In this document: in pieces, positions 1 to 64,000 of the stretch
Position numbering within the stretch: position 1 is the stretch's first letter
How the letters are laid out: every line of letters starts with the position of its first letter
Assembly: GCA_903857665.1 (NCBI GenBank)
Contig: CAIOFV010000106.1
Location: 12,027 to 76,026, forward strand
From: an uncultured Myxococcales bacterium
GTDB lineage: Bacteria > Myxococcota_A > UBA9042 > DTJE01
Reading direction: 5' to 3'
Length of the DNA: 64,000 nucleotides
The notes under the pieces: generated by a model
The model's input: the letters and a program-made list of their open reading frames with translations, nothing else
Told to the model about the DNA's origin: nothing
Databases searched by the model: none
Translations under genes and position numbers: made by a program

Positions 1-312
1 ATGGCCGCGCTGAACCGGCAGGACCCGCTGCTGGACATCGCCCAGGAACTGGAGGCGAAGGCCCTGGCGGACCCATACTTCCAGGAACGGAACCTGTACC
101 CGAACGTAGACTTCTACACGGGCCTCACGTACCGGCAGATGGGCATCCCGACCGACATGCTGACCGTGATGTTCGCCATCGGGCGCCTGCCCGGGTGGAT
201 CGCGCAGTGGCTGGAGCTGCGGTCCGAAGGCGAGCCGAAGATCGCCCGTCCGCGGCAGATCTACACGGGCCCGGGGCTGCGCACCGTCGTGCCGATCGAA
301 GAGCGGCCGTAG
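1..312 (+). CDS. gltA: Citrate synthase, C-terminal part (gene begins upstream of the window)
   Basis: Contains [23 protein letters not shown] and [10 protein letters not shown], the C-terminal motifs of type II citrate synthase. Confidence 0.93.
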
Positions 313-368
313 CGCCCGATTCCCGGGAAGCGATCGACATCGACATCGACGGAAGACGAAGGCGACGG

Positions 369-998
369 TCAGGGGACGATGGTCCCGGTGGTGGCATCGA
401 CGACCTTGACGGCGCCGTCGGAAACGCGCGTGACGGCCCACTGGCCGGTCCGCACGTCCAGCGACAGGTTGTAGGAGGCCTCCACCGGGTCCTCGGGGAA
501 GGCGTCCTTGATCGCCCCATCCGAATCCACATCGGGGAACGCCTTGTCGTTGGTGGCGTCGCAGGCCATGCCGCCGCAGGTCCCCGCCACGACGCAGTCG
601 CACAGGTTCCGGGCCGCACAGATCCCGGCGGTCACGTCGAACTGCAGCACGTTGGCGGCATCGCAGTACGCCAGCGCCCAGCCCGACGAGGCGGTCGCTA
701 GGGGCTTGCCGTCGCGGCCGATGCCGGTGCCGGCAACGACGCCCGCCCAGCGCGCGCCGGTGCCATAGGCCGCCAGGGCCACCCGGAGCAGCGCGTCCAC
801 CGCCGCCTTCGCCGTGCCGGACGGCAGGGTCGAGACTTCCGGACAGGCGTCCGTCGGGCGGGGGTCCGCGACAGCAGCGCAGGGGATCGGCGCGGTCACG
901 CCTTCGTTCGGGAGGTCCTGGCCCAGGCTGCCGAGGCTGCTGCTGCACGCCAGGGCCAGCAGGGGCAGGAAGCAGGGCCACGCGGACGAACGATGCAT
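369..998 (-). CDS. Hypothetical Cys-rich lipoprotein (209 aa)
   Basis: ATG at 998 follows GGAGG and lies within track ORF 369..1241. The N-terminus MHRSSAWPCFLPLLALACSSS looks like a lipoprotein signal peptide. Several paired Cys; no recognised domain. Confidence 0.62.
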   Translation of the reverse strand: MHRSSAWPCFLPLLALACSSSLGSLGQDLPNEGVTAPIPCAAVADPRPTDACPEVSTLPSGTAKAAVDALLRVALAAYGTGARWAGVVAGTGIGRDGKPLATASSGWALAYCDAANVLQFDVTAGICAARNLCDCVVAGTCGGMACDATNDKAFPDVDSDGAIKDAFPEDPVEASYNLSLDVRTGQWAVTRVSDGAVKVVDATTGTIVP

Positions 999-1213
999 CG
1001 GATGCCTCCGGGTGCCGGGCCGCCTCGACTGCGGGCAGCCGCGATGGCGCCTACTGTCGGCCGGAAGGCGGCGGGTGTCAACCGCCGGCCGTCCGGGCGC
1101 GAAGGCGCGGGCGACGGGTTCCTTCAGCGGGCGGCGGCCGATGGGAAGCCCCGGCGGCCGATCGAACACCCCTCCCCCCATGCATCGCACCTTCCGATCC
1201 TGGAAGCCCGGTG

Positions 1214-1233
1214 TAGAATCCCGGCCGGATTCT
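1214..1233 (+). promoter_or_regulatory. Putative -10 (TAGAAT) overlapped by the palindrome AGAATCC-N5-GGATTCT
   Basis: Perfect 7-bp inverted repeat about 20 bp upstream of the GH31 start codon. Confidence 0.35.
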
Positions 1234-1252
1234 TGCCGCAAGGAGGGACGCC

Positions 1253-3643
1253 GTGGACACGATCACGAAACTGAAGGGGCTGTCGTACCTGGGCATGCGC
1301 ACGATCCTGCGGACCGTGAAGTACGCCCTGTACCGCGACCGCCTGGACCGGAAATACGAGGCGAAGCGGTCGCACGCGCGGGCGAAGGTGGGGCGCCTGC
1401 TGGAGACCGTGCCGACGGCCGGCGGCCTGGACGCGAAGTTCCAGGACGCCACGCTGGAGATCCGCTTCCTGGCGCCCGACCTGGCGAGGGTGACCTGGCA
1501 ACCCGGCGTGCTGCCCGTGCCGTACGCCATCGCGCGTACGGAGTGGCCGGCCGTGCAGGTGGACTGGGTCCCGGCCGCGGACGGCGGGGGCCGCCTGTCG
1601 ACGTCGGCACTCGACGTGACGATCGGCGCCGACGGGTCGCTGTCGTTCGCCGAGCCCGGTCAGCCGCCGCTGCGCCGGGACGCGCCTCCGGAGCGCGTCG
1701 GCGATGGCTGGGCGTCGGTGGCCACGCTGGATCCGACCGAGCGCATCCACGGGCTGGGCTTTCGCACGCACGCGTTCGACCTGCGGGGCGGCGAGTACGG
1801 CTTCTGGAACACGGAACCTATGGGCGCCTACGGCCCGGACAGCGACCCGCTGTACGTGAACCTGCCGGTGTGGCTGAGCCTGAGGGACCACGGCAACGTG
1901 CTGGTGTTCTTCGAGAACAGCTTCCGGGGTCGGGCCGCGTTCAAGGACGCGCAGGAGATCCATTTCGAGGGCGGCGCGCTAAGGTACTACGTGATCCCCG
2001 GGCAATTGGCCGGCATGTACGACCGCTTCAGCGAGTTGACCGGCCGCCCGAACCTGCCGCCGCTGTGGGCGCTGGGCTTCCACCAGTGCCGCTGGTCGTA
2101 CCTGGACGAGGCCGAGGTCCGCGAGGTGGCGGACGGGTTCAAGGCCAACGACCTGCCGCTGTCGTCGATCCACCTGGACATCCACTACATGGACGGCCAC
2201 CGGGTGTTCACGGTGGACAAGGCGCGGTTCCCGGACCTGAAGGGACTGTGCGACGACCTGCTGAAGCGGGGCATCCGCATCGTGACGATCCTGGACCCGG
2301 GCGTGAAGAAGGACGAGGGCTTCGACGTGTACAAGGCCGGCAAGGAGGCGGGCGTGTTCTGCACGCTGCCCGACGGCCGACTGTCGCACGCCGACGTATG
2401 GCCCGGCACCTGCGGCTTCCCCGACTTCACCGACCCGAAGTGCCGCGAGTGGTGGGCCGACCTGTACCCGCGCCTGCTGGACCAGGGCGTGACCGGCTTC
2501 TGGCACGACATGAACGAGCCCGCGGCGTTTTCCGCGTGGGGCACCTGCACGCTGCCGCTGGCGACCCGGCATTCGATGGACGGGCGCGGCGGCGACCACC
2601 TGGAAGGCCACAACCTGTACGGGATGCTGGAGGACCGCGCCGGGTTCGAGGCGGTGGCGAAGCACCGCCCCGACCAGCGGCCGTGGCTGCTGTCGCGGTC
2701 GGGCTGGGTCGGCCTGCCGCGGTACGCGTGGCACTGGACCGGCGATTCGGAAAGCAACTGGTGGACGTTGCGGCAGACTCTGCGGATCGCGATGTCGCTG
2801 GGCCTGTCGGGGCTGCCGTACACCGGGTCGGACATCGGCGGGTTCGGCGGGATCATGCCGCAGACCGAATTGATGGTCCGCTGGTTCCAGGCGCAGGCGT
2901 TCCTGCCGTTCTTCCGGATCCACTCGGCGTTCTTCACCAAGCGGCGCGAACCCTGGTGCTTCGGCGACGAAGCCCTGGGGATCCTGCGCGAGGCGCTGAA
3001 GCTGCGGTACGCGATGCTGCCGTACTGGTACACGCTGGCGTGGCAGGCCCACACGACGGGCACGCCGCTGGTGCGTCCGCTGTTCTGGATGGACCCGGCC
3101 GACACCAGCCTGCAGACCGTGGACGACGCGTTCCTGCTGGGCGACGCGCTGCTGGTGGCGCCCGCGATCGAGGAAGGCGTGACGGCGCGCCGGGTCCGGC
3201 TGCCCGCGGGCCGGTGGTTCGCGATGGACGACGAGGAGGCCTTCACCGGCGGCCGCGAGGTGATCGCCAGCGCCCCGTTGACCCGCATCCCGGTGTTCGC
3301 GCGGGCCGGCGCTGTGGTGCCGATGGACGAGGCCGGGCGCACGACGCTGCACCTGTGGGCGCCCGCGGCGGACGGCGCGGCCCCGGGCGGGGCGCTGTAT
3401 TCCGACGAGGGCGACGGCCACGGCCCGTGGCGGCACGAGCGGTACGCGGTGACGCTGGCCGACGGGGCGATCCAGTTGGCCCGCACGGTGGATGGCGACT
3501 ACTCCGAGCCCGCCGGCGGCCTGGTGCTGCGCCTGCGGGGCGCGGCGGCGGCGGGCGCGACCGTAGACGGCATCGACCTCCCGGGCGCAGGCCCGTGGAC
3601 GCTGCCGATCGGGTGGAAGAACGTCCGGATCACGCCCGCCTGA
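1253..3643 (+). CDS. Glycoside hydrolase family 31 (alpha-glucosidase-like)
   Basis: WHDMNEP nucleophile motif, WTGD acid/base, GFHQCRWSY, GSDIGGF and RRERW-like RREPW; GGAGG RBS before the GTG. Confidence 0.93.
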   Translation: MDTITKLKGLSYLGMRTILRTVKYALYRDRLDRKYEAKRSHARAKVGRLLETVPTAGGLDAKFQDATLEIRFLAPDLARVTWQPGVLPVPYAIARTEWPAVQVDWVPAADGGGRLSTSALDVTIGADGSLSFAEPGQPPLRRDAPPERVGDGWASVATLDPTERIHGLGFRTHAFDLRGGEYGFWNTEPMGAYGPDSDPLYVNLPVWLSLRDHGNVLVFFENSFRGRAAFKDAQEIHFEGGALRYYVIPGQLAGMYDRFSELTGRPNLPPLWALGFHQCRWSYLDEAEVREVADGFKANDLPLSSIHLDIHYMDGHRVFTVDKARFPDLKGLCDDLLKRGIRIVTILDPGVKKDEGFDVYKAGKEAGVFCTLPDGRLSHADVWPGTCGFPDFTDPKCREWWADLYPRLLDQGVTGFWHDMNEPAAFSAWGTCTLPLATRHSMDGRGGDHLEGHNLYGMLEDRAGFEAVAKHRPDQRPWLLSRSGWVGLPRYAWHWTGDSESNWWTLRQTLRIAMSLGLSGLPYTGSDIGGFGGIMPQTELMVRWFQAQAFLPFFRIHSAFFTKRREPWCFGDEALGILREALKLRYAMLPYWYTLAWQAHTTGTPLVRPLFWMDPADTSLQTVDDAFLLGDALLVAPAIEEGVTARRVRLPAGRWFAMDDEEAFTGGREVIASAPLTRIPVFARAGAVVPMDEAGRTTLHLWAPAADGAAPGGALYSDEGDGHGPWRHERYAVTLADGAIQLARTVDGDYSEPAGGLVLRLRGAAAAGATVDGIDLPGAGPWTLPIGWKNVRITPA

Positions 3644-3722
3644 CGCGCGACGAGGGCGCGCGACGGATTGCATTTGTCGTCGATTCGCTGAACGATATCC
3701 GCGACCCACTCGAGCGGGCTTC

Positions 3723-4925
3723 GTGAGCGTGAAACAGTCCTGGGTCGTCATGCTGCTGATGACGGCCTGCGGTCCCTGCCAGGACGCGATCGCGGTCGGG
3801 CCCGGGTTCACCGACGTGTCCCCCCGGCAGTTGGCGCGATCGCTGGCCGGCACCCTGTATATCGTCATCCCCACCTGCGACCGGTTTCCCGACTGTCCCG
3901 GGGCCCGCCTGCGGGCCTACCGGGGCACGGAGGCGCCGGGCGCGAAGGGCTACCTGCTGCTGGACCCGCAGCATGCGCCCGGCGACGGCGCCGGCTCGAC
4001 CGCCATCGCTCAGGACGCCGACGGACGGATCCGCGTGCTGTGGAACACGCGGGACGGACGCGCCCGCACGGCGACCATCGACACGGCCACCGACCGCTGG
4101 TCGGACGTGACGGATCTGGAGCCTACCGACTGGACCGACTTCGGCCAGGGGGACCAGGGCGTCGCGCTGGCGGTGGACGCCGCAGGCCGCTCCCACGCGG
4201 TCTGGAACCGCCGCATCGAGGGGCACCTCCGCATCCGGTACGCGATGCTGGACCGCGCGATGCCGGATGGCGCCGCCGCGTGGTCCGCGCCCGTGACCAT
4301 CGACGACGTCGCGCCGGGGGACCGCCGCAACGCCTGGCACCCCACGCTGGCGTTCGCGCCGGACGGGAGCCTGTGGCTGTCCTGGCTGGAGGGCAGCACC
4401 AACTACGTGGGCGACGGGATCATCCGTGTCCGCATGCGCGCCCCGGACGGCGGATGGGCCCCTTCGGAGGCGATCCCGGACGCGGCGATGACCGCCATCG
4501 ACAACGGCCCTTCGATGCTGGTCACGGGCGACGGCGTGGCGCACCTGTCCTTCGTCGATACCGGCAACATCGTGAAGTACTGGTACCACGACGCGGCGGG
4601 GTGGCACGGCGACCGACAGCCGCCGTCCACCCGCACGCACAACCCGGCCCTCGGCCCCGACGGCGAGGGGGGCGTGCGGTTGTATGCCCACGGGACGGTC
4701 CCGGAGGGCGACCTGGCGGGCCACGGCGACGACCTGTTCGTGATGCGCCTGGCCGCGGGACGGGATGCCTGGGGTCGGTGGACGCGGATCGCGAAGGGCA
4801 GCCTGGACTGCTCGGTAGCGGTGCGCTGGGCCCAGTTCCACGAACCCTGGCCCGGGCTGCTGGACTGGGCCTTCTGGAACGACGCCTACCCGAACGACCT
4901 GTGGGTCGGCACCGACACGCCATGA
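3723..4925 (+). CDS. Hypothetical secreted/lipoprotein, probable beta-propeller (BNR/sialidase-like repeats)
   Basis: Signal-like N-terminus (VVMLLMTAC) and repeated xLAxDxxGxxHxxW blades (LAVDAAGRSHAVW, LAFAPDGSLWLSW, LVTGDGVAHLSF). Confidence 0.6.
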   Translation: MSVKQSWVVMLLMTACGPCQDAIAVGPGFTDVSPRQLARSLAGTLYIVIPTCDRFPDCPGARLRAYRGTEAPGAKGYLLLDPQHAPGDGAGSTAIAQDADGRIRVLWNTRDGRARTATIDTATDRWSDVTDLEPTDWTDFGQGDQGVALAVDAAGRSHAVWNRRIEGHLRIRYAMLDRAMPDGAAAWSAPVTIDDVAPGDRRNAWHPTLAFAPDGSLWLSWLEGSTNYVGDGIIRVRMRAPDGGWAPSEAIPDAAMTAIDNGPSMLVTGDGVAHLSFVDTGNIVKYWYHDAAGWHGDRQPPSTRTHNPALGPDGEGGVRLYAHGTVPEGDLAGHGDDLFVMRLAAGRDAWGRWTRIAKGSLDCSVAVRWAQFHEPWPGLLDWAFWNDAYPNDLWVGTDTP

Positions 4926-4999
4926 GCCGCCCGGGCACGCGGTGAGCCGCCCGGATACGCCGGGACCCTCGGGGGCACGTGGTGAGCCGCACGGACACG
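4923..4999. repeat. Three direct repeats TGAGCCGC(C/A)CGG(G/A)(C/T)ACG starting at 4923, 4943 and 4983
   Basis: Seen directly; the starts are in a 20-bp register, in the intergenic region upstream of cysK. Confidence 0.6.
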
Positions 5000-5078
5000 A
5001 GCGCGCCGGCGCCGTCGCCTTTTCATCCCCCCGTCTTTCGGGTAGATTTCGCGCGCAACCATCAGGGGATCGCCCGCG

Positions 5079-5996
5079 ATGCAAAGCCCCAGTGACGCCC
5101 GTCGCCATCCGTCGGTGCTCGACCTGATCGGCAACACGCCGATGGTCCCGATCCGCCACATGAATCCGAACCCGCGCGTCGAGGTGTGGGCCAAGGTCGA
5201 AGGCTACAATCCCGGCGGGTCCATCAAGGACCGCATCGCGCTGTCCATGATCGAGGACGCCGAGGCGTCGGGCCGGCTGCAGCCGGGAATGACGATCCTG
5301 GAGGCCACGTCCGGCAACACGGGCATCGGGCTGGCGCTGGTGTCCGCGGTGAAGGGCTACAAGTTGATGCTGGCGATGTCGGAAGGCGTGTCGATCGAAC
5401 GACGCAAGATCCTGGCCGCCTACGGCGCCGAGTTCCAATTGACGCCCGGCCACATGGGCACCGACGGCGCGATCGAGCGGGTGTACGGGCTGGCCGACCA
5501 GGAGCCGGACCGGTGGCTGCTGATCGACCAGTACAACAACCCGGCGAATCCCCTGGCGCACGTCAAGGGCACCGGGCCCGAGATCTGGCGCCAGACCGAG
5601 GGCCGCGTCACGCACCTGGTCGCGGCGCTGGGCACCACCGGGACCGTGATGGGCTGCTCGACGGCGCTGAAGCAGTTCAACCCGGCCATCCGGGTGACGG
5701 CGGTCGAGCCGTACCTGGGGCACAAGATCCAGGGCCTGAAGAGCCTGAAGGAGGCGTACGTGCCGGGCATCTTCGACCGCAAGCTGGTCGATGAGAAGGT
5801 CAACGTCGCCGACGAGGACGCGTTCGCGACCTGCCGGCGGGCGCCGCGCGAGGAAGGCCTGCTGGTGGGCATGAGCAGCGGCGCGGCCCTGTTCGCGGCG
5901 ATGGACCTGGCGTCGAGGCTGGAGGAAGGCGTGATCGTGGTGATCCTGCCGGACTTCGGCGAGCGCTACCTGTCGACGACCCTCTTCACGGCGTGA
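5079..5996 (+). CDS. cysK: Cysteine synthase (PLP-dependent, CysK/CysM family)
   Basis: LIGNTPMV, NPGGSIKDR (PLP Lys), EATSGNTGIG, GTTGT, ILPDFGERYLS. Confidence 0.92.
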   Translation: MQSPSDARRHPSVLDLIGNTPMVPIRHMNPNPRVEVWAKVEGYNPGGSIKDRIALSMIEDAEASGRLQPGMTILEATSGNTGIGLALVSAVKGYKLMLAMSEGVSIERRKILAAYGAEFQLTPGHMGTDGAIERVYGLADQEPDRWLLIDQYNNPANPLAHVKGTGPEIWRQTEGRVTHLVAALGTTGTVMGCSTALKQFNPAIRVTAVEPYLGHKIQGLKSLKEAYVPGIFDRKLVDEKVNVADEDAFATCRRAPREEGLLVGMSSGAALFAAMDLASRLEEGVIVVILPDFGERYLSTTLFTA

Positions 5997-6000
5997 CGCG

Positions 6001-7407
6001 ATGCTGCGGCTGCACAACACCCTGACCCGACGCAAGGAATGGTTCCGCCCCGAGGTCGAGGGCAAGGTGGGCATCTACACCTGCGGCCCCACGCTGCACG
6101 ACCACGCCCACGTCGGGCTGATCCGGCGCCTGCTGACCGTCGATCTGCTGAAGCGCCTGCTGATGCACGAGGGCTACCAGGTCCGGCACATCGTCAACCT
6201 GACGGACGTGGACGACAAGACGATCGCCGAGTCCGCGCGGCGCGGGGTCCGGCTGGACGAATTGACCGGGCAGTACGCGGCGGAATTCTTCCAGGACGTG
6301 GCCACGCTGCGGATGTTCCCGGCCGACCACTACCCGCGCGCCACCGAGCACGTCGCTGACATGATCGCGCTGACGAAGGCGCTGGTGGACAAGGGCCTGG
6401 CCTACGAGCGGCAGCGGTCGGTCTACTACGACATCAGCCGCTTCCCGGGGTACGGGCGCCTCAGCAAGGTGGACCTGAAGGGCGTGAAGGCCGGCGCGAC
6501 GGTCGATCTGGACTACTACGAAAAGGACCATCCCGGCGACTTCACCGTGATGCGGCGGTCCGACCTGGGCGAATTGCGGCGGCGCATCTCCTGGGCGACG
6601 GACTGGGGCCAGGTGCGCCCCGGATGGCACATCGAGTGCGCGGCCATGGCCCGCAAGTACCTGGGTGACACGTTCGACATCCACACCAGCGGGCAGGACC
6701 TGGCCTTCCCGCACAACGAGAACGAAAACGCGCTGTGCGAGGGCCTGACCGGCAAGCCCATGGCCCGGTACTGGCTGCATTCGGGCCTGATCCTGCGCGA
6801 CGGCAGGAAGATGTCCCGGTCCGCGGGATCGGCGTTGACCCTTCGCGACCTGGTCGACCGGGGATACACGGGCAGCGAGGTGCGCTGGTTCCTGCTGGGC
6901 GCCCCGTACCGGCGGCCCCTGGACTTCACCTTCGACGGGCTGGACAACGCCCGGCGGGAACTGTCGCGACTGAACGAACTGATCCGCAGCCTGCGGCAGG
7001 TGCGCCGCGACGAGGGTCCGCGCAAGGAACTGGACGACGCGGTCGTGAAGACCGACCGCGAGTTCTTCGCGGCCCTGCGGGACGACATGAACCTGACGCG
7101 GGCGCGGGCTGCGCTGCTGGACCTGGTGCGGGTCGCCAACGCAAGCATCGCGGCGGAAACGGCCACCCGGTGCGACGCGCAACTGGTGCTGGATTTCCTG
7201 TACCGCGCCGACCGGGTGCTGGCGGTGATGGACTTTTCGGAAGAGCCGATCCCGGACGCCGAAGTGGACGCGCTGCTGGCCGAACGCGACGCAGCGCGTC
7301 AAGCCGGGGATTACACCCGGGCGGACGAATTGCGGTCGGCGCTGGCCTCCCTCGGGGTCGGGATCGATGACACACCGGGGGGTGCGAGGATCCGGCGGCG
7401 CGGATGA
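6001..7407 (+). CDS. cysS: Cysteinyl-tRNA synthetase, divergent
   Basis: NTLTR, YTCGPT, RPGWHIEC, DLAFPHNENE, KMSRS and a C-terminal anticodon-binding helix (ARQ...AD.LR). The HIGH motif reads HVGL. Confidence 0.88.
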   Translation: MLRLHNTLTRRKEWFRPEVEGKVGIYTCGPTLHDHAHVGLIRRLLTVDLLKRLLMHEGYQVRHIVNLTDVDDKTIAESARRGVRLDELTGQYAAEFFQDVATLRMFPADHYPRATEHVADMIALTKALVDKGLAYERQRSVYYDISRFPGYGRLSKVDLKGVKAGATVDLDYYEKDHPGDFTVMRRSDLGELRRRISWATDWGQVRPGWHIECAAMARKYLGDTFDIHTSGQDLAFPHNENENALCEGLTGKPMARYWLHSGLILRDGRKMSRSAGSALTLRDLVDRGYTGSEVRWFLLGAPYRRPLDFTFDGLDNARRELSRLNELIRSLRQVRRDEGPRKELDDAVVKTDREFFAALRDDMNLTRARAALLDLVRVANASIAAETATRCDAQLVLDFLYRADRVLAVMDFSEEPIPDAEVDALLAERDAARQAGDYTRADELRSALASLGVGIDDTPGGARIRRRG

Positions 7408-7458
7408 CCGGTCCGGGGCCGGTGTGGCCGGAGCGGCCACGGATGTAGAATCTTTCTT

Positions 7459-7554
7459 GCAACCGTTTGTATTTGTTGCGTCATTTTCAGACACGTCGGC
7501 TTGACACCCGGCTCATCCCCTGCGAATTTGAGACAGCACAAACAGGTGAGGAGG
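7459..7554 (+). promoter_or_regulatory. Putative promoter/operator of the small ORF: GCAAC-N11-GTTGC (7459-7479), TTGACA (7501-7506), RBS GAGGAGG (7548-7554)
   Basis: AT-rich patch within GC-rich DNA; the motifs are seen directly, but the -10 is not convincing. Confidence 0.45.
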
Positions 7555-7558
7555 CTCG

Positions 7559-7780
7559 ATGGCTCTGTGGCAGGATCCGAAGGTCGGAATCCCGGGGGAT
7601 GTCGTGGTTCGCCTGGCAACGGTCACGGCGGAGGTGACGCAGCGGATGGCGGAACTCGCCGTCAGCGGCGGGCTGGCGCTGCTGTCCATCGGGACCGGCC
7701 GCCTGATGCTCGATTCCGCGTACCGGGACCTGGGCGACGAAGCGAAGGAATCCACGGTTCACCACGATCTGGCCGCCTGA
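7559..7780 (+). CDS. Small hypothetical protein (73 aa) with a hydrophobic stretch
   Basis: Strong RBS 4 nt before the ATG; fills the gap between cysS and the convergent cyclase gene; no recognised domain. Confidence 0.5.
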   Translation: MALWQDPKVGIPGDVVVRLATVTAEVTQRMAELAVSGGLALLSIGTGRLMLDSAYRDLGDEAKESTVHHDLAA

Positions 7781-7782
7781 CG

Positions 7783-8415
7783 TCATCCACCGAACCGCAG
7801 CAGCACCCGCGAAGGCGCGCCGTCCCCGCCCAGGATGCGAAGGGGCAGGCAGGCCATCTGGCAGTCCCCCGGCGCCACGTCCGCCAGGTCCAGCCCCTCG
7901 ATCACCCAGATCCCTGCGCCCAGCAGGACGCGGTGCGTTTCGACGCCGTCCACGGGTCGCCCCACCGATAGCGAGTCCACGCCCACCAGGACCACGCCGC
8001 GCTGGACCAGAAAGCGCGCCGCGTCTGCGGTGAGGGCGACGTAGTCCATCGTGAACGGCCCGCGAAGGATCCGCCGGTCCGAATTCGACGTGCGCAGCAG
8101 CAGGCGCTCGCCCGGCCGCGGATCGACCGCGCGCAGGTCATCGACGTCCACGGCATGCGAGCGTGCGATCGCCACCACGCGGGCGGGCCCGATCATCACG
8201 TCCAGCGGGGCCGCGTCGATCGTCGCCCCGCCCGGCACGAAGTGCGCCGGCGCGTCCACGTGGGTGCCCGTGTGGCTGCACAGGCGCAGCGCTGACACCG
8301 TGGCCACGTCGCCCGCTTCGACCGATTCGACGACGTCCCGGCGGAATTCGGGGTCGCCGGGCCACGCGGCCATGCCCGCGTGCAGCGGCATCGAAACGTC
8401 GATCCAGGACGGCAT
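7783..8415 (-). CDS. Cyclase-family metal-dependent hydrolase (kynurenine formamidase-like)
   Basis: WPGDP, HTGTHVDAPAHF, GVDSLS, H.VLLG.GIWVIEGL, GGDGAPSR. ATG at 8415 follows GGAGG. Confidence 0.9.
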   Translation of the reverse strand: MPSWIDVSMPLHAGMAAWPGDPEFRRDVVESVEAGDVATVSALRLCSHTGTHVDAPAHFVPGGATIDAAPLDVMIGPARVVAIARSHAVDVDDLRAVDPRPGERLLLRTSNSDRRILRGPFTMDYVALTADAARFLVQRGVVLVGVDSLSVGRPVDGVETHRVLLGAGIWVIEGLDLADVAPGDCQMACLPLRILGGDGAPSRVLLRFGG

Positions 8416-8515
8416 GCGATCCACCTCCGGGGGATTCCATCTTCCCCAAACGACGCCCGGCGTGCAAGGATCCGGCGACGCGCGGGGGCGCGGGCGGCGC
8501 TCCCAGGAGGGATCG

Positions 8516-9943
8516 ATGACGGACGGTGACCTGAAGGCGGCGTGGCGCGGGCAGTACGCAGACGTCCCGACGACGCTGGCACGCATGGCGGAAACGGGTC
8601 GCGTGGTGACGGCGTTCAACGCCAACATCGACGCGGTGATCAAGGTGCCGGGAACGCGAATCGCCGAACTGGCGGCGGCCACGGGGCTGGACCGGGGGGC
8701 GCTGGACGCCGCCCTGGCCCGGGTGATCCGGACACCGGCGGACCTGGTGCGCGGGCTGATGAGGTGCTTCGCGTCGGGGATCGCCGAGGAGTGGCTGATC
8801 GAGGACCCAGCGGTATACCGGTGGGCCTGCGAACAGGTGGGATGCGACCGGACCCAGATGGGCGGCCAGGCGGGCATCGTGGCCAACGCGATGGCGGTCT
8901 GCGGCGTCCGGGACGTGCTGGTCCATTGCGCCTCGCTGCCGGCCGACCAGGCCCGGCTGTTCCTGGACCTGCCGAACCTGCGATCGACCGGGGCGGACGG
9001 CCGGCTGGTGCAGGCCCGCGGCATCGCCCGGGACGACCCGCCGATGGTCCACTGGATCCTCGAGTTCGACGGCGGCGACGTGATCCCGCTGCCCGGCGGC
9101 GACATCCTTCGGTGCCCGAAGTCGAACCGGTTCATCGCCACCTACGACCCCATGAACCTGGCGCTGCACGTGGATTCGGCGTTCGCGCGACAGGTCGAGG
9201 CGCTGCCGTGCGACGCGATGATCCTGTCGGGCTACCACCTGCTGACCGAAACGCTCCCGGACGGGACACGGGGCACCGATCGCGTGGACGCGTCGATGGA
9301 CGCGGTGCGGGCGTGGCGTCGCGCCAGCCCGGAGTGCCTGGTGCACCTGGAGGTCGCATCGACCCAGGACCGGGTGGTCCGGCGGCACGTGCTGGAAGGG
9401 CCCGCGCGGCAGGTCGATAGCATCGGAATGAACGAGCGCGAGACGATCGACCTGATCGAGCTGCTGGACGACGACGGGCTTGCGGCACTGTGCAACCGCG
9501 AGCCGCGCGCCGACCACCTGTTCCGGGCGGTGCTGAGGGTGTTCCGGCACACGGGCTGCCCGCGCGTCCAGCTGCACATGTACGGCCTGTACGTGACGAT
9601 CCAGCGCAAGGGCTTCCGGGTCGGCCCGATCGCCAACCGGCGCGGCATGCAGACGGCGGCGGTGGTGGCCGCGGGCAAGGCGGGCACGGGGGCGATCGAC
9701 ACGCCGGCCGCGCTGCTGTGGGCCCGCGACCGGGACGTGTCGGACGTGGGCCTCGGCGAACTGAGGCGGCTGGCCGCGTTGCCGGAACTGGGCGGCGCCG
9801 GGGGCAGACTCCTGGCGACAGGCATCCATGAAGGCCCCGACTTCGACGTCATCGCGGTGCCCACGATCCTGGTGGAGCGGCCGGTGACGCTGGTCGGGAT
9901 GGGCGACACGATCTCGTCGGTGTCGCTGGTTGCGGCGCGGTAG
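8516..9943 (+). CDS. ADP-dependent glucokinase/phosphofructokinase family kinase (glucokinase-type residues)
   Basis: FNANIDAV, MGGQAGIVAN, VHWILEF, NRFIATYD, SIGMNERE and the terminal VGMGDTISS with the catalytic Asp. ATG at 8516 follows AGGAGG. Confidence 0.88.
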   Translation: MTDGDLKAAWRGQYADVPTTLARMAETGRVVTAFNANIDAVIKVPGTRIAELAAATGLDRGALDAALARVIRTPADLVRGLMRCFASGIAEEWLIEDPAVYRWACEQVGCDRTQMGGQAGIVANAMAVCGVRDVLVHCASLPADQARLFLDLPNLRSTGADGRLVQARGIARDDPPMVHWILEFDGGDVIPLPGGDILRCPKSNRFIATYDPMNLALHVDSAFARQVEALPCDAMILSGYHLLTETLPDGTRGTDRVDASMDAVRAWRRASPECLVHLEVASTQDRVVRRHVLEGPARQVDSIGMNERETIDLIELLDDDGLAALCNREPRADHLFRAVLRVFRHTGCPRVQLHMYGLYVTIQRKGFRVGPIANRRGMQTAAVVAAGKAGTGAIDTPAALLWARDRDVSDVGLGELRRLAALPELGGAGGRLLATGIHEGPDFDVIAVPTILVERPVTLVGMGDTISSVSLVAAR

Positions 9944-9964
9944 GGCGGGTCGGACATCAAGTGC

Positions 9965-10034
9965 GCCCGAGGCGACTCCGTCTGCGGCGAGAGTTTCCTT
10001 CGGAAACCCATCGCCTGCGCCTACGTGCTCGGGC
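9965..10034 (+). repeat. 70-bp palindromic dispersed repeat, copy 1
   Basis: GCCCGAG...CTCGGGC ends with central hairpin GTTTCC-TTC-GGAAAC; lies between the convergent kinase and tex genes. Confidence 0.9.
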
Positions 10035-10037
10035 GGG

Positions 10038-12221
10038 CTACACCTTGTTGCCCAGCCCCTTCGCCGACAGCGATATCCGGCGCCGCGGCAGGTCCACCGC
10101 CAGCACCCGCACCTTCAGCCGCAGGCCGGGACGCGCGACCTCGGACGGCTGTCGCACGAACCGGTCGGCCAGCTCGCTGACGTGGACCAGCCCATCCTGG
10201 TGCACGCCCACGTCCACGAAGGCGCCGAAGGCCGTCACGTTGGTGACGACGCCTTCCAGTTCCATGCCCGGCTTCAGGTCCTCCAGCGTTCGCACGTCGT
10301 CGCGGAACCGCAGGGCCTCGAACTCGCGCCGCGGGTCGCGCCCGGGCTTCTTCAATTCGGCCAGGATGTCCCGCAGGGTCGGCAGGCCCACGTCGCCGAG
10401 TGCGTAGCGCGCGATGTCGATCTTCTCCACGGCCTCCGGGTGGCCCACCAGCGAGGCCAGCGTCACGCCCAGGTCGCGGGCCATCCGCTCGACCAGGCCG
10501 TACCGCTCGGGATGCACGGCCGAGGCGTCCAGGGGATGCGACCCGCCGCGCACGCGCAGGAAACCCGCCGCCTGCTCGAAGGTCCGGGGGCCCAGCCGCG
10601 GCACCGCCATCAGGTCCTTGCGCGACGTGAAGCCGCCGCGGCGATCCCGCTCGGCCACGATCGCGCCCGCCAGGTTCGGACCGATGCCCGAAACGTAGGC
10701 CAGCAGCGCCGCCGAAGCGGTGTTCACCTCGACGCCGACACCGTTGACGCAGTCCTCGACGACCTCGTCCAGGCGCTTCTTCAGGCGCCCTTCGGCCACG
10801 TCGTGCTGGTACTGCCCGACCCCGATGGACTGCGGGTCCACCTTGACCAGTTCCGCCAGCGGATCCTGCAGGCGGCGGGCGATGCTGATGGCCCCGCGCA
10901 CGGTCAGGTCCAGATCCGGAAACTCCTCGCGGGCGATGTCCGAAGCGCTGTACACGCTGGCGCCGGCCTCGCTGACCGCCACCACCAGCACGTCCTTGGC
11001 CCCGGAGGCCGCCAGCGCGTCCCGCACGAACGCCTCGGTTTCGCGGCCCGCGGTGCCGTTGCCCACGGCCACGGCGTCCGGACGGTGCCGGGCCACGAAC
11101 GCCCTGAAGTCCGCAGTGGCCCGGGCCGCGGACGCGTCGCCGCTGTGCGGATACACCGTCACGTGCCCCTGGAAGGCGCCCCGGGCATCCGCGGCCGCGC
11201 ACTTGCACCCGGTACGCAGCCCCGGATCGACCCCCACCACCGACCGGCCCCCGAAGGGCGGCGCCAGCAGCAGCTCGCGCAGGTTCGCGGCGAACACCTC
11301 CACCGCGTCGCGCTCGGCCCGGTCCGCCACCTCGCCCAGGATCTCGCCGTCCACCGCCGGGCGGATCAGCCGGTCGAACGCGTCCTCGACCGCCGCGACC
11401 AGCTCGCCGGCCCAGGGCGAGCGAGGGTCATGGTTCATCCGCGCCAGGGCCCACTCGATCAGGGGGCCGTCGTCCGCTTCCACCTTCACGCGCAGGATGC
11501 CCTCGGCCTCGCCGCGCCGGACCGCGAGGAACCGGTGCGACGGCAGGCGCGACAGGGCCTCCCGGTATTCGTAGTAGCCCTCGAACTTGGTCGGGCCGGT
11601 CGCCTTGGACTTGATGACGTCGGACCGCAGCGCGCCGCGTTCGCGCAGGGTTTCCCGGACCCGGGCCCGGACATCGGCCCGGTCCGCGGCGGTCTCGGCC
11701 ACGATGTCCCGGGCGCCCGCCAGCGCCGCGTCGATGTCCGCCACGGCCTTCGCCGCGTCGTCCGAGGCGTGGACGTAGGCCAGCGCCTCGTTCCGCGGAT
11801 CGCCGTCCCGGGGCTGGGCCAGGATGCGCGCGGCCAGCGGATCGAGGCCGCGTTCCCGCGCCATGCCCGCGCGGGTGCGCCGCTTCGGCCGGTAGGGCAG
11901 GTACAGGTCCTCCAGCTCGGCCTTCGTGACGCAGGCCTCGATGGCGGCCCGCAGCGCGTCGGTCAACTTCCCCTGCCCGGCGACGGACTCCAGGATCGCA
12001 CGCCGACGCTTGTCCAGGTCCACCAGGGCATCCCGGCGCTCGGACACCGCGCGAATCGCCACCTCGTCCAGCCCGCCGGTCACCTCCTTCCGGTAGCGGG
12101 CCAGGAAGGGCACCGTGGCCCCCTCGTCCAGCAGACGCAGCACCGCGCTGATCGAGGACGTGGGCAGGCGCAGTTCGGCGGCCAGGATCGGCAGCGGATC
12201 GAAGGGGGACGCGTCGGCCAT
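10038..12221 (-). CDS. tex: Tex/YhgF RNA-binding transcriptional accessory protein
   Basis: GATVPFLARYRKE, ELEDLYLPYRPKRRT, GVDPGLRTGCK, QDPLAELVKVDPQSIGVGQYQHDV and a C-terminal S1 domain. Confidence 0.95.
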   Translation of the reverse strand: MADASPFDPLPILAAELRLPTSSISAVLRLLDEGATVPFLARYRKEVTGGLDEVAIRAVSERRDALVDLDKRRRAILESVAGQGKLTDALRAAIEACVTKAELEDLYLPYRPKRRTRAGMARERGLDPLAARILAQPRDGDPRNEALAYVHASDDAAKAVADIDAALAGARDIVAETAADRADVRARVRETLRERGALRSDVIKSKATGPTKFEGYYEYREALSRLPSHRFLAVRRGEAEGILRVKVEADDGPLIEWALARMNHDPRSPWAGELVAAVEDAFDRLIRPAVDGEILGEVADRAERDAVEVFAANLRELLLAPPFGGRSVVGVDPGLRTGCKCAAADARGAFQGHVTVYPHSGDASAARATADFRAFVARHRPDAVAVGNGTAGRETEAFVRDALAASGAKDVLVVAVSEAGASVYSASDIAREEFPDLDLTVRGAISIARRLQDPLAELVKVDPQSIGVGQYQHDVAEGRLKKRLDEVVEDCVNGVGVEVNTASAALLAYVSGIGPNLAGAIVAERDRRGGFTSRKDLMAVPRLGPRTFEQAAGFLRVRGGSHPLDASAVHPERYGLVERMARDLGVTLASLVGHPEAVEKIDIARYALGDVGLPTLRDILAELKKPGRDPRREFEALRFRDDVRTLEDLKPGMELEGVVTNVTAFGAFVDVGVHQDGLVHVSELADRFVRQPSEVARPGLRLKVRVLAVDLPRRRISLSAKGLGNKV

Positions 12222-12300
12222 GGGCGGGTGCTCCGGGTTGGCGCGGCGAGGATGCGCGCTGGGGCCGCAGCGGTCAAGGGGCGGCTACGGTCCGAGGCAG

Positions 12301-12375
12301 CACGGACAGGGGCGGACAGGGGCGGACGGTGGAGCATCGGAACGGACAGGAACGGACAGGCCCGGACAGGGGCGG
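12301..12375. repeat. 10-bp-period tandem repeats NNCGGACAGG
   Basis: CGGACAGG occurs 5 times in a strict 10-bp register, plus degenerate units, in the divergent tex/prmA intergenic region. Confidence 0.8.
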
Positions 12376-12483
12376 TAGCGTGCGGCGCGGGATTCGTCGC
12401 GAAGTCCCATGTCGTCGCCTTCGCGAAGGTCGATGGTCCGCCACGTGGCAGCATCGACGGACGCCTGGCGCCGACCCGCATCG

Positions 12484-12512
12484 TTGACTCCGGCCGCCCG
12501 GACCGCTAGGGT
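12484..12512 (+). promoter_or_regulatory. Putative sigma70 promoter of prmA (TTGACT-N17-TAGGGT)
   Basis: Canonical 17-nt spacing, just upstream of the GGAGG RBS. Confidence 0.5.
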
Positions 12513-12532
12513 GGCGGCCGTTGGAGGTGTCC

Positions 12533-13489
12533 ATGAGCGACTGGGTCGAGATCGCGGTCCGGCTCCCGGTGGCGGCGCAGGAGGCGGTTTCCGCCTGGTT
12601 CCTGGACCGGGGAGCGACCGGCGTGCAGGAGGACTACCCCGGCCTGTTCCCGGGCGACGGCCCGGTGGTGTCCGGCGATCCGGCGGAGTGGGGCGGCGAC
12701 GCTCCCCAGAACCCGGCGCCCGACGTGGTGCTGACCGCATGGCTGCCCCCGCCCGCGAACCCCGAGCGCGAGGCCGAAGCGCTGATCGCGTTCCTGCGGG
12801 AGCTGGACGCCGTGGTCCCGGGCGCCGGCGAATCGCCCGTCGAGGCCACGCCCCTGCCCGAGCAGGACTGGAACAGCGCGTGGAAGGCGTCGTGGCAGCC
12901 CCTGCCCGTCGGCCAGTGCCTGATGATCTGCCCGTCCTGGACACCCCGCCCCGACGCGCCCGGGCGCATCTTCCTGTGCCTGGATCCGGGCATGGCCTTC
13001 GGCACCGGCACGCACTTCACGACGGGTTCCTGCCTGGAGTTCGTCGAGGACGTCATGACGGCCGCGACCGCGCCCATCGACGTGCTGGACGTGGGCACCG
13101 GGTCCGGGATCCTTGCCGTCGCCGCCCTCCTGATGGGCGCCCGGTCGGCCCACGGCCTGGACATGGACCCCGACGCCGTCGAGGAGGCCCGCCAGAATGC
13201 CGAGCGCAACGACGTGCAGGACCGCTTCACCGCATCCGTGGACCCGCTGAACGGCCGCGAGGGGGCGTTCGGGCTGGTGCTGGCCAACATCATGGCCCAG
13301 ACGATCCTGCGCCTGGCCGACCCCCTGGTCGCGTGCGTCGCGCCGGGCGGCTACCTGGTCACGTCGGGCGTGTTGCTGTGCCACGAGGAAGAGATTCGGA
13401 ACACCCTGGAATCCCGCGGGCTGGCCTTTCAGCGCGCCCGCAAGGACGGCACCTGGGTCACCTGCATGTGGCTGCGCCCGGCCCTGTGA
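12533..13489 (+). CDS. prmA: Ribosomal protein L11 methyltransferase
   Basis: QDWNSAWK, LDPGMAFGTGTHFTT, VLDVGTGSGILA, LANIMA. Confidence 0.9.
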   Translation: MSDWVEIAVRLPVAAQEAVSAWFLDRGATGVQEDYPGLFPGDGPVVSGDPAEWGGDAPQNPAPDVVLTAWLPPPANPEREAEALIAFLRELDAVVPGAGESPVEATPLPEQDWNSAWKASWQPLPVGQCLMICPSWTPRPDAPGRIFLCLDPGMAFGTGTHFTTGSCLEFVEDVMTAATAPIDVLDVGTGSGILAVAALLMGARSAHGLDMDPDAVEEARQNAERNDVQDRFTASVDPLNGREGAFGLVLANIMAQTILRLADPLVACVAPGGYLVTSGVLLCHEEEIRNTLESRGLAFQRARKDGTWVTCMWLRPAL

Positions 13490-13519
13490 CGGCCGGCCTG
13501 GCGTTGAACCGCACCCGCC

Positions 13520-14299
13520 CTACCCCAGCAGGTCCGCCGCCGTTTCGCGCCGGAAGCCTTCCGCCGCGTCCAGCCCGGCCTGCCGCCCGATCCGCTTCGC
13601 CAGTTCCCGCACCATGAAGCCGATGGCCGGCCGGAAGTGATCGCGATCCAGCATCGGCAGGTATTCCGTGTGGGCCTGGCACGCCTCGATCCCCTGGCGG
13701 GTGTCGTCGATCATCAGGCGCATCTGCGATTCATGCAGGCACAGGGCGTCGATCTTCCGGTCCAGGAACGGGCCGATGTCCACGAACGAATCGAAGTGGA
13801 TCGAGGACTTCGCGAAGTACCAGCGCTCGGGCACCAGCCAGGGTTCCAGGCCCTCGGCGCGATGTTCCGGGTGGTACAGGGGGAAGTTGGAAAAGGACAC
13901 GGCCTCCACGGCAGCCCACGCCACCGCCCGGTGATCGGGATGGGGCTCGAAGGGCGCGAACGGATCGAAGGTCAGCACCAGGTCGGGGCGGCGACGGCGG
14001 ATCTGCCGGAAGAACTGCTCGCGTATGGTCAGGATGGGCACCGCGCCCAGCTCGCCGTCCGGGTAGCCCAGGAACTCGACCGACGCCTTGCCCAGGAACC
14101 GGGCCACCGCGCGCGCCTCGACGTCGCGGCTCCTCGCCACCAGGTCGGACGATGCCAGCTCGAAGGATCCCTTTCCATTGTCGGTCGCGATCACCTCGTG
14201 GACCGTCCATCCGTCGGCCACCAGCTTGGCCACGGTCCCGCCGGCGAAGAACTCGGTGTCGTCGGCGTGGGCGCACAGGAGCAGGGCGGATTTGCCCAT
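13520..14299 (-). CDS. PIG-L/LmbE family deacetylase
   Basis: AHADDTE, T.GKG, GYPDG.L, HPDHRA, KIDAL.LHESQ. Confidence 0.88.
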   Translation of the reverse strand: MGKSALLLCAHADDTEFFAGGTVAKLVADGWTVHEVIATDNGKGSFELASSDLVARSRDVEARAVARFLGKASVEFLGYPDGELGAVPILTIREQFFRQIRRRRPDLVLTFDPFAPFEPHPDHRAVAWAAVEAVSFSNFPLYHPEHRAEGLEPWLVPERWYFAKSSIHFDSFVDIGPFLDRKIDALCLHESQMRLMIDDTRQGIEACQAHTEYLPMLDRDHFRPAIGFMVRELAKRIGRQAGLDAAEGFRRETAADLLG

Positions 14300-14428
14300 C
14301 GTGGGCCTCCGGAACGAGTCGCCGGAAGAATAGCAGATCCTCCGCGCCGGCGAGCCCGACGAGCCGCGTGATGCGGTGCGCCAAACGGTGATATCCTCGC
14401 GCCGGCGGCGAAGGAGAGCGGCGGCTTC

Positions 14429-15913
14429 ATGTCGAACCCGTGGAAGGCGTTCATCGACTTCTTCCGGACCGGGCCCGACCGCCCCCCGGCCGACATCGAC
14501 GCCGCGACGATGCGCCGGTCCTACGAGCGCCATCGCTGGAGCGTGTTCCTGTCCGCGACGATCGGGTACGGGCTGTTCTACGTCTGCCGCATCAATTTTT
14601 CGGTCATCAAGAAGCCCATGCTGGACGAGGGCCTTCTGACCGCGACCCAGATGGGCTACATCGGCAGCGCCCTGCTGTTCGGGTACGCCGCCGGAAAGCT
14701 GGTCAACGGGTTCCTGGCGGACCGCAGCAACATCCGCCGGTTCATGTCGTTCGGCCTGCTGGCCTCGGCGGTGCTGAACTTCTTCCTGGGCTTCAACCCG
14801 GGCTTCACGGTGTTCCTGGTCGCGTGGGGCGTCAACGGCTGGCTGCAGTCCACGGGGGCCCCGGGATCCATCGTCACGATGTCCCACTGGTTCAGCCCGA
14901 AGGAGCGAGGCTCCAAGTACGGCATCTGGTGCATCAGCCACAACATCGGCGAGGGCCTGACGTTCGTCCTGACCGCGTTCTTCGTGTCGTCCATGGGCTG
15001 GCACTGGGGCTTCTGGGGCCCCGCGCTGATGTGCATCGTGGCCGCGGCGATCCTGTCGCGCACCCTTGCCGATCGACCGCAGACGCTGGGCCTGCCCCCG
15101 GTCACCGAGTACAAGGACGACATCGCGCCCATGGACAGGGCCGACGCGTCGGTCGGGCACCTCCAGATGGAGGTGCTGCGCAACCCCGCCGTGTGGGCCC
15201 TGGGCCTGTCGTCCGCGATGATGTATGTCGCCCGCTACGGCGTGAACAACTGGGGCGTGCTGGTCCTGCAGGAAGGCAAGGGCCACTCGATGATGGACGC
15301 CGGCACCATCCTCGGGATCTATTCCGTCAGCGGACTGGCGGGTTCGTTCCTGTCGGGGATCATTTCGGACAAGTTCTTCGGTTCGCGGCGCAACCTGCCG
15401 GCCTTCCTGTTCGGGCTGCTGCAGATCGCGTCCCTGACCGCGCTGTTCCTGGCGCCGCCCGGGCACTTCTGGCTGGACGCGATGGCCCTGGCCGTGTTCG
15501 GCTTCGCGATGGGCGTGCTGGTGTCCTTCCTGGGCGGCCTGATGGCGATCGACATCGTGTCCCCGAGGGCGGCAGGCGCCGCGGCCGGCGTGGTCGGGAT
15601 GTTCTCCTACATCGGGGCCGCCCTGCAGGACACCGCCAGCGGCTGGCTGATCGACGTGGGGCGCACGGTCCAGGAAGTCCCGGTCGATGTGGACATGGGC
15701 CGGCTGACGGCCTTCTGCGGCGCGATGGGCACCGACCTGTCGATCCTGGTGGGCCCCGACCGCTGCGCCGGCACGCGCACGATCGCGGTGCAGAAGATCG
15801 ACTATGCCTTCACGGACCCGTTCCTCTTCTGGATCGGCGCGTCGGTGCTGAGCCTGCTGCTGGCGCTGGCGGTCTGGAAGGCGGTCGATCGCGCCCGTGG
15901 CAGGATTGTCTAG
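14429..15913 (+). CDS. MFS transporter, GlpT/UhpT (organophosphate:Pi antiporter) family
   Basis: YVCRINFS, GFLADRSN, HWFSPKERG..YGIW..SHNIG, GIISDKFFGSRR; about 12 TM segments. Confidence 0.88.
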   Translation: MSNPWKAFIDFFRTGPDRPPADIDAATMRRSYERHRWSVFLSATIGYGLFYVCRINFSVIKKPMLDEGLLTATQMGYIGSALLFGYAAGKLVNGFLADRSNIRRFMSFGLLASAVLNFFLGFNPGFTVFLVAWGVNGWLQSTGAPGSIVTMSHWFSPKERGSKYGIWCISHNIGEGLTFVLTAFFVSSMGWHWGFWGPALMCIVAAAILSRTLADRPQTLGLPPVTEYKDDIAPMDRADASVGHLQMEVLRNPAVWALGLSSAMMYVARYGVNNWGVLVLQEGKGHSMMDAGTILGIYSVSGLAGSFLSGIISDKFFGSRRNLPAFLFGLLQIASLTALFLAPPGHFWLDAMALAVFGFAMGVLVSFLGGLMAIDIVSPRAAGAAAGVVGMFSYIGAALQDTASGWLIDVGRTVQEVPVDVDMGRLTAFCGAMGTDLSILVGPDRCAGTRTIAVQKIDYAFTDPFLFWIGASVLSLLLALAVWKAVDRARGRIV

Positions 15914-15953
15914 GCGCGCGCAACGCGGCTGCGGCCACGGCGAGGGATTCCCG

Positions 15954-17450
15954 ATGGACCGGACCAGAGATTCCCGTCGAAACGCCGGCCGGGCCGCGAT
16001 CATGGCGTCCCTGCTGCTGGCGTGCGTGGTCATCGTCGCCGTGGTCAACACGCGCTGGCGCGACGCGACGGTCCTCAACCACTTCGCATACCTGCCCATC
16101 GCGATCGCGGCGACCTGGTGGGGGCGCCGAGGCGCGCTGGTCGCCCTGGTGCCCATCGTGACGCTGGGCATCCTGGACGTGCTCGGACTGACCCCTGCGC
16201 CCTCCTGGACCGACGCGGTCCGCGGCGTGTTCTTCCTGGCGGCGGGAGGCGTCATCGGCTCTCTGTCCGACCGGGTCCGCGCCCAGGGGCGGGTGGTCCA
16301 CGCCTCGGAGGCGAACCTCCGGGCGGTCATCGAGGCGTCGTCCACCGGCGTCATGGTCTATCGCGACGACCGCATCGTGTTCGTGAACCGCCGCATCGAC
16401 GCGCTGCTGGGGGACCGCGACGCAAGCGTATCGCCCGTCGGCCGGTCGATCTGGGACTTCGTCCACCCGGAGGATCTGCCCAGCATCCGGGCGCAGTTGT
16501 CCCGGCGCGCCGACGACCCCCTGGCCGCCCTCCGGTACGAGCATCGCCTGCTGCGCATGGACGGCGGCGTGGTGTGGTGCGACATCGCCTCCGCGCCGGT
16601 CGTGTTCGACGGCGCCCCGGCGATCCTCGTCAGCGTGTACGACCTGACGGACAAGCACGAGGCCGAGGAGCGGCGCCTGGAACTGCTGCGGCGCACGCGC
16701 GAGCAGGAGGACCAGCTGGTCCACTCGACCCGCCTGGCCGAGCTGGGCGAGATGGCCGCCGCCGTCGCCCACGAATTGAACCAGCCGCTGACGGGCATCC
16801 GCAACTTCGCCCGCAACGCGACCTACATGCTGGAAAACGACGCGGGCAGCACCGAGGACGTCAAGGGGAACCTGCGCCTGATCAGCGAGCAGGTGGACCG
16901 GGCCGCCCGCATCATCCAGCAGATGCGCTCGCTGACGCGCAAGTCGGACCGCGAGTTCGTCCCGGTCGATATCGTCGGCATCGTGCGCGAGGCCGTGGAT
17001 TTCCTGGCGCCGCAGTTCCGCCTGTCGGGCTGCCAGATCAACCTGCGCTTCGGCGAGGGGCACCCCGTCGTGATGGGCGATCGCATCCGCCTGGAGCAGG
17101 TGGTCCTGAACCTGCTGACCAACGCCCGCCACGCGATGGAGGACGCGGCCGAACGGGTGCTGACGGTGCGCACCCGGATCGAGCCCGAGTCCCCCCAGGG
17201 AGTGGTCGTCGAGATCGAGGACACCGGGAAGGGCTTCGCGGCCGAGGACGCGGAAAAACTGTTCCGCCCGTTCTACAGCACCAAGGGCCCGGGTCGCGGC
17301 ACGGGCCTGGGCCTGTCGATCAGCCTGTCGATCATCAAGGAGCACGACGGGCTGATCGAGGCGTGGGGCGAGCCGGGCAAGGGCGCGCGCTTCACGGTGC
17401 GCCTGCCCCAGGCCCCGCCGGGGTCGCGGGCCACGGAGGTGACGTCATGA
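15954..17450 (+). CDS. Membrane PAS-domain sensor histidine kinase (DctB/NtrB-like)
   Basis: N-terminal TM helices, PAS (FVHPED), H-box AHELNQPL, and N/G boxes (NLLTNARHA, DTGKG, GTGLGLSIS). Confidence 0.92.
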   Translation: MDRTRDSRRNAGRAAIMASLLLACVVIVAVVNTRWRDATVLNHFAYLPIAIAATWWGRRGALVALVPIVTLGILDVLGLTPAPSWTDAVRGVFFLAAGGVIGSLSDRVRAQGRVVHASEANLRAVIEASSTGVMVYRDDRIVFVNRRIDALLGDRDASVSPVGRSIWDFVHPEDLPSIRAQLSRRADDPLAALRYEHRLLRMDGGVVWCDIASAPVVFDGAPAILVSVYDLTDKHEAEERRLELLRRTREQEDQLVHSTRLAELGEMAAAVAHELNQPLTGIRNFARNATYMLENDAGSTEDVKGNLRLISEQVDRAARIIQQMRSLTRKSDREFVPVDIVGIVREAVDFLAPQFRLSGCQINLRFGEGHPVVMGDRIRLEQVVLNLLTNARHAMEDAAERVLTVRTRIEPESPQGVVVEIEDTGKGFAAEDAEKLFRPFYSTKGPGRGTGLGLSISLSIIKEHDGLIEAWGEPGKGARFTVRLPQAPPGSRATEVTS

Positions 17451-18862
17451 GCGGTCGGGATCCGGGAACGGCGGCCACCGCGAAGCCCCTGGTGGCCGTG
17501 GTGGATGACGACGAGGCCGCGCGGACCTCGGTCGGCCAGATGTTCCGCCTGCGACGCTACGAGGTGAAGACGTTCACGTCGGCCGAGGCCGCGCTGGCGT
17601 GGCCGCCGCTGGCCGACGCGGACGCCGTGGTCTGCGACGTGAAAATGCCCGGCATGAGCGGCGAGGACTTCCTGGCCGAGATGCAGCGCCACGCCTGGGC
17701 CCCGCCGGTCATCCTGATCACGGGCCACGGCGACGTGTCGATGGCGGTGCGGTGCCTGAAGGCCGGTGCGTACGACTTCGTCGAAAAGCCCTTCGAGGAC
17801 GACGTGCTGCTGGCGTCGGTGGCCCGCGCGGTGGAAAAGACCACTTTGCGGCGCGAATCCGCGGACCTGCGCAAGCGCCTGGCCGCGGCCTCCACGGACG
17901 AGGACGGCCGGTACGGGCTGATCGGCCGCAGCCGGGCCATGCAGGACGTGTACGACCAGGTGGACGTGGTGGCGCGATCGGCGGCACCGGTGCTGGTGTG
18001 GGGCGAAACGGGCACCGGCAAGGAACTGGTGGCCCGGGCGATCCACGCGCAGAGCCCCCGCGCGAAGGGGCCCTTCGTGGCGCTGAATGCGGCGGCCCTT
18101 CCGGAAACGATGCTGGAGTCCGAGCTGTTCGGGCACGCCCGCGGCGCCTTCACCGGGGCCGACAGTGCGCGCGACGGCAAGATGGTGGCGGCGTCGGGCG
18201 GCACGCTGCTGCTGGACGAGGTGGAAAGCATCCCGGTCAAGGCGCAATTGCAGTTGCTGCGGGTGCTGGAGGACGGGCTTGTGTACCCGCTGGGTCGTGA
18301 CGCCCCGCGCCAGGTGGACATCCGGCTGGTCGCCACGACGAAGGTCGATCTGGGCGAGCAGGTCCGCAAGGGGATGATGCGAGAGGACTTCTACCACCGC
18401 ATCCTGGTGCTGCAGGTGCACCTGCCGGCGCTGAGGGAGCGGTCGGAGGACGTGCCGCTGCTGGTGGGCCACTTCCTGAAGCTGGCCGCGACCCGCAACG
18501 GCGTCCCGGTGCCGCAGATCCCCGACGAATCGCTGGCCGCCATGATGCGCCATCCCTGGCCCGGCAACGTGCGCGAACTGAAGCACGCCGTCGAGCGCAT
18601 GGTGATCACCGCGCGGGACGGCCGCAGCGGCCCGTTCGCCGGCGAGGAGGAGTTCGGCGCGTCCCGCCTGCTGTCGCTGCCCCCCGGCGCGGGACGGCTG
18701 CGCGACGAACTGGAAGCCACCGAGCAGCGCGTCATCCGCGAGGCGCTGGATCGCGCGGTGGGCGAGGTGACGACCGCTGCGTTGAACCTGGGCATTTCGC
18801 GGCGCGCGCTGTACGAACGGATGAAGAAGTACGGCCTGTCCCGCGAGGACTTCCAGGAATGA
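17447..18862 (+). CDS. Sigma54-dependent response regulator (DctD/NtrC family)
   Basis: Receiver domain (VVDDD, CDVKMP), Walker A GETGTGKE, GAFTGA, WPGNVRELK and a C-terminal HTH. ATGA overlap with the kinase gene. Confidence 0.95.
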   Translation: MSGRDPGTAATAKPLVAVVDDDEAARTSVGQMFRLRRYEVKTFTSAEAALAWPPLADADAVVCDVKMPGMSGEDFLAEMQRHAWAPPVILITGHGDVSMAVRCLKAGAYDFVEKPFEDDVLLASVARAVEKTTLRRESADLRKRLAAASTDEDGRYGLIGRSRAMQDVYDQVDVVARSAAPVLVWGETGTGKELVARAIHAQSPRAKGPFVALNAAALPETMLESELFGHARGAFTGADSARDGKMVAASGGTLLLDEVESIPVKAQLQLLRVLEDGLVYPLGRDAPRQVDIRLVATTKVDLGEQVRKGMMREDFYHRILVLQVHLPALRERSEDVPLLVGHFLKLAATRNGVPVPQIPDESLAAMMRHPWPGNVRELKHAVERMVITARDGRSGPFAGEEEFGASRLLSLPPGAGRLRDELEATEQRVIREALDRAVGEVTTAALNLGISRRALYERMKKYGLSREDFQE

Positions 18863-18998
18863 AGAGCACTTTCGACCATGATTCGACAGCCTTGCTGCCC
18901 GTGCGCGATTTTTCGATCATCTTTTCATCCGCAGCCGATTTTTCAGGCAAACTGACACGTCAAGTCGGCGCGGCGAGCCGTTTTTCCAGTTCACTCTG

Positions 18999-19027
18999 TT
19001 GACACGCCCCCTCCTTGCCCCTATCCT
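18999..19027 (+). promoter_or_regulatory. Sigma70 promoter of glnA (TTGACA-N17-TATCCT)
   Basis: Perfect -35, 17-nt spacer and plausible -10, about 80 nt upstream of the ATG. Confidence 0.7.
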
Positions 19028-19035
19028 CCGTTCAT

Positions 19036-19084
19036 GGTCAGGCGGCGGTCCCCGGAGGCTCCGGGGGACACACCTTCGCCAACC
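19036..19084 (+). other. Predicted stem-loop in the glnA 5' leader
   Basis: GTCCCCGGA/TCCGGGGGAC inner stem, flanked by GGCG/CGCC and GGT/ACC pairings. Confidence 0.45.
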
Positions 19085-19106
19085 CGCGCCCGCTGGAGGT
19101 TGCCCC

Positions 19107-20453
19107 ATGAAGACCGAGCCTCTTCGCCCGCTGGACAAGGAAAAGATCCTCAAGCTCTGCAAGGAAGAAAAGGTCCGGTTCCTGCGCCTGCAGTTCACGG
19201 ACATCCTGGGCATCAACAAGAACGTCGAGGTCCCGGAAAGCCAGTTCGTGAAGGCGCTGGACGGCGAGATCATGTTCGACGGCTCGTCGATCCAGGGCTT
19301 CGTCCGGATCGAGGAATCGGACATGGTCCTCAAGCCGGACCTGGAATCGTTCCGGATCTTCCCGTGGGCGGACGAGCGAGGCAAGGTCGCCCGCGTCATC
19401 TGCGACGTGGTCCAGCCCGACGGCTCCCCGTTCCCCGGCTGCCCGCGGTCGGCGCTGAAGCGGGTCGTCGCCGAGGCGGCCAAGATGGGCTACACCCCGA
19501 TGCTGGGCCCGGAAGCGGAATTCTTCCTGTTCCAGTTGAACCCGGACGGCACGCCGACCACGATCACGCATGACCAGGGGGCGTACTTCGACCTGGCGCC
19601 GATCGACAAGGGCGAGGACTGCCGCCGCTCGATCGTGAATGCCCTGGAGGGCATGGGCTTCGAAATCGAGGCGGCCCACCACGAGGTCGCCCCCGGCCAG
19701 CACGAAATCGACTTCCGGTACGACGAGGCCATCGCGACGGCCGACCAGTTGGTCACGTTCAAGTTCGTGGTGCGCAAGGTCGCCCTGGACTACAACCTCC
19801 ACGCGACCTTCATGCCCAAGCCGATCGCGGGCATCAACGGTTCGGGCATGCACGTGCACCAGTCGCTGTACAAGAACGGCAAGAACATGTTCTTCGACCC
19901 CAAGGCGAAGTGGCAGCTGTCGGAAACCGCGCTGAACTACATCGGCGGCGTGCTGGCCCACGCGAAGGGCATCTGCGCGATTACCAACCCGACGGTCAAC
20001 TCCTACAAGCGCCTGGTGCCGGGCTACGAGGCCCCGACCAACATCGTGTGGTCCGAGCGCAACCGCAGCCCGATGGCCCGCGTGCCCGAGCGGCGCGGCA
20101 GCGGCACCCGCGTCGAAATCCGCATGCCCGACCCGTCCTGCAATCCCTACCTGGCGTTCGCGGTGATGATCGCGGCCGGCCTGGACGGCATCCGGAACAA
20201 GACGTCCCCCGGGGAACCGGTCAACAAGAACATCTTCGAGATGTCACAGCGCGAGAAGCGGCGCCACAAGATCGACGAACTGCCCGGCGACCTCAGCGAG
20301 GCGTTGAAGGAACTGCGCAAGGACGAGATCGTGAAGGGCGCCCTGGGCGAGCACCTGACCACCCAGTTCCTGGAGGCCAAGTCCGCCGAGTGGGCGAAGT
20401 ACATCGCCGTGGTCCACAAGTGGGAACTGGACGAGTACCTCGCCCGCTTCTGA
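19107..20453 (+). CDS. glnA: Glutamine synthetase type I (alpha-like)
   Basis: MFDGSSI, HHEVAPGQHEIDF, TFMPKP..GINGSGMH, KRLVPGYEAP, RVEIR.PDP.CNPY. NIFEM replaces the NLYDL adenylylation motif. Confidence 0.97.
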   Translation: MKTEPLRPLDKEKILKLCKEEKVRFLRLQFTDILGINKNVEVPESQFVKALDGEIMFDGSSIQGFVRIEESDMVLKPDLESFRIFPWADERGKVARVICDVVQPDGSPFPGCPRSALKRVVAEAAKMGYTPMLGPEAEFFLFQLNPDGTPTTITHDQGAYFDLAPIDKGEDCRRSIVNALEGMGFEIEAAHHEVAPGQHEIDFRYDEAIATADQLVTFKFVVRKVALDYNLHATFMPKPIAGINGSGMHVHQSLYKNGKNMFFDPKAKWQLSETALNYIGGVLAHAKGICAITNPTVNSYKRLVPGYEAPTNIVWSERNRSPMARVPERRGSGTRVEIRMPDPSCNPYLAFAVMIAAGLDGIRNKTSPGEPVNKNIFEMSQREKRRHKIDELPGDLSEALKELRKDEIVKGALGEHLTTQFLEAKSAEWAKYIAVVHKWELDEYLARF

Positions 20454-20535
20454 CCTGCGCTCCGCATCGACATCCGCTTCTGCCCCGCATCATGTCGTGA
20501 TACCTTCATGCCGCACCGATGAGGAGGACGTCACC

Positions 20536-21261
20536 ATGGAACGCCGAATCGCCACGGGAATCGCGCTGATGATCGCCCTCGCCCTGCCGGCCCAGGCCTT
20601 CGCGGGCTGGGGCCTGGTGGACCTGGAAATCGGGGCCAAGGGCGGGGCCGGCGGGACGCTGTGGACCAAGCCCACCAGCCAGCCGGCATACCTGATGAGC
20701 CAGGATTGGGCCTTTTCCCAGCGCCGGGGCGGCTGGAGCGGCACCGGCGGCCTGTATGTCCAGTTGCGCCTGCTGAAATGCCTGGGCATCGAGGTCGATG
20801 CCCTGGTCGAAGAGAGCCGGATTCGCGAGACGCCCTGGACGGGTTCCTCCTGGGAACTGACCGCCAAGGCCGTCACCATGCACGTGCCGGTCCTGGTCCA
20901 GGGCCTGTTGCCCTTGCCCGGCGTGCGCATCGGCGTCGTCGTAGGCCCCGAGTTCGTCTTCCCGATGTCCACCTCGGCCCAACTGTCCAACGCACCGCCG
21001 CCCGGCGTGCCGACTCCCTATCCCTTCAAGGTGGACTCGAAGTTCGCAACGTTCCTGACGGTCGGCATCAACATCACTCCCACGATCGGCCACCTCAGCA
21101 TCCCGGTCGACCTCCGGGCTTCGTACAACGTGACCCAGTCGTCGAAGTACGATGACCGCGTCGCGTGGAACAGCCCTGGAGACATCGCCAAGGGCTTCAC
21201 CATCCACTACCAGGACACCTGGGACTTCCGGCTGCTGGTCGGCCTCGGGTACGCGTTCTGA
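20536..21261 (+). CDS. Outer-membrane beta-barrel (porin-like) protein
   Basis: Signal peptide (AQAFA), amphipathic strands and a C-terminal aromatic motif VGLGYAF; GAGGAGG RBS. Confidence 0.7.
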   Translation: MERRIATGIALMIALALPAQAFAGWGLVDLEIGAKGGAGGTLWTKPTSQPAYLMSQDWAFSQRRGGWSGTGGLYVQLRLLKCLGIEVDALVEESRIRETPWTGSSWELTAKAVTMHVPVLVQGLLPLPGVRIGVVVGPEFVFPMSTSAQLSNAPPPGVPTPYPFKVDSKFATFLTVGINITPTIGHLSIPVDLRASYNVTQSSKYDDRVAWNSPGDIAKGFTIHYQDTWDFRLLVGLGYAF

Positions 21262-21333
21262 GCAGGGGCCGGCGGGCTCGGGGCTTGGTGGGCCGGGGGA
21301 GCGGGGTGCCTGACTCCGCGGGCCGGCGCTCGT

Positions 21334-21490
21334 GGGTTACCCAAGTAGATGACGGGCGCGCGGGTGGGGATCGCTACCCGAGGTGGGTTGCGGCAGCATG
21401 TTCGTTCGCGCCTGAACCGCTGCGCAGGCACACCCGTCCCCCGGCCGCGCCGTCCGGTCCCTCGCGATGCCCGGCCGGCCCCTGGGGCTT
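21334..21490 (+). repeat. ~155-bp repeat, left copy (inverted partner at 24470-24627)
   Basis: 21418-21483 is identical to the reverse complement of 24478-24543 (66 nt); similarity extends to GGGT(T/G)ACCCAAG. Confidence 0.85.
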
Positions 21491-21524
21491 GGGGGTTGAA
21501 CGTTCGTTGGGAAGGCTGGATTTG

Positions 21525-22376
21525 ATGGGCGGGTCACGGGTGCTGAAGAACTCGCTGCTTCTGGCCGGCGTTGTCGCGATTGCAGTGCCTATGGATGCAC
21601 TGGGATCGGGGATCGATGCCCCCGATTCCAGGTTTCGCCTGGACGCCGCCGCGGACGCGGTCGCGGTGATCCTTGCGACCGCAGCGACGGTCTTTCCGAA
21701 CTCCATGGACGCGCCCATCGCCTGGCGCAGGCCCGACCTCATGGACCGGCGCTCCGTGAACGCGTTCGATCGCGTCGCGACCCGGCAGTGGTCGCCGGCG
21801 GCAGGCACGGCCAGCGACGTGTTGCTGTGGGGCAGCGTCGGCGGGGTCTTCGTTGCATCCGCAGCCGAGGCGCTGATCCATCGGCACACGGCCCGGAAGT
21901 GGCTGGTCCAGGGGGTCGTGATGGCCGAGTCCATCCTCGTGACCTCGGGGCTGACGTCGATCGCGAAGGTCTCCGTCCGGCGCGCGCGGCCGGAGTTCTA
22001 CAACCCGCAGGCCCCCGCGTCGGTCCGGGCGACCCCCGATGCCAGCCTGTCGTTCTGGTCGGGCCACACGGCCCTCACGGCCGCCGCGCTGACGTCCTTC
22101 GCCGTGGTCGAGTGGCAGGAAGAGCCGGGCACGCCTCTGGCCTGGGCCTCGGCGGTGGCGGCGGGCCTGGTCATCCCGACGGTCGCATCCCTGCGCGTCG
22201 TCGCGGGCAAGCACTTCCCGACGGACGTCATCGCCGGCGGGCTGGTGGGCATCGCCGCGGGCGTCGCCGTCCCCTTGCTGCACCGCTGGAAGCCGGCGGG
22301 ACCGGCGAGCAGCCTGCAGGTGAACCCGCTGGCGCTGCCGGGAGGATCGGGCGCGGTGGCGACGCTGACATGGTGA
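21525..22376 (+). CDS. PAP2-family phosphatase
   Basis: K-x6-RP (KVSVRRARP), SFWSGH and R-x5-H-x3-D (RVVAGKHFPTD). Confidence 0.85.
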   Translation: MGGSRVLKNSLLLAGVVAIAVPMDALGSGIDAPDSRFRLDAAADAVAVILATAATVFPNSMDAPIAWRRPDLMDRRSVNAFDRVATRQWSPAAGTASDVLLWGSVGGVFVASAAEALIHRHTARKWLVQGVVMAESILVTSGLTSIAKVSVRRARPEFYNPQAPASVRATPDASLSFWSGHTALTAAALTSFAVVEWQEEPGTPLAWASAVAAGLVIPTVASLRVVAGKHFPTDVIAGGLVGIAAGVAVPLLHRWKPAGPASSLQVNPLALPGGSGAVATLTW

Positions 22377-22498
22377 CCGGTCCTTCAACGCGGCGAGCGC
22401 CGCAGCGGGTTTCCAGGCAGGTCTGCCGGTCGATGAAAGGTGTGGACAGGTCGGCAGGGCGAGGCAGAATAGCGGGAGTTCTTCGGGACGAGGGTGCG

Positions 22499-23563
22499 AT
22501 GCGGGTGAGCAGTGGAGTTGCGACGGGGCGGATGGCAACCCTGGCGATCCTCGTGATCGGGTTGACCGGGTGCGGGACCACCGGTTCGGCCGCCTGGGAC
22601 CCGGGAGCCGACATGGCCGCGGACGCCGCGCAGGAACTCGTCGACACCGCCCTGGACGTCGCGCCGGACCTGGCATCGGACCCGGCTCCCGATCTCCCGG
22701 ACGCCCCGGCGCTCGATCCCGCCGCCGACGTCCTCCCCGACGAGCCCCCCGCCATCCCGATGACCCTCGGAGGGGACGCGCGACCGGCAAGCCTGTTCGT
22801 GCCCGACAACTACGACCCGGCCAAGGCGTGGCCGCTGATCATCGTGCTGCACGGATACACGCTCAACGGCTGGTGGGAGATGGCCTACCTGGGCCTTTCC
22901 GACCGCTTCACGTCGAAGGGGTTCGTGCTGCTGGCGCCGGACGGGACCATCGACCTCCAGGGCAAGCACTTCTGGAACGCCTCGCCGTCCTGCTGCAACT
23001 TCAACAATTCGAACGTCGATGACGTCAAGTACCTGCGCTCCCTGGTGGTCGAGGCGAACGAGGTGCTGAACATCGATCCGGGCCGGATCCTGCTGTTCGG
23101 GCACTCGAACGGGGGGTTCATGGCGCTGCGCATGGCCTGCGACGCGTCGGACCTGATCACGGGCATCGCCACCGTGGGCGCGTCCATGAATGCCGAAACC
23201 GTCTGCACGCCGGCCCGGCCCGTGTCCGTCCTGCTGATCCACGGCACCGCAGACGAGACGATCGCCTACGGCGGCGGGACGTTCGGGGGCCTGGCGCCCT
23301 TCGTCGGGATCGACCAGTTGATGGCGGGCTGGAAGCAGCGGGACCAGTGCACGGGGGATCCTGTCACGGACACGGCCACGATGGACTTCGATTCGTACGT
23401 CGATGGGGCGGAGACGACCTCGAGCGGCTGGTCGGGTTGCGCGGACGGCACCCGCGTGGACCACTGGAAGATGGAGGGAAGCCTCCACAACCCGAACTTC
23501 ACCGACGCCTTCAAGGACGCGGTCATCGACCACCTCCTGTCCGAGCCCCGCCCGCCGAAGTAG
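22499..23563 (+). CDS. Lipoprotein esterase, PHB-depolymerase/LpqC-like alpha/beta hydrolase
   Basis: Lipobox LTGC, Asp/Pro/Ala linker, PLIIVLHG, GHSNGG nucleophile, IHGTAD and a late His. Confidence 0.85.
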   Translation: MRVSSGVATGRMATLAILVIGLTGCGTTGSAAWDPGADMAADAAQELVDTALDVAPDLASDPAPDLPDAPALDPAADVLPDEPPAIPMTLGGDARPASLFVPDNYDPAKAWPLIIVLHGYTLNGWWEMAYLGLSDRFTSKGFVLLAPDGTIDLQGKHFWNASPSCCNFNNSNVDDVKYLRSLVVEANEVLNIDPGRILLFGHSNGGFMALRMACDASDLITGIATVGASMNAETVCTPARPVSVLLIHGTADETIAYGGGTFGGLAPFVGIDQLMAGWKQRDQCTGDPVTDTATMDFDSYVDGAETTSSGWSGCADGTRVDHWKMEGSLHNPNFTDAFKDAVIDHLLSEPRPPK

Positions 23564-23609
23564 GGCGTGGCAGGGCCCGCCGACATTGCGAGGTACCGGA
23601 AGGCGAGGA

Positions 23610-24047
23610 TCAGCGTCGGCTCGGCAATCCGCGCCCGTGGCTTTCGTTGATGACGAACCCGCCGCCCGGGGCAACGGCCGACAGCAGGAGGCTCAGGCGT
23701 CCCACGGTGGGGATCGAACGCCCCTGCTCATATCGTGCGTAGCCGTTCAGGGAACGCGAACCCAACTTCTGGCTGACTTCGGATTGGGACAGGCCGCTCT
23801 TCACGCGTTGCCGACGGAGCAACAGTGCCGTCAAGGCCCCGATATCCGTCGAACCGATCTCGAAGTAGCCTTCGTCACCCGGGAAGACGTCCACGTGAAA
23901 GCCATCCTTGTTCACCAGACTTTCCACCGCGTCCGCAATCATCGCGTAGGCTTCCTTTCGGGTACGCCCCTGCGTCACCACTCCAAGGATCGGCACCTCG
24001 ATCGCCCAGTACCGACCGGCCTTGAGTACCTGGCCAGAGAATCGCAT
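23610..24047 (-). CDS. hicB: HicB-like antitoxin with a C-terminal XRE-type HTH
   Basis: W...VP..GVVTQG.TRKEAYAMIADA (HicB N-domain) followed by GLSQSEVSQKLG...YARYEQGRSIP (HTH). Confidence 0.8.
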   Translation of the reverse strand: MRFSGQVLKAGRYWAIEVPILGVVTQGRTRKEAYAMIADAVESLVNKDGFHVDVFPGDEGYFEIGSTDIGALTALLLRRQRVKSGLSQSEVSQKLGSRSLNGYARYEQGRSIPTVGRLSLLLSAVAPGGGFVINESHGRGLPSRR

Positions 24048-24049
24048 CG

Positions 24050-24223
24050 CTACACCCCTCCGGCCTCCCTGAGGATGGCCTTAGCGGTCACTTCGTTGAT
24101 CTCCGCATGTCGCGGAATCGGGATCTCGCGTTCACCCTTGACCCACACGTCATGCCGTCCGCCATGTCGGGCCAGCCGCCACCCCGACTCCCGCAGCACC
24201 TTTTCCAGGTAACGCCGCTTCAC
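24050..24223 (-). CDS. hicA: HicA mRNA-interferase toxin (57 aa; absent from the ORF track)
   Basis: My translation from GTG 24223: MKRRYLEKVLRESGWRLARHGGRHDVWVKGEREIPIPRHAEINEVTAKAILREAGGV. It has the G.H catalytic motif and IPRH, and sits directly upstream of hicB. Confidence 0.85.
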   Translation of the reverse strand: MKRRYLEKVLRESGWRLARHGGRHDVWVKGEREIPIPRHAEINEVTAKAILREAGGV

Positions 24224-24469
24224 GATCGGATCCTACACGTTTCTGTGTAGCAGAGCAAGGGCCCGGACCAGGGATCCACTCCCCGAATGCCAGGTTCACC
24301 ACCCGTGCATTGGCCGCAAGCGACCTTTCCCACCCGGACCACCCCTGATTCCATTGAATTCCCCGCCGAAGCGACCCTGAAATATCGCGGCAGAACCTGC
24401 AATGTTTCGCTCCACACGCCAGCCACGATGAAACTCTGTCCCGCTTACCTGCCCCCCCCCCATCCACCC

Positions 24470-24627
24470 AGGCCCCGAGGGGCCGGCCGGGCATCGCGAG
24501 GGACCGGACGGCGCGGCCGGGGGACGGGTGTGCCTGCGCAGCGTTCAGGCGCGAACGAACGCGATGCCGCAACCCACCTTGGGTAGAGGGCATCCTACGC
24601 GAAGCCAGACACCCGCTTGGGTCACCC
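24470..24627 (-). repeat. ~155-bp repeat, right copy (inverted relative to 21334-21490)
   Basis: Reverse-complement alignment by eye with the left copy. Confidence 0.85.
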
Positions 24628-24823
24628 GTGCGCGCCGGCCCGCGGAGCAGGCACCCCGTTCCCCGGCCCACCACGCCCCGAACCCGCCGGCCCCGCCCCA
24701 CACCGTACCCGGATCACCCGCGGGAGACTTGTACCCACACCCCAAACAAACCCTATTGAAGTCCGCGTTTTGCAACCCCGCATTCAACCTCATCCCCCGT
24801 CCCCGCCTCTCGCAATCCCCTCA

Positions 24824-24838
24824 TGGCACGCCTCTTGC
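24824..24838 (+). promoter_or_regulatory. Sigma54 (-24/-12) promoter of the hydrogenase operon
   Basis: TGGCACG-CCTC-TTGC is an exact match to TGGCACG-N4-TTGC, 80 bp upstream of the hydC ATG. Confidence 0.75.
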
Positions 24839-24918
24839 CAAGGCCGGGAGCAGGAACGGGAAACGTCCGCCCGGTCGGCGGAGCGAGGCCCGGTGAACGC
24901 GGAGGAGGTAAGAAGACG

Positions 24919-25458
24919 ATGGCGGACAACGCTGCAACGTGCACCTGCGAGGCCGTTCCCGAATCGGAACTGCTGTCGCGGCTGGAAGGGGTGATCGCGG
25001 AATACCGCGAAAAGCCCGGAGCCCTGATCCCGGTGCTCCAGATCGCCCAGGGGATCTTCGGGTACCTTCCCGAGGTCGCGCTGAAGCGGATCGCGGTCGG
25101 GCTGGACAAGCCCTTCAGCGAGGTCGCGGGCGTGGTCAGTTTCTACTCGTTCTTCAGCACGCAGCCCCGCGGACGGCACCTGGTCCGCGTGTGCCTGGGC
25201 ACTGCCTGCTACGTCCGCGGCGGCAAGCAGGTCCTCGACGGCCTGAAGGCGAAGCTGGGCTGCGACGTCGGGCAGACGACCGCCGACCGGAACTTCACGC
25301 TGGAAGTCGCCCGCTGCTTCGGCGCCTGCGGCCTCGCGCCCGCCATGATGATCGACGACGACGTGCACCAGCGGGTCAAGCCTGCGCGCCTGCAGGCGAT
25401 CCTCGACCGCTACGCGGCCGAGCCTGGTGACGTTCAACCCATTCCCGGAGGCGAGTGA
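24919..25458 (+). CDS. hydC: [FeFe]-hydrogenase gamma subunit (NuoE/HydC-like, [2Fe-2S])
   Basis: LIPVLQIAQ, VSFYSFF, VCLGTAC and CFGAC; GGAGGAGG RBS. Confidence 0.92.
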   Translation: MADNAATCTCEAVPESELLSRLEGVIAEYREKPGALIPVLQIAQGIFGYLPEVALKRIAVGLDKPFSEVAGVVSFYSFFSTQPRGRHLVRVCLGTACYVRGGKQVLDGLKAKLGCDVGQTTADRNFTLEVARCFGACGLAPAMMIDDDVHQRVKPARLQAILDRYAAEPGDVQPIPGGE

Positions 25459-25460
25459 CC

Positions 25461-28400
25461 ATGACGACCAGGAAGCGCATCGAATCCGTGACCGACCTCC
25501 AGGCGCTGTGCGAACGTGCGCGCCGCGAGGCCACCACCGCGGGCGCCAGCCCGGACCGTCGCCAGGTCCTGGTGTGTACCGGCGGCGGCTGCATCGCGTC
25601 CGGCTCGCTGGACGTGGTGTCCAGTTTCCGCCGCACGCTGGCCGCCAAGGGCCTGGACGCCCACGTCCAGTTGCTGGAAACCGGCTGCCTGGGACCCTGC
25701 GCGCAGGGCCCGGTCGTGGTCGCGTACCCCGACGGGACCTTCTACCAGCAGGTGAAGCCGGCCGACGTGGACGAAATCGTCGACAGCCACCTGCTGCGCA
25801 ACACCGTGGTCAGCCGCCTGGTCAACCGCCACAGCGGCACCGGCGAACTGGTCCCGCTGATGAAGGATCTCGAGTTCTTCTCGAAGCAGGTCAAGATCGT
25901 GCTGCGGAACTGCGGCATCGTCGACCCGCTGAAGATCGAGGACTACGTCGCGCGTGACGGCTACGCGGCGCTGGCCAAGGCGCTGACACAGATGACCGGC
26001 GATCAGGTCATCGACGAGATCAAGGCGTCCGGCTTGCGCGGCCGCGGCGGCGGCGGCTTCCCGACGGGCCTCAAGTGGGCCTTCGCGAAGAAGTCCCCGA
26101 ACCCCGTGAAGTACGTGCTGTGCAACGCCGACGAAGGCGACCCGGGCGCGTTCATGGACCGCTCGGTGCTGGAAGGCGACCCCCACAGCATCATCGAGGC
26201 CATGGCGATCGCCGGCTACTGCATCGGCGCGACCGAGGGCTTCGTGTACGTCCGCGCCGAGTACCCGCTGGCCATCGAGCGCCTGGGCATCGCGATCCAG
26301 CAGGCTCGTGACGTCGGGCTGCTGGGCAAGAACATCCTGGGCACCGGGTTCGACTTCGACCTGGAGATCCGCAAGGGTTCGGGCGCCTTCGTCTGCGGCG
26401 AGGAAACCGCGCTGATGCGGTCCATCGAAGGCTGCCGCGGCGAGCCGCGCCCCCGTCCGCCCTTCCCGGCGGTCAAGGGCCTCTGGGACAAGCCGTCGCT
26501 GCTGAACAACGTCGAGACGTACGCCAACATCGCGCCGATCCTGCTGAAGGGCTCGGCGTGGTACGCGGCCTACGGCACCGCCAAGTCCAAGGGCACCAAG
26601 GTGTTCGCGCTGGCCGGCGCGGTCCGCAACACGGGCCTCGTGGAAATCCCGATCGGTATGCCGCTGGGCGAGCTGGTGTTCGAGGTCGGCGGCGGCGTCC
26701 CCGGCAACAAGAAGTACAAGGCGGCGCAGATGGGCGGCCCCTCCGGCGGCTGCATCCCCACCGAGCACCTGGGCGTTCCGGTCGATTACGAATCGCTGAT
26801 CGAGCTGGGCGCCATCATCGGGTCCGGCGGCCTCATCGTGATGGACGACGACGCCTGCATGGTGGACGTCGCCCGCTTCTTCCTGGAGTTCTGCCAGGAC
26901 GAGTCCTGCGGCAAGTGCGCGCCGTGCCGCATAGGCACCAAGCGCATGCTGGAGATCCTCGAGCGCATCTGCGACGGCAAGGGCGTCGAAGGCGACGTCG
27001 AGCGCCTGATCGACCTGGGCAACACCATCAAGGACACCGCGCTGTGCGGCCTGGGCCAGACGGCGCCGAACCCGGTCCTGTCCACGATCCGCTACTTCCG
27101 CAGCGAGTACGACGCGCACATCCGGGAAAAGAAGTGCCCGGCCGGCGCCTGCACCGCGCTGGTCCGCGCCCCGTGCCAGAACGCCTGCCCCGCGGGCGTG
27201 GACGTGCCCGGCTTCGTGTCGCTGGTCGGCGAAGGCCGCTACTCGGACGCCATGAAGTGGCATCGGGACCGCAACCCGCTGGCATCGATCTGCGCACGTG
27301 TCTGCTTCCACCCCTGCGAGTCCAAGTGCCGCCGCGTCACGCTGGACACCCCGGTGGCCATCCGCGGCATCAAGCGTTTCATGGTGGACCAACCGGTGGA
27401 CATGGAACTGCCCGAAATGCGCCCCGTCGCGGCCAATGCCAAGCGCAAGGTCGCCATCATCGGCGGTGGGCCCGCGGGCCTGTCGGCGGCATACTTCCTG
27501 GCGCGCCTGGGCTACACCCCGACGGTCTTCGAGGCGGAAAGCAAGGCCGGCGGCATGCTGGTCCAGACCATCCCGGCGTACCGCCTGCCCCGCGAGCGCC
27601 TGGAAGCGGAAATCAAGCTCATTGAGTCGATGGGCGTGACGATCCTGACGGGCAAGCGCCTGGGTCGCGACTTCACCCTGAACGGTCTGCGCGGCGAAGG
27701 CTACAAGGCCGTGTTCCTGGGCGTCGGCGCCATGAAGGGCAGCACCCTGGGCCTGCCGAATGAAACGGCGGACGGCGTGGCCGAGGCCCTTTCCTTCCTG
27801 AAGGCCGCGAACATGGGCACCGGCGTCACCGTGGGTCGTCGCGTCGCCGTCATCGGCGGCGGCAACGCGGCCATCGACGCGGCCCGCACCGCCAAGCGCC
27901 TGGGCGCCGAGGAAGTCACGATCGTCTACCGCCGCCGCCGCAACGAAATGCCGGCATGGGAAGTCGAGATCGACGAGGCCCTGACGGAAGGCGTGATCCT
28001 GGAAACCCTGGTGGCGCCCGTCGAAGTGGTCGTGGAAAACGGCCGCGTGATCGGCCTGGCCTGCCAGCGCATGGAACTGGGTTCCTACGACAAGTCCGGC
28101 CGCCGGCGTCCCGTCCCGATCAAGGGCGCCCTGTTCACGATTCCCGTCGATCAGATCGTCGCCGCCGTCGGCCAGTCGGTCGAGTCTGCCGGCCTGTTCG
28201 GGGACGTTCCCGTCACGCTGAACCGTGACGGCACCGTGAAGGCGGATCCGCTGACCGGCCGCACGTCGGTCGAGTGGCTGTTCGCGGGTGGCGACGCCAC
28301 CGTCGGACCGTCCTCGGTCGTCGAGGCCATCGCCGCGGGCGAGAGGGCCGCGGCGGGCATCGACGAGGCCTTGACCGGCGCCAACCACGCCTTCTGGCGG

Positions 28401-28595
28401 GAGCATCGGGTTGTCGACACGGCCTTCGATCCCGACGCCGATCCGGTGTACCTGCAGCGGGCGCACGAGTGCCTGCGGCCGGTGGCCGAGCGCACGGGTT
28501 CCTTCGCCGAGGTCGAGCTGACCTGGAGCGAGACCGTGGCCCGGGGCGAGGCGCGGCGCTGCCTGCGCTGCGACTACCGGGAGTCGTGCAACTGA
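25461..28595 (+). CDS. hydB: [FeFe]-hydrogenase beta subunit (NuoF/HydB) fused to a GltD/NfnB-like FAD/NADPH oxidoreductase
   Basis: VCTGGGC..GCLGPC, GLRGRGGGGFPTG, NADEGDPGAFMDR, GAFVCGEE and SCGKCAPCR, then PCQNACP/CARVCFHPCESKC, GGGPAG and GGGNAAID...YRRR. Confidence 0.92.
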   Translation: MTTRKRIESVTDLQALCERARREATTAGASPDRRQVLVCTGGGCIASGSLDVVSSFRRTLAAKGLDAHVQLLETGCLGPCAQGPVVVAYPDGTFYQQVKPADVDEIVDSHLLRNTVVSRLVNRHSGTGELVPLMKDLEFFSKQVKIVLRNCGIVDPLKIEDYVARDGYAALAKALTQMTGDQVIDEIKASGLRGRGGGGFPTGLKWAFAKKSPNPVKYVLCNADEGDPGAFMDRSVLEGDPHSIIEAMAIAGYCIGATEGFVYVRAEYPLAIERLGIAIQQARDVGLLGKNILGTGFDFDLEIRKGSGAFVCGEETALMRSIEGCRGEPRPRPPFPAVKGLWDKPSLLNNVETYANIAPILLKGSAWYAAYGTAKSKGTKVFALAGAVRNTGLVEIPIGMPLGELVFEVGGGVPGNKKYKAAQMGGPSGGCIPTEHLGVPVDYESLIELGAIIGSGGLIVMDDDACMVDVARFFLEFCQDESCGKCAPCRIGTKRMLEILERICDGKGVEGDVERLIDLGNTIKDTALCGLGQTAPNPVLSTIRYFRSEYDAHIREKKCPAGACTALVRAPCQNACPAGVDVPGFVSLVGEGRYSDAMKWHRDRNPLASICARVCFHPCESKCRRVTLDTPVAIRGIKRFMVDQPVDMELPEMRPVAANAKRKVAIIGGGPAGLSAAYFLARLGYTPTVFEAESKAGGMLVQTIPAYRLPRERLEAEIKLIESMGVTILTGKRLGRDFTLNGLRGEGYKAVFLGVGAMKGSTLGLPNETADGVAEALSFLKAANMGTGVTVGRRVAVIGGGNAAIDAARTAKRLGAEEVTIVYRRRRNEMPAWEVEIDEALTEGVILETLVAPVEVVVENGRVIGLACQRMELGSYDKSGRRRPVPIKGALFTIPVDQIVAAVGQSVESAGLFGDVPVTLNRDGTVKADPLTGRTSVEWLFAGGDATVGPSSVVEAIAAGERAAAGIDEALTGANHAFWREHRVVDTAFDPDADPVYLQRAHECLRPVAERTGSFAEVELTWSETVARGEARRCLRCDYRESCN

Positions 28596-28645
28596 ACCGC
28601 GCCGGCCATCGGCATTCGGCCGACGGCCGTGAGGAGGAACGACCC

Positions 28646-30445
28646 ATGGTGAACCTGACGATCAACGGCTCCCCGGTCCAGGCGGCTGACGGCGCGACCG
28701 TCCTGACCGCAGCGAAGGCGGCCGGCATCAACATCCCGACCCTGTGCTACCTGGAAGACGTCCAGGCCATCGGCGCCTGTCGCGTCTGCATGGTCGAGGT
28801 CGAGGGCGCCCGCACGCCGGTGCCGGCGTGCGTTGCCCCCGCCACCGAAGGCATGAAGGTTCGTACCAACAGCCAGCGTGTCCGCGACGCCCGTCGCACG
28901 GTCATGGAACTGCTGATGTCCGACCACGCCGGCGACTGCAAGACGTGCGATCGCAACGACGATTGCGAGTTCCAGGCCCTGGCGCGCGACCTGGGGATCC
29001 GCCAGATCTCGTGGCCGGGCGACATCAACCCGCCTCACCTGGACACATCGACGGCGGCCCTGGTCCGCGATACCGGCAAGTGCGTGCTGTGCCGCCGCTG
29101 CGTCACCGTGTGCAACGGCACGCAGGCCGTGGGCGCCCTGTTCCCGCAGTCCCGCGGCTTCAAGACGGTCGTGGGCCCGGCGTTCGGCCGCGACCTCGAC
29201 ACGGTCACCTGCGTGCAGTGCGGCCAGTGCTCGGCCGTCTGCCCCGTGGGCGCCATCAGCGAGCGCGACGACACCGACAAGGTGTGGGCCGCCCTCGAGG
29301 ACCCGGTCAAGTTCGTCGTCGTGCAGACGGCGCCTGCCATCCGCGCGGCGCTGGGCGAGGAGTTCGGCTATCCGGCCGGCACGCTGGTCACCGGCAAGAT
29401 GACGGCGGCCCTGCGCCGCCTGGGCATCAACGCCGTGTTCGACACCAACTTCACGGCCGACCTCACGATCCTCGAGGAAGGGACCGAACTGCTGATGCGG
29501 CTGAAGGCCGCGCTGGCGCCCGATCCGCACGGCCACGCAGAAGGTCACCATGCCCACGGCCCCCTGCCGCTGGCGACGTCCTGCTGCCCCGCGTGGATCA
29601 AGAACTGCGAGCACTTCCACCCGGACTTCCTGCCGAACCTGTCCACCTGCAAGTCGCCCCAGCAGATGTTCGGCGCGGCGGCCAAGACCTACTACTCGCG
29701 CACGATCGCCAAGCACCCGTCCGACATCTTCGTGGTGTCGATCATGCCGTGCACCGCCAAGAAGTTCGAAGCCGAGCGGCCCGAGATGGAGTCGTCCTGG
29801 CAGCGGGACGTGGACGTGGTGCTGACCACCCGCGAGCTGGCCCGGATGATCAAGGAAGCCGGCATCGACTTCAGAAACCTGCCCGATGAGCAGATGGACC
29901 AGCCGATGGGCATGTCCACCGGCGCCGCGGACATCTTCGCCAACACCGGCGGCGTGATGGAAGCCGCCTTGCGCACCGCGTGGGAAATCGTCACCGGCCA
30001 CCAGTTGCCGTTCGACGGCCTGCGCGTGACCCCGATCGAGGGCATGGAGGGCGTCAAGGAGGCCTCCGTGACCTTCAGCGGCTGCACGGACGACTGGAAG
30101 TTCCTGGAAGGCGTCACGGCGAAGGTCGCCGTCGCCCACGGTCTGGCCAACGCCAACAAGGTCGTGGACAGCATCCGCAAGGGCGAGGCCTCGTACCACT
30201 TCATCGAGTTCATGTCCTGTCCCGGCGGCTGCATCGGCGGGGGCGGGCAGCCCCGGCTGACCACCGACACGGTCCGCAAGGCGCGTACCGACGCCATCCG
30301 GCGCGAGGACCAGGGCAAGGGCATGCGCAAGTCCCATGAAAACCCGCAGGTGCGGGCGGTCTACGAGGCGTTCTTCAAGACGCCGAACTCGGACCTGTCG
30401 CACCGATTCCTTCACACCCATTACTTCGGGCGAGACCGGGTGTGA
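28646..30445 (+). CDS. hydA: [FeFe]-hydrogenase catalytic subunit (group A)
   Basis: H-cluster motifs TSCCPAW, MPCTAKKFE and EFMSCPGGCIGGGGQP; N-terminal [2Fe-2S], His-ligated and 2x[4Fe-4S] motifs. Confidence 0.96.
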   Translation: MVNLTINGSPVQAADGATVLTAAKAAGINIPTLCYLEDVQAIGACRVCMVEVEGARTPVPACVAPATEGMKVRTNSQRVRDARRTVMELLMSDHAGDCKTCDRNDDCEFQALARDLGIRQISWPGDINPPHLDTSTAALVRDTGKCVLCRRCVTVCNGTQAVGALFPQSRGFKTVVGPAFGRDLDTVTCVQCGQCSAVCPVGAISERDDTDKVWAALEDPVKFVVVQTAPAIRAALGEEFGYPAGTLVTGKMTAALRRLGINAVFDTNFTADLTILEEGTELLMRLKAALAPDPHGHAEGHHAHGPLPLATSCCPAWIKNCEHFHPDFLPNLSTCKSPQQMFGAAAKTYYSRTIAKHPSDIFVVSIMPCTAKKFEAERPEMESSWQRDVDVVLTTRELARMIKEAGIDFRNLPDEQMDQPMGMSTGAADIFANTGGVMEAALRTAWEIVTGHQLPFDGLRVTPIEGMEGVKEASVTFSGCTDDWKFLEGVTAKVAVAHGLANANKVVDSIRKGEASYHFIEFMSCPGGCIGGGGQPRLTTDTVRKARTDAIRREDQGKGMRKSHENPQVRAVYEAFFKTPNSDLSHRFLHTHYFGRDRV

Positions 30446-30514
30446 CGCGGGCGTACCCGGCGTCCAGCGACCGTACCTCCTCGCTGGGCGCCGGGCACCA
30501 CTACTGTTGGAGTG

Positions 30515-30584
30515 GCCCGAGGCGACTCCGGCTGCGGCAAGAGATTGCAAACGCAATCCCTCGCCTCCGCCTTCGTGCTCGGGA
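30515..30584 (+). repeat. 70-bp palindromic dispersed repeat, copy 2
   Basis: GCCCGAG...CTCGGGA ends with central GATTGC-AAAC-GCAATC. Confidence 0.9.
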
Positions 30585-30595
30585 TGAGTGGAGTG

Positions 30596-30619
30596 GCCCG
30601 AGGCGACTTTGGCTCGGGC
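30596..30619 (+). repeat. Internally deleted 24-bp mini copy of the 70-bp repeat
   Basis: GCCCGAG-GCGACTTTGG-CTCGGGC. The 20-mer TGGAGTGGCCCGAGGCGACT is duplicated at 30508 and 30589. Confidence 0.8.
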
Positions 30620-30664
30620 GGATCCGGTATGCTAGCCCGCGTGCCCGGGTCGCAGGAGTATCCG

Positions 30665-32707
30665 ATGGCCGTCCTCTGGACGATCCCCGAACGGTGCCGA
30701 CGCTGCTACACCTGCGTCCGGGACTGTCCCGCGAAGGCCATCCAGGTCGTAGGGGGCCAGGCCCGCGTCGTGCCCGAGCGCTGCATCGCCTGCGGCAACT
30801 GCGTGAAAGTGTGCGCCCAGGGCGCCAAGCGCGTCCGGGACGACATCGAGGAAGTGCAGGCCCTGCTGGCCGGCGACAAGCCGGTGTTCGCCTGCGTGGC
30901 GCCGTCCTACCCGGCGGCCTTCGACACGGTGGAACCGGGACGCGTCATCCAGGCGATCCGCGCGCTGGGCTTCGCCGAGGTGTGGGAGGTCGCCTTCGGG
31001 GCGGAACTGGTGGCCCCGGCCTACCTGCGCCTGTTCAACGAGGCCCGGAGGACCGGGAAGCCGGTGATCGCCACGCCCTGCCCTGCCGTCGTGACCTACA
31101 TCGAAAAGTACCTGCCCGAACTGCATGACTACCTCGCGCCGGTAGTGTCGCCCAAGATCGCGGTGGCGCGGGCGATCCACCAGAAGCACAACGGCAACGT
31201 CCGCGTGGTCTTCATGGGACCGTGCGTGGCCAAGAAGCAGCACCTCCACACCGAATCGAACAGCGCGCTGGACGCGGTGCTGACGTTCGACGAACTGAAC
31301 CGCATGTTCATCGCGGCGGGCGTGGACCCCGCCGATCAGCCCTTGAGCAGCTTCGACGGGCCGCGCGCCCACATCGGGCGGACCTTCCCCATCAGCGGCG
31401 GGCTGCTGAAGACCGCCGGCATGGGCGCGGACCTGCTGGACGGCGAGATCGTCGGCACCGAGGGCAAGGACCGGGTGCTGTCCACGCTGAAGGACCTGGC
31501 CGCCGGCCGCTCCCATGCGCTGTTCTATGACGTGCTGTTCTGCGAGGGCTGCATCGACGGCCCGATGATGCTGAACAACCTCAGCGTACTGGCCCGCAAG
31601 GAACTGCTGGTGCGTCACATCAACGACCGCGCGCGCTTCGTGTCGCATCGCGAGCTGGCCGAGTCCCTGGGCGAGTTCGAGGGCCTGGACCTGTCGCGGA
31701 CGTTCGAGCGGGAAAACCTGAGCCTGCCCCAGCCTCCCGAGGAGGACATCGTCCGGACGCTGGAGCGCATGCGCAAGGCGCTGCCCCAGGACCAGCTGAA
31801 CTGCGGCGCCTGCGGCTACCCGACGTGCCGGGAAAAGGCGATCGCCGTGTGCCAGGGGCTGGCCGAACCGGCGATGTGCCTGCCCTTCCTGGTCGACGAA
31901 CTGGAGCAGGTCGTCACGGACCTGCGCCAGTCGCACGAGGAGCTGGCGACCACACAGAAGCAGTTGCTGCGATCCGAGCGGCTGGCCTCGATGGGCCAGC
32001 TGTCGGCGGGCATCGCCCACGAGCTGAACAACCCGCTGGGCACGATCCTCCTCTACAGCCACATGCTGATGCGCGAGGTCCGGGACGACCGCGGCAAGGA
32101 GGATCTGCAGCTGATCGTCAGCGAGGCCACCCGCTGCAAGGACATCGTCCGCGGCCTGCTGGACTTCGCCCGCAAGTCCCGGGTGTCCAAGGCGCCGGCC
32201 GACCTGCGCGAGGTGATCGAGGAGGTCGCGGGGATCGCCCGGCCTCGCGCCGGCGAGATGCGCGTCGAGGTGACCACGTCGGTGGCCGACGACATGCCGG
32301 TGCTGATGATCGACCGGGTCCAGTTGCGGCAGGCCCTGGTCAACATCGCCATGAACGCGGTGGACAGCATGCCCGGCGGTGGCACCCTGCACCTGGCCGC
32401 GCGCATGTCCGATTCGGGCGACGACGTGCGGATCGAGATCACGGACACCGGCTGCGGCATCCCGCCCGAAAACCTCAGCCGCCTGTTCACGCCGTTCTTC
32501 ACCACCAAGGCGATGGGCAAGGGCACCGGCCTGGGCCTGGCGATCACCTACGGCGTGATCAAGATGCATTCGGGCGACATCACGGTCGACAGCGAGGTCG
32601 GCAAGGGCACGTCCTTCACGATCCGCCTCCCAGTGCGGACCGCGGAGGCGGTCGGGGACGATGGAAGCGCGCGGGAGTACCGCGTCGAGGAACAGTATTT
32701 CCGGTAG
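30665..32707 (+). CDS. Sensory-type [FeFe]-hydrogenase domain fused to a histidine kinase (group C1-like)
   Basis: 2x[4Fe-4S] ([23 protein letters not shown]), divergent H-cluster motifs TPCP / GPCVAKK / FCEGCIDGP, FeS domain [11 protein letters not shown]-box AHELNNPLG and an HATPase domain. Confidence 0.88.
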
Positions 32708-32750
32708 ACTGCGCCGCGGGTACACTCGCCGCGCGGCAGTGGAGGACACG

Positions 32751-33134
32751 ATGAGCGACGTGAAGAAGGTTCTGCTGGTGGACGACGACGCGGACCTGGT
32801 AGCGGTCAACCGTGCGGTGCTGGAAAACCACGGGTTCGCGATCGCAACGGCGTACTCGGGCCCGAAGGGCCTGGTGGCCGCGAAGGCCGAGGCGCCGGAC
32901 CTGATCGTGCTGGACGTGATGATGGGGACCAACAGCGAGGGCTTCGACCTGGCGCGCGCCCTGAAGAAGGACGAAGCCACGAAGCACATCCCGCTGATCA
33001 TGGTCACCTCGGTCAACACGACGGTGCCCTTCAAGTTCGAGCCGGACGCGAAGTACCTGCCGGTGGACCGTTTCCTGGAAAAGCCCCTGGCGCCCGAGGC
33101 GCTGCTGAAGGAAGTCCAGGGCATGCTTTCCTGA
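32751..33134 (+). CDS. Single-domain response regulator
   Basis: LVDDD, LDVMM (phospho-Asp), MVTS, LEKP. Confidence 0.9.
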   Translation: MSDVKKVLLVDDDADLVAVNRAVLENHGFAIATAYSGPKGLVAAKAEAPDLIVLDVMMGTNSEGFDLARALKKDEATKHIPLIMVTSVNTTVPFKFEPDAKYLPVDRFLEKPLAPEALLKEVQGMLS

Positions 33135-33206
33135 GTTCCCGCCGGAGCCGCAGTCGCCTCGGGCCCGCTCCGTGTGTTCCCGAGTACCCAGCCCGCGGAG
33201 GTCATC

Positions 33207-34700
33207 ATGACCGATCGACCCAGCCGAATCCTGGTCGTGGACGATGAAGTCGGGATGCGGGAGGGCTGCCGCCGCATCCTCGCCGCCGAGAACTACGAGG
33301 TGGAAACGGCCGAGGACGGGCAGGCGGCCCTCGAAAAGTTCAAGGCCGCCGGCGGGTTCGACGTGGTCATTTCCGATCTGAAGATGCCCCGCATGGGCGG
33401 CATGGACCTGATCGAGGCGCTGCACGTCATCGACGAGGACGCGCTGCTGCTGGTCATCACGGCCTACGCGACGATCGACACCGCGGTGGACGCAACCAAG
33501 CGGGGCGCCTACGGCTACATCCCGAAGCCGTTCACGCCCGACGAGCTGCTGCTGCACGTGCGCAACGGGCTGGAAAAGCGCGCCTTGCGGATCGAGGCCA
33601 AGGCGCTGCGCGAGGAACGCGAGCGCCGCCTGCTGGAGGTCGCGTTCGAGCGGTCGAAGTCCACGACGATCCTCCACTGCATGACCGATGGCGTGCTGGT
33701 GGTGAACCGCGAGGGCCGCATCGTGCTGCGCAACGCGGCGCTGTCCCGCATCCTGCCGTCGTGCGCCGAGGAGCCGATGGCTGCGCCGGTGGTCGAGGCG
33801 GTGGACCTGCCCGAACTGGTGTCCCTGGTGATGGAGGTCGTGCAGGCCGACGCGCCGATCATCGCCTCGAAGGAGCTGACCATCGGGCCGTGCACGTACA
33901 TGGTCAACGCGGCGCCTGTGCTGGAACCGTCGGGCGAAACGCTGGGCGCGGTGGCCGTGCTGCGCGACATCACGGCGCTGAAGAAGCTGGAAATCGCGAA
34001 GTCCATGTTCGTGTCGATGGTCGCCCACGAACTGAAAAGCCCGCTGGCGACGATCGAGTCGTCCCTGAACATCGTGCTGACGGGCATCGCCGGCGAGGAC
34101 CCGGAACGCGACCGCCAGATGATGCAGCGCGCGCTGCTTCGGGCCACCACGCTGCGCACGCTGGTGTCGGACCTGCTGAACCTGACCGCCATCGAGACGG
34201 GCAACTTCAGCCTCAAGCGCCAGCACGCCGACCTGTGCAGCATCGTCCGCGAAACGGTGGACGCCTACACGGACAAGGCGGCCGAAAAGAACGTGACCCT
34301 GCACCTGGAGTGCCAGGACGCGTCCCCCATCGACCCGATCCTGGCCGACCCGAACGCGGTGCGCAGCATCGTCACCAACCTGGTCGACAATGCCGTCAAG
34401 TACACGCCCGAAGGCGGCCAGGTGAACGTCCGCGTGGACGGCAACGGCCTGTATGCCAGGGTCGTGGTGAAGGACTCGGGCATCGGCATGTCGGCCGCCG
34501 AGCGCGATCGGATCTTCGACGAGTTCTACCGCGTCAAGAACGACTACACCGCGCACGTGCCGGGCACCGGCCTGGGCCTGACGCTGGTGCGCCGGCTGGT
34601 GGACATGCACCAGGGCCGCATCGACGTGGACTCGGCGCCCGGCAAGGGCAGCGCATTCGCCGTCAGCCTCCCGACCGTCGCCTACGCCACCGGGATGTAG
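33207..34700 (+). CDS. Hybrid receiver-PAS-histidine kinase
   Basis: N-terminal receiver (VVDDE, SDLKMP, PKPF), PAS, AHELKSPL, NLVDNAVKY and GTGLGL. Confidence 0.92.
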   Translation: MTDRPSRILVVDDEVGMREGCRRILAAENYEVETAEDGQAALEKFKAAGGFDVVISDLKMPRMGGMDLIEALHVIDEDALLLVITAYATIDTAVDATKRGAYGYIPKPFTPDELLLHVRNGLEKRALRIEAKALREERERRLLEVAFERSKSTTILHCMTDGVLVVNREGRIVLRNAALSRILPSCAEEPMAAPVVEAVDLPELVSLVMEVVQADAPIIASKELTIGPCTYMVNAAPVLEPSGETLGAVAVLRDITALKKLEIAKSMFVSMVAHELKSPLATIESSLNIVLTGIAGEDPERDRQMMQRALLRATTLRTLVSDLLNLTAIETGNFSLKRQHADLCSIVRETVDAYTDKAAEKNVTLHLECQDASPIDPILADPNAVRSIVTNLVDNAVKYTPEGGQVNVRVDGNGLYARVVVKDSGIGMSAAERDRIFDEFYRVKNDYTAHVPGTGLGLTLVRRLVDMHQGRIDVDSAPGKGSAFAVSLPTVAYATGM

Positions 34701-34847
34701 CCACCCGGGCCGCGGCCCCCCCCCGAACCCATCCCTCCGCGCATCGAAAGACCGGTTCGGCAGTGCCAGTGGCGGACTTCCTGGCCCGGCCGGCGACAGG
34801 CGACCGGCTTTCGTGCGAAAGTATCCCCGCGGCGCAGGGGATCGAAG

Positions 34848-34887
34848 ATGTTGCCAGGACGTTGCAGAACCGTCACGAAGCCGTCAC
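34848..34887 (+). promoter_or_regulatory. Pho-box-like array of four 7-mers at 11-bp period
   Basis: ATGTTGC (34848), ACGTTGC (34859), CCGTCAC (34870), CCGTCAC (34881), followed by TAGCAT at 34910, upstream of sixA-ppk1. Confidence 0.6.
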
Positions 34888-34948
34888 CCATCCTCCCCCC
34901 CCGGTCCGGTAGCATGCTGTTTCGGCGTTTCATCGGGAGCAAGCGATC

Positions 34949-35458
34949 ATGAAGAGCCTCATCCTGTTGCGTCACGGGCCCGCGGGACATTCGGACGATC
35001 CGGCGGCCGAGGACGATTCCCAGCGGCCGCTGACCCGGAAGGGCCGCAAGGCCAGCAAGGAAGCGGCCAAGACGATCCGTTGGCTGGGCGCGTGCCCGAC
35101 GGCCATCGTGACCAGCCCGCTGGAGCGCGCCGCGCAGACCGCGGCCATCGCCGCGAAGGTGCTGGGGCTGGAAGAGCAGACCTCGGCGTGCGATGCGCTG
35201 CGGCCGGGGACCGCCACCCGCGACCTGATCGAGGCGCTCGCGCCGCTCTTCGAGGCGGCGGACAGCCTGCTGGTCGTCGGCCACGAACCGGACCTGTCCC
35301 GCCTTGCCGCCACGCTGATGTCGGGGCAGCCCCACGCTGCCATCGACCTGCGCAAGGGCGGCTTCTGCCTTCTGGCCGCCTCGGAACTGCACCCGGGCAA
35401 GTGCGCGGTCCTTCGCGCCCTGCTGAATCCGCAGGGCCTGACGGGCGACGAGGACTGA
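34949..35458 (+). CDS. sixA: SixA-like phosphohistidine phosphatase
   Basis: LLRHG, RPLT.KG, TSPLERAAQTA, VGHEPD. Confidence 0.88.
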   Translation: MKSLILLRHGPAGHSDDPAAEDDSQRPLTRKGRKASKEAAKTIRWLGACPTAIVTSPLERAAQTAAIAAKVLGLEEQTSACDALRPGTATRDLIEALAPLFEAADSLLVVGHEPDLSRLAATLMSGQPHAAIDLRKGGFCLLAASELHPGKCAVLRALLNPQGLTGDED

Positions 35459-35489
35459 CCTGCCCCGCGGTCGATGACAGGAGCCCCGG

Positions 35490-37736
35490 ATGACGGCCGA
35501 CAAGCGCAAGACCCCGAAACGGGGGGGATCGAAGCACGGGGCGCCTTCCGAAGGCGAGCTGGCGGCCCCGGAGCCTGCGCGGTCACGCAAGAAGACCGGC
35601 GCCCCCACAGCGCATCCGACCCCGACCGCCCTGCCCCTGGTGAACCGCGAACTGAGCCACCTGGAGTTCCAGCGCCGCGTGCTGGAGGAGGCCCGGGACC
35701 CGACGAACCCGATCATCGAGCGGGCCAACTTCCTGTCGATCTTCTTTTCGAACCTCGACGAGTTCTTCATGGTGCGCGTGGCGGGCTTGATTTCGCAGGT
35801 CCAGTCCCGCGTCACCGAGCGGTCCGCCGACGGGCTGACGCCCGCCGAGGCCCTCGCGGCCGTGCGGCGGCGGGCCCGCGAACTGATGAACGAGGGGCAG
35901 GCGTTCTATCGCGACATGCTGCTGCCGGCGCTGGGCGAAAAGGGGATCCTGATCCAGCCCTACGCCGACTTGAACGACGCGCAGAAGCAGCGCCTGGGCG
36001 AGTGGTTCCGGGAGGTCGTGTACCCCGTCCTGACGCCGCTGGCCTTCGACCCGGGCCATCCCTTCCCGCACATCTCGAACCTCAGTCGCAACATCGCGGT
36101 ATCCATCCGCGACGGCCGGCACATCCGGTTCGCCCGCGTCAAGGTCCCTGAAAGCCTGCCCCGGCTGGTGCCCCTGAAGCGCTCGTCGGGCACGACCCGC
36201 AGGGACGGCACGTCGCCCCGGATCCACGCCTTCGTGTGGATCGAGGAAGTCATCATCGCGAACCTGGACCTGCTGTTCCCCGGGTTGACGGTGGTCGAGG
36301 CCCACCCGTTCCACGTGACCCGCGACGGCGAGATGGAGATCCAGGAACTGGAGGCCGGCGACCTGCTGGAGTCCGTCGAGGAAAGCATCCGACGCCGTCG
36401 CTTCGGATCCGTGGTGCGGCTGGCGATCCCGCGCACGATGCCTGCCCCGATGCTGGAGCTGCTGGTCGAAAACCTGGAAATGGACCGGCGGGACCTGTAC
36501 ACGGTGGACGGCCCGCTGGCCCTGTCGGACCTGAAGTCCCTGGGCGCGATCGTGGGCGAGCACCTGCATTTCCCCCCCCACGTGCCGCTGGTGCCGCCCA
36601 TCTTCCGGATGGCCGGCGAGGGCCGGATCTTCGAGGCCATCCGCGACGAGGACCGGCTGCTGCACCACCCGTACGATTCGTTCCTGCCGGTGGTCGATTT
36701 CCTGCAGCAGGCCGCACGGGACCCGCAGGTGCTGGCGATCAAGCAGACGCTGTACCGCGTGGGCCGCAACTCGCCCGTCGTCGAGGCGCTGCTGGAGGCG
36801 TCCGAGGAAGGCAAGCAGGTGTCGGTGCTTGTGGAGCTGAAGGCGCGCTTCGACGAGGAATCGAACATCGAGTGGGCGCGGAAGCTGGAGGACGCGGGAG
36901 TCCACGTCATCTACGGGCTGCTGGGGCTGAAGACGCACTCGAAGATCGCGCTGGTGGTCCGCCGGGAGGGCGAGCGCATCCGACGATACGTGCACCTGGC
37001 GACCGGCAACTACAACCCGGCCACGGCCCAGGCCTACGAGGACGTGGGCCTGTTCACCTGCGACGAGGCGATCGGCGCCGACGCGACGGACCTGTTCAAC
37101 TACCTCACCGGGTATTCGCGCAAGACCGAGTACCGCAAGCTGATGGTCGCGCCGGTCAACCTGAGGGAGCGGCTGGAAGGCATGATCCGCCGCGAGATCG
37201 CCCACGCGGAGGCCGGCCGTCAGGCGCACATGATCCTGAAGGCCAACTCGCTGGTGGACCCGGGGATCATCGCGCTGGTCGTGGAGGCGGTGCAGGCCGG
37301 GGTGGACGTGGACCTGCTGATCCGCGGCATCTGCTGCATGCGCCCCAACGTGCCGGGGGCGAAGGGGCGCCTGCGAATCCTGAGCGTGCTGGGGCGCTTC
37401 CTGGAGCACAGCCGCATCTACTGGTTCCGCAACCACGGCGACGAGGAGATCTGGCTGGGCAGCGCCGACCTGATGCAGCGCAACCTGGACCACCGGGTGG
37501 AGGTGCTGTTCCCGGTCGAGTCGCCGCGCTGGATCCGGTACCTGCGGGACGAGGTGCTGGAACCCTACCTGGTCGACAACCGCCGGGTCCGCGAACTGAT
37601 GCCCGACGGGACCTACACGCGCCTGAAGCCCGCCGAAGGCGCCCCCGATGCGGACGTGCACGCGGTCCTGATGGCCCGTCGCGGGACCGCCGCGCGTGTT
37701 TCGCCGGAACCGCAACCCCGTTCGACGGACGGTTGA
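35490..37736 (+). CDS. ppk1: Polyphosphate kinase 1
   Basis: NRELS.LEFQRRVL, SNLDEFFMVRVAGL, HHPYDSF, ELKARFDEE, KTHSK, GNYN, GRFLEHSR, SADLM.RNL. Confidence 0.97.
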   Translation: MTADKRKTPKRGGSKHGAPSEGELAAPEPARSRKKTGAPTAHPTPTALPLVNRELSHLEFQRRVLEEARDPTNPIIERANFLSIFFSNLDEFFMVRVAGLISQVQSRVTERSADGLTPAEALAAVRRRARELMNEGQAFYRDMLLPALGEKGILIQPYADLNDAQKQRLGEWFREVVYPVLTPLAFDPGHPFPHISNLSRNIAVSIRDGRHIRFARVKVPESLPRLVPLKRSSGTTRRDGTSPRIHAFVWIEEVIIANLDLLFPGLTVVEAHPFHVTRDGEMEIQELEAGDLLESVEESIRRRRFGSVVRLAIPRTMPAPMLELLVENLEMDRRDLYTVDGPLALSDLKSLGAIVGEHLHFPPHVPLVPPIFRMAGEGRIFEAIRDEDRLLHHPYDSFLPVVDFLQQAARDPQVLAIKQTLYRVGRNSPVVEALLEASEEGKQVSVLVELKARFDEESNIEWARKLEDAGVHVIYGLLGLKTHSKIALVVRREGERIRRYVHLATGNYNPATAQAYEDVGLFTCDEAIGADATDLFNYLTGYSRKTEYRKLMVAPVNLRERLEGMIRREIAHAEAGRQAHMILKANSLVDPGIIALVVEAVQAGVDVDLLIRGICCMRPNVPGAKGRLRILSVLGRFLEHSRIYWFRNHGDEEIWLGSADLMQRNLDHRVEVLFPVESPRWIRYLRDEVLEPYLVDNRRVRELMPDGTYTRLKPAEGAPDADVHAVLMARRGTAARVSPEPQPRSTDG

Positions 37737-37743
37737 GGTCGCC

Positions 37744-38685
37744 ATGATCGCTGGTACCGCGCCCCCCGCCAGGACGCCCGCGGCGGCCCCCCCGGGACCC
37801 GGGGTGACCTCCGACGATTCCCCCCTGCAGGCCGCCTGCAGGATCGCCCGCCACCACCTCCACCGGATGTCGCGACACGCCGACGCGCTGCGCGCTGGCG
37901 CGACCGACGCGGAGGAGGTTCACGACATGCGGGTGGCGACGCGACGGGTGCGGGCCGTCCTGTCCGTGTTCCAGCGAACCCTTCCGAAACGCGCCGCCCG
38001 GTCCTTCGAGCGCCGTCTGGGATCGGCGACGCGTCGCCTGGGGCGCGTCCGCGATCTGGACGTGCTGATCGCGGGACTGGTCGGCCCCGAAGGCGGCTGC
38101 CCGGTGGACGCCGCGGTAGTGGAGCACTTCACCCGGCGGCAGGCACGGGCGCGGCTGCGCCTCTTGCGCTGGCTGGGCGGCCCGAAGTTCGAGGACCTCG
38201 AACGTCACGCAGAAGGCCTGTGCGCCGCGGCCGAGGAATCGGTCGAAGGCGCCGAGGGCCGCGTCGCGCTGGAGGCGCCAGTGCTGTTGTTCGAGGCGCT
38301 GGCCGAGGCGCGGTCGATCCCCCCCGGCGCGCGCCCCACGCTGGACGACCTGCACGGGCTGCGCATCCGGCTGAAGCGGCTGCGCTATACCGTCGAGTGC
38401 TTCAAGGAGATCCTGGGCGATCCCGGGGCCGGGTTCCTGGCCGCGCTGCGCGAGCAGCAGGACGCCCTGGGCGCGATCCAGGACGCCCGGATGGCGGCGG
38501 ACCGGGTGGAAGAGTACCTTCGAAGGCACGGGGAGGAAGGGGATGCCGGGGCCTCGCTGATCGCGTTCGTGCGGCGCCGACGTCACGAGGCGGCATCCGG
38601 GGCGCGGGCCTTCCCGGCAAGGTGGCGGGCGTTCGAGACATCGGGTCTGCGAGAGCGGCTGGCAATGGCCGCGGCAGGCCTGTGA
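37744..38685 (+). CDS. CHAD-domain (polyphosphate-binding) protein
   Basis: VHDMRVATRRVRA, LG.VRDLDV, LHGLRIRLKRLRY, QDALG.IQD; sits in the ppk operon. Confidence 0.88.
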   Translation: MIAGTAPPARTPAAAPPGPGVTSDDSPLQAACRIARHHLHRMSRHADALRAGATDAEEVHDMRVATRRVRAVLSVFQRTLPKRAARSFERRLGSATRRLGRVRDLDVLIAGLVGPEGGCPVDAAVVEHFTRRQARARLRLLRWLGGPKFEDLERHAEGLCAAAEESVEGAEGRVALEAPVLLFEALAEARSIPPGARPTLDDLHGLRIRLKRLRYTVECFKEILGDPGAGFLAALREQQDALGAIQDARMAADRVEEYLRRHGEEGDAGASLIAFVRRRRHEAASGARAFPARWRAFETSGLRERLAMAAAGL

Positions 38686-38698
38686 ACGGGAGGGTGGC

Positions 38699-39679
38699 GT
38701 GGCGAAGCCGGGAGTCCAGGGACCGTTCGTGGGTGTGGACCTGGGGGGTACCAACATCGTCGCCGGGCTGATGGACGCCGAGGGGCGCATCCTGGCCCGA
38801 TCGAAGAAGAAGACGGGCGCCGACACGTCCCCCGACGCCGTGGTCCGGCGCATCCTGGCGACGGTGACGGAGATCCTGGCCGAGGCCCGCATCGCACCCG
38901 ACCAGCTGGCGGCCATCGGGGTGGGCGCACCCGGGCCCGTGGACCCGGGCCGCGGGATGGTGCTGAAGGCGCCGAACCTGGGATGGAGCGACGTGCCCCT
39001 CGCCGACATCCTGGCCGCCCAGTTGAAGGTGCCCGCCTTCGTGGACAACGACGTGAACGTCGGGACCTGGGCGGAATACGTGGTGGGCGCGGGCCAGGGC
39101 TGCCGGGACATGATGGGGGTGTTCGTCGGGACGGGCATCGGCGCCGGCCTGGTGCTGGACGGACGCCTGTACCACGGCCACTTCCGCACGGCCGGCGAGA
39201 TCGGGCACACCTGGATCCAGGCCGACGCGCCGCTGGGCCGTCGCACCACCGAGAACCTGGCCAGCCGCACGGCGATCGGGTTCCAGCTGCACCAGCTGGC
39301 CCTGGCCAGCCACTCGACCCTGCTGACCCAGTTCGCCGACGAGGGCGACCTGCGCAACCTGAGGTCCAAGGCGCTGGCGAAGTCCCTGGAGGCCGGCGAC
39401 GAGCTGACGCGCATCGTGGTCCAGCAGGCCGCGACCTACGTGGGCATCGCCATCGCGAACTCGGTCACGCTGCTGAGCCTGCCCTGCGTGGTGCTGGGCG
39501 GCGGCCTGACCGAGGCCCTGGGCCGCACGTTCGTCACCTGGGTACGCGCCGCGTTCGTGGGTGCGGTGTTCCCGCCGGAACTGGCCGAGTGCCGGATCGT
39601 CGCGGGGAAGCTGGGCGATGACGCGGGGATGGTCGGCGCGGCGATGGTGGCGCGGGATCGACTGGTTGCGGGGACCTGA
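38699..39679 (+). CDS. ROK-family sugar kinase lacking the CxCG Zn motif
   Basis: GVDLGGT, DNDVN, GTGIGAG, GEIGH, VLGGG; no CxCGxxGC after EIGH. Confidence 0.88.
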   Translation: MAKPGVQGPFVGVDLGGTNIVAGLMDAEGRILARSKKKTGADTSPDAVVRRILATVTEILAEARIAPDQLAAIGVGAPGPVDPGRGMVLKAPNLGWSDVPLADILAAQLKVPAFVDNDVNVGTWAEYVVGAGQGCRDMMGVFVGTGIGAGLVLDGRLYHGHFRTAGEIGHTWIQADAPLGRRTTENLASRTAIGFQLHQLALASHSTLLTQFADEGDLRNLRSKALAKSLEAGDELTRIVVQQAATYVGIAIANSVTLLSLPCVVLGGGLTEALGRTFVTWVRAAFVGAVFPPELAECRIVAGKLGDDAGMVGAAMVARDRLVAGT

Positions 39680-39703
39680 AGCGGGGCGCGACGCCTTGTG
39701 GAT

Positions 39704-42700
39704 CTACCGGCCGGCCAGCTGCCCGGCCTCCCACGGATTGGATTCCTCGCACAGGCTGACGACGGCTTCCAGGGTGTCCCAGGCCTCGGCGTCGTTCGGG
39801 TTGGCCGTCGATACGCCGATGAAGCCGAACCGGTTCGACGACGGGTTCGAGTCGCGATCCGTCAGCAGGTGCTGCTCGATCATCGTGGCGGCAAGCGTCG
39901 CATCGCCCAGCCGGGCGGCGAGCCGGGCGACCAGCGCGTAGATCCGGGCCTCGCCGTTGGTCATGTTCTCGACGTCCGGTTCCAGGCAACCCACCGGGAA
40001 CGTGGTGCCGCAGGCGGGAACGTCCACCCCCGCGGTCGTCAGGTACTCGGGGATCCTCGTTTCGGCGGCGTGGAACGTGCGGAAGAACGCCAGCGCCCGC
40101 CGCGCGGCGGCATCGGCCCGGGCGATCTGGTCGGACGTGAGGCCCGCCGGCTGCATCTGGGCCACCGCGGCCAGGTGCAGGGCCGTCCACAGTTCCTGGA
40201 TCGTCTTGAGGTTCTTCCCCTTGGAGCTTTCCGGGTCCTCGAAGTCGCCGGTGTTGCCTCCGGCCAGCATCAGCCCGTTCCAGAAGAGCCCGGACGGCGC
40301 GCCCGCGATCTGGATTTCCGACGCCAGCAGGAGTTCCGTCGCGGAACCGAGCACCGAATTCCAGCGGGGGTCCAGGCGGGCGGCCAGCGCGATCGCTTCG
40401 AGATCCTGGTAGTCGATGGGGATCAGGTCGTCGTCCAGCGTGCCCACCCCTGTCGCGACCGACTTCGGGGTCAGCGACCCGTCATCGGCCTCCTCGAAGT
40501 TCCAGGCATAGCCGATCAGGCCGCCGGGGTACGCCGGGAAGTCCGCCGGGATCCCGCGGCCGCGATCGGTGACGCTGGTCCAGTACAGCCCCCGGAAGAT
40601 CTGGCCCGCCAGCGTTCCGGCGTCGGTCCGACCCAGCAGGTTCGCGCCGGTCAGCAGGCCCTTGACGACCCGGAAGTCGTCCAGCGGGGCGTTGCCGTTC
40701 CGCCAGGGGTCGCCCGGGACGTCCTGCTGGATCACGGGCCGCTTCTTCGCCGGGTCCATCGCCCAGTTCACGACCTTGAAAGCCGGCGAAAGCATCGCCT
40801 CCCGGACGTACCGGTAGGCCTCGTCGAACGCCGCGGTGTCCCCCATGCAGGCCGCGGCCTGGAGCAGCAGCCCCATGTGCTCGCTGGTGGTCAGGTGCCC
40901 GTAGGCGTACTGGTCCGTCGGCGTCGATGAATCGATCAGGTTGGTCCACACGCCGAAGCGCCACGGCTCCGCGAGCGACGAGTTGCGCATCCGGTCCAGG
41001 ATGAACCGGAGGCCCTGCTGCGCCGCATCCTGCCGCTGCGAGTCCTTGAACACCGGTCCCGCGTAGGCGGCCGGCGCATCAGCGGCGGGGGCGGCTTCCA
41101 GCGTGACGTCGATCACCGCGAACTGGTCCACCGACGCCTGCAGGCGGTACAGGCCGTCCACGACCGTTTCCACCGTCAGCGGGCCCACGACCGCGCCGGT
41201 GTTCGGCGACGACAGGCTGGCCGACGCGACCTGCCACCCCGCCGGCGGACGGTACTGCAGGTCCAGCGAGGCCACCGACGTGACCAGGGGGAGCTGCAGG
41301 CCCTGGAAGTTCACCACGTACAGCACGTGGTGCGTGCCCGACGGGCGCGCCACCTCGACGTGCACCCACCGGGGCGACTCCAGCACGATGTCGTCTTCCA
41401 TCTGGATGCGGACGATGCGCTCGATGCCGAAAAGCGACTCCGCCGCGATGTCCACGTCCTCGAAGCCCTCGAACACCTTCCGGGACAGGTCCTCGGGGGT
41501 GTAGAACGCCAGCCCGTCCCCGAAGCGCTGCACGTGCCCCACCGCCACCGGGGTGACGTTCGGGCCCAGCATGTCGGCCAGCGGGTTCAGCGCGCGGGCG
41601 TTCCCCAGGTCGTCCACCTGGCCCGGGTACACGCCGTCCGCCACCAGGATGCCACCGCCCTGCACGAAGGCGCGCACCACCTGGATGTCGGCGTCCGATA
41701 GGGCAAGCGCGCTGGGCATCCACAGCATCTGGATCCCGGCCAGGTCGCCGGCGGGATCGCCCGGGGACTGGATCGGCCGGTACGGCACGCGCAACTGGGT
41801 CATCGCGTCCGCGGCGCCGCGCCAGCCACCGAGGTGCGGCTTCTCCATGCACGAGTCGCCGTCCTCGGTCGCCCACCACTCGGGGTCCGTGATCGCCGAC
41901 GTCGTGGATACGTACATGCCGTAGGACCCTTCGGTGGGCACGTAGTCCTGGTAGTCGCGACTGGCGGACCCGTACCAGATCCCGACCCGGGCAAAGCGTG
42001 GGCCGCCAGGGACGACGTCCGCATGGTCCGCCATGAAGCCGAACCACTGGCGCCGGAAGTCGGCGCCCACGGTCTGGGTCATTTCGGGCGTCTTCAATTC
42101 GAACGGGGCGTTCCCGGTAGCCAGGGCGCCGGCCATCACGAGGCCCGCGTCCAGCGGTTCGTTGCCGTAGGAAAACACCCAGGACGGCCGGTCGCGGTCA
42201 GCGGCCCGGGCCCACTTGAACATGGCCAGTTTGCTGGTGAAGTCCTCGGGCGTGGCGTACTTCATCCCCAGCGCGTTGGACACGCTGTCCACTTCCCAGA
42301 TGCGCGAAAAGCGATCGCCGTCCGGGCGGAACAGGCCGTCCAGCCCCTTGTCCGTCGCGTCCAGGTAGTCCATCGGGAACGTTTCGGCGACGATCCGGAT
42401 GTCCGGCGACACCGCCAGCGCCGCGTCGTAGATCGCCTGCAGGAAGCCCTGGATGTTTTCGTGGCGCCACCGCAGCCAGGCGCGGAACACGGGGTCCGCG
42501 AAATCCACGGCCACCGGCGCCTGGTAGCCCGCATCCCCGCCCAGGCCGCGCGCGACCGACCAGCGGTTGAATTCCGCGGCGCTGGCGGGTTCCACGCCCG
42601 GCCAGGGCGCGCCCGTGTCCATGAACAGCGGCACGTCGACCCAGATCGTGTCCAGCCCCGCCCCGGCCAGCGCGCGGATGCGGTCCAGGTACACCGCCCG

Positions 42701-43273
42701 CCAGGGCCCGTTCGGGGACATCCAGGCGCTTTCGTCGGTGGCGTTGACCCAGAATTCCTGGGAACCGTAGAAGACGTTCGCCTTGCCGTCGATCCCCTGC
42801 TGCAGCCAGTCCGGGTGGTCCTTGTACATGCTGCTCTTGGCGTTCTGGCCGTCGGTGGTGATGACCTCGAGGCTCGGATAGTAGGCCGCCGTCCGAAGCC
42901 CCTCGTTGTGGGCCAGGCAGGCCGCGCACTTCAGGAACAGGACCTCGCTGGCGAACTCGGCGTCGGAGCGGTAGTCGGAAAGGCCCGAGTCGATCTCGAC
43001 CACGGACACCTTTTCGGAAACCCGCTGGCGCAGGATCGCCAGCACGTCGTCCGAGGTCATCTCGATGTCGAGATCCGCGTTTCCGATACGGGCGGCGTTC
43101 GCCCAGTCCGGGTCCGCGGGCAGCGCCGTGTTGTTGGGCACACAGCCGCAGACGACCCCGTTCGGACCGGCCGCGGGTCCCACGGAGGTGCAGGAACCGG
43201 CGGACGCGACGATCAGGGGAATCGCGAGGAGCAGCGTCGCCCGTCGCCATGGAAACCCGGAATGCCTGGACAT
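39704..43273 (-). CDS. Large lipoprotein (1189 aa): GH-like TIM barrel + class-I GATase-like domain + GH8-like C-terminal domain
   Basis: Signal/lipobox ASAGSC. HPDWLQQ...SPNGPW...IWVD resembles GHL barrels; LALSDADIQVVRAFVQGGG.LVADG resembles a beta-galactosidase trimerisation-like domain; TSEHMGLLL and NAPLDDFRV resemble GH8 motifs. ATG follows AGGAGG. Confidence 0.65.
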   Translation of the reverse strand: MSRHSGFPWRRATLLLAIPLIVASAGSCTSVGPAAGPNGVVCGCVPNNTALPADPDWANAARIGNADLDIEMTSDDVLAILRQRVSEKVSVVEIDSGLSDYRSDAEFASEVLFLKCAACLAHNEGLRTAAYYPSLEVITTDGQNAKSSMYKDHPDWLQQGIDGKANVFYGSQEFWVNATDESAWMSPNGPWRAVYLDRIRALAGAGLDTIWVDVPLFMDTGAPWPGVEPASAAEFNRWSVARGLGGDAGYQAPVAVDFADPVFRAWLRWRHENIQGFLQAIYDAALAVSPDIRIVAETFPMDYLDATDKGLDGLFRPDGDRFSRIWEVDSVSNALGMKYATPEDFTSKLAMFKWARAADRDRPSWVFSYGNEPLDAGLVMAGALATGNAPFELKTPEMTQTVGADFRRQWFGFMADHADVVPGGPRFARVGIWYGSASRDYQDYVPTEGSYGMYVSTTSAITDPEWWATEDGDSCMEKPHLGGWRGAADAMTQLRVPYRPIQSPGDPAGDLAGIQMLWMPSALALSDADIQVVRAFVQGGGILVADGVYPGQVDDLGNARALNPLADMLGPNVTPVAVGHVQRFGDGLAFYTPEDLSRKVFEGFEDVDIAAESLFGIERIVRIQMEDDIVLESPRWVHVEVARPSGTHHVLYVVNFQGLQLPLVTSVASLDLQYRPPAGWQVASASLSSPNTGAVVGPLTVETVVDGLYRLQASVDQFAVIDVTLEAAPAADAPAAYAGPVFKDSQRQDAAQQGLRFILDRMRNSSLAEPWRFGVWTNLIDSSTPTDQYAYGHLTTSEHMGLLLQAAACMGDTAAFDEAYRYVREAMLSPAFKVVNWAMDPAKKRPVIQQDVPGDPWRNGNAPLDDFRVVKGLLTGANLLGRTDAGTLAGQIFRGLYWTSVTDRGRGIPADFPAYPGGLIGYAWNFEEADDGSLTPKSVATGVGTLDDDLIPIDYQDLEAIALAARLDPRWNSVLGSATELLLASEIQIAGAPSGLFWNGLMLAGGNTGDFEDPESSKGKNLKTIQELWTALHLAAVAQMQPAGLTSDQIARADAAARRALAFFRTFHAAETRIPEYLTTAGVDVPACGTTFPVGCLEPDVENMTNGEARIYALVARLAARLGDATLAATMIEQHLLTDRDSNPSSNRFGFIGVSTANPNDAEAWDTLEAVVSLCEESNPWEAGQLAGR

Positions 43274-43415
43274 GCGACACCTCCTGATCCGACCGCCCGA
43301 TCCCGACGCGGGCAGGAACCCCCCGGCGATCAGGCCGAAGCCTGCCGACGCGCCACGATGCCTTCCGGGACGGACGCGACGCATTATAGCCTTTCCTCGC
43401 AACGCCGCTCCATCC

Positions 43416-44927
43416 TCAACGCGCCGCACACTGCAGTGCCAGCGAGGCGGATTCCGCGCTGACGTGGTAGCGGATCTGCAGCGTCACCAACAGATCGTCG
43501 CCCAGCGCCGCGGCCGAAAGGTCCAGAAGCCCCCCCTGCGGCGACCCGGTGCCGTTGTCCGGCGCGTGTGCGGAAACCACGTCGCTCAGGGGCCGCAATG
43601 ACACCGGGTCCAGGAGGACCATGTCGATGCGGTGGTCCGGCACGCATCCCGCGCAGATGTAGATGTGGTCCCCGGACGACCAGAACAGCGCTGCCGCGTT
43701 GCCGAACGGGACCAGCACGGGTTCCACCTCGTCGCGATCGACCTGGATCGGGCGCACGGGCGCCTGGTCCAGCACCGTCCCGTCGGCGCCCAGGCGGGCC
43801 ACCCGGACGATCGCCGACGCGCCGGACGTGTAGTCCGCCCCGGACCGGGACTCGCAGAAGGCCCCGACCCAGCCCGTCCCGGCGCCCATCAGCGCCAGCC
43901 GGTCCTGGCTGAAGCCCGCGGCGCTGGTGGATGTGCCTACCTCGGCCGAAGACCAGATCGTCCGGGCGGGAACGGACACCGTGCCGTCCGCTTCGACCGC
44001 CGCGAACCCGAGGTGCGCCCGGTCGCCTTCCGTCCACTGCCAGAGGATCCCCCACCGGCCGCCCGACCAGGCCACCTGCGGCGCCGGGTCGCTGCCGACA
44101 TTCGCCAGCGTGACGGTCGTCCCGACGCCGACCCCGTTGGCATCCAGCCGCACGAACCTCACCGTGGCCCCGCCGCGGGTGTCCGACCCGCGCCAGGCCA
44201 TCCCGAACCCGGCGCCCGAGGCCGCCAGGGACGGGCGGGTCAGCGTGTCGCCCGAGAGGTCCGGGAACGCGTGGACGGCCCCCTTCACCGCGCCGTCCTC
44301 GCCCACCCGGACCGTCTGCATCACGCCGTCGAACCAGGCCATCAGGAAGCCGTCAGATGCGGGCGCCACCGCGATCCCGCTGATCGCATCGGCCGTAGCG
44401 GGCACCTCGGTGGCAGCGCCCAGCGCGCCTGCGACGTCGAAGGTCGATTCCAGCAGCCGGTTCGGCACGGGCGTGTACGGGTCGGACGGGGAGGCCTCGG
44501 CCCGGGCCAGGAACGTCCGGCCGCCCGGTGTGGCGACCAGCGGATGGGCGAACCGGAGCCACTGCAGGGGCGAGTGCTTCGTCACGTCCCGGGCGATCGA
44601 ACAGTTGAACCTCGGGTCGGCGGGCCGATCCAGGATGGGGGTGCCGGCCGGGACGTCCGGCGCGTCGGCGAGGGTGTCTTCCTGGGGCAGGTCCGCGACC
44701 CCATCCGGCGAAGGCACATCGGAGTTCGGCCGATCGGTCGCCGCAAGATCGTCCGCGGGCGTATCCCCGCCCGGCACGTCCCACCCGGCGTCGGGCTGAT
44801 CGGTCGCTGGAACGTCCGCCATCTCGCCGCCCGCACCGCCGCCGCAGCCTGCCATCAGCAGCGACGCGAGCAGCGCAAGCCCGCACCCGAGCCGCGCCGA
44901 GGATCCCGGATTCGACCTGCAACCCAT
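43416..44927 (-). CDS. Hypothetical lipoprotein with an Asp/Pro linker and beta-rich repeats
   Basis: Lipobox LMAGC, DVP/D-rich linker, repeated VRF.RL..xG blades; GAGGAGG RBS. Confidence 0.65.
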   Translation of the reverse strand: MGCRSNPGSSARLGCGLALLASLLMAGCGGGAGGEMADVPATDQPDAGWDVPGGDTPADDLAATDRPNSDVPSPDGVADLPQEDTLADAPDVPAGTPILDRPADPRFNCSIARDVTKHSPLQWLRFAHPLVATPGGRTFLARAEASPSDPYTPVPNRLLESTFDVAGALGAATEVPATADAISGIAVAPASDGFLMAWFDGVMQTVRVGEDGAVKGAVHAFPDLSGDTLTRPSLAASGAGFGMAWRGSDTRGGATVRFVRLDANGVGVGTTVTLANVGSDPAPQVAWSGGRWGILWQWTEGDRAHLGFAAVEADGTVSVPARTIWSSAEVGTSTSAAGFSQDRLALMGAGTGWVGAFCESRSGADYTSGASAIVRVARLGADGTVLDQAPVRPIQVDRDEVEPVLVPFGNAAALFWSSGDHIYICAGCVPDHRIDMVLLDPVSLRPLSDVVSAHAPDNGTGSPQGGLLDLSAAALGDDLLVTLQIRYHVSAESASLALQCAAR

Positions 44928-45007
44928 TTCGATCCTCCTCGATTCGCCGGATAGCCAGCGAATACGATCGGACGCACCGGAATGCAAGGACCGCCGCGTT
45001 CGCCCCC

Positions 45008-45077
45008 GCCCGAGCACGGAGGCTGCGGCGAGCGATTGCGCATGCAATCTCTTGCCGCAGCCGGAGTCGACTCGGGC
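45008..45077 (-). repeat. 70-bp palindromic dispersed repeat, copy 3
   Basis: Reverse complement reads GCCCGAGTCGACTCCGGCTGCGGCAAGAGATTGCATGCGCAATCGCTCGCCGCAGCCTCCGTGCTCGGGC. Confidence 0.9.
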
Positions 45078-45138
45078 ACCCGTGAAACGATCGGGCACGC
45101 GCGAACGGGCCCCATCCCGGAGAATCATCATCCTAGAA

Positions 45139-45173
45139 GGGTGAATACTTTCAAATATTTTCCTACTTCACAA
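45139..45173 (+). promoter_or_regulatory. AT-rich hdr promoter region with Rex-like half sites
   Basis: GTGAA-TACT-TTCAA plus a downstream TTCACAA; only a partial match to TTGTGAA-N4-TTCACAA. Confidence 0.3.
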
Positions 45174-45246
45174 CGCCCGATCAATCGGTAAGATCCGCCG
45201 CAGGCCGGCATTGCCGACAAGTATCGTCTCGAACGGAGGTACGTCC

Positions 45247-45828
45247 GTGGGCTCGCACGAGCATTCCCGGAATCACTCCGGGCCCGAGCCTCTCGCCGCT
45301 CGCGTGCAGCGCATGACCGGTCTGAACCCGGCGTGCTGCTACCAGTGCGGCAAGTGCTCGGCCGGGTGCCCGATGGCTGCAGAAACCACCCTGCGCCCGC
45401 ATGACGTGATGCGCCTCGTCGCCCGGGACCGGCTGGACAAGCTGGCCGACGCGGACGGCCTGTGGCTGTGCCTGACGTGCGAAACCTGCACGTCGCGCTG
45501 CCCGAACGGCTGCGACCCGGCACGGACGATGGACGCCCTGCGGGAGATCTTCGCGACGGGCAAGGACGGGAAGCCGCCGAAGGCCATTTCCGCGTTCCAC
45601 AAGTCCTTCCTGGCCCAGGTGCGCGCCCACGGCCGCCTGTTCGAGATGGGGCTGATCATGTCGTACAAGCTGGGCGGCGGGCCGATGTTCGCCGACGTGA
45701 CCACGACCCCCAGCGTGCTGGCGCGCGGCAAGCTGGGCCTGGCCCCGCACAACGTGAAGGGGCTGGACGAGGTCCGGCGGATCTTCGACGCCTGCGCGGC
45801 CGTCGCAGCCGAGGAGGAAGGACGATGA
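45247..45828 (+). CDS. hdrC: Heterodisulfide reductase subunit C
   Basis: CYQCGKCSAGCP and WLCLTCETCTSRCP; GTG follows GGAGG. Confidence 0.92.
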   Translation: MGSHEHSRNHSGPEPLAARVQRMTGLNPACCYQCGKCSAGCPMAAETTLRPHDVMRLVARDRLDKLADADGLWLCLTCETCTSRCPNGCDPARTMDALREIFATGKDGKPPKAISAFHKSFLAQVRAHGRLFEMGLIMSYKLGGGPMFADVTTTPSVLARGKLGLAPHNVKGLDEVRRIFDACAAVAAEEEGR

Positions 45829-46754
45829 CGAAGATCGGCTACTTCCCCGGCTGTTCGCTGCACGGGCTGTCCCGCGAGTACGAGGAAAGCCTGAAGGCGA
45901 TCGTCGCGGGCCTGGATACGGAACTGGTCGAGGTCGACGACTGGTCCTGCTGCGGCGCCTCGTCGGCGCACGGCACCAGCCACCTCCTCGCGGTCACCCT
46001 CCCCGCCCGCAACCTCGCCATCGCGGAATCGCAGGGCCTGCCGGAAGTGCTGGCGCCCTGCGCCGCCTGCTACGCGCGCCTGGCCTCGGCCCGGCACGAG
46101 ATCGAAGGCGACACGGACCTGGCCGGCCACGTGAACCGGATCCTGGTGCGCGACTTCAAGAACACGGTGAAGGTCCGCAGCATCCTGGAGGTGCTGAAGG
46201 GCCAGGTCGCCACCATCAAGGCGAAGGCGACGAACCCGCTGAAGGACCTGAAGGTCGCCTGCTACTACGGCTGCCTGCTGGTCCGGCCCGTCGAGGTCAC
46301 CGGCGGCTACGACGATCCGGAAGACCCGTCCTCGATGGAGGACATCTGCAAGGCCGCGGGCGCCGTGCCGGTCAAGTGGAACCGGCGCCTGGACTGCTGC
46401 GGCGGCGGCATGAGCATGTCCCGGACCGGCTCGGTCGTGCGCCTCAGCGCGGCGATCCTGAAGGACGCGAAGGCCGCGGGCGCCGACGCGGTCGTGGTCG
46501 CCTGCCCGATGTGCCACAGCAACCTCGACTTCCGGCAGAAGGCCATGCAGCAGCGCGGGGCGTGGGAAGGCGACATGCCGGTGCTGTTCCTGACGCAGGT
46601 GGTCGGCCTTTCGATGGGCATCGACCCGAAGACGCTCGGGATGGGACGGCACTTCGTCAGCACGAACTCGGTGATGGCGCGAACGGCGGGTACGGGCTCG
46701 GGTGCGGGTACGGGGACGAACAAGGCGACGGCTGTGGCCGGGGAGGTGGGCTGA
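45825..46754 (+). CDS. hdrB: Heterodisulfide reductase subunit B
   Basis: YFPGC, two CCG motifs (WSCCGA, LDCCGG), YYGCLL and CPMCHSNLD. Confidence 0.94.
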   Translation: MTKIGYFPGCSLHGLSREYEESLKAIVAGLDTELVEVDDWSCCGASSAHGTSHLLAVTLPARNLAIAESQGLPEVLAPCAACYARLASARHEIEGDTDLAGHVNRILVRDFKNTVKVRSILEVLKGQVATIKAKATNPLKDLKVACYYGCLLVRPVEVTGGYDDPEDPSSMEDICKAAGAVPVKWNRRLDCCGGGMSMSRTGSVVRLSAAILKDAKAAGADAVVVACPMCHSNLDFRQKAMQQRGAWEGDMPVLFLTQVVGLSMGIDPKTLGMGRHFVSTNSVMARTAGTGSGAGTGTNKATAVAGEVG

Positions 46755-48775
46755 TGGCTCGCATCGGAGTCTTCGTCTGCCACTGTGGCGAGAACATCGG
46801 GCGCACGGTCGATTGCCACGCCGTCGCGGAGGGCTGCAAGGACGTGCCCGGCGTCGTGCACAGCGTCGATTACAAGTACATGTGCAGCGACCCGGGCCAG
46901 CAGATGGTCAAGAAGGCCATCGAGGAGAAGGGCCTGACGGGCGTCGTGGTGGCGGCGTGCAGCCCCCACATGCATGAAAAGACGTTCCGCCGCGCGGCGG
47001 CGGGCGCCGGCCTGAACGCGTTCCTGTGCGAGATGGCCAACGTCCGCGAGCACTGCTCGTGGATCCACGAGGACCGGGAAAAGGCGACCGTGAAGGCGAT
47101 CGACATCACCCGGACCATCATCGAGAAGGTCAAGCACAACGTCCCGCTGTCCACGATCCGCATCCCGGTCACGCGCCGGGCGCTGGTCATCGGCGGCGGC
47201 ATCGCGGGCATCCAGGCTGCGCTGGACATCGCCGACGGCGGCCGGGAAGTCATCCTGGTCGAAAAGGGCCCGTCCATCGGCGGCCACATGTCGCAGCTGT
47301 CGGAAACCTTCCCGACGCTGGACTGCAGCCAGTGCATCCTGACGCCGCGCATGGTCGAGGTGTACCAGCACCCGCGCATCAAGCTGTACGCGTACAGCGA
47401 GGTCGAGAGCGTCGAGGGGTACATCGGCAACTTCAAGGTCACGGTGCGCCGCAAGGCCCGCAGCGTGGACGAGGAGAAGTGCAACGGCTGCGGCGCCTGC
47501 ACGCAGGTCTGCCCGAACAAGAAGATCCCCAGCGAGTTCGACTGCGGCCTGGGCAAGCGGACGGCGATCTACGTGCCGTTCCCGCAGGCGGTGCCGAACC
47601 TGCCGACCGTCGATCGCAACAAGTGCCTGCTGTTCATGAACCGCGCGAAGGGCCGCCCGGACACGTGCAAGAAGTGCGCTGAGGCGTGCGAAAAGGGCGC
47701 CATCGACTTCGACCAGCAGGACCGGCTGATCACCGAGGACGTCGGCGCCATCGTGGTGGCCACGGGCTACCAGTTGTACACGATCGGGAAGGACCAGCCG
47801 AAGGACAACCTGAAGGGCTACGGCGAGTATGGTTACGGGACCATCCCGGACGTGATCGACGGCCTGCAGTTCGAGCGGCTGGCGTCCGCCTCGGGCCCCA
47901 CGTCGGGCAAGATCCTGCGCCCGTCCGACGGGAAGGTGCCCAAGCGCATCGTGTTCCTGCAGTGCATCGGCTCCCGCGACCCGCAGAAGGGCATGGAGTA
48001 CTGCAGCAAGATCTGCTGCATGTACGTGGCCAAGCACACGATGCTGTACCACCACAAGGTCCACGACGGTGTTGCGACGGTGTTCTACATGGACATCCGC
48101 GCCGCCGGAAAGGGCTACGAGGAGTTCAGCCGGCGGGCCATCGAGGAGGAGGGCGCCCAGTACATCCGCGGCCGCGTGTCGCGGATGTGGCGGGAAGGCG
48201 ACGTCATCAAGATCCTCGGGTTCGACACGCTGGAAGGCGAGCCGATCGAGATGGACGCCGACATGGTGGTGCTGGCGACCGCGATGCGTCCCCAGCCCGG
48301 CATCGACGTGCTGGCCCAGAAGCTGTCCGTGTCCTACGACCAGCACGGGTTCATCAACGAGGCACACCCGAAGCTGCGGCCGGTCGAAACGAACACCGCC
48401 GGCATCTACGTGGCGGGCGCCTGCCAGGCCCCGCGCGACATCCCCGACGCGGTCGCGATGGCCTCCGCGACGGCCTCGAAGGTGCTGGGCCTGTTCGCCA
48501 ACGAGATGCTGGAGCGGGAGCCGACCGTCGCACGCGTGGACGAGGGCACCTGCGCCGGCTGCTTCCACTGCGAGCGCGTCTGCGCATACGGCGCCGTCGA
48601 GCACAAGGACATCAAGGACCGCGCGGGCAACGTGGTGCGGGTCATCGCCTACGTGAACCCGGGCGTGTGCCAGGGCTGCGGGACGTGCGAGGCCACCTGC
48701 CCGTCGAAGAGCGTCGAATTGCAGGGCTTCACCGACGAGCAGATCTGGTCCGAGATCCAGGCCCTGGGGGTTTGA
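46754..48775 (+). CDS. hdrA: Heterodisulfide reductase subunit A
   Basis: IGVFVCHCG, VAACSP..HE, N.REHCSW, GGGIAG, FPTLDC, CSKICCMY..K, and inserted and C-terminal ferredoxin domains. Confidence 0.96.
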   Translation: MARIGVFVCHCGENIGRTVDCHAVAEGCKDVPGVVHSVDYKYMCSDPGQQMVKKAIEEKGLTGVVVAACSPHMHEKTFRRAAAGAGLNAFLCEMANVREHCSWIHEDREKATVKAIDITRTIIEKVKHNVPLSTIRIPVTRRALVIGGGIAGIQAALDIADGGREVILVEKGPSIGGHMSQLSETFPTLDCSQCILTPRMVEVYQHPRIKLYAYSEVESVEGYIGNFKVTVRRKARSVDEEKCNGCGACTQVCPNKKIPSEFDCGLGKRTAIYVPFPQAVPNLPTVDRNKCLLFMNRAKGRPDTCKKCAEACEKGAIDFDQQDRLITEDVGAIVVATGYQLYTIGKDQPKDNLKGYGEYGYGTIPDVIDGLQFERLASASGPTSGKILRPSDGKVPKRIVFLQCIGSRDPQKGMEYCSKICCMYVAKHTMLYHHKVHDGVATVFYMDIRAAGKGYEEFSRRAIEEEGAQYIRGRVSRMWREGDVIKILGFDTLEGEPIEMDADMVVLATAMRPQPGIDVLAQKLSVSYDQHGFINEAHPKLRPVETNTAGIYVAGACQAPRDIPDAVAMASATASKVLGLFANEMLEREPTVARVDEGTCAGCFHCERVCAYGAVEHKDIKDRAGNVVRVIAYVNPGVCQGCGTCEATCPSKSVELQGFTDEQIWSEIQALGV

Positions 48776-48812
48776 CGCAAGCCGGAGGGGCGTGACGCCC
48801 CGGGAGGTACCG

Positions 48813-49379
48813 ATGGACTCCACGACCCCCGCCACCGCGGGCGGGTTCGAGCCGCGGATCACCGCCTTCGTGTGCAACTGGTGCACGTACACGGGCGCCG
48901 ACCTGGCGGGCACCAGCCGCCTGCAGATGGCGTCGAACGTGCGCATCATCCGCCTGCCGTGCACCGGGCGCATCGACCCGATGTTCATCACCAAGGCGTT
49001 CGAGCGCGGCGCCGACGGCATCATCGTGAGCGGCTGCCATCCGGCGGACTGCCACTACAACGCCGGCAACTACCACGCGCGCCGCCGCTTCGCGATCTTC
49101 CGCGAACTGATGGACTTCCTGGGCGTGGACCCCAGCCGCATCACGTTCAGTTGGGTGTCCGCGTCGGAAGGCGCCAAGTGGCGCGACGTGGTCAACGATG
49201 CAGTGACCCGCGTCCGGGCGCTGGGCCCGTTCACGGCCTATCGCAACATGGTCGTGGTTCAGGCCACGGCGCCCAAATCGTCCTCGCCCGAGCACGCAGG
49301 CGAAGGCGAGGGATTGCCCATGCAATCTCTTGCCGCAGACGGAGTCGCCCCCGGCGCCTCCAAGGAGGTGACGGCATGA
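48813..49379 (+). CDS. flxD: MvhD-type [2Fe-2S] subunit (FlxD) with a repeat-derived C-terminal tail
   Basis: FVCNWCTY.GAD, RLPCTGR, GCHPADCHY..GN, WVSASEG; position within hdrCBA-flx. Confidence 0.9.
   Translation: MDSTTPATAGGFEPRITAFVCNWCTYTGADLAGTSRLQMASNVRIIRLPCTGRIDPMFITKAFERGADGIIVSGCHPADCHYNAGNYHARRRFAIFRELMDFLGVDPSRITFSWVSASEGAKWRDVVNDAVTRVRALGPFTAYRNMVVVQATAPKSSSPEHAGEGEGLPMQSLAADGVAPGASKEVTA
49286..49355 (-). repeat. 70-bp palindromic dispersed repeat, copy 4, inside the flxD reading frame
   Basis: Reverse complement reads GCCGGGGGCGACTCCGTCTGCGGCAAGAGATTGCATGGGCAATCCCTCGCCTTCGCCTGCGTGCTCGGGC. Confidence 0.9.
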
Positions 49380-50248
49380 CCGAGTTGCGCGAACTGGCGC
49401 GCCGCCTGCTGTCCGAAGGGACGGTCAACGCGGTGCTGGGCTGGGAGGAAGGCCCCCGGGGCGCCCGGCCGGCCTTCGTCACCACCCCGGATGGCGCCGA
49501 CCGCCTGATCTTCGATCACCGCTGCGTGCACAACCTGGCGTCCTACCTGTCCCCCCGGCGCCCGCACCTGAAGCGCCTGGGGAAGGTGGCGATGGTGCTG
49601 AAGCCCTGCGACGCCCGGGCCGTGGCCGGCCTGATCCGCGAAACGCAGGTCCCGCGGGAGAACGTCGTGCTGATCGGCGTGCGCTGCGGCGGCGTCGTGA
49701 CCGACCCCGATTCCGACGCGACGCTGTCGGAGGCGACCGTCGCCGATCGCTGCCGCGGATGCCCCGATCGCGAAGGCAAGCTGGCCGACCACACGGTGGG
49801 AACGGCGGGACCCGGCTTCCCCGGCCCGTCGCACCGCGCCCAGAAGATCGAGGAACTGGCGGCGAAACCCGCGGACCAGCGCTGGGCCTTCTGGCAGGCG
49901 GAACTGGAAAAGTGCGTGCGCTGCCACGCCTGCCGGCAGGTCTGCCCGATGTGCTTCTGCGACCGCTGCCTGGCCGACAAGACCCAGCCCCGCTGGATCG
50001 AGTCGAGCCCCCACGCCCGCGGCAACATGGCGTGGCACGTGGCGCGGGCGATGCACCTCGCCGGCCGCTGCGTGGACTGCGGCGAGTGCGAACGGGTCTG
50101 CCCGCAGGGGATCCCCCTGGGCCTGATCACGCGCAAGATCGCTTCTGTCGTGGCCGAGCGGTATGACTTCCGCCCGTCCGACGACCCGGCCGTGCCCGCT
50201 CCGGTGGGCACTTATCGCATGGACGACCCTCAGGAGTTCATCCTGTGA
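49376..50248 (+). CDS. flxC: FlxC-type Fe-S subunit
   Basis: LKPCD.R, CVRCHACRQVCP, RAMHLAGRCVDCGECERVCP; ATGA overlap. Confidence 0.85.
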   Translation: MTELRELARRLLSEGTVNAVLGWEEGPRGARPAFVTTPDGADRLIFDHRCVHNLASYLSPRRPHLKRLGKVAMVLKPCDARAVAGLIRETQVPRENVVLIGVRCGGVVTDPDSDATLSEATVADRCRGCPDREGKLADHTVGTAGPGFPGPSHRAQKIEELAAKPADQRWAFWQAELEKCVRCHACRQVCPMCFCDRCLADKTQPRWIESSPHARGNMAWHVARAMHLAGRCVDCGECERVCPQGIPLGLITRKIASVVAERYDFRPSDDPAVPAPVGTYRMDDPQEFIL

Positions 50249-51300
50249 GCACGACCACCTTCATCCGGACCGGGGACCTCAAGGGGCTCGTCGCCGATCT
50301 GAGGGCGGCGGGCGTTGGCGTGGCGGGACCGGCGCGGACCAGCGACGGCGCGGTGGACTACCGGTCCATCACCGCGTTCGACGACGTGGTCCTGGACGCC
50401 CAGCCGCGCAACTCGCTGAAGCAGTTCTTCCTGCCGCCCACGGAACCGCTGTTCAAGTACCAGCGGAAGGGCAGCGACGTGGCGATCCTCGAGATCTCCG
50501 CGACGTTCCCGCCGCGGGTCATCGTGGGCGCACGGCCCTGCGACGCGGCGGCGGTGGACGTGCTGGACCACGTCATGAACTGGGACTACAAGGACGAACC
50601 CTGGTTCGGCCGCCGCGAGGCGACCACCATCGTGACGTTCGCGTGCCCCGGCGGCGACCGGTCCTGCTTCTGCACCGCGGTGGGACTGGGCCCCGACGCG
50701 ACCCGCGGCAGCGACCTGCTGCTGGTGCCGGCCGGCGACGGGTACTACGTCGAGGTCGTCACCGAAAAGGGCAAGCGCCTGGTCGATGCGTACCCGAAGC
50801 GCTTCGGCGCAGGGGCGGGCGTGGACGCCACGCTGTCGTACCGGGAGAAGGCGCGGGCCAGCGTGGAAGGCCACGTACCGGCGCGCCCGGACGTGATCCG
50901 CCAGTGGGTGCAGGAGCACTTCGAGGACCCGTTCTGGGCGGACATCTCGCTGCGCTGCCACGGCTGCGGCGGGTGCGCGGCGGCCTGCCCGACCTGCCAC
51001 TGCTTCGACATCGTGGACGAACCGGAAACGCTGACGGAAGGAACGCGCCGGCGCAACTGGGACACCTGCCAGACGTCCGTGTTCACCGCCCACGCCTCGG
51101 GCCACAACCCCCGCGCCGACCAGTGCGGTCGCTGCCGGCAGCGCGTGAACCACAAGTTCGCAATCTACCCGGCGCGCTTCAACGACATCCTGTGCACGGG
51201 TTGCGGGCGCTGCGCCCGGACGTGCCCCGCCGGCCAGGACGTGACCGAAATCCTGAACCGGATCGTGGCGATGGCCACCGGCCAGGGAGGTGCCGCATGA
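50245..51300 (+). CDS. flxB: FlxB-type (AsrA-like) Fe-S subunit
   Basis: GARPCDA, CFC..VG, CHGCGGC..CPTCHCF, CTGCGRC..TCP. Confidence 0.87.
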   Translation: MSTTTFIRTGDLKGLVADLRAAGVGVAGPARTSDGAVDYRSITAFDDVVLDAQPRNSLKQFFLPPTEPLFKYQRKGSDVAILEISATFPPRVIVGARPCDAAAVDVLDHVMNWDYKDEPWFGRREATTIVTFACPGGDRSCFCTAVGLGPDATRGSDLLLVPAGDGYYVEVVTEKGKRLVDAYPKRFGAGAGVDATLSYREKARASVEGHVPARPDVIRQWVQEHFEDPFWADISLRCHGCGGCAAACPTCHCFDIVDEPETLTEGTRRRNWDTCQTSVFTAHASGHNPRADQCGRCRQRVNHKFAIYPARFNDILCTGCGRCARTCPAGQDVTEILNRIVAMATGQGGAA

Positions 51301-52127
51301 ACGTCTACCAGCCCTTCCGAGTCCGCGTCGAGGAGAAGATCGCCGAGACCGCGGACACCCAGACCCTCAAGCTGCGGTTCCTGGACGAGGACGTGGCGAA
51401 ATCCTTCGACTTCAAGGCCGGCCAGTTCGGCGAGTACTCGGTGTTCGGCGCCGGCGAATGCACCTTCTGCATCGCGTCGTCGCCCACCCGCAAGGGCTAC
51501 ATCGAGTGCAGCTTCAAGACCGTGGGCAAGGTCACCAACGCGATGCGGGACGTCGAGGTCGGCGACGTGATGGGCTTCCGAGGCCCCTACGGGAACGCCT
51601 TCCCGATGGAAAAGATGCACGGTGGCAACGTGGTGTTCATCGCCGGCGGCATCGGCCTGGCCCCCGTGCGCTGCGTGATCTGGAACGTGCTGGACGAACG
51701 GGACAAGTACAAGGACGTGACGATCGTCTACGGCGCCCGCACGGTGGCCGACCTGGTCTACAAGCGGGAACTGGAGGACTGGGGCAAGCGGCCGGACGTC
51801 AAGCTGTGGACCACGGTGGACCCGGGCGGGGAAACGCCCGACTGGAAGGGTTCGGTCGGGTTCGTGCCGGCCATCGTCGAGAAGGCGGCCCCGAAGGCCG
51901 ACAATTCGTGGGCCGTGGTCTGCGGGCCGCCCGTGATGATCAAGTACACGATCCCCGTGCTGAAGAAGATGGGCTTCACCGAGGACCGCATCCTCACCAC
52001 GCTGGAAAACCGCATGAAGTGCGGCATCGGCAAGTGCGGCCGCTGCAACATCGGCCCCGTGTACGTCTGCAAGGACGGGCCGGTGTTCACCGCGCAGGAA
52101 ATGGCGAAGCTGCCCAACGAGTTCTAG
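51297..52127 (+). CDS. flxA: FlxA-type (AsrB/PyrK-like) FAD/NAD(P)-binding subunit
   Basis: GQF, RGPYGN.F, AGGIGLAP, VCGPPVM, LENRMKCGIGKCGRCNIG...CKDGPVF. Confidence 0.9.
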   Translation: MNVYQPFRVRVEEKIAETADTQTLKLRFLDEDVAKSFDFKAGQFGEYSVFGAGECTFCIASSPTRKGYIECSFKTVGKVTNAMRDVEVGDVMGFRGPYGNAFPMEKMHGGNVVFIAGGIGLAPVRCVIWNVLDERDKYKDVTIVYGARTVADLVYKRELEDWGKRPDVKLWTTVDPGGETPDWKGSVGFVPAIVEKAAPKADNSWAVVCGPPVMIKYTIPVLKKMGFTEDRILTTLENRMKCGIGKCGRCNIGPVYVCKDGPVFTAQEMAKLPNEF

Positions 52128-52221
52128 GCCCGGTACCCCCCACACGACATCGGCCCCACATTCCGTGCCCCCACCCGACACCCGAAGGAGTATTGTCGGC
52201 CAACGCCCTGTGGTGACCGGA

Positions 52222-52677
52222 ATGAGCGCTCGCCTGGCCTGGATTGCCGTCGCCGTTGCACTCGCGTTCGCCGTGTCGATGCCCGACGGCACGGCCCTGG
52301 CCCGCGGCGGCCGCCACGGGTCGTACCACGCGACGTCCTCCCATTCCTCGCACTCGGGCAGCCACTCGGGCGGGCACACCGGACGGGTGTCATCGGGCCG
52401 GTCCCGGGGTTCGCACGCCACGCATTTCCACGCGACGGCGTCACACGGCTCGTCGGTGCGGCGGGACAGCAACGGCCGCATCCACCGATCCCAGTCGGCG
52501 AAGAAGGCGTTCCTGCACCAGCATGGACTGACGCACGTCCCGAAGGGGCAGCAGGTCGATCACAGGGTGCCGCTGTGCGCGGGGGGATCGGACGCCCCTT
52601 CGAACATGCAACTGATTTCGACGTCGGCGCATCGCGCCAAGACGCGAGGGGACGTGCGCCGATGCCGCCGCCGGTAG
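52222..52677 (+). CDS. Secreted small HNH-motif protein with a Ser/His/Gly-rich linker
   Basis: Signal peptide (ALA), low-complexity SHG region, then VDHRVPL..GGSD.PSNMQ....H..KT. Confidence 0.65.
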   Translation: MSARLAWIAVAVALAFAVSMPDGTALARGGRHGSYHATSSHSSHSGSHSGGHTGRVSSGRSRGSHATHFHATASHGSSVRRDSNGRIHRSQSAKKAFLHQHGLTHVPKGQQVDHRVPLCAGGSDAPSNMQLISTSAHRAKTRGDVRRCRRR

Positions 52678-52707
52678 GCCTTCGCCCGCGGACGCGGCAT
52701 CCACAGG

Positions 52708-54288
52708 CTACTTCGCGTCCCCGGGACAGCCGCCCGGCCCCCGCAGCCGGTACCACGCGTCCTCCTCGGACCCGCCCTCCCGGCAATACAGGCGGCCCAC
52801 CACGTCGACCATGCGGGGGGACCTCTCGTTGAGGAACCGGGCCGCCACGTGCCGGATCGCCAGGTACGGGGGCTTCGCGGACTCCAACTGGTCCGCCATG
52901 CGGTCCCACATCGGCGTGTCGAACTGGTCCACGGCCCAGCCGTTCAGCGGGATCGCCTGGTCGCGGCCCGACAGGTACAGCGCGATCGGGCTGCCGATGA
53001 CGTAGACCGGCCCGGGAACGGCGTCGGGAAGGGACAGCCGCCCCGCCCACTGGCGCCCGAACACGTAGTAGTCCTGCATGTGGTCCTGCAGCGCGATGCG
53101 GCCGAAATCGGTCACGCCGAACCCGTTCTGCACGGCGCGGTAGCCCTTGGTCGCCATGCGCTCCAGGGGAAACGCCAGCGCCAGGGCCAGCACCGCCGCC
53201 GCGATCCAGAAGGCGGTTCCGCGTTTCGCAAGCCCCCGGGTCGCCGTTTCGTCCAGGCCCCGGGCCGCCAGCAGCGCCACGGGAGGCAGGAACAGCGTCA
53301 CGTGGTAGGGCCACCAGTGCTGGATGGCGAACAGCGGAAGGGCCACGCCCAGCCAGGCCAGGCATCCCGCGGTCAGGCGATCGATGCCATCGCGGCCTCG
53401 CAGGGACAGCCCGATCGCCGCCAGCACGGCGCCGGCTCCCAGCATGTCGCGGGCATGCGGAGGCATCAGCAGCAGCCGCGACCAGGGCCGTCCTTCGATG
53501 GCGGTGGTCGATGCCGGGTACACGACGGTCGTCCACCAGACCACCGACACGAGGTCCTGCCGGAAGGTGTACGCCAGCAGCAGGCCGACCGGGATCGCGA
53601 GGCCCGCCATCAGCGGCGCGGCCATGGCCAGCAGCGATCGCACAGGCCGCGGGCCCCGCACGGCATCGACGGCCGGGAACAGCCAGAACACCGCGGCCAG
53701 CGGCAGGTACACCAGCTTGAACGCGACCACCACTCCGGTCGCGATGCCGGCCAGCACCAGGCGCCCCGCCCGAGGCTTCGCGGTGGACAGGCACGCCCAC
53801 ATCGTCAGGAACAGCGGCAGCCCGACGAGGGCCTCGACCTGGGTCATGTCCAGCACGTCGTCGGCCGCGTAGTACATCCCCTGGACCAGCAGGGGCGCCA
53901 GGGACGCGACCCAGGGCCGGCGGAGGCGCGGACGCAGGAAGCGCTGCAGCCCCGCGGCAAAGGCGAGGTTCCACAGCAACTCGAACAGGTGGATGCCGAC
54001 CTCGGTGAACCCGAACAGCGCGCCTCCGGCCATGTAGAACAGGTAGATGCCGGGTTGCTTCACGTCCCAGAAGTCGCGGTAGAACACGGAACCGTCCAGC
54101 AGCTCGCGCCCGCCCACGGTGAACAGCGCCTGGTCGCCGCTGAACGGGAACGCCAGTTGGATCAGGCCCAGCAACGCGACCGCGGCCAGCGCGACCAGGT
54201 CCAGGCCCGACGGCCAGCCGGAGGAGCGGCCGGTGATGGAAGGGGGGGCGACGGAGTGAGGTTCGGAAGCCACCGGGCAGCATCCCAT
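52708..54288 (-). CDS. Polytopic membrane glycosyltransferase (GT-C, ArnT/PMT-like)
   Basis: Luminal loop DQALF...YRDFWDVKQPG followed by many TM helices; the start codon is uncertain. Confidence 0.72.
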   Translation of the reverse strand: MGCCPVASEPHSVAPPSITGRSSGWPSGLDLVALAAVALLGLIQLAFPFSGDQALFTVGGRELLDGSVFYRDFWDVKQPGIYLFYMAGGALFGFTEVGIHLFELLWNLAFAAGLQRFLRPRLRRPWVASLAPLLVQGMYYAADDVLDMTQVEALVGLPLFLTMWACLSTAKPRAGRLVLAGIATGVVVAFKLVYLPLAAVFWLFPAVDAVRGPRPVRSLLAMAAPLMAGLAIPVGLLLAYTFRQDLVSVVWWTTVVYPASTTAIEGRPWSRLLLMPPHARDMLGAGAVLAAIGLSLRGRDGIDRLTAGCLAWLGVALPLFAIQHWWPYHVTLFLPPVALLAARGLDETATRGLAKRGTAFWIAAAVLALALAFPLERMATKGYRAVQNGFGVTDFGRIALQDHMQDYYVFGRQWAGRLSLPDAVPGPVYVIGSPIALYLSGRDQAIPLNGWAVDQFDTPMWDRMADQLESAKPPYLAIRHVAARFLNERSPRMVDVVGRLYCREGGSEEDAWYRLRGPGGCPGDAK

Positions 54289-54439
54289 CGCGGGGGTCGG
54301 ACCCTAGCGTCCGACACAACCCGGAGCCGGTCAAGTCCGCGACGACCGGCCCTCGATCCGGGGGGCCAGTTCTGGTACCGTCGCGATGCCGCGCGCCCCC
54401 GCGTCGCGGTGCATCCGCTGGAATCCACGGGAGCCGACC

Positions 54440-56125
54440 ATGAGCGACGCGAAGTCCCCCCTTCCCTTCCCGGCCCTCCGCCCGGCGATGCGCGCCGCGC
54501 CCTGGGCGCCGCTGGCCCTCGTGGCGGCGATGCTGTGGTCCCCGCTGCCGGCGCAGGCCTGCACGTCGTACCTGGTCACGAAGGGCGCCTCGGCCGACGG
54601 CTCGACGTTCCTGACGTACGTGGCCGATTCCCACACGCTGTACGGCGACCTGGAGGTCGTCCCGGGCGGCGTGCACGCGCCGGGCCAGACGATCCCCATC
54701 CATGACTGGGACACGGGCAAGTACCTGGGCCGCATCCCGCAGGTACCCGTCACCTACGCGGTCACGGGCCTGATCAACGAGTTCCAGGTGGCGGTCGGCG
54801 AAACCACGTTCGGCGGCCGGAAGGAACTGCTGGACCCGAAGGGCGTCGTGGACTACGGCAGCCTGATGCGGCTGGCGCTGCAGCGGGCCCGGACGGCCCG
54901 CGAAGCCATCCAGGTGATGACGTCGCTGGCCGAGACGCACGGGTACTCCAGCGAGGGCGAATCGTTCAGCATCGCGGACCCGAACGAGGCGTGGATCCTC
55001 GAGATGGTCGGCCGGGGCCCCGGCGGCAAGGGCGCGCTGTGGGCCGCGGTCCGGGTGCCCGACGGCTACGTCAGCGCACACGCGAACATGTCGCGGATCC
55101 GCCAGTTCCCGCAGAACGACCCGAAGAACGCGCTGCACTCGAAGGACGTGATCCAGTACGCCCGCGACCAGGGCTGGTTCAAGGGATATGACGCCGACTT
55201 CAGCTTCGCCGACGCCTACTATCCGCGCGGTTTCGGCGGCATGCGGTTCTGTGATGCGCGCGTATGGCGTTTCTTCATGCGCGTGGCGCCGGCACTGAAC
55301 CTGTCGATGGACTGGGTCAAGGGCGTGCTGGGTGCGAAGCCGCTGCCCATGTGGGTGAAGCCCGAGCGGAAGCTGGACGTCGCCGACGTGATGGAACTGA
55401 TGCGCGACCACTTCGAAGGCACGGAATTCGACCTGTCCACCGGCGTGGGCGCAGGCCCCTTCGGGCTGCCCTACCGCTGGCGCCCGTTGACCTGGGAGTA
55501 CGAAGGCAGGAAGTACTTCAACGAGCGTTCGGCATCGACCCAGCAGACGGGCTTTTCCATCGTGGCCCAGTCGCGCGGCTGGCTGCCGGGGCCGATCGGC
55601 GGTGTGCTGTGGTTCGGCGTGGACGACACCTGGCTGACCGTGTACGTGCCGATGTACGCCGGCATCCGGGAGGCCCCGCACGCCTTCGCGCCCGGGACCG
55701 GCACGTTCAAGCGGTTCAGTTGGGACGCGGCCTTCTGGGCGTTCAACGCCGTGTCGAACTTCACGTACTCGCGCTGGTCCGACATGTCCCGGGACGTGCG
55801 GGACGCGCAGGCTGCGCTGGAAGGCTCGTTCATCGCCGGCGTGCGCGAAACCGACGCCGCGGCGCTGGAACAGTTCAAGGAGGCCCCGGGCATGGCGCGG
55901 GACTACCTGACCGCGTTTTCGGCCGCCCAGGCGGAACGCACGATGACCCGCTGGCGCGCCCTGTTCCAGGAGCTGCTGGTGAAGTACCTGGACGGCAACG
56001 TCCGCGACGCGCTGGGCGAGGTCCAGCACCCGCCGTACCCGAAGGAATGGTACGGGCGGATCGTGCACGAACGGCCCGCGGAGTACGAGGTCCAGAAGCT
56101 CCCCGGCGAGATCGAGGAGGAGTAG
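54440..56125 (+). CDS. Peptidase C69 (dipeptidase/secernin-like Ntn-hydrolase)
   Basis: Signal peptide then CTSYLV.KGASADGS (N-terminal nucleophile Cys), NEFQV..GETT, GESFSIAD, PYRWRP. Confidence 0.9.
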   Translation: MSDAKSPLPFPALRPAMRAAPWAPLALVAAMLWSPLPAQACTSYLVTKGASADGSTFLTYVADSHTLYGDLEVVPGGVHAPGQTIPIHDWDTGKYLGRIPQVPVTYAVTGLINEFQVAVGETTFGGRKELLDPKGVVDYGSLMRLALQRARTAREAIQVMTSLAETHGYSSEGESFSIADPNEAWILEMVGRGPGGKGALWAAVRVPDGYVSAHANMSRIRQFPQNDPKNALHSKDVIQYARDQGWFKGYDADFSFADAYYPRGFGGMRFCDARVWRFFMRVAPALNLSMDWVKGVLGAKPLPMWVKPERKLDVADVMELMRDHFEGTEFDLSTGVGAGPFGLPYRWRPLTWEYEGRKYFNERSASTQQTGFSIVAQSRGWLPGPIGGVLWFGVDDTWLTVYVPMYAGIREAPHAFAPGTGTFKRFSWDAAFWAFNAVSNFTYSRWSDMSRDVRDAQAALEGSFIAGVRETDAAALEQFKEAPGMARDYLTAFSAAQAERTMTRWRALFQELLVKYLDGNVRDALGEVQHPPYPKEWYGRIVHERPAEYEVQKLPGEIEEE

Positions 56126-56127
56126 CG

Positions 56128-57528
56128 ATGTCGAGCCCCTCCCCCGCCACGGCTCCCGCCACCGGCGACGCGCCCGCGCCCGCCTTCCCGCGGACCTTCT
56201 GGACCGCCAACGTCACCGAGCTGTTCGAGCGCGGCGCCTACTATTCGATGGCGTCCTTCGTGGTGATCTACCTGGGCCAGCTGGGCATGGGCGACTACTG
56301 GCCGTCCACGCTCAACGCGCTGCTGTGGGGCCTGATCTACTTCCTGCCGATCCTGTCGGGCACCGTCGCGGACCAGGTGGGCTTCAGGCGCTCGCTGGTG
56401 ATGGCGTTCCTGCTGCTGGGCGCAGGGTACCTGTGCATGGGGTCGCCGGTGTGGCTGGGCGGCGCGACGCTGCTGCCCACGGTGACGCCCGAGGTCACCG
56501 CGGGCGCGCCGATCTTCGGGATGGTGCTGGCGGGCATCGTGCTGATCGGCGTGGGCGGCTCGATCGTGAAGCCGTGCATCTCGGGCACGGTGCAGAAGAC
56601 CGCGGGGCTGCGCGCCACGCTGGCGTTCGCGATCTTCTACATGGTGATCAACATCGGCTCGCTGTTCGGCCGCGGCATGGGATACATGGCCCGGACCAAT
56701 TTCGGGCTGTCCGCCATCTTCGTCGTCGCGATGGGGTGCGCGCTGGTGGCACTGCTGACCGTGCTGTTCCTGTACATCGACCCGGACCGCTCGCGGGGCG
56801 CCGTGCCCGCGGCCGGGCCGCGCAGATCCGTGGGACGCATCCTGCTGGACATGGTGCTGGTGCTGCGCAACGGCCGTTTCGCGTTGTTCCTGCTGGTGTC
56901 GTCGGGCTTCAACTTCCTGTACTCGCAGGTCTACAACGTGCTGCCGCTGTACCTCAAGCGGGTGGTGGAAACCAACCCGGCCGTGGACCTGTACACGATG
57001 GCCAACCCCTTCGTCATCGTGTTCTTCCAGCTGCTGATCACGCGGACCTTCGGCCGGATGAAGCCGGTCCGCTCGATGATCGTGGGCATCGTGATCATCT
57101 CGCTGTCGATGGTCGTCAACGTCGTCCCGATCTTCCTGTCGGGGGGCGTCCGGGCGCCGCTGTGGGACCTGCTGCCCGTGGGTTCGATGGTGGTGATCCT
57201 GACCGTCGCGATGATCGCCTTCGGCGAGCTGTTCACGTCGGCGCGTACCTTCGAGTACATCGGCGCGCTGGCGCCCAGGGGCCAGGAGGGCCTGTTCCTG
57301 GGCTACGCGAACCTGCCCATCGCCATCGGCGCGCTGATCGGTGGCCCGGTGGGCGCCTACGTGTTCAACGAGGTGATGGCGAAGGACGCGGTGAAACTGG
57401 ACAACGGCCTGCTGGAGCTGGTGCCCGCCAACGCGGCGACCGGCTGGCTGATCCTGATGGGCGTCGGCCTGGCGTCCGCGGTCAGCATGGTGCTGTACAA
57501 CCGCTGGATCGAAAAGCACCCGGCCTGA
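56128..57528 (+). CDS. POT/PTR-family peptide:H+ symporter (MFS)
   Basis: ELFERGAYY (ExxER motif variant), GGSIVKPC, FAIFYMVINIGS, NP..I, FGELFTS; 2 bp after the peptidase gene. Confidence 0.88.
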   Translation: MSSPSPATAPATGDAPAPAFPRTFWTANVTELFERGAYYSMASFVVIYLGQLGMGDYWPSTLNALLWGLIYFLPILSGTVADQVGFRRSLVMAFLLLGAGYLCMGSPVWLGGATLLPTVTPEVTAGAPIFGMVLAGIVLIGVGGSIVKPCISGTVQKTAGLRATLAFAIFYMVINIGSLFGRGMGYMARTNFGLSAIFVVAMGCALVALLTVLFLYIDPDRSRGAVPAAGPRRSVGRILLDMVLVLRNGRFALFLLVSSGFNFLYSQVYNVLPLYLKRVVETNPAVDLYTMANPFVIVFFQLLITRTFGRMKPVRSMIVGIVIISLSMVVNVVPIFLSGGVRAPLWDLLPVGSMVVILTVAMIAFGELFTSARTFEYIGALAPRGQEGLFLGYANLPIAIGALIGGPVGAYVFNEVMAKDAVKLDNGLLELVPANAATGWLILMGVGLASAVSMVLYNRWIEKHPA

Positions 57529-57542
57529 ATCGGGGGGTATTG

Positions 57543-58313
57543 CTAGAGGTGGATGGGCGCACCGGCCGAGCCGCCGGACGTGTGGCACGAAGCGCAACCC
57601 ACGCCCCCGCTGCCGTCCACGTCGGTCGACATCGTCTTGGTCCAGGTGTTTCCGCCCGCCTGGTAGGTCACGCGGAAGTGCACCATGCCCGAGGGGCCGC
57701 CACTGGTCGCGAAGTTGCCGACGCAGTTGGTGGTGCCCAGGTTCACCGCGGTACCGCCGCCGGCCGGGATCGCGTCAACCACCACGCCGTCCACGCCCTG
57801 GTTGGAGTTGCCGCACTTGTCGCCGGCCGGCCCGTACACGGTGCCCGCGTAGGCGAAGCCGTGGCAGCCGGTGCAGTCCTGTCCGGGCCGCATCGTGAGC
57901 CCCTGGCCGGAAGGCGAGCAGGTGTTGCCCGGGCACGCGAAGGCCGGGGGAGTGCCCGGGTCCGTGGGACCGGGATCCGTGGGGCCGGGATCGGTCGGAC
58001 CGGGATCGGTCGGACCGGGATCGACCGCGCCGGGATCGCTTGCGCCGGGGTCGGTCGGACCGGGATCGACCGCGCCGGGATCGGAGCTCCCCGGATCCCC
58101 CGCGCCCGGATCCGCCTGGGCCAGGTCGCTGCCGGGACCGGAGTCCTCCCGGACGTCCGCCACCGCATCCTGCCCCGGGTCCGTCGGGATCCCGTTGTCG
58201 ATGCCGGACTGGGTGTCCTGTACGTCGGACGTGGAAGAGCTCGAGGACGAGGTGCACGAGAACGCCAACACCGACAACGACAACACCAGCGACACACGCG
58301 AACGGACGACCAT
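57543..58313 (-). CDS. Lipoprotein with 11 xxDPG repeats and two CxxCH (c-type heme) motifs
   Basis: Lipobox AFSC; MRPGQDCTGCH and GCASCH. Confidence 0.75.
   Translation of the reverse strand: MVVRSRVSLVLSLSVLAFSCTSSSSSSTSDVQDTQSGIDNGIPTDPGQDAVADVREDSGPGSDLAQADPGAGDPGSSDPGAVDPGPTDPGASDPGAVDPGPTDPGPTDPGPTDPGPTDPGTPPAFACPGNTCSPSGQGLTMRPGQDCTGCHGFAYAGTVYGPAGDKCGNSNQGVDGVVVDAIPAGGGTAVNLGTTNCVGNFATSGGPSGMVHFRVTYQAGGNTWTKTMSTDVDGSGGVGCASCHTSGGSAGAPIHL
57954..58118 (-). repeat. Coding tandem repeat, 11 x 15 bp (xxDPG)
   Basis: Seen directly in both the DNA and the translation. Confidence 0.9.
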
Positions 58314-58349
58314 CGGAAACCCCCTCGAATGAAGCCAATCGGACAAGTC

Positions 58350-58375
58350 ATATTGGATGATATTTATCCTAATAT
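58350..58375. promoter_or_regulatory. AT-rich imperfect palindrome ATATTGGATGATATTTATCCTAATAT
   Basis: ATATT-GGAT...ATCC-T-AATAT, about 40 bp upstream of the di-heme lipoprotein start, in strikingly AT-rich DNA. Confidence 0.45.
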
Positions 58376-58456
58376 CAAGCGCACCCCCCGCAACGCCGCA
58401 TGGAATATGGGGCTGAACACTTGCAGGCAGGCGGGAATCCGCCGGGAACGCCCCCC

Positions 58457-59833
58457 TCAGGGCCGGATGACGACCATCTTCACGTGCGTCATCTCCTCGA
58501 CGGCGAAGCGCACCCCCTCGCGACCCAGGCCGCTGCGCCGGTTGCCGCCGTAGGGCATGTGATCCACCCGGAAGATGGACGTGTCGTTGATCATCACGCC
58601 GCCGCAGTCCAGGCGCTCGATGGCGCGGAAGGCCTTGCGCAGGTCGTTGGTCCAGACCCCCGCCTGCAGGCCGTACTCCGAGTCGTCCATCGCGGCCAGG
58701 GCGTCCTCGAAATCGTCGTAGGGCACCAGGCAGACCAGGGGCGCGAAGGCCTCCTGGCACACCACCTTCATCGTCGGCGTGACGTCGCACAGCACGGTGG
58801 GTTCCAGCATGGCGCCCTCGCGGCGCCCCCCCGCCAGCACCCGGGCGCCCCCGGCGACGGCCTCGGCGATCCACGCCTGGGCCCGGATCGCCTCCGCCTC
58901 GTCGATCATGGGCCCCACGTCGCAGTCCCGGTCCACCGGGTTGCCCACCTTCAGGGCCGCCGTGGCCGCAAGGAAGCGCCGCGTGAAGTCGTCGAAGATC
59001 GATGCGTGGACATACAGGCGCTGCAGGGAGATGCAGACCTGCCCCGAGTTCGCGAACGCGGAAACCACGCAGCGGGGCACCGCCACGCCCAGGTCCGTAT
59101 CGGGCTCGACAACGGTCCCGGAGTTGTTCCCCAGTTCCATCGTGACCTTCTTGAGGCCCGCCGCCCGGACGATGCCCTCCCCGACGGACGGCGACCCGGT
59201 GAAGGACACCTTCGATACGCGACGGTCGGTCACCAGCCAGTCGCCCACCGTCGATCCCGGGCCCACCAGCAGTTCCAGCACGCCGTCCGGCAGGCCGGCC
59301 TCCCGCAGGACGTCGCACAGCAGCACGGCCGTCAGGGGCGTGGTGGACGCGGGCTTCAGCACCACCGAGTTCCCCGCCGCGAGGGCCGGGCCCACCTTGT
59401 GGGCCACCAGGTTCAAGGGGAAGTTGAAGGGGGTGATGGCGGCGACGACCCCGACCGGCACGCGGACCCAGAAGCCCCAGCGGCCCTCGCCCGCGGCGCT
59501 GGCGTCCATGGGGACCGTCTCGCCGTGGACGCGCTTCGCCTCCTCGGCCGAAAAGCGGAAGGTTTCCACGCTGCGGTCCGCTTCGGCCAGGGCGTGCTTC
59601 CAGGCCTTGCCCGCCTCCCGGGCGATGGTGGTGGCGATTTCCTCGCGCCGGGCCTCCAGCAGGTCGGCCGCGCGGTGAATGATCGCGGCACGCCGGTGGG
59701 CGGGCGTCCGGGACCAGGCCGGAAAGGCCTCCCGGGCAGCCGCCACGGCGCGCTCCACCGCCTCGCGGTCTGCCACGGGGACGCGTCCGATCACTTCGCC
59801 GGTGTACTTGTCGCGAACCTCGAGGGTCGCCAT
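58457..59833 (-). CDS. NAD(P)-dependent aldehyde dehydrogenase
   Basis: ITPFNFP, KPA, SFTGS, ELGNNS (catalytic Glu), SGQVCIS (catalytic Cys), EAFAP, GLQAG, MPYGG. Confidence 0.93.
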   Translation of the reverse strand: MATLEVRDKYTGEVIGRVPVADREAVERAVAAAREAFPAWSRTPAHRRAAIIHRAADLLEARREEIATTIAREAGKAWKHALAEADRSVETFRFSAEEAKRVHGETVPMDASAAGEGRWGFWVRVPVGVVAAITPFNFPLNLVAHKVGPALAAGNSVVLKPASTTPLTAVLLCDVLREAGLPDGVLELLVGPGSTVGDWLVTDRRVSKVSFTGSPSVGEGIVRAAGLKKVTMELGNNSGTVVEPDTDLGVAVPRCVVSAFANSGQVCISLQRLYVHASIFDDFTRRFLAATAALKVGNPVDRDCDVGPMIDEAEAIRAQAWIAEAVAGGARVLAGGRREGAMLEPTVLCDVTPTMKVVCQEAFAPLVCLVPYDDFEDALAAMDDSEYGLQAGVWTNDLRKAFRAIERLDCGGVMINDTSIFRVDHMPYGGNRRSGLGREGVRFAVEEMTHVKMVVIRP

Positions 59834-59838
59834 CCCCG

Positions 59839-61083
59839 TCACCGCCCCGAACATCCTTCCGGTATGTCCCCGGCCAGTTCGGCCACGTCGCGTTCGGAGA
59901 AGCCCATCAGGTAGAGGATGCCCGTCAGCGAGGACGCGTTGAGGCTGAGGTCCGCCGCGGCCTGCAGGCGCGGCTTGGCGCGGAACGCGATCCCGAGGCC
60001 CGCAAGGCGCAGCATGTGCATGTCGTTGGCGCCGTCGCCGACCGCCACGCACTGGTCCAGCCGGCAGTCGTACACGTGCGCCATGTCGGACAGCACCTGG
60101 GCCTTCCGGTCCGCGTCCACGATCTGGCCCTTCACGACGCCGGTGATCCGGCCCTCCTCGACTTCCAGCGTGTTGGCGAACGCGAAGTCCAGCCCGAACC
60201 GGTGCTTCATTTCGTCCACGAAGAACGTGAAGCCGCCGCTGACCAGCCCGATGCGCATGCCCAGCGCCTTCAGCGTCCGCACCAGCACCTCGGCCCCCGG
60301 CGTCATCGGCACGTCGTCCAGCAGGCGCCGCGCCTGCTCCATCGGCAGGCCGGCCAGCAGCGCCACCCGCTCGCGCAGCGCCGACGGGAAGTCGAGCTCC
60401 CCGCGCATCGCCCGTTCCGTGATGCCCGCGACACGCTCGAAGCAACCCGCCATCCGGGCCAGCTCGTCGATCACTTCCATCTGGATGAACGTCGAGTCCA
60501 CGTCCATGCAGACCAGGCGCTTGCTGCGCCGGCCCACGCCGTCCCGCTGGACCGCCATGTCCACGCCCAGCCGTCCCGACAGCGCCAGGATTTCGCCCCG
60601 CAGGGCCCGCATCTCGACCGCGGTCAGGCGCCGGTCCGCCGGCATGTCCACGATCAGTTCCAGCCCGGTCAGCCGGCGGCGGGACAGGGTCCGGATCTCG
60701 CGAATGTTCAGCCCCTTTTCCGCCAGGTACTCGGTGGTCCGGCCCACCGCCACACCGTCCTCCAGCGCACCCAGCAGCGTCACGCACAGCGCGCAGTTGT
60801 TCCGATCCTGCGCGGGGTCGTTCACGGCCGGGCGGTACATCGATACCTCCAGCCGCAGGCCCATTTCCGACACCTTGAACAGCGTCTGGCGCAGCACGTC
60901 GGACCCGGGCGGGACCTCGACGAAGGCCGACAGCGTGAGGTGCCCATGGAGGACCGACTGCCCGAGGTCCACCAGCCGCGCGTTTTCCCGGGCGAAGATG
61001 CCGGTCAGGGCGGACGTGATGCCGGGGCGGTCGGGGCCGGTGACGTGGAGCACGACCAGATCGTCTGGGTTGATCGCATTCAT
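59839..61083 (-). CDS. serB: Phosphoserine phosphatase with ACT domains
   Basis: TGPDRPG ACT domain, DVDST HAD motif I, VSGGF, K, GDGANDM. Confidence 0.95.
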   Translation of the reverse strand: MNAINPDDLVVLHVTGPDRPGITSALTGIFARENARLVDLGQSVLHGHLTLSAFVEVPPGSDVLRQTLFKVSEMGLRLEVSMYRPAVNDPAQDRNNCALCVTLLGALEDGVAVGRTTEYLAEKGLNIREIRTLSRRRLTGLELIVDMPADRRLTAVEMRALRGEILALSGRLGVDMAVQRDGVGRRSKRLVCMDVDSTFIQMEVIDELARMAGCFERVAGITERAMRGELDFPSALRERVALLAGLPMEQARRLLDDVPMTPGAEVLVRTLKALGMRIGLVSGGFTFFVDEMKHRFGLDFAFANTLEVEEGRITGVVKGQIVDADRKAQVLSDMAHVYDCRLDQCVAVGDGANDMHMLRLAGLGIAFRAKPRLQAAADLSLNASSLTGILYLMGFSERDVAELAGDIPEGCSGR

Positions 61084-61186
61084 GGCGCGATTGTAGGACG
61101 GAAGGGGGCCGCGACGCATCCCCGAAAATGAACGGCCCGCAAGAATGCGGACGAAGCACGCGGGAACCCGTTCGCGACAGCGGGGG

Positions 61187-61606
61187 TCAGAGGGCGGCGC
61201 GCAAAGACCGCGCGGCCTCCGAGATGGCGGGGTTCCCCGGGGACACGTAGCGGGGCTCCGGCGCCTTCCGGGGTTCGAAGGACGAATGCCCGGTGGGGTC
61301 CAGGGAACGGAACGGCGCCTCGCGGGCGATCGCGGCCTCGGCGTCCTGGGCCCGTCCATCGGCCATCTCGGCCAGGCTCAGCGCCGAGTTCAGGTCCGCG
61401 CGCAGATCCTGGTGGGCGGCGTCCTTCTGGCCGCACATCCGCAGGATCGCCTGCACCAGGTCGCGGGCCGGCCCGGTCGTCGCCTTCAGGGCGTCCAGCG
61501 ACACCATCCCCGCGGTCCCCGGCCGGGCGATGATCACGACGGAGCAGAGGATGAGCACCCGCCGAATCGTCTTCCAGGCCCTGCGCTGTTGCGTGAGAGT
61601 CCCCAT
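61187..61606 (-). CDS. Hypothetical protein, possibly exported
   Basis: Fills an intergenic gap and has a basic/hydrophobic N-terminus; no motifs recognised. Confidence 0.4.
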   Translation of the reverse strand: MGTLTQQRRAWKTIRRVLILCSVVIIARPGTAGMVSLDALKATTGPARDLVQAILRMCGQKDAAHQDLRADLNSALSLAEMADGRAQDAEAAIAREAPFRSLDPTGHSSFEPRKAPEPRYVSPGNPAISEAARSLRAAL

Positions 61607-61794
61607 GAAGAAGGGAATCGGGAGCGGCGGGAGGGAACATTAGGCCCGGGGGCAAACCGGGGTTCCCGGCCCCGTCGCTGCGTGACGAGGGGCTGTGGCG
61701 CCCGCGCGAATGCTGGACTATCCTTCCCGGGATTCCGGGCGTCGCGAGAGAGGGCCCGGGACCGTTTCCCAACCGATCGAAGGAGGCGCGTCCC

Positions 61795-64000
61795 ATGCAG
61801 CATTCCCGCAGGTCGCTCCCGCTGGCCGGCACTTCCGTCGCCCTCCCGGTACTGGTCGCGCTGGCCGCCATCCTGCCGACATCGGCGGCACGCGCGGTCG
61901 AGCCCGTGACCGGTGTCGCGCCGAACAGCCTGTACGTGGTCGCGGTGTCGCACCTGGACACCGAATGGCTGTGGACGGTGGTGCAGACGATCACGGACTA
62001 CATCCCGGCCACGTTCCGCGACACGATGGACCTGATCGACCGGCATCCCGGCTTCCGGTACGGCTTCGAGGGGGCGAACCGGTACCACATGCTGCGCGAG
62101 TACTACCCGGACCTGTGGGAGCGCCTGAAGGCGTACGTCGCCGACGGCCGCTGGTCCCCGTCGGGGAGCGCCCTCGAAGGAGGCGACGTGAACATCGTGT
62201 CGCCCGAGTCGCTGACCCGCCAGTTCCTGTATGGCAACGGCTTCTTCCGGCACGAGTTCAACAAGGCCAGCGTCGACGTCTTCCTGCCGGACTGCTTCGG
62301 GTTCGGGTGGGCGCTGCCGTCGGTGGCGGCGCACTGCGGCCTGAAGGGGTTTTCGACCCAGAAGCTGCACTGGGGCTCGGCCTACGGCATCCCGTTCGAC
62401 GTGGGCCGGTGGCGCGGTCCCGACGGGGCCGAGATCGTCGCGGCGCTGGACCCGGGCAGCTACGTGTCGGGCATCGTCGATGACTGGTCGTCGTCGGTGA
62501 ACTGGACCGCGGCGCTGGACCGGGAAGAGGCGAAGTCGGGGCTGAGGCTGGGATACGGCTACTTCGGCGTCGGCGACCGGGGCGGCGCCGTCCACGAAAC
62601 GGACGTCGCGGAACTGGAGGTCGGCATGGCCGGCGCCGGCCCGATCCAGGTGCTGTCCGTCCCGTCGGACCAGATGTTCCGGGACCTCGACGCGACGCAG
62701 ATCGCCGCGCTGCCCCTGTGGGACAACGAACTGGTCCTGACCACCCACGGCACCGGAGCCTACACGTCCCAGTGCGCGATGAAGCGCTGGAACCGACGCA
62801 ACGAGCAACTGGGCGACGCGGCCGAGCGCGCGGCCGTGGCGGCATCGTGGCTGGGCGCGCTGCCCTACCCCGGCGCCTGGCTGGCGGACGCGTGGTTCCG
62901 GTTCCTGGTGCACCAGTTCCACGACGACGTCACCGGGACCAGCATCCCCGAGGTCTACTCCTACTCGTGGAACGACCAGCGGATCGCCCAGCACCGGTTC
63001 GCCACGGTCCTTTCGGCGGCCGCGGGCGCGGTGGCCCGGGCCCTGGACACGACGGCGCAGGGCGTGCCGCTGGTGGTGTACAACGCGGTCGCATCCGATC
63101 GCCAGGACCTGGTCCAGACGATCGTGCGGTTCGATGGCCAGGTGCCGTCCAACGTGCGCGTTTTCGGGCCCGATGGCGCCGAGGTGCCGGCGCAGGTCAC
63201 CGGCGCCCACGACGGTGCGGTCGAACTGGCCTTCCTGGCACGGGTGCCCGCCACCGGGTTCGCCGTGTACGACGCGCGGCCCTCGGATTCGCCGGGCACC
63301 CCGGCCACGGGGCTTTCCGCAACCACCGCGGGCCTGGAAAACGCCCGCTACCGGGTGGCGATCGACGCCAACGGCGACGTGTCCAGCGTGTACGACAAGT
63401 CGGCTGGCCGCGAGATGCTGGCCGGGCCGGTACGGCTGGCCGAGTTCGCCGACAACTCGTTCACCTACCCCGCGTGGGAGATCCCCTGGTACGACCTCCA
63501 GGACGGCCCGCGGGAATACGTCCTGGCGACCCCCGAGGTCCGCGTGCTCGAGGCCGGGCCCGCCCGCGCAACGGTCGAGATCCGCCGCGACTACGGCGCC
63601 GACTACGGCACGTCGACCTTCGTGCTGCGCGTGAGCCTGTTGGGCGGCGACGGCGGGGACCGCGTGGAATGGGACGCCGACATCGACTGGCGGACCCGGA
63701 TGTCGCTGCTGAAGGTCGAGTTCCCGATGAAGGCGTCGGCGCCCAGCGCGACGTTCGACCTGGGACTGGGCGCCATCAGCCGCCCCGATTCCACCGCGCT
63801 GCTGTACGAGGTCCCGGCCCAGCAGTGGGCGGACGTCACCCCGGCGGACAAGGCGTACGGCGCATCGGTGCTGTCGTTCGACAAGGTGGGCTGGCACAAG
63901 CCGGACGACTCGCTGCTGTACCTGACGCTGATCCACACGTCCATGCTGCCGGACAACCACCACGACACCAACGACATCGGGCACCACCGGACCTCGTGGG
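61795..64000 (+). CDS. Secreted GH38 alpha-mannosidase (runs off the window end; not in the ORF track)
   Basis: My translation from ATG 61795 (after AGGAGG): signal peptide, SHLDTEWLW (Zn ligands), LPDCFGF (nucleophile), HQFHDDVTGTSI. Confidence 0.9.
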   Translation, partial: MQHSRRSLPLAGTSVALPVLVALAAILPTSAARAVEPVTGVAPNSLYVVAVSHLDTEWLWTVVQTITDYIPATFRDTMDLIDRHPGFRYGFEGANRYHMLREYYPDLWERLKAYVADGRWSPSGSALEGGDVNIVSPESLTRQFLYGNGFFRHEFNKASVDVFLPDCFGFGWALPSVAAHCGLKGFSTQKLHWGSAYGIPFDVGRWRGPDGAEIVAALDPGSYVSGIVDDWSSSVNWTAALDREEAKSGLRLGYGYFGVGDRGGAVHETDVAELEVGMAGAGPIQVLSVPSDQMFRDLDATQIAALPLWDNELVLTTHGTGAYTSQCAMKRWNRRNEQLGDAAERAAVAASWLGALPYPGAWLADAWFRFLVHQFHDDVTGTSIPEVYSYSWNDQRIAQHRFATVLSAAAGAVARALDTTAQGVPLVVYNAVASDRQDLVQTIVRFDGQVPSNVRVFGPDGAEVPAQVTGAHDGAVELAFLARVPATGFAVYDARPSDSPGTPATGLSATTAGLENARYRVAIDANGDVSSVYDKSAGREMLAGPVRLAEFADNSFTYPAWEIPWYDLQDGPREYVLATPEVRVLEAGPARATVEIRRDYGADYGTSTFVLRVSLLGGDGGDRVEWDADIDWRTRMSLLKVEFPMKASAPSATFDLGLGAISRPDSTALLYEVPAQQWADVTPADKAYGASVLSFDKVGWHKPDDSLLYLTLIHTSMLPDNHHDTNDIGHHRTSW

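Follow-up and report, generated by a model that had tools for sequence, protein, structure and literature searches.

A predicted glucose-specific ADP-dependent glucokinase from an all-bacterial clade, encoded by an uncultured Myxococcales bacterium

RESULTS

The kinase gene and its immediate surroundings

We analysed a stretch of 64,000 nt, hereafter called the window, from the metagenome-assembled genome (MAG) of an uncultured Myxococcales bacterium (5.04-Mb assembly, estimated contamination 3.7%). At positions 8516..9943 of the forward strand, the window contains the coding sequence of a 475-residue ADP-dependent sugar kinase, predicted to be a glucose-specific ADP-glucokinase and present as a single copy in the assembly. 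The G+C content of the window is ~70% and therefore many long frames are spurious. The open frame that includes the kinase extends from 8051 to 9943 on the forward strand, and its start was assigned to the internal ATG at 8516 because a Shine-Dalgarno-like AGGAGG, read from the sequence, is found 5 nt upstream (8505..8510, forward strand) and because the N-termini of the homologues align from the same Met (MTDGELKA...). The frame is intact and all the catalytic motifs are present.

Upstream of the kinase and divergent from it, a putative cyclase gene occupies positions 7783..8415 of the reverse strand (PF04199, 96.5 bits), leaving an intergenic region of 100 bp. A scan of positions 8300-10150 found neither a promoter nor a terminator, and the hairpin considered downstream of the kinase folded no better than shuffled sequences (z -0.5). 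At a distance of 4.9 kb from the kinase, the forward strand also carries a GH31 α-glucosidase-like gene (1253..3643; Glyco_hydro_31, 375 bits), whose product had the α-glucosidase MalA as its best NCBIfam match, with a score below the cut-off of that model.

The product belongs to the family of ADP-dependent sugar kinases

A search with the Pfam profile ADP_PFK_GK (PF04587) returned 225.4 bits for the 475-residue product (E 1.5e-66; gathering cut-off 27), with an alignment spanning profile positions 2-429 of 430. This match, far beyond chance, confirmed that the protein is in the family of ADP-dependent sugar kinases within the ribokinase-like superfamily, as a preliminary description of this DNA had proposed from its set of motifs. 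The narrower equivalog models, which are all derived from archaeal enzymes, scored below their cut-offs: the two NCBIfam models for ADP-glucokinase (ADP-GK) gave 193.9 bits against 387 (NF010642) and 148.5 against 554 (NF010641), and the model for ADP-phosphofructokinase (ADP-PFK) gave 184.8 against 408 (TIGR02045). By sequence, the best match in the PDB was AncMsPFK (6c8z, 1.9e-51), a PFK-type ancestor, and the ADP-GK of Thermococcus litoralis came next (1e-35).

We then modelled the kinase with AlphaFold2 from a 17-sequence alignment (pLDDT 92.2, pTM 0.91). The model predicts the two-domain fold of the family, with a large Rossmann-like α/β/α domain and a small lid. When it was compared with the PDB by Foldseek, the top 22 matches were all ADP-dependent kinases, with TM scores of 0.86 both to the ternary complex of the Pyrococcus furiosus ADP-GK (1ua4) and to the Methanocaldococcus jannaschii enzyme (5od2). 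The matches that followed were ribokinase and adenosine kinase folds with TM scores below 0.4.

Specificity positions show the glucokinase state

To read the specificity positions, reference sequences taken from PDB alignments were aligned with the query and its homologues and mapped onto the AncMsPFK numbering of Munoz et al. 2020 (PMC7948494); residue identities agreed at every numbered AncMsPFK position. According to that study, only specific ADP-PFKs and bifunctional enzymes keep K179, N181 and R212, and the Km of AncMsPFK for fructose 6-phosphate (F6P) rises ~1000-fold in the K179A mutant and ~200-fold in each of the N181A and R212A mutants. E90 is a conserved residue of ADP-GKs and bifunctional enzymes alone, and the T. 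litoralis glucokinase (TlGK) carries His at position 181. R206 and D471, the latter within the GXGD motif, are essential in AncMsPFK, R206A being inactive, and the motifs that bind Mg-ADP are HXE and DXXE (PMC7948494).

All the motifs described here are encoded on the forward strand. The sugar-binding NxNxD motif corresponds to NANID (residues 35-39, with N35, N37 and D39; 8618..8632), which aligns with N32/N34/D36 of AncMsPFK and is invariant in 120 homologues. In GIAEE (residues 88-92; 8777..8791), E92 occupies the position of E90 in AncMsPFK, E72 in ancMT and the corresponding Glu in TlGK; the Pyrococcus horikoshii PFK (PhPFK) has Ala at this position. The alignment places the sugar-ring contacts at GGQ (G116, G117 and Q118; 8861..8869). 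In M177-V178-H179 (9044..9052), Met replaces K179 and His replaces N181 of the PFKs, where TlGK has Leu and His; this segment opens VHWILEF (residues 178-184) at V178. The catalytic Arg is retained as R205 (R206 in AncMsPFK) and R212 of the PFKs is replaced by D211, both within NRFIATYD (residues 204-211; R205 to D211, 9128..9148). The Mg-ADP motifs are aligned at HLE (H277 and E279; 9344..9352; AncMsPFK H280/E282) and at NERE (N306 and E309; 9431..9442; AncMsPFK D310/E313), the second in the Asn form typical of glucokinases. Finally, GMGD (residues 461-464; 9896..9907) provides the GXGD motif, with D464, the residue equivalent to D471, as the catalytic base.

Thus, at the specificity positions the protein has the state of TlGK (E, L, H, D and N, with Met in place of Leu) and not that of the PFKs, and the Glu, His and Asp that the preliminary description had picked out as glucokinase-like in GIAEE, VHWILEF and NRFIATYD are indeed those of TlGK. 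E92, H179, D211, R205 and D464 were invariant in all 120 of the top homologues, and 68 alignment columns were invariant among 17 members of the kinase clade. The sugar site departs from TlGK at H241, where both TlGK and AncMsPFK (Q244) have Gln, with all other glucose contacts being identical; T209 and Y210 also differ from TlGK. In the alignment, the nucleotide-site residues H354, A389, V453 and V460 are conserved.

The kinase falls in an all-bacterial clade

Family trees were inferred with FastTree (134 rows) and with IQ-TREE under LG+C20 (73 rows). In both of them, sequences with the K/N/R signature formed a clade (support 98) that holds PhPFK, the bifunctional MjPFK/GK, ancMT and AncMsPFK, and many other clades showed the E/H/D glucokinase signature. 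The query was placed outside the clade that contains all characterised PFKs and bifunctional enzymes, within the glucokinase-signature part of the tree, in a separate clade of bacterial sequences with a support of 100. This clade was not sister to the Thermococcales glucokinases; deep branches were weak, including a sister relation (81) to a group with a Heimdallarchaeota protein. The window protein is therefore glucokinase-like by its signature and an orthologue of no characterised enzyme.

A search of 1.84 billion representatives at 50% identity detected 570 clusters of the family at E<=1e-3 and 127 at E<=1e-30. A second search, of 5.8 billion proteins, gave more than 1000 matches, of which the best 120 were all 49-98% identical over their full length; their source names included Myxococcota, Ancylomarina, Marinifilum, Labilibaculum, Salinivirgaceae, Spirochaetaceae and Alphaproteobacteria. 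These relatives already bear the NCBI name ‘ADP-dependent glucokinase/phosphofructokinase’, which the residue pattern probably lets be narrowed to glucokinase throughout the clade. Among contigs representing one genome per species, a relative was encoded in at least 469 species-level genomes. All of the best 80 were bacterial and came from Myxococcales lake MAGs, Marinifilaceae isolates, Ignavibacteria and Melioribacteraceae, Rhodothermaceae, gut Alphaproteobacteria (CAG:495, UMGS63), Planctomycetota and Spirochaetaceae. The clade spans at least six phyla, comprising Bacteroidota, Ignavibacteria, Alphaproteobacteria, Planctomycetota, Spirochaetes and one family of Myxococcota.

Within Myxococcota the gene was found in 8 of 301 sampled genomes, every one of them in the family of the window; in this family 9 of 20 genomes carried it, compared with 0 of 21 in the rest of the class. 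The kinase gene is therefore rare per genome and not exceptional for Bacteria. The earlier view of the enzyme as uncommon in bacteria holds as a statement of frequency and fails if it is taken to mean an archaeal stray. Our literature search found no paper on an assayed or characterised bacterial member of the family, and two 2025 reviews, on glycolysis and on glucose kinases, list ADP-dependent glucokinase for Archaea and animals only.

The gene is an old acquisition that probably once adjoined a GH31 gene

In a further, careful IQ-TREE analysis, the copies of genera g1, g3 and g5 of this family formed one clade (100/100), linked weakly (93/76) with an alphaproteobacterial sub-clade. The copy of genus g4 (genome G012) did not join them and paired with a Planctomycetota-like sequence (100/98), a placement that points to the gene having been acquired a second time, independently. 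The GC3 of the kinase gene (0.926) lies within the range of 13 other genes of the window (0.896-0.955), and the order cysK-cysS-kinase-tex is also found in three congeneric MAGs from other assemblies, so the contig is not chimeric at this place. Since the gene is fully ameliorated (GC3 0.93) and syntenic, its acquisition was old, in agreement with what the preliminary description had supposed from a codon style as GC-rich as that of the neighbours. A direct archaeal origin as the proximate source was rejected; the nearest relatives are bacterial and the Heimdallarchaeota clade is merely the weak (81) sister mentioned above.

In the sister genus g5, the order of genes is GH31-kinase-prmA-lmbE-MFS. 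The outer genes are the same in the window, where a hypothetical gene, cysK, cysS and the cyclase gene are inserted upstream of the kinase and tex downstream; ancestrally, the kinase directly followed the GH31 gene. In one g5 genome (G013) the GH31 gene ends in a TGA that overlaps the kinase ATG (ATGA), and in another (G007) 4 nt separate the two genes. By its sequence, this arrangement is one of classic translational coupling, with the direct link seen in the sister genus g5 only, and a glucose-releasing enzyme placed directly before the kinase fits a glucokinase role. Mere co-occurrence with GH31 was discarded as evidence, as GH31 homologues are common across the class whether or not a genome has the kinase, and only adjacency counts.

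Outside Myxococcota, 80 bacterial loci searched by tblastn with 13 neighbouring genes of the window revealed nothing shared; in Ancylomarina longa, for instance, the kinase gene is flanked by clpB on one side and citrate lyase genes on the other and stands alone. Gene context therefore supports function only within the family of the window.

Other sugar kinases and energy metabolism in the genome

The genome has three PFK-A genes, one passing the NCBIfam subfamily cut-off for ATP-PFK and two passing that for PPi-PFK. PFK function is thus covered three times and a further PFK would not be needed. No Glk-type glucokinase was found in the genome. It encodes two ROK kinases, one of them ScrK-like and the other glucokinase-like below the cut-off. 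The latter, in the window at 38699..39679 of the forward strand (PF00480, 206 bits; TIGR00744, 198 bits, below the cut-off of 260), may be an ATP-dependent glucokinase and is a possible functional duplicate of the ADP kinase. ROK kinases were present in 7 of 8 kinase-carrying relatives checked, so the ADP enzyme need not be the sole or the main glucokinase, and the idea that it is the sole one was dropped. Presence or absence of the ROK homologue showed no clear anticorrelation with that of the ADP kinase.

The genome also contains a pyruvate phosphate dikinase (PPDK) equivalog (1259 bits against a cut-off of 843). PPDK converts AMP, PPi and phosphoenolpyruvate into ATP, pyruvate and Pi. An [FeFe]-hydrogenase and a NuoF-like partner are encoded in the window. 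The energy-limited anaerobe pictured in the preliminary description finds partial support in this hydrogenase, the two PPi-PFKs and the PPDK; the genome also encodes a haem-copper oxidase subunit I.

DISCUSSION

Function of the kinase and alternative readings

We consider the gene product to be a functional, glucose-specific ADP-dependent glucokinase (EC 2.7.1.147), with a probability of roughly 0.7, a reading limited by the fact that the bacterial clade is 25-26% identical to any characterised glucokinase and misses the equivalog cut-offs. Such an enzyme would convert glucose and ADP into glucose 6-phosphate and AMP. By analogy with its relatives, glucose would be bound by N35, N37, D39, E92, G116-Q118 and H179, Mg-ADP would be held by H277/E279 and N306/E309, D464 of GXGD would act as the catalytic base and R205 would steady the transferred phosphate. 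As to its history, the ancestor of the Myxococcota family probably took the gene long ago from another bacterium, and in that ancestor it would have stood directly behind the GH31 α-glucosidase gene. Phosphorylation of the glucose set free from α-glucosides is its likely physiological role.

Among the alternatives, the protein might be an active kinase of the family whose main sugar is another one (for example mannose, glucosamine, fructose or 1,5-anhydroglucitol) or whose donor is GDP, CDP or ATP. The distance of the bacterial clade from any characterised glucokinase (25-26% identity), scores below all the equivalog cut-offs, His in place of Gln at position 244 and a T209/Y210 pair that is not that of TlGK are all compatible with this idea. 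However, the residues reported to contact glucose in TlGK or in MjPFK/GK are identical except for Q244, the nucleotide-site residues and both Mg-ADP motifs are retained, and the ancestral partner is an α-glucosidase-like GH31 enzyme whose product would be glucose, so that we regard another sugar or donor as unlikely. We give still less credit to a bifunctional ADP-dependent GK/PFK. The best PDB match by sequence is AncMsPFK (6c8z), the ADP-PFK model TIGR02045 nearly equals the glucokinase model (185 vs 194 bits) and Glu at E92 is common to bifunctional enzymes; yet K179, N181 and R212 are all replaced, by Met, His and Asp, the last of which (D211) would place a negative charge at the approach of the F6P phosphate, the protein lies outside the PFK-type clade (98) and the genome already has three PFK-A enzymes. 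These same replacements and the position in the tree uphold the choice of glucokinase over PFK in the preliminary description.

It could also be argued that the gene is a remnant that is decaying or has lost its activity, or that it came from a contaminating archaeon or eukaryote through an error of assembly or binning, given that the source is a MAG with 3.7% estimated contamination. Against this stand the intact frame with all its catalytic motifs and the 68 invariant columns among 17 clade members, and, for practical purposes, this explanation is refuted by the same gene order in three other congeneric MAGs, the bacterial identity of all the closest relatives and a GC3 like that of the neighbours; its probability is negligible.

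A possible ATP-sparing glycolysis

If the kinase is the glucose-specific ADP-GK that we favour, the two PPi-PFKs, the AMP-consuming PPDK and the ADP-GK could together run an ATP-sparing glycolysis, in which PPDK might recycle the AMP made by ADP-GK. In a broader and more tentative form, which we think has a smaller chance of being right than of being wrong, the entire bacterial branch would consist of glucose-specific ADP-GKs, paired in mesophilic fermenters, of which the present bacterium would be one, with PPi-PFK and AMP-consuming PPDK in an ATP-sparing glycolysis. If this were true, the AMP from the first step would be returned to ATP in the last one, and bacteria would have an equivalent of the modified Embden-Meyerhof pathway of archaea, one not previously described biochemically. 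The genome studied here, with its two PPi-PFKs, PPDK and [FeFe]-hydrogenase, makes ATP-sparing glycolysis testable.

Comparison with known ADP-dependent kinases

The Thermococcales ADP-GKs (T. litoralis, 1gc5 and 4b8s; P. furiosus, 1ua4; P. horikoshii, 1l2l and 5o0j) belong to the same Pfam family and have the same fold as the window protein (TM 0.84-0.86). They have in common with it the Glu, the hydrophobic residue in place of Lys, the His, the Asp and the NxxE form of the Mg-ADP motif, as well as NxNxD, GGQ, HXE, GXGD and the catalytic Arg. In contrast, the identity is 25-26%, the two groups are not sisters in the trees, His241 takes the place of their Gln, and they come from hyperthermophilic archaea whereas the window protein comes from a mesophilic bacterium. 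AncMsPFK (6c8z, 6xio), the reconstructed ancestor of the Methanosarcinales ADP-PFK/GK enzymes, is the best PDB match both by sequence and by Foldseek and shares E90 and all the catalytic and nucleotide motifs with the window protein. It is nevertheless in effect a PFK with weak glucose activity that carries K179, N181 and R212. The window protein, placed by the trees outside the PFK-type clade, has Met, His and Asp at these positions. Animal ADPGK (mouse, 5ccf) is of the same family and fold and has glucose-specific ADP-dependent activity, but it matches far less well (E 6e-08 by sequence; TM 0.60, 18% identity).

The closest counterparts are the bacterial proteins named ‘ADP-dependent glucokinase/phosphofructokinase’, which include those of Ancylomarina longa, Marinifilum and Labilibaculum euxinus and of Myxococcota, Ignavibacteria and gut alphaproteobacterial MAGs. 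They fall in the same clade (100), have full-length identities of 46-87% and show the same specificity residues. The window copy differs from the other members in its place within the Myxococcota sub-clade (100/100), in M177 and H241, which stand in place of Leu and Gln, and in the ancestral GH31 linkage of its lineage, which was unseen in Bacteroidota. While reviews list the archaeal and animal enzyme, the bacterial sequences in databases form a coherent clade that numbers hundreds. The kinase described here is a further member of a known family and of an already annotated bacterial clade; the kind of enzyme is unchanged and the value of this copy is incremental, its additions being the probable narrowing of the clade to glucokinase, the genomic setting with PPi-PFK and PPDK, and the GH31 coupling as a clue to the substrate.

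Gene order around the kinase and features of its surroundings

The junction between the GH31 alpha-glucosidase gene and the ADP-dependent kinase gene was compared between the window's genus and the sister genus g5 of the same Myxococcota family. In genome G013 of g5 (locus L021, 5521-9362), the stop codon of the GH31 gene overlaps the start codon of the kinase gene within the sequence ATGA, and in genome G007 of g5 (locus L019) 4 nt lie between the two. In the window's genus, by contrast, a hyp-cysK-cysS-cyclase insertion separates GH31 from the kinase, and tex is inserted downstream of the latter. The kinase and tex genes are convergent, and the gap between them holds a copy of a hairpin repeat family (9965-10034), which begins 22 nt past the kinase stop codon. 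The region 9944-10040 folds at -41 kcal/mol, no more stably than shuffled sequences (z -0.5). The gene at 14429-15913 encodes an organophosphate:phosphate antiporter-type MFS transporter (PgtP/UhpC/GlpT-like, under every cut-off); in g5 the transporter gene adjoins prmA-lmbE, a conserved arrangement in the syntenic block that also includes the kinase.

Three unusual hydrogenase-related proteins are encoded at 25455-32707 of the window: a 1046-aa fusion of a NuoF-like HydB with a GltD/pyridine-nucleotide-disulphide oxidoreductase module, a HydA [FeFe]-hydrogenase (Fe_hyd_lg_C, 319 bits), and a fusion of a hydrogenase-like domain with HisKA/HATPase_c, which is a candidate H2-sensing histidine kinase. 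In the window's genome (G000), along with one ATP-PFK, there are two PPi-dependent phosphofructokinases and one pyruvate,phosphate dikinase (C84:26755-27741, C105:67301-68251 and C162:33497-36220), which together constitute a toolkit for PPi-based glycolysis.

Distribution and divergence of the kinase family

The ADP-kinase of G012, a genome of genus g4 within the window's family (L020 / L007), branches apart from the family's other copies. Its pairing in the tree with a Planctomycetota-like sequence (support 100/98) suggests a second independent acquisition within this family. The G+C content is 57% at the G012 kinase locus, 49.5% at the G005 locus and about 70% in the window, a very wide range for a single family.

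Across PF04587, 14 representative clusters (P0143, P0146, P0153, P0170 and others) formed one clade (support 100*) with a signature of its own: H-V/T-D instead of N-x-N-x-D, Gln for the Glu, Thr for the Gln of GGQ and Asn for Asp211. This clade may be the eukaryotic ADPGK branch.

Follow-up and report, generated by a model that had tools for sequence, protein, structure and literature searches.

The window analysed here is a 64,000-nt stretch of DNA (C106:12027-76026) from G000, the draft genome of an uncultured bacterium labelled Myxococcales (5.04 Mb, 173 contigs, 69.5% G+C, estimated 93% complete). Four copies of a 70-nt hairpin lie in it, at 9965-10034 (+), 30515-30584 (+), 45008-45077 (-) and 49286-49355 (-), exactly at the coordinates given by an earlier reading of the sequence alone. 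Gene calls and Pfam agree with the four settings described there: between convergent genes, inside an operon (here between co-directional genes), between divergent genes and inside a coding sequence. Copy 1 sits between convergent ADP-dependent kinase and Tex-like genes and is the top nhmmer match of the whole genome (71.8 bits). Direct reading places a head, ACATCAAGTGC, which is conserved across copies, at 9954-9964 (+) and a tail, GGG, which fits the tail consensus GG(G/A), at 10035-10037 (+). The inner stem of copy 1 is GTTTCC/GGAAAC, while the other copies have GATTGC/GCAATC, again as first read. Flank comparison shows that the orthologous site is empty in the congeners G001 and G002.

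Copy 2 represents the GATTGC/GCAATC subfamily and lies between co-directional genes for an [FeFe]-hydrogenase and a hydrogenase-like histidine kinase. Its head, CTGTTGGAGTG at 30504-30514 (+), is defined by direct reading and by comparison with the empty site of G002; this empty site terminates in ...GTTTTG, and the TTG within the head may thus come from the target. Directly after the hairpin a tandem derivative occupies 30585-30625 (+) and consists of a spacer/head TGAGTGGAGTG, a 24-nt mini-hairpin (30596-30619) and a tail GGATCC. The mini-hairpin, located with a repeat finder, is an internally deleted version of the element placed in tandem 11 nt past copy 2, and it folds with -10.5 kcal/mol (z = -5.0). 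A comparable mini copy of 18 nt adjoins C105:190039 of the same genome. At the orthologous site of G002 about 115 nt, copy 2 together with the mini-hairpin, are missing, and the element is also missing there in G001. A second derivative is a decayed remnant with only the 5' arm at approximately 33113-33169 (-), between response-regulator and hybrid-kinase genes; it was detected from inverted-repeat pairs and as an orphan 5'-half match at C106:45163-45192. Both derivatives are additional to the four copies originally noticed.

Copy 3 covers 45005-45088 (-) between divergent genes, with the head at 45078-45088, the hairpin at 45008-45077 and the tail at 45005-45007. Direct reading bears out its 9-bp mid-stem, GGCTGCGGC/GCCGCAGCC, which is a repaired form. 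It is the most stable of the four when folded as single-stranded DNA (-26.4 kcal/mol, z = -4.75). Copy 4 covers 49283-49366 (-), with the head at 49356-49366, the hairpin at 49286-49355 and a tail, and has a degraded outer stem. It is translated as the C-terminal tail of a FlpD/MvhD open reading frame (48792-49379) in which the Pfam domain stops at residue 145 and the element makes up residues 166-187. G002 and G003 retain a 10-16 nt piece of the element end (GCCCGAGCACGTAGGC) at this site, and the insertion may therefore be old and partly deleted in these two species. The claim of the sequence-only reading that the whole unit folds back on itself holds for three copies: single-stranded DNA of copy 1 folds with -18.7 kcal/mol (z = -3.0), and copies 2 and 3 reach z = -1.7 and -4.75. 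It does not hold for copy 4, which has two changes in the outer stem and does not form the long hairpin (z = -0.7).

The mobile unit is larger than the hairpin. It comprises a head of 7-11 nt, the 70-nt imperfect hairpin and a tail of 0-5 nt, and usually totals 81-84 nt; the 70 nt first reported are the hairpin only. The head is non-palindromic and conserved and lies directly 5' of the stem, with the consensus TGGAT[C/G]G and variants such as CAAGTG and TTGAGTG. The GTAG head of REP elements, whose absence had been pointed out before, is indeed not found; this different head is present instead, and the likeness to a REP is one of layout only. The tail is short and G-rich and lies directly 3' of the stem. 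Clean junctions between filled and empty sites place the 7-11 nt 5' of the hairpin within the insert. Among nearly identical copies in G003 the head is more variable than the hairpin, and a simple model with fixed ends does not account for this.

The structure of the hairpin was derived from an alignment of 78 distinct copies with their flanks (MAFFT). RNAalifold on the raw alignment recovers only 8 pairs, and because the subfamilies are shifted by one base in register around the loop, the structure was written by hand and pairs were counted. The outer stem is a 7-bp perfect inverted repeat, GCCCGAG...CTCGGGC, in nearly all copies, and imperfect pairing of the arms extends over about 34 nt. 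The 5' arm carries two conserved bulged bases, at columns 20 and 22. The middle section is in register from pair 23-74 to pair 38-59 and carries four near-constant pyrimidine-pyrimidine mismatches (25/72, 27/70, 31/66 and 33/64). Further in follow a GGCGA/TCGCC stem and a 6-bp apical stem with a loop of 3-4 nt. Compensatory changes maintain the hairpin from one subfamily to the next. Pair 13-82 is GC in 45 copies, AU in 9, CG in 8 and UA in 3; pair 23-74 is AU in 41 and GC in 35, with two exceptions; two-sided changes also occur in pairs 38-59, 42-54 and 45-51. None of 500 column shuffles reaches the observed values, and sliding the 3' partner by 1-3 columns lowers the pairing from 76.5% to 34-46%. 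Further compensatory pairs are seen in the dominant subfamily of G003, where GTCGA/TCGAC or GTCCA/TGGAC replaces the GGCGA/TCGCC stem.

At least 128 copies are present in G000 after three rounds of nhmmer, 115 of them nearly full length. A genome-wide search for further copies had been suggested from the window, together with the idea that there might be many, and the element is clearly not confined to the few copies seen there. The commonest 18-mers of the genome derive from it, and by this measure no other interspersed non-coding repeat family is abundant. The only other frequent non-coding 18-mer belongs to a (GTACCC)n microsatellite, and the remaining recurrent ones are coding repeats. The number of copies and the rank of the 18-mers exclude a chance origin. 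Composition of the element is about 70% G+C. Pairwise identity among the copies has a median of 0.77 and nearest-neighbour identity a median of 0.91. Subfamilies differ in the closing base pair and the apical stem, and there is also a shorter 60-nt form with a GCGCGAT...ATCGCGC apex. Internally deleted mini-versions of 24 and 18 nt occur as well. Several MAG contigs end in the element, so this repeat breaks assemblies. All genomes compared in this work are draft MAGs that may lack mobile genes, and the copy counts are accordingly minimum values.

A covariance model built from the copy alignment delimits the distribution. One genus with four species carries the element, with at least 106 copies in G000 by this model, one decayed copy in G001, at least 109 in G002 and 41 in G003. 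The same model finds nothing in 37 further relatives at family, order and class level. In a sample of 301 genomes from 208 genera of the phylum, the 297 outside this genus are likewise without a match, which agrees with the earlier suggestion of a lineage-specific element. A strict sequence pattern run over one genome per species, for about 185,000 species, matches solely the MAG "uncultured Myxococcales bacterium Loclat_bin-06029", at about 75 places. The same pattern recovers 53 of the 128 copies in G000, and scaling by this recovery suggests about 180 copies in Loclat_bin-06029. Copies per species within the genus range from 1 to about 180. Nearest-neighbour identity in G002 and G003 is 0.98-0.99, which points to recent bursts in these two species. 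A comparison of the whole window with Rfam gives no match that reaches the gathering score, and within 9900-10100 there is none at E <= 1, consistent with the earlier remark that the element was not recognised as a named family. BLAST against plasmid and phage collections gives no match either. Integron attC sites were considered and rejected: direct reading of the copies finds neither GTTRRRY/RYYYAAC core sites nor cassette arrays.

Comparison of orthologous sites indicates that the element has been recently mobile, since the insertions mostly differ between species and many differ even from a population about 95% identical to G000. When the three congeners are searched with flanks from nine G000 copies, all seven clear two-sided alignments lack the element; of the other two, window copy 4 has no full copy there and only the short remnant, and window copy 3 gives right-flank matches only. 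In the reverse direction, 23 of 47 mapped G002 copies align to an empty site in G000, and only one site is confirmed as shared. A metagenome scan yielded 59 contigs, most of them about 95% identical to G000. Between these and G000, 21-23 sites are shared, 17 differ by presence or absence and 4 tandem arrays differ in copy number. Junctions in nearly identical flanks are clean: head, hairpin and tail are inserted and the target is not duplicated. A search of 142 single copies over all offsets for repeats of 4-6 nt finds no target-site duplication at a fixed offset. It does find an excess of flank-to-flank 6-mer repeats (61 observed, 12.5 expected) with no fixed offset, and part of this excess arises from head-like sequences past the tail, which are remnants of tandem copies. 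The absence of target-site duplication noticed in the window extends to the single copies and the filled/empty junctions.

These junctions bear directly on whether the element is an ordinary MITE, that is, an internally deleted derivative of a DDE-type insertion sequence whose arms are the terminal inverted repeats and whose transposase lies elsewhere or was lost from the bins. The perfect 7-bp outer repeat, the pairing of the arms over about 34 nt and the existence of internally deleted mini-versions are what such a derivative would show, and MAG binning often loses insertion sequences. Such an origin nevertheless predicts a duplicated target, and there is no consistent one in the 142 single copies or at the clean junctions. 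The insert also includes non-palindromic head and tail bases beyond the inverted repeat, and no pair of half-elements around a gene occurs in G000 or in 385 kb of metagenome contigs (all draft assemblies), where only decayed remnants are seen. We regard a DDE-type MITE as improbable.

Gene contexts in G000 were assigned with a codon-usage gene caller made for this genome. Intergenic DNA, 414 kb in all, holds 80 copies, and 4.6 Mb of coding DNA holds about 25-33. The intergenic copies lie between convergent (8), divergent (28) and co-directional (44) genes in proportion to spacer length (chi-square p = 0.87). Orientation relative to flanking genes is roughly even (18 in the same direction, 26 opposite). 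There is no orientation bias with respect to GC skew (56 copies on the G-rich and 60 on the C-rich strand, p = 0.78, and similar for other window sizes) or to local gene direction (60:52). The hairpins have no T-tract and show no preference for gene ends. Even orientation and the lack of T-tract and gene-end preference argue against a terminator or dedicated regulatory role. More generally, the family could be a regulatory or structural RNA (an mRNA stabiliser, processing site or terminator) selected by the host and duplicated over the genome, and not selfish DNA. Compensatory changes preserve its structure, many copies would be transcribed together with the operons that contain them, and REP and Correia elements affect mRNA stability. 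However, orientation is even, convergent ends are not enriched, Rfam gives no match, and copies stand in coding regions in both orientations. A conserved role also predicts common sites, whereas sites are almost never common to species and many differ within the 95%-identity population. Selection by the host as the origin of the family is, in our judgement, quite improbable.

In G000 the element is often repeated directly in tandem, with a period of 81-85 nt, and several of these arrays lie at contig ends. Compared with the population of about 95% identity they differ by whole units (for example 3 against 2, or 2 against 1). Arrays of this kind are expected if the repeats spread by local recombination or replication slippage, as in MIRU or VNTR loci, with the dispersed copies as rare by-products. 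Yet most copies are single and scattered over 60 or more contigs, and 17 single-copy differences by presence or absence occur at unrelated loci in the close population. New loci cannot arise by slippage, and as the source of the family it is very improbable.

Copies inside genes are found in hosts with intact Pfam domains, which encode a transketolase, BamA/Omp85, the RecD2 helicase, the NAD-dependent DNA ligase LigA, a B12-binding/radical-SAM protein, a TonB-dependent receptor and an MFS transporter. Essential genes are among these hosts. The copies add 27-28 codons, occur in both orientations and leave the Pfam domains intact on both sides. Relative to orthologs, the insert at clear in-gene sites is 81, 84 or 87 nt long, always a multiple of three; one site is inconsistent (66-81 nt). 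When LigA is aligned with the E. coli enzyme (2OWO), 27 residues are added between positions 101 and 105 of the latter, a short way upstream of the adenylation lysine motif, and both sides of the insert align. No stop is found in any of the six frames in 56 of 88 hairpin cores, compared with 8 of 88 shuffles. Among the 22 copies of G000 and G002 that have a strong coding signal on both sides, 19 use a single codon phase, CCC-GAG...TCG-GGC (p = 4e-7). This phase encodes PEAASSPARVSFGNPSPAPARSG in one orientation and PEHAGAGDGFPKETLAGDGVASG in the other, so that the peptide is rich in Pro, Glu, Ala, Gly and Ser (PE...SG) on either strand. Of the three exceptions, one has an indel and ends in the usual phase, and the others use the two alternative phases that are not arginine-rich; the arginine-rich phases are used by none of the 22. 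We infer from this bias that the encoded peptide is under selection. The frequency of in-frame insertions and the codon phase, like the tandem arrays, were not part of the sequence-only reading.

Which enzyme moves the element can be approached through the genes for tyrosine transposases. Pfam Y1_Tnp finds none in G000, none in G001, one in G002 and three in G003. For G000 the apparent lack of a RAYT is probably a false negative, as seen by tblastn with the G003 RAYT followed by NCBIfam and PDB searches: a divergent, single-copy RAYT-like gene, also new relative to the first reading, is present at C3:8015-8641. Against NCBIfam NF047646, "REP-associated tyrosine transposase", its protein reaches 78.7 bits, just under the curated cut-off of 80. 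The protein also aligns to E. coli TnpA-REP (PDB 4ER8, E = 7e-8), and the aligned parts include the HUH motif (NHYHVL) as well as the tyrosine region (RYVMENPVRHGYV...WPFG). The ortholog in G002 is 64% identical; G001 has none, and G003 has only relatives of 28-31% identity. Synteny comparison shows that in G001 and G003 the gene neighbouring this locus is likewise without an ortholog. A check for a RAYT-type gene bordered by the same hairpin, as proposed earlier, is negative for this gene: the unfiltered covariance model gives no match above 14 bits within 1.5 kb on each side of the gene in G000 and G002. The Y1 genes of G002 and G003 adjoin other repeats, not this element. A classic GTAG-headed REP (GTAGGGCGGGGGCCCCGTCCCCCGCC) stands beside a RAYT in G003, and GGGACAGTCACC-type inverted repeats stand beside Y1 genes in G002 and G003; neither the GTAG-headed REP nor the GGGACAGTCACC-type repeats are found in G000. 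The G003 RAYT with its GTAG REPs sits, by coincidence, at the intergenic site of window copy 1.

A single RAYT-like gene thus accompanies a single REP-like repeat family in G000, in keeping with the REPIN-RAYT picture. Presence of the gene follows copy number in part. The gene occurs together with many copies in G000 and G002, and G001 lacks the gene and has one decayed copy; G003 carries 41 very similar, apparently young copies without a close ortholog. This last point weakens the link, as do the unflanked gene and the lack of replication-strand bias, because a strictly lagging-strand mechanism of IS200/IS605 type usually leaves an orientation bias. Mobilisation of the element by the product of C3:8015-8641 is a tentative proposal, for which we would give rather less than even odds. 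Reverse transcription offers another route, in which the copies would be genomic integrations of retron-type msDNA or of another reverse-transcribed hairpin. Myxococcales, the label of the host, is a retron-rich group, and the unit, with its 70-nt hairpin, short unpaired ends and lack of a duplicated target, resembles such a product. Reverse transcriptase genes do not track the element, however: G001 has five of them and a single decayed copy, and G000 has one partial match. No element-like sequence lies beside the reverse transcriptase genes of G000, G002 or G003, and a retron origin is extremely improbable.

The family can be compared with several known systems. REP and REPIN sequences are high-copy extragenic palindromes mobilised by RAYT (TnpA-REP) tyrosine transposases (PMC3116915, PMC3337134, PMC3479197). 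The present element shares with them the high copy number, the mostly extragenic position, the bulged imperfect palindrome with a conserved short motif 5' of the stem, the absence of target duplication, the subfamily populations within a genome and the restriction to a lineage. It differs in having no GTAG head, in not flanking the RAYT-like gene, in lying often inside genes and in the young copies of G003 without an ortholog of that gene. Tandem copies are inverted in BIMEs, whereas here they are direct. Bacterial MITEs (Correia/NEMIS, RUP, ERIC) are similar in size, terminal inverted repeats, transcribed hairpins, intergenic spread and non-autonomy. They typically have target-site duplications (such as TA) and an identifiable parent insertion sequence; neither is found for this family. 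The IS200/IS605-derived PATE elements and the ends of IS608 and ISDra2 likewise have extrahelical bases, a conserved sequence 5' of the hairpin and no duplication. In those elements the two subterminal hairpins differ from each other, insertion takes place 3' of a fixed tetra- or pentanucleotide already contained in the empty site, and orientation is biased with respect to the replication strand. The present family has one hairpin, a head that is missing from empty sites and no strand bias. MIRUs resemble it as units of 50-100 bp in operon spacers, with variable numbers of direct tandem repeats and translational read-through. They are not palindromic and are oriented with transcription, and we know of no report of MIRUs inside housekeeping coding regions.

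The closest match in behaviour is with the Rickettsia palindromic elements (RPEs; Ogata et al. 2000 and 2002, summarised in PMC10969869). These too are small palindromic repeats with no known transposase that occur between genes and, unusually often, in frame in housekeeping genes. Compared by behaviour, both families insert in frame in unrelated housekeeping genes, where the host protein stays intact and gains a short peptide. RPEs measure about 100-150 bp, are AT-rich and are restricted to obligate intracellular alphaproteobacteria; the present units are 81-84 nt long with about 70% G+C, form direct tandem arrays and reside in a free-living host with a genome of about 5 Mb. Base composition and host make common descent with RPEs unlikely. 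In architecture the family is closest to REP/REPIN. It lacks both the REP/RAYT features tested (GTAG head and flanking RAYT) and those of DDE-type MITEs (target duplication and parent insertion sequence).

Taken together, we assign a probability of roughly 0.8 to the reading that the four copies in the window are members of a family of small, non-autonomous mobile DNA elements. The family is a relative of REP/REPIN/MITE/RPE-like elements and falls within the known class of small palindromic mobile repeats. Copy number, restriction to one genus, the compensatory hairpin, the absence of an Rfam match and the absence of duplication agree here with the REP/MITE-like structured element proposed by the sequence-only reading. 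The element inserts in either orientation, mostly between genes, without duplicating the target, and local amplification gives rise to direct tandem arrays (period 81-85 nt). Its hairpin would be the cis-acting signal for a trans-acting enzyme, whose most likely substrate is the element folded as single-stranded DNA, as in REP/REPIN and with HUH tyrosine transposases. Insertions into genes whose length is a multiple of three add 27-28 residues and survive, nearly all survivors being in one codon phase. Effects on host transcripts or proteins would be a by-product. More speculatively, and as a rather unlikely extension, the element may belong to a class of hairpin transposons independent of both a cognate flanking RAYT and a DDE transposase. 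It would move as a circle or single strand of one unit (the hairpin plus a spacer of 11-14 nt) opened at variable points, and its sequence would have evolved to be harmless when translated in one phase on both strands. Opening at variable points would leave head and tail near-constant in sum and each variable.

Small palindromic repeats shape bacterial genomes, and their spread is understood only for REP/RAYT and a few MITEs. The genus described here provides a natural experiment, with species carrying 1, 41, at least 128 and about 180 copies and a related population with differences in insertion and copy number, and it provides a candidate RAYT partner that is biochemically testable. Since the element is open in most reading frames, it would mislead gene callers. 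The inserts in LigA, transketolase, BamA and RecD2 show sites at which these proteins tolerate 27-28 extra residues. The family is a second, unrelated case of Rickettsia-type selfish DNA inside genes, in a free-living bacterium of high G+C content. If evolution has indeed rendered translation of the sequence in one codon phase harmless, this would let the element colonise essential genes.

In one of the congeneric species (G003), a bona fide RAYT gene is found at positions 1339–2180 of L131, a stretch of contig C32 (NF047646, 98 bits), and it is flanked by GTAG-headed REPs (GTAGGGCGGGGGCCCCGTCCCCCGCC). The intergenic site that carries copy 1 of the element in the window (9965–10034, plus strand) is, in G003, exactly the place where this gene and its GTAG REPs sit. 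The genome under study (G000) has a single RAYT-like gene, outside the window at C3:8015–8641, which is detected with NCBIfam and PDB entry 4ER8 and not by Pfam Y1_Tnp. A (GTACCC)5 microsatellite lies directly downstream of it; once the element is set aside, (GTACCC)n is the commonest 18-mer family of the genome.

Copy 4 (window 49286–49355, minus strand) lies in the FlpD/MvhD ORF. At the orthologous sites of two congeners (L111 and L112), the 3' end of this gene retains GCCCGAGCACGTAGGC in G002 and CCCGAGCACGGAGG in G003. Both segments appear to be what an internal deletion left of the copy-4 insertion.

Further differences are seen against a metagenome population ~95% identical to G000. In one contig of that population, L168, an element copy at 3875–3942 abuts CATG, and the counterpart site in G000 is C76:38559–38584. 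By our reading, this CATG would hold the start codon of a putative fabF-like gene on the minus strand, in which case the insert would separate the ATG from its ribosome-binding site. The tandem arrays of the element at C10:1996–2144, C105:180079 and C46:1047 of G000 differ by whole units from those in contigs L159, L191 and L143 of the related population (3 versus 2 units, 2 versus 1), which is VNTR-like behaviour.

The window also contains other repeats. The repeat search found long inverted repeats at 21254–21487 and 24474–24705, with 70 nt at 99% complementarity and reaching ~230 nt overall. The ~3-kb block that they enclose contains three small genes and has the look of a distinct mobile or invertible cassette. 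At 57940–58119, within a minus-strand ORF (57543–58295), a 15-nt unit (CCGGGATCGGTCGGA-like) is repeated nine times in tandem, and these units would encode a pentapeptide repeat in its predicted protein. Finally, the ORF at 30641–32707 encodes a fusion of a [FeFe]-hydrogenase large-subunit-like domain with Fe-S motifs and HisKA/HATPase_c. Genes for a true [FeFe]-hydrogenase and for two response regulators adjoin it. The domain fusion suggests that the product is a hydrogenase-like sensory kinase.

Follow-up and report, generated by a model that had tools for sequence, protein, structure and literature searches.

Multi-subunit hydrogenases of the HydABC type set the H2 level that permits NADH reoxidation in fermenters and syntrophs. 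In canonical HydABC (T. maritima, 7p5h; A. woodii, 7q4v; T. kivui, 8a6t) the B subunit carries a Zn 'hinge' and a ferredoxin-like domain with clusters B3 and B4. The NADH-dependent ferredoxin:NADP+ transhydrogenases NfnABC and StnABC (9bov, 8oh5, 9n5u) have a GltD-like module as an insert in their NuoG-like A subunit, on the mid-potential input branch, and ferredoxin is reduced through B3/B4. The same fold, with two [4Fe-4S] clusters, FAD, and NADPH, is found in NfnL, GltD, and the N-terminal domains of DPD (4ylf_B, 5jca_L, 6s6s, 1h7x). An architecture that joins HydB to such a module was described from genomes as "sub-type I BfuB" (Zheng and Huang, 2024, mSystems, PMC11406978). Their account includes neither a permutation nor a Lys ligand and favors a possibly bifurcating FAD. 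Such fusions are already part of genome surveys (PMC11406978, section 7; PMC12018979), as a sequence-only reading of the present locus had stated, and a characterized example is given in neither. In the literature we found neither biochemistry nor a solved structure for sub-type I BfuB, and no PDB entry spans both halves.

The fusion gene and its partners

The window, meaning the whole stretch of 64,000 nucleotides that was analysed, comes from a Myxococcota MAG. Its genes hydC-hydB*-hydA encode a three-subunit [FeFe] hydrogenase of the HydABC/Bfu family. The first gene, hydC (bfuC; 24919..25458, + strand), encodes a NuoE-like [2Fe-2S] subunit with cluster C1 (Pfam 2Fe-2S_thioredx, E 6.5e-49; NCBIfam NuoE/HoxE-type matches). 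Its start is likely ATG 24919, after GGAGGAGG, and the frame-specific GC3 climbs only from ~24,900. The last gene, hydA (28646..30445, +), is preceded by the Shine-Dalgarno sequence GAGGAGG and encodes the catalytic [FeFe] hydrogenase of 599 aa (Pfam Fe_hyd_lg_C, E 2.6e-95), which scores 839.6 bits against NCBIfam NF040763 'group A6' (cutoff 765). The H-cluster motifs of HydA are intact (P1 TSCCPAW, P2 MPCTAKKFE, P3 FMSCPGGCIGGGGQP), a His-rich insert of 9 residues lies ahead of P1, and the maturase genes hydG/F/E are present in the same genome. A BfuB gene is expected to adjoin a NuoE-like C subunit and a catalytic A subunit, and these are found here upstream and downstream, respectively.

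Between them lies the hydB-gltD fusion, a sub-type I BfuB of 1046 aa (25455..28595, +; homologues, Pfam, PDB matches, alignment). Translation starts at GTG 25455, which overlaps the hydC stop, or at ATG 25461. In the product a GltD/NfnB-like Fe-S/FAD/NADPH module is appended to a complete HydB/NuoF core, and Pfam annotation agrees with the anatomy first read from the sequence: 2Fe-2S_thioredx (residues 35-110), Complex1_51K (189-360, E 6e-44), SLBB (384-431), NADH_4Fe-4S (471-555, E 5e-35), Fer4_20 or DPD domain II (562-648, E 2e-18), and Pyr_redox_2 (665-962, E 8e-29).

Several genomes of the host phylum have separate B genes adjoining GltD-containing A genes, so an assembly or annotation join is conceivable in principle, and a frameshift, a chimeric assembly, or a pseudogene might have united hydB with an adjacent gltD-like gene. 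The probability of such an artefact is negligible. The frame is open without a break across 1046 codons to 28595, with a uniform GC3 of 0.92. The junction and the gene order C-B-A are common to more than 100 full-length homologues, which represent at least six phyla, and the 120 best of at least 8000 word-search candidates are all full-length fusions of 994-1052 aa with an identical domain set. Around the junction H555, C561, C566, P573, C574, and C578 are invariant in an alignment (A1) of 56 of these best 120. Independent assemblies from Lentisphaerae, Phycisphaerae, and Acidobacteria (loci L001-L003) also place the gene between hydC and hydA, the order C-(D)-B*-A is kept across phyla, often adjoining Rex, and the fusion is carried by 4/4 genomes of the host genus and by 12 of the 151 genomes sampled from the host phylum. 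The fusion claimed from the letters alone is thus genuine. Close homologues among the best 120 matches, at about 67% identity, come from Hydrogenedentota, Phycisphaerae, Lentisphaerae, and Acidobacteria, and full-length representatives reach as low as 38%. The identity of 66-68% to Hydrogenedentota and Phycisphaerae proteins of like architecture serves as a proxy for placement in the sub-type I clade of the concatenated ABC tree of Zheng and Huang.

The locus resembles sub-type I BfuABC in the replacement of B3/B4 by DPD_II and a C-terminal FAD/NAD(P) domain, in the order C-B-A without BfuD that is seen in members from outside the Hydrogenedentota, and in a HydA of the M3 type. It differs in its Myxococcota host, in the His-rich insert of HydA, and in the HydA motif TSCCP, which is TSCSP in the sub-type I partners examined. 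In addition, a sensory hydrogenase/histidine-kinase gene follows hydA here, an arrangement that PMC11406978 ties to sub-types IV and V.

The NuoF core and the permuted module

The N-terminal thioredoxin-like [2Fe-2S] domain (B5 site; residues 35-110; 25557..25784, +; Pfam) has the cysteines C41, C46, C78, and C82. C78 and C82 never vary in the 56-sequence alignment, and conservation of C41 and C46 is 90% or higher. The NuoF core (residues 189-555; 26019..27119, +) was delimited by Pfam, PDB HydB matches, invariant columns, and the Losey criteria. It has the two parts expected of a BfuB, namely a NuoF-type FMN/NADH domain with the site GRGGGGFPTG at 196-205, and a four-helix bundle that holds the B1 [4Fe-4S] cluster (C485, C488, C491, C531); the SLBB domain carries GGPSG. 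In a PDB sequence search this half of the protein matches the bifurcating HydB chains 7q4v_B (1.5e-237) and 8a6t_B, and HydC, HydA, and HydB 35-570 are 46-57% identical to canonical HydABC. Bifurcating beta subunits are marked by A/E232 with M234, by F at the FMN site, and by GGPSG (Losey et al., 2020, PMC7311640). The corresponding A232, M234, F312, and GGPSG 427-431 are present and invariant across the fusion family, which upholds the bifurcation residues first noticed in NADEGDPGAFMDR at 224-236 and GAFVCGEE at 310-317. The predicted HxxxxxCxxxxC site is likewise in place (HIREKKCPAGAC at 555-566). The named residues of this stretch, H555-x5-C561-x4-C566 (27117..27152, +), are invariant in alignment A1 and form part of the HydB Zn 'hinge' (B2) site (PMC9499530; PMC11829005). 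That site takes a His and three Cys, and C468 and C506 are candidates for the third Cys. Both the hinge and the marker residues are common to the fusion and canonical HydABC.

The likeness to canonical HydABC stops about 8 residues past the last hinge cysteine, where B3/B4 give way to a module of 475 residues with two [4Fe-4S] clusters, FAD, and an NADPH site. Neither a Fer4 dicluster domain nor a CxxCxxCxxxCP pair is present in the fusion protein by Pfam and translation, so that the C-terminal 2x[4Fe-4S] ferredoxin domain is absent, as had been proposed. Both features occur in the canonical BfuB of the same genome, on contig C122. In the cryo-EM structure of Tsi NfnABC, ferredoxin is bound between the C-terminal domain of NfnC and the ferredoxin-like domain of NfnB (PMC12018979). 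Because this NfnB-type domain is missing from the fusion protein, the ferredoxin site would be lost with it. B3/B4 form a small, mobile domain, and a 50-kDa module mounted on the Zn 'hinge' may not behave as that domain does.

The first part of the module's Fe-S domain (DPD domain II, Fer4_20; residues 571-648; 27165..27398, +; Pfam, alignments) has PCxxxCP, Cx3Cx3Cx3C, and K640. The FAD and NADPH Rossmann domains follow (residues 665-962; 27447..28340, +; Pfam Pyr_redox_2 and alignments to Csac NfnA, StnC, and Tma NfnB), with an AF2 pLDDT of 80-96. The motifs GGGPAG (670-675), IPAYRLP (706-712), GGGNAAID (801-808), and YRRRR (825-829) were found as first read. The nucleotide site is also of the NADPH type, as had been claimed. 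Its YRR motif is invariant in the fusion family and recurs unchanged in Csac NfnA, Sov StnC, and Tma NfnB, all of which are reported to depend on NADPH.

The protein ends in a C-terminal tail (residues 999-1041; 28449..28577, +; alignments, un-permutation test) that is the permuted first segment of Fer4_20. It closes with the invariant R1035-C1036-L-R-C1039, and the protein stops 7 residues after RCLRC. Module and tail are predicted with confidence by AF2 (pLDDT 83-89 for the tail). In alignments the tail pairs with the N-terminus of Tma NfnB and with Csac NfnA residues 540-567. When it was moved ahead of residue 571, the Fer4_20 score rose from 68.6 to 93.0 bits and the profile coverage grew from 30-109 to 3-109. 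The module is therefore circularly permuted, with its last ~45 residues completing the start of the Fe-S domain, and on the alignments the tail gives two predicted Cys ligands to the distal [4Fe-4S] cluster. The boundaries of the permutation equal those of the GltD insert in NfnA/StnC of the Bfu-type transhydrogenases. Both the permutation and this correspondence are new here. That the tail belongs to the Fe-S domain had been overlooked in the sequence-only reading.

Residues 101-567 of Csac NfnA (1.3e-122) and 101-569 of StnC (1.2e-104) match the C-terminal half of the fusion better than Tma NfnB (1.9e-88), Pfu NfnL, GltD, or DPD do, and Foldseek aligned 475 columns to 9bov_A at an rmsd of 3.7. 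The ending RCLxC is found in 41/41 permuted-type modules with sequence covering that region, whereas NfnL, GltD, and DPD have RCLxC first and are not permuted. In a tree, permuted modules are separated from the non-permuted NfnL/GltD/DPD type with 100/100 support; since the backbone is unresolved, the tree does not place the module as a specific sister of NfnA/StnC. NfnABC and StnABC thus share with the fusion a homologous BC core (StnB, 1.7e-202), the permutation with its boundaries (NfnA residues 101-567), the Lys at the ligand position of the proximal cluster, and the NADPH motif. [quoted passage not shown]

The second flavin and a proposed route of electrons

K640 is invariant in the fusion clade. 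Its counterpart in the aligned Csac NfnA and StnC is K170, a ligand of the cluster next to FAD (PMC10482914). It is likely the Lys ligand of the FAD-proximal [4Fe-4S] cluster, as in NfnA/StnC, an assignment that the alignment suggests and that is new here. NfnB of the SL type, including the copy in this genome on contig C105, has Glu at the equivalent position. In StnC/NfnA the FAD reportedly does not bifurcate (PMC10482914, section 9; PMC12018979); few characterized enzymes stand behind the Lys/Glu rule, and its meaning is called unclear by the authors (PMC12018979).

The FAD was proposed to be a second bifurcating flavin, tentatively in the sequence-only reading and also in PMC11406978. It would split the electron pair of NADPH as in NfnSL and give the complex two bifurcation centers. 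The module is indeed homologous to bifurcating NfnL, the Arg of IPAYRLP is conserved, and some distant NuoF-GltD clades have Glu at the ligand position (P0149, P0150, P0155, P0156). In this clade, however, that position holds an invariant Lys and the Glu of bifurcating NfnL is missing. The topology is permuted like that of the non-bifurcating NfnA/StnC modules, in which the equivalent Arg makes no contact with the flavin N5 (PMC12018979; PMC10482914). A single Fe-S chain leads out of the FAD, and the hyd operon encodes no NfnS- or NfnA-like [2Fe-2S]/FAD partner of the kind that NfnL has in NfnS. We therefore consider a bifurcating second flavin very unlikely.

A different role is proposed here for the FAD, and we give it an even chance: FMN/B1/C1 would bifurcate, NADP(H) would take the place of ferredoxin on the low-potential branch, and the FAD would be a plain converter. 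H2 would be oxidized at the H-cluster, and electrons would reach B1 and FMN by way of the clusters in HydA. They would then be split by the FMN/B1/C1 'flavobicluster', with one path reducing NAD+ at the FMN. The other, as it does in other Bfu enzymes, would exit via HydC and its mobile [2Fe-2S] cluster C1, and continue to the distal and next to the Lys-ligated proximal [4Fe-4S] cluster of the module instead of to B3/B4 and ferredoxin. The FAD would gather two electrons and reduce NADP+, as an ordinary two-electron/one-electron converter and not as a second bifurcation site. The net reaction, which would be reversible, is 2 H2 + NAD+ + NADP+ <-> NADH + NADPH + 2 H+.

With E'(NAD) ~-280 mV and E'(NADP) ~-380 mV (Table 1 of PMC9304861), and -414 mV for H2 at 1 bar with ~29.6 mV per decade, the H2 couple would lie between the two nucleotide couples from ~3 Pa to ~7 kPa H2, which is where a bifurcating donor must lie. 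When H2 is evolved, NADPH would drive the oxidation of NADH up to ~150 Pa H2. At high pressure H2 can reduce both nucleotides uncoupled, so there are conditions in which thermodynamics does not call for bifurcation.

The distal cluster of the module sits at the junction, the usual place of B3, and might instead be a docking site for ferredoxin, like the one proposed in NfnL, in which case H2, NAD(H), NADP(H), and ferredoxin would all be linked in a Hyd/Nfn hybrid. The module is homologous to NfnL, where two [4Fe-4S] clusters lead to ferredoxin (PMC10482914), and the genome makes reduced ferredoxin, with PFOR and other 2-oxoacid oxidoreductases present. Against this, the Bfu ferredoxin site seen by cryo-EM requires the B-subunit ferredoxin-like domain that is absent here (PMC12018979), and in NfnA/StnC, the closest relatives, these clusters conduct electrons internally and do not serve as ferredoxin sites. 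This four-substrate enzyme is improbable.

Both nucleotide sites appear intact, which would also suit an enzyme in which NADH/FMN and NADPH/FAD each trade electrons with the H-cluster independently, with neither bifurcation nor confurcation. H2 could then be vented or taken up from either nucleotide pool. Non-bifurcating NADH-dependent HydAB(C) enzymes are known (PMC7311640), and this genome has one of that type on contig C82. Yet the fusion family keeps all marks of a bifurcating beta subunit invariant (A/M, F, GGPSG, the N-terminal [2Fe-2S], the Zn hinge). An ungated FMN-FAD wire would also be a futile NADPH-to-NAD+ transhydrogenase and thus dissipate the NADPH/NADH disequilibrium built by the genome's own NfnAB, a genuine separate pair on contig C105. 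We regard such an uncoupled enzyme as unlikely, though less so than the hybrid with ferredoxin.

Bifurcation at the FMN with NADP+ as the low-potential acceptor would be a new substrate arrangement in the Bfu family. That a multi-phylum family of hydrogenases bifurcates H2 electrons to NAD+ and NADP+, free of ferredoxin and via a non-bifurcating FAD, is a possibility to which we give slightly less than an even chance. The fusion hydrogenase is abundant, and metabolic reconstructions label it NuoF, HndC, or a canonical bifurcating hydrogenase. If NADP(H) truly replaces ferredoxin, inferred electron balances, H2 thresholds, and ATP yields would need correcting in many uncultured Planctomycetota, Hydrogenedentota, Lentisphaerota, Acidobacteriota, and Myxococcota. 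At 3 Pa to 7 kPa, where the H2 couple would lie between the nucleotide couples, anaerobes could obtain NADPH from trace H2 or, aided by NADPH, dispose of NADH as H2. The family would also amount to an experiment of nature on how Bfu enzymes work, in which the low-potential electron from the flavobicluster goes to a flavin/NADP+ couple and not to ferredoxin. Depending on the fusion clade residue 640 is Lys, Glu, or His, a ready-made series on what makes a GltD-type FAD bifurcate.

Genes and a possible promoter element flanking the operon

Downstream of hydA, a sensory [FeFe]-hydrogenase-like protein is fused to HisKA-HATPase (30512..32707, +; Pfam, translation), with the motifs TPCP, GPCVAKK, and FCEGC. 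Its true start may lie downstream of 30512. It is followed by a response regulator with a receiver domain only (32661..33134, +; Pfam Response_reg, 1.1e-17) and by a hybrid protein with receiver, PAS, and histidine-kinase domains (33174..34700, +; Pfam). A sigma-54-like -24/-12 element (TGGCAC-N5-TTGC; 24824..24839, +) lies ~80 nt upstream of the hydC ATG. It has one mismatch to TGGCACN5TTGCW and is only suggestive, since ~1.3 such matches are expected per window.

The fused HydB gene and its distribution

The hydB* gene (25455/25461-28595, forward strand) encodes HydB*, a fusion of HydB with a GltD-like module, and lies between hydC and hydA. The window has a G+C content of about 68%, which gives rise to many spurious ORFs, and third-position GC (GC3) served as the criterion for real genes. 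hydB* is a single uninterrupted ORF of 1046 aa with a GC3 of 0.92, beginning with either GTG 25455 or ATG 25461. Pfam domains follow in the order thioredoxin-like [2Fe-2S] (residues 35-110), Complex1_51K (189-360), SLBB (384-431), NADH_4Fe-4S (471-555), Fer4_20 or DPD domain II (562-648) and Pyr_redox_2 (665-962). Pfam detected no ferredoxin-type dicluster domain in HydB*. The motifs quoted in the sequence-only reading were all located where it had placed them, and the fusion without a ferredoxin domain that it described is confirmed by this domain order and by conservation of the junction.

The fused family is widespread. The best 120 of at least 8000 word-search candidates are all 994-1052 aa long, carry the identical domain set and share 64-95% identity with HydB*; source names among these 120 include Myxococcota, Phycisphaerae, Pirellulales, Hydrogenedentota, Lentisphaerae and Acidobacteria. 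In an exhaustive search of 50%-identity representatives, full-length fusions reach down to 38% identity. Twelve of 151 genomes sampled from the same phylum have a full-length copy, including all four of the genus. Junction residues H555, C561, C566, P573, C574 and C578 are invariant in a 56-sequence alignment, and the order hydC-(small hydD-like gene)-hydB*-hydA recurs in independent assemblies of three other phyla. The frameshift or assembly join that had been named as a possible refutation is excluded, since the junction does not vary and synteny is conserved, and an artefactual fusion is next to inconceivable. Genes close to the operons in the three other phyla often encode receivers, sensory hydrogenases or the redox sensor Rex. 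Rex adjoins homologous operons in two of the other phyla, which points to their control through the NADH/NAD+ ratio.

The architecture has already been published. Zheng and Huang (2024; PMC11406978) described a "sub-type I" BfuB in which DPD_II and a C-terminal FAD/NAD(P) domain replace B3/B4, the C-terminal 2x[4Fe-4S] ferredoxin-like domain of canonical HydB/BfuB. Its hosts are Hydrogenedentota, Spirochaetota, Pseudomonadota, Planctomycetota, Verrucomicrobiota, Kiritimatiellota and Thermodesulfobacteriota. The authors noted that it had never been studied biochemically and speculated on a second, FAD-based bifurcation center, in line with the earlier remark that such fusions were known from surveys, with none characterized. 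Xiao et al. (2025; PMC12018979) mention group A [FeFe] hydrogenases as further carriers of the NfnL-like domain. No assay or structure of the HydB-GltD architecture was found in the openly accessible literature searched, and no PDB chain spans both halves of HydB* by sequence or by fold. The locus is thus a Myxococcota representative of a published but uncharacterized architecture, whose functions we infer throughout. To the published description the present analysis adds the circular permutation, a role for the C-terminal tail, an argument from the Lys/Glu ligand that the FAD is not bifurcating, and thermodynamic grounds for placing NADP(H) on the low-potential branch. The fused protein scores below the cutoffs of all NCBIfam models and is covered by none, and relatives are therefore named "NuoF" or "HndC". 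The automated name "NADP-reducing hydrogenase HndC" of one relative reflects NuoF similarity only. HndC has an ordinary B3/B4 domain.

A circularly permuted GltD-like module

Residues 571-1040 match best the GltD-like insert in the A subunit of transhydrogenases of the Bfu type (the electron-bifurcating HydABC-like family). The top match is Csac NfnA residues 101-567 (E 1.3e-122), followed by S. ovata StnC residues 101-569 (E 1.2e-104) and T. sibiricus NfnA; T. maritima (Tma) NfnB (1.9e-88), P. furiosus NfnL, GltD and DPD come after these. The module shares the boundaries of the NfnA/StnC insert. It is a circular permutation of the order seen in NfnB, GltD and DPD, where the Fe-S domain opens with "...RCLxC...PCxxxCP", whereas that of HydB* opens with "RAPCQNACP" (residue 571) and "RRCLRC" stands at 1034-1039, 7 residues ahead of the stop. 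HMMER aligns the HydB* tail with the N-terminus of Tma NfnB and with Csac NfnA residues 540-567. When residues 999-1041 were placed ahead of residue 571 and Fer4_20 was rescored, the score rose from 68.6 to 93.0 bits and the matched profile positions widened from 30-109 to 3-109. In the alignment C1036 and C1039 are invariant and C1045 is not. The AF2 pLDDT of the tail is 83-89, and Foldseek aligns 475 columns of the AF2 model onto 9bov_A with an rmsd of 3.7. Because of the permutation alignment, the Fer4_20 test, the conserved cysteines and the AF2/Foldseek fit, the C-terminal 85 residues are assigned as the opening segment of the Fe-S domain, and the tail most likely supplies two ligands to the distal [4Fe-4S] cluster. 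The permutation evidence rules out these "extra" residues as a linker or a new cluster site. A Cx2Cx5C motif like that of the NuoG N5 cluster was dropped as well, since C1045 is not conserved.

A maximum likelihood tree of the module (45 sequences, 411 columns) splits all permuted modules from SL-type NfnB with 100/100 support, with an unresolved backbone. Some genomes of the phylum sample carry a separate HydB-like gene directly followed by a permuted-GltD gene, in an NfnABC/Stn-like arrangement (e.g., G036:C57, G109:C21, G122:C474, G137:C117, and G005:C5). The fusion could have arisen by deletion between such neighboring genes. Another permuted Lys-type GltD module is found in the same genome (C3:8733-10463, a 576-aa frame). 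A 2x[4Fe-4S] ferredoxin domain comes after it, and the branch of this module in the tree is very long. The proteins of a further class, about 650 aa long, contain nothing but the NuoF four-helix bundle with cluster B1 (NADH_4Fe-4S) and the permuted GltD module (P0224, P0252, P0257, P0261, P0267, P0270, and P0279). NCBIfam PRK12771 appears to model something like these proteins.

Cofactors, electron path and energetics

Residues 35-570 match solved bifurcating HydB proteins, namely A. woodii 7q4v_B (E 1.5e-237), the NiFe-HydB 7t2r_B and T. kivui 8a6t_B, as well as StnB. The residues that distinguish bifurcating from non-bifurcating beta subunits (Losey et al., 2020; PMC7311640) are present as A232/M234, F312 and GGPSG. 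The ligands of B1 and B5 are also in place, together with the His-x5-Cys-x4-Cys of the Zn "hinge" that earlier work modeled as cluster B2. In the current view of Bfu enzymes, the bifurcation site comprises FMN, B1 and C1, the [2Fe-2S] cluster of the C subunit. Electrons of the mid-potential substrate enter via the A subunit to B1, and NAD(H) reacts at FMN. In HydB* B3/B4 is gone, and 8 residues past the last Zn-site Cys the polypeptide runs into the FAD module at its distal cluster.

The cluster next to the FAD is probably Lys-ligated, as judged from alignment. K640, invariant in the clade, aligns with the Lys ligand K170 of Csac NfnA and StnC. In Csac NfnA the FAD-proximal cluster A7 is held by C108, C147, C151 and K170, and in StnC, where K170 ligates the corresponding cluster, exchanging this residue for Ala or Cys (K170A, K170C) gives inactive enzyme. 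Glu occupies this position in bifurcating NfnL-type proteins, in Tma NfnB and in the same genome's genuine NfnB. The NADPH motif GGGNAAID ... VYRRRR, with its invariant YRR, matches that of NADPH-dependent relatives. In place of K640, more distant clades of NuoF-GltD fusions (35-44% identity) have Glu (P0149, P0150, P0155, and P0156), His (P0142, P0252, and P0169) or Arg (P0270), and the NADPH motif of some is changed (YHR, DRR). A truly bifurcating FAD is more to be expected in the Glu-type fusions.

On the simplest reading, NADP+ is the end point of the low-potential branch in HydB*. Electrons would pass from C1 to the distal [4Fe-4S], the Lys-ligated [4Fe-4S], FAD and NADP+, independently of ferredoxin, and the coupled net reaction would be 2 H2 + NAD+ + NADP+ <-> NADH + NADPH + 2 H+. 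The FAD would act as a non-bifurcating converter between two-electron and one-electron transfer, as in StnC/NfnA, whose FAD is reported not to bifurcate (PMC10482914, PMC12018979). The sequence-only reading stood in its anatomy and fared worse with its possibly bifurcating second flavin. Such a flavin in HydB* is highly improbable, given a Lys (K640) at the ligand position, a permuted topology of the NfnA/StnC type, only one chain leading out of the FAD and no NfnS partner. A hydrogenase serving both nucleotides without coupling them is rather unlikely: every mark of the bifurcating core is conserved, and a wire from FMN to FAD without gating would amount to futile transhydrogenation. Ferredoxin might instead dock on the distal cluster of a four-substrate hybrid, a doubtful arrangement to which we give little credence.

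An NADP+ terminus of the low-potential branch would be energetically sensible, because the H2 couple is calculated to lie between the NAD and NADP couples at about 3 Pa to 7 kPa H2. This is the range met in anoxic habitats. By the same calculation, 1:1 NADH and NADPH equilibrate with about 150 Pa H2, and NADH by itself with about 3 Pa. E' was taken as about -280 mV (NAD) and about -380 mV (NADP), from standard values and Table 1 of PMC9304861.

Operon and genome context

Upstream of hydB*, the start of hydC, encoding a NuoE-like HydC, is most likely ATG 24919, after GGAGGAGG. About 80 nt upstream of this ATG, where a roughly 800-bp stretch without coding signal (24050-24900) ends, lies a sigma-54-like -24/-12 element, TGGCACgcctcTTGC (TGGCAC-N5-TTGC; 24824-24839). 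The motif alone is not significant, with about 1.3 matches expected per window. The 211-aa ORF call from 24823 is probably too long, because its start falls inside the element and the preceding stretch has no coding signal. An Rfam scan of the window at gathering thresholds found no riboswitch or leader in this stretch.

The catalytic subunit gene hydA begins 50 bases downstream of hydB*. HydA (599 aa) has intact P1, P2 and P3 motifs and scores above the cutoff of NCBIfam NF040763, "NADH-dependent [FeFe] hydrogenase, group A6". HydABC would comprise about 1820 residues. Just before P1, HydA has a 9-residue His-rich insert, PDPHGHAEG (window 29470-29520, residues ~276-292), and it keeps the canonical proton-relay Cys in TSCCPAW. 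In contrast, HydA partners of fused HydB in Lentisphaerae, Phycisphaerae and Acidobacteria, and the second HydA of the same genome, have TSCSPGW and lack the insert. Directly downstream (30512-34700) are a sensory [FeFe]-hydrogenase-like protein (TPCP / GPCVAKK / FCEGC) fused to HisKA-HATPase, a lone receiver and a receiver-PAS-kinase hybrid, which by their domains form a probable H2-sensing phosphorelay.

Elsewhere in the genome there is a second [FeFe] hydrogenase operon (C82:8005-18936), in which HydB is short and non-bifurcating in type (T/K, Y, GGASG) and HydA has TSCSP. Next to it come a GAF histidine kinase and the maturases hydG, hydF and hydE. Another contig (C122:132-3276) carries canonical BfuC and BfuB, the latter with B3/B4 and with K rather than M at the 234 position. 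The NuoG-like protein encoded after them is only about 260 aa long and has no catalytic domain, and a third substrate of this complex is not evident. The genome also encodes PFOR, other 2-oxoacid:ferredoxin oxidoreductases and a canonical NfnAB pair (C105), which can form NADPH from reduced ferredoxin and NADH. This context (PFOR, NfnAB, HydG/F/E, and Rex in relatives) fits an NADP(H)-linked HydB*.

Follow-up and report, generated by a model that had tools for sequence, protein, structure and literature searches.

Several families of small bacterial repeats are known to extend into protein-coding genes. Rickettsia palindromic elements (RPEs; Ogata et al. 2000, 2002) are described, in the sections of PMC3184786 and PMC5896051 that deal with them, as repeats found both between genes and in frame within genes, and a table in PMC3184786 gives their length as about 105-146 nt. 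In Coxiella burnetii, the element QMITE2 at enhC is an in-frame 3' insertion from which roughly the last 33 residues are derived; the authors who described the QMITEs noted that C-termini tolerate such changes (PMC5896051). Elements of the RU/ERIC type, the BOX/RUP/SPRITE repeats, and the Bordetella BRE (Delihas 2007; Croucher 2011; Hot 2011) also belong here, as far as the relevant sections of PMC3184786 and PMC2759123 describe them. The REP/BIME sequences are mobilised by RAYT tyrosine transposases; REPs are 20-40 nt long and extragenic and carry a GTAG or CGTC head (PMC2817692, PMC3733652).

We analysed a stretch of 64,000 nt, referred to here as the window, from a draft genome designated G000 (5.04 Mb in 173 contigs, 69.5% G+C, 93% complete), and compared it with three other members of the genus (G001, G002, and G003). 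By its predicted genes, one locus reads as hdrCBA-flxDCBA (Table 1), with an FlxD that belongs to the MvhD proteins. The Pfam FlpD family, the delta subunit of methyl-viologen-reducing hydrogenase, matches FlxD with E = 8e-51, and solved MvhD chains in the PDB match it with E of about 1e-45; these chains (5odc_D, 7bkb_F, 9sw2_D, and others, of 129-141 aa) align with residues 10-142 and end there. Neighbouring genes were identified by Pfam as encoding a CCG-domain protein (hdrB), an FAD/Fer4 protein (hdrA), and Fer4 proteins (flxC and flxB), and hdrC and flxA were assigned from our own gene finder and the listing of neighbouring genes. The flxC start, MTELRELARRLL, is kept in G001-G003.

Table 1. 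Positions, within the window, of the features of the flxD locus and of the repeat copies
Feature	Position	Strand	Basis and details
Copy 1 of the repeat	9966..10033	-	Intergenic; GGGTTTCC/GGAAAC stem subfamily
Copy 2 of the repeat	30516..30583	-	Intergenic
Copy 3 of the repeat	45009..45076	+	Intergenic, in the divergent spacer upstream of hdrC; full-length hairpin, -52.5 kcal/mol
flxD CDS (MvhD-like subunit)	48813..49379	+	ORF and translation; 188 aa, ATG at 48813, TGA at 49377-49379
Conserved MvhD/FlpD fold, FlxD residues 16-138	48858..49226	+	Pfam FlpD profile positions 1-123
Full 81-nt (27-codon) repeat unit in flxD (copy 4)	49283..49363	+	CTCG + 68-nt core + CGCCTCCAA
68-nt palindromic core, CCCGAG...CCCCGG	49287..49354	+	In the flxD frame, phase 0; residues 159-181, PEHAGEGEGLPMQSLAADGVAPG
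60 nt (20 codons) missing in the closest relative, G002	49301..49360	+	DNA alignment of four genus members
Inner hairpin of the flxD copy	49305..49334	+	13-bp stem GGCGAGGGATTGC / GCAATCTCTTGCC, loop CCAT
flxC Shine-Dalgarno sequence, AAGGAGGTGA	49362..49371	+	Directly 3' of the repeat unit; AAGGAGG at 49362-49368, upstream of the ATGA overlap; kept in G001 and G002
flxC CDS	49376..50248	+	ORF list; Pfam Fer4 and FrhB_FdhB_C; ATG overlaps the flxD stop as ATGA

An initial annotation of this DNA had proposed that the fourth copy of a palindromic repeat lies wholly within flxD, just beyond the MvhD core, and that the frame stays open as far as an AGGAGG/ATGA coupling with flxC. This description holds on each point. 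The core of the copy lies entirely within the gene, position 49286, at which the copy had been taken to begin, being the third base of the Ser158 codon, and it follows the conserved fold, which ends at residue 138 by Pfam and near residue 142 by the solved chains. A true stop codon before 49286 was looked for; there is none in the flxD frame between 48813 and 49377. The insertion ends 9 nt before the core of the Shine-Dalgarno sequence, and the native last residues of FlxD (..SKEVTA), the Shine-Dalgarno sequence, and the ATGA coupling are all retained after it. The copy folds (81-nt unit) at -41.5 kcal/mol, with z = -4.07. It is without the outer CCCGAG/CTCGGG stem of copies 1-3, its right end reading CCCCGG, and it differs from the consensus of its subfamily at about 3-4 of 68 positions, by manual count.

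The repeat adds about 20-27 residues, rich in Gly, Ala, and Glu, to FlxD. An AlphaFold2 model built from 63 sequences is mostly confident over the core (means of 69-94 over blocks of 10 residues, but 53 at residues 31-40); from residue 153 onward pLDDT is 51-60 and no secondary structure is predicted. A tryptic peptide from the tail is SSSPEHAGEGEGLPMQSLAADGVAPGASK. FlxD/MvhD homologues elsewhere carry mutually unrelated tails of 9-85 aa after the LGPF motif, with a median of 40 (48 in the window), many of those in other lineages being long, acidic, and of low complexity. Because homologue tails are so varied in sequence and length, and because this one is modelled without structure, the C-terminal site is generally permissive and probably disordered. 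We looked for orthologues that lack the repeat and nonetheless have an equally long, similar tail: long tails are common but unrelated. A distant orthologue (L026) was considered in this respect, with an alignment that extends to residue 188; the tail of this protein, ALAPEAAEAWPEATDNLAAAGASPSSGEEVAS, is of low complexity and unrelated.

Comparison of the four genus members bears out the proposal that the segment is an insertion. After ..GPFT.YR., the FlxD tails read, up to the stop, LVVDPATVPAAKVTSKEVPA in G001, LVVDPVATATGVVPPEHVGKEVPA in G002, MVADPATVSAPSTEVK in G003, and MVVVQATAPKSSSPEHAGEGEGLPMQSLAADGVAPGASKEVTA in the window. The flxD of G002 is shorter by exactly 60 nt, as a clean gap in the alignment, and the tails of G001 and G003 are also short. 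There is no trace of the repeat in flxD of G001, nor any left-end motif of the element in 13 kb of synteny. G002 retains CCCG+CCCGAGCACGTAGGC, the first 19 nt of the element, fused to AAGGAGG and read as PEH, and G003 retains CCCGAGCACGGAGG, a 14-nt remnant fused to TGAAG and read in another frame as PST. No other exact left-end motif occurs in the syntenic DNA, 12.7 kb in G002 and 6 kb in G003, in which chance would supply 0.13-0.17 per region even with one mismatch allowed. Since the DNA of the motif is preserved although the two genomes read it in different frames, and since the deletion end-points differ, the evidence points to one ancestral insertion in flxD, followed by two independent internal deletions, in G002 and G003. 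Both deletions end beside short AAGG or GGAGG direct repeats and presumably arose by replication slippage across the hairpin. As to copy 3, the left-end motif is absent from the syntenic upstream stretch of G002 that was fetched.

Judged by the differing left-end remnants of G002 and G003 and by the loss of the outer stem in the window, the insertion in flxD happened long ago and has been decaying since. Genes flanking it are 76-88% identical in DNA sequence between G000 and G003, and for an insertion that predates the split of these two lineages the changes from consensus are few; the copy may therefore be under some constraint, or may have been repaired from another copy by gene conversion. 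Trees of three loci robustly place G000 and G002 as sisters and disagree on the order of G001 and G003, and dating by the species tree was dropped for that disagreement. The case for one ancestral insertion rests on the shared remnants and not on the species tree.

The flxD copy belongs to a large family. The four copies of the window are 77-90% alike, and the other three fall outside all gene calls, in agreement with the initial annotation, which had called them intergenic. A 32-nt probe with up to three mismatches had two matches, versus none in 100 shuffles, so that the match is far beyond chance, and a search of the G000 draft with an nhmmer profile built on these four copies gave 118 matches at E<1e-3. 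A consensus drawn from 74 copies and the flanking DNA shows the element to be an 81-nt unit of the form cCCG + core + nnnATCCAA, the core being CCCGAGCRCGnAGGCGnAGGCGAnGGGTTTCCGnAGGAAACTCTCGCCGnAGnCGrAGyCGCCTCGGG. The same boundaries are set by an insertion in LigA, which is exactly 81 nt relative to G002, and tandem arrays of the repeat have a period of 81-83 nt. There are three subfamilies of the central stem (GGATTGC/GCAATC, GGGTTTCC/GGAAAC, and GGATCGC/GCGATC), in which both arms change and pairing is kept. Copies fold with z = -2.5 to -6.7, the intergenic copies of the window as one long hairpin closed by CCCGAG/CUCGGG. A known RNA family was considered and rejected, Rfam giving no match to the repeat at E<=1.

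Left-end motifs number 104 in G000, 137 in G002, 54 in G003, and 1 in G001, and 10 or fewer, a background level, in 37 further relatives; the family is abundant in only three species of the genus. Ten of the motifs in G000 lie outside full-length matches, and since most of these mark internally deleted or truncated copies, decay of the repeat is routine. The family is thus a dispersed, multi-copy hairpin repeat, as the RPEs are.

The location of 98 copies (E<1e-6) was sorted against the calls of a simple codon-usage gene finder of our own, which predicted 3,895 genes covering 91% of G000. Two-thirds of them (66) are intergenic, 6 overlap a gene edge, 16 are internal to a gene call, 6 lie in a 3' tail, and 1 is cut by a contig end; 3 more fall in a 5' head. 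The three 5'-head copies were examined as candidate coding copies and left uncounted, as they are in other frames and most likely lie upstream of the true start codons. The initial annotation had suggested a search of the proteome for other insertions. Besides flxD, about 20 full-length copies sit in frame in genes, among them those for transketolase and LigA. Pfam confirmed six hosts: transketolase, NAD-dependent DNA ligase, a B12-binding radical SAM protein, an HD-domain protein, a PIG-L-family protein, and a MarR regulator. Others, read from their sequence, we take to be RecC (two copies), a RecD-like helicase, and a BamA-like protein. In three of the six scanned hosts the insert lies within a domain: Transketolase_N and DNA_ligase_aden are each split into two stretches, and the HD_3 match spans the insert.

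None of the five relatives compared (G001, G002, G003, G004, and G007) has the LigA or the transketolase insert; in each, the flanking alignments abut, and on this comparison the two inserts are private to G000. The LigA insert (ATGGATGCA + core + TGGG) has no target duplication, and the transketolase site shows no clear one. At the MarR gene the order of tail, element, AAGGAG, and ATG(A) is that seen at flxD, and the G002 orthologue has the empty site, ..GCC|AAGGAGAAGACGCCATGA. In the predicted proteins, then, coding copies run in frame without interrupting the host, and orthologues of flxD, LigA, transketolase, and MarR are without the segment. These orthologues, the dispersed family, and the further in-frame copies together uphold the likeness to RPEs drawn in the initial annotation.

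Use of the reading frame is strikingly uniform. Among the full-length copies, 20 of 76 lie in gene calls, all of them in phase 0 (CCC GAG ...), 11 in the sense and 9 in the antisense orientation. The sense peptide, PPEHAGxGDGFPKETLAGDGxASGxS, is rich in Gly, Glu, and Asp; the antisense peptide is LDxPEAxSxPARVSxxNPSPxPARSGG. In a test independent of the gene finder, 15 of 15 coding copies are in phase 0, a result with a probability of (1/3)^15, or about 7e-8, were each of the three phases as likely as the others. None of the coding copies uses any of the other four frames, although these are free of stops in 71-88% of copies. Two of these unused frames encode poly-Arg, which explains part of the single-phase pattern, and two encode harmless-looking peptides. 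The suggestion in the initial annotation that the element is pre-adapted to coding insertion survives in part: the unit is 27 codons long, 71-93% of copies are open in any given one of the six frames, and coding copies keep to one phase per orientation. Shuffling at this G+C content (69.5%) nevertheless leaves 55-61% of frames without a stop, which weakens the argument from open frames to adaptation.

We searched for a system that might mobilise the element. A search with PF01797 (Y1 transposase) found none in G000 (93% complete) or G001, one in G002, and three in G003, and no element motif lies within about 1.5 kb on either side of the Y1 genes of G002 and G003. A REP/RAYT system was rejected on these grounds, together with the 81-nt unit starting CCCGAG and the 20 of 76 copies in gene calls. 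A MITE derived from an insertion sequence is likewise disfavoured by the target sites: the ends CCCGAG/CTCGGG are inverted, but the LigA target is not duplicated. As for a parent copy, the sole pair of left and right ends 0.1-6 kb apart in the draft, and hence incomplete, genome encloses no transposase but a gene that is presumably SufS-like (a cysteine desulfurase), from a reading of its translation.

We conclude that the flxD copy is very probably a tolerated, selfish, RPE-like coding insertion in a permissive FlxD tail, a passenger and not an adaptation of the Flx-Hdr complex. On this reading, a mobile, non-autonomous repeat that forms a hairpin would have inserted among the final codons of flxD, immediately upstream of the flxC Shine-Dalgarno sequence, most likely in the common ancestor of three species of the genus. 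Its length of 27 codons would keep frames intact, so that the flxD frame stays open to the overlap with flxC. The element would spread without target duplication and without a linked transposase, at least none that was found, and coding copies would persist only at tolerant sites and in one tolerable phase, the flxD copy being such a survivor. Two sister lineages would then have deleted the copy with the operon unharmed, which argues for a passenger. We infer the translation of the FlxD tail (from the sequence), the neutrality of the added segment, and the way in which the element moves.

A different view of the family would make it a specialist of operons and genes, with one surviving phase per orientation and repeated landing immediately 5' of AAGGAG that preserves coupling and could rewire initiation downstream. 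The arrangement of element, AAGGAG, and start is found upstream of several genes besides flxD and MarR, in 15 of 34 co-directional spacers no more than 30 nt separates the core from the next start, and in G003 the element's own GGAGG now appears, from the sequence, to act as the flxC Shine-Dalgarno. We consider this view rather improbable; if it is true, the flxD copy is not junk but belongs to a mechanism that lets a selfish element shelter in the initiation regions of downstream genes as well as alter them, and its hairpin might set the flxD:flxC ratio.

REP hairpins protect the upstream message from 3' exonucleases, and the flxD copy could similarly be kept for an RNA hairpin at the flxD-flxC junction, the peptide being a by-product: the stem would shield the hdrCBA-flxD message from 3' exonucleases or tune the ribosomes reaching flxC. 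The 13-bp inner stem is intact and stable and ends about 27 nt before the Shine-Dalgarno sequence, the copy has changed little at a seemingly old site, a second copy lies in the operon leader, and the recurrent layout just described fits as well. However, G002 and G003 have deleted the hairpin and G001 never had one, with the operon and its coupling the same in all; the outer stem is already lost in the flxD copy, ribosomes on flxD must melt the stem anyway, and Rfam holds no counterpart. Both forms of this explanation, shielding and tuning, therefore seem distinctly unlikely.

It is still less probable, to the point of being hard to credit, that the repeat peptide has been co-opted in FlxD as a flexible acidic linker or docking tail of the FlxABCD-HdrABC complex. 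The long acidic tails of many homologues suggest that such a tail may be useful, and the sense-phase peptide has a suitably Gly/Glu/Asp-rich composition. Against this, FlxD tails 19-27 aa shorter suffice in the closest relatives, the peptide recurs in unrelated proteins (MarR, transketolase, radical SAM, BamA-like), the tail is modelled as unstructured, and the solved MvhD chains are without any such tail.

The junction in flxD is not an assembly artefact. The identical 188-aa FlxD is recorded in five other metagenome assemblies; the three of these that were compared as DNA, all independent, match the window at every position of a 171-nt stretch that includes both junctions, and a 99%-identical FlxD variant (T8A) has the same tail. 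A misassembly at the repeat, or a wrong call of stop or frame, has a negligible probability: G000 is a draft in which several contigs (C10, C68, C135, and C152) end within copies, but both flanks at this site are syntenic flxD and flxC sequence, the frame is open, and G002 and G003 carry remnants at the same position.

For the biology of the Flx-Hdr complex the repeat probably matters little. For evolution, the flxD site offers a dated series within one genus (a full copy, a 19-nt remnant, a 14-nt remnant in another frame, and an empty site), and the adherence of coding copies to one phase gives a clean and testable signature of selection acting on the peptides inserted. For annotation, C-terminal extensions and odd loops in the proteins of this lineage can be repeat-derived. 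The 27-codon length and the single-phase rule are more notable than the flxD copy itself, which is of modest interest.

The flxD copy is a further example of a known phenomenon, represented by RPE, QMITE2, RU, BOX/RUP, and BRE. The likeness to RPEs, as the sections cited above describe them, is one of functional class and not of homology, and sequence homology to them is not expected: in both cases a dispersed palindromic repeat of roughly 100 nt lies between genes and in frame within them and adds a peptide without breaking the host protein, and orthologues in relatives are without the segment. Unlike the reduced, intracellular hosts of RPEs in those descriptions, this host is of a free-living type with a G+C-rich, 5-Mb genome; the repeat unit is shorter, and both of its orientations are coding, in one phase each. 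With QMITE2 it shares a small, hairpin-forming repeat in frame at the 3' end of a functional gene. The family and hosts are different, however; QMITE copies in functional genes are all 3'-terminal, whereas this family also lies inside conserved domains, and the flxD copy, unlike QMITE2 at enhC, stops before the end of the gene and leaves its native last residues, Shine-Dalgarno sequence, and coupling in place. The RU/ERIC, BOX/RUP/SPRITE, and BRE elements are, within the accounts cited, likewise small open-frame repeats fused to the 3' or 5' ends of genes or lying inside them, and their sequences are unrelated to that of the window repeat, whose length is exactly divisible by three and whose 15-20 coding copies all share a single phase, features that may set it apart. 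Like REP/BIME, it is a G+C-rich imperfect palindrome present in more than 100 copies per genome, often in tandem and frequently at operon junctions, without target-site duplication; unlike them, it is 81 nt long, begins with CCCGAG, and has a quarter of its full-length copies in coding sequence. Protein-coding palindromes of the Rickettsia style are thus not confined to reduced intracellular genomes, since a high-G+C environmental bacterium has such a family, one whose copies have reached conserved domains of essential enzymes as well as the tail of a redox-complex subunit.

Besides flxD, three further genes of this genome, all outside the window, have C-terminal tails encoded by the 81-nt palindromic repeat. 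The downstream flank was read for two of the three, those encoding the MarR regulator and the radical SAM protein, and in both an AAGGAG motif and then the next start codon follow directly, a layout like that of flxD.

Features assigned to the 81-nt repeat in the window and in other contigs (C) of the same genome
Feature	Location	Strand	Context
Full copy	window 45009-45076	+	divergent spacer immediately 5' of hdrC
Partial copy, right-half fragment	window 30589-30619		
Partial copy, right-half fragment	window 33113-33169		
MarR regulator gene	C159:83794-84369		C-terminal tail from repeat
Radical SAM protein gene	C10:1977-3257		tail from two tandem copies
EutN-like protein gene	C69:69391-69813		C-terminal tail from repeat
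HD-domain protein gene	C104:89873-91198		older copy with 1-nt insertion

The older copy in the HD-domain protein gene, also outside the window, begins in one phase and is back midway in phase 0 (RPSTEAAAGGLSMQSPAAAGIDSG), the frame in which coding copies are read; the single inserted nucleotide shifts the reading frame within the repeat, so that phase 0 is regained. So strict a single-phase rule needs more than selection against poly-Arg to account for it; across the whole genome, no coding copy uses either of two harmless-looking non-phase-0 frames (peptides RPSTQAEATGFRRKLSPETESPRAHP and GWARGDSVSGESFLRKPVASACVLGR).

The full copy upstream of hdrC folds well (-52.5 kcal/mol) and shares the orientation of the copy in flxD, so that the hdrCBA-flxD block is bracketed by two copies. 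The left-end motif of the repeat was not found in the syntenic stretch fetched upstream of hdrC from G002, a genome of the same genus. One of the two right-half fragments directly adjoins copy 2, and neither was recovered by nhmmer at E<1e-3.

Other repeats were also observed in the window. Long inverted repeats (21254-21487 and 24474-24705), whose sequence is not related to that of the 81-nt repeat, enclose about 3 kb; their 70-nt core is 99% complementary and the flanking arms are 80-91% complementary. At least nine tandem 15-nt units resembling CCGGGATCGGTCGGA form a run at 57940-58119.

At the flxD-flxC junction of G003, another genome of the genus, the repeat remnant CCCGAGCACGGAGG is joined directly to TGAAGTGATGA (at about 1960-1980 in the G003 locus L004; 2109-2122 in locus L122). 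There flxD ends in a TGATG overlap and the frame differs; the Shine-Dalgarno sequence of flxC now appears to be a GGAGG supplied by the repeat itself.
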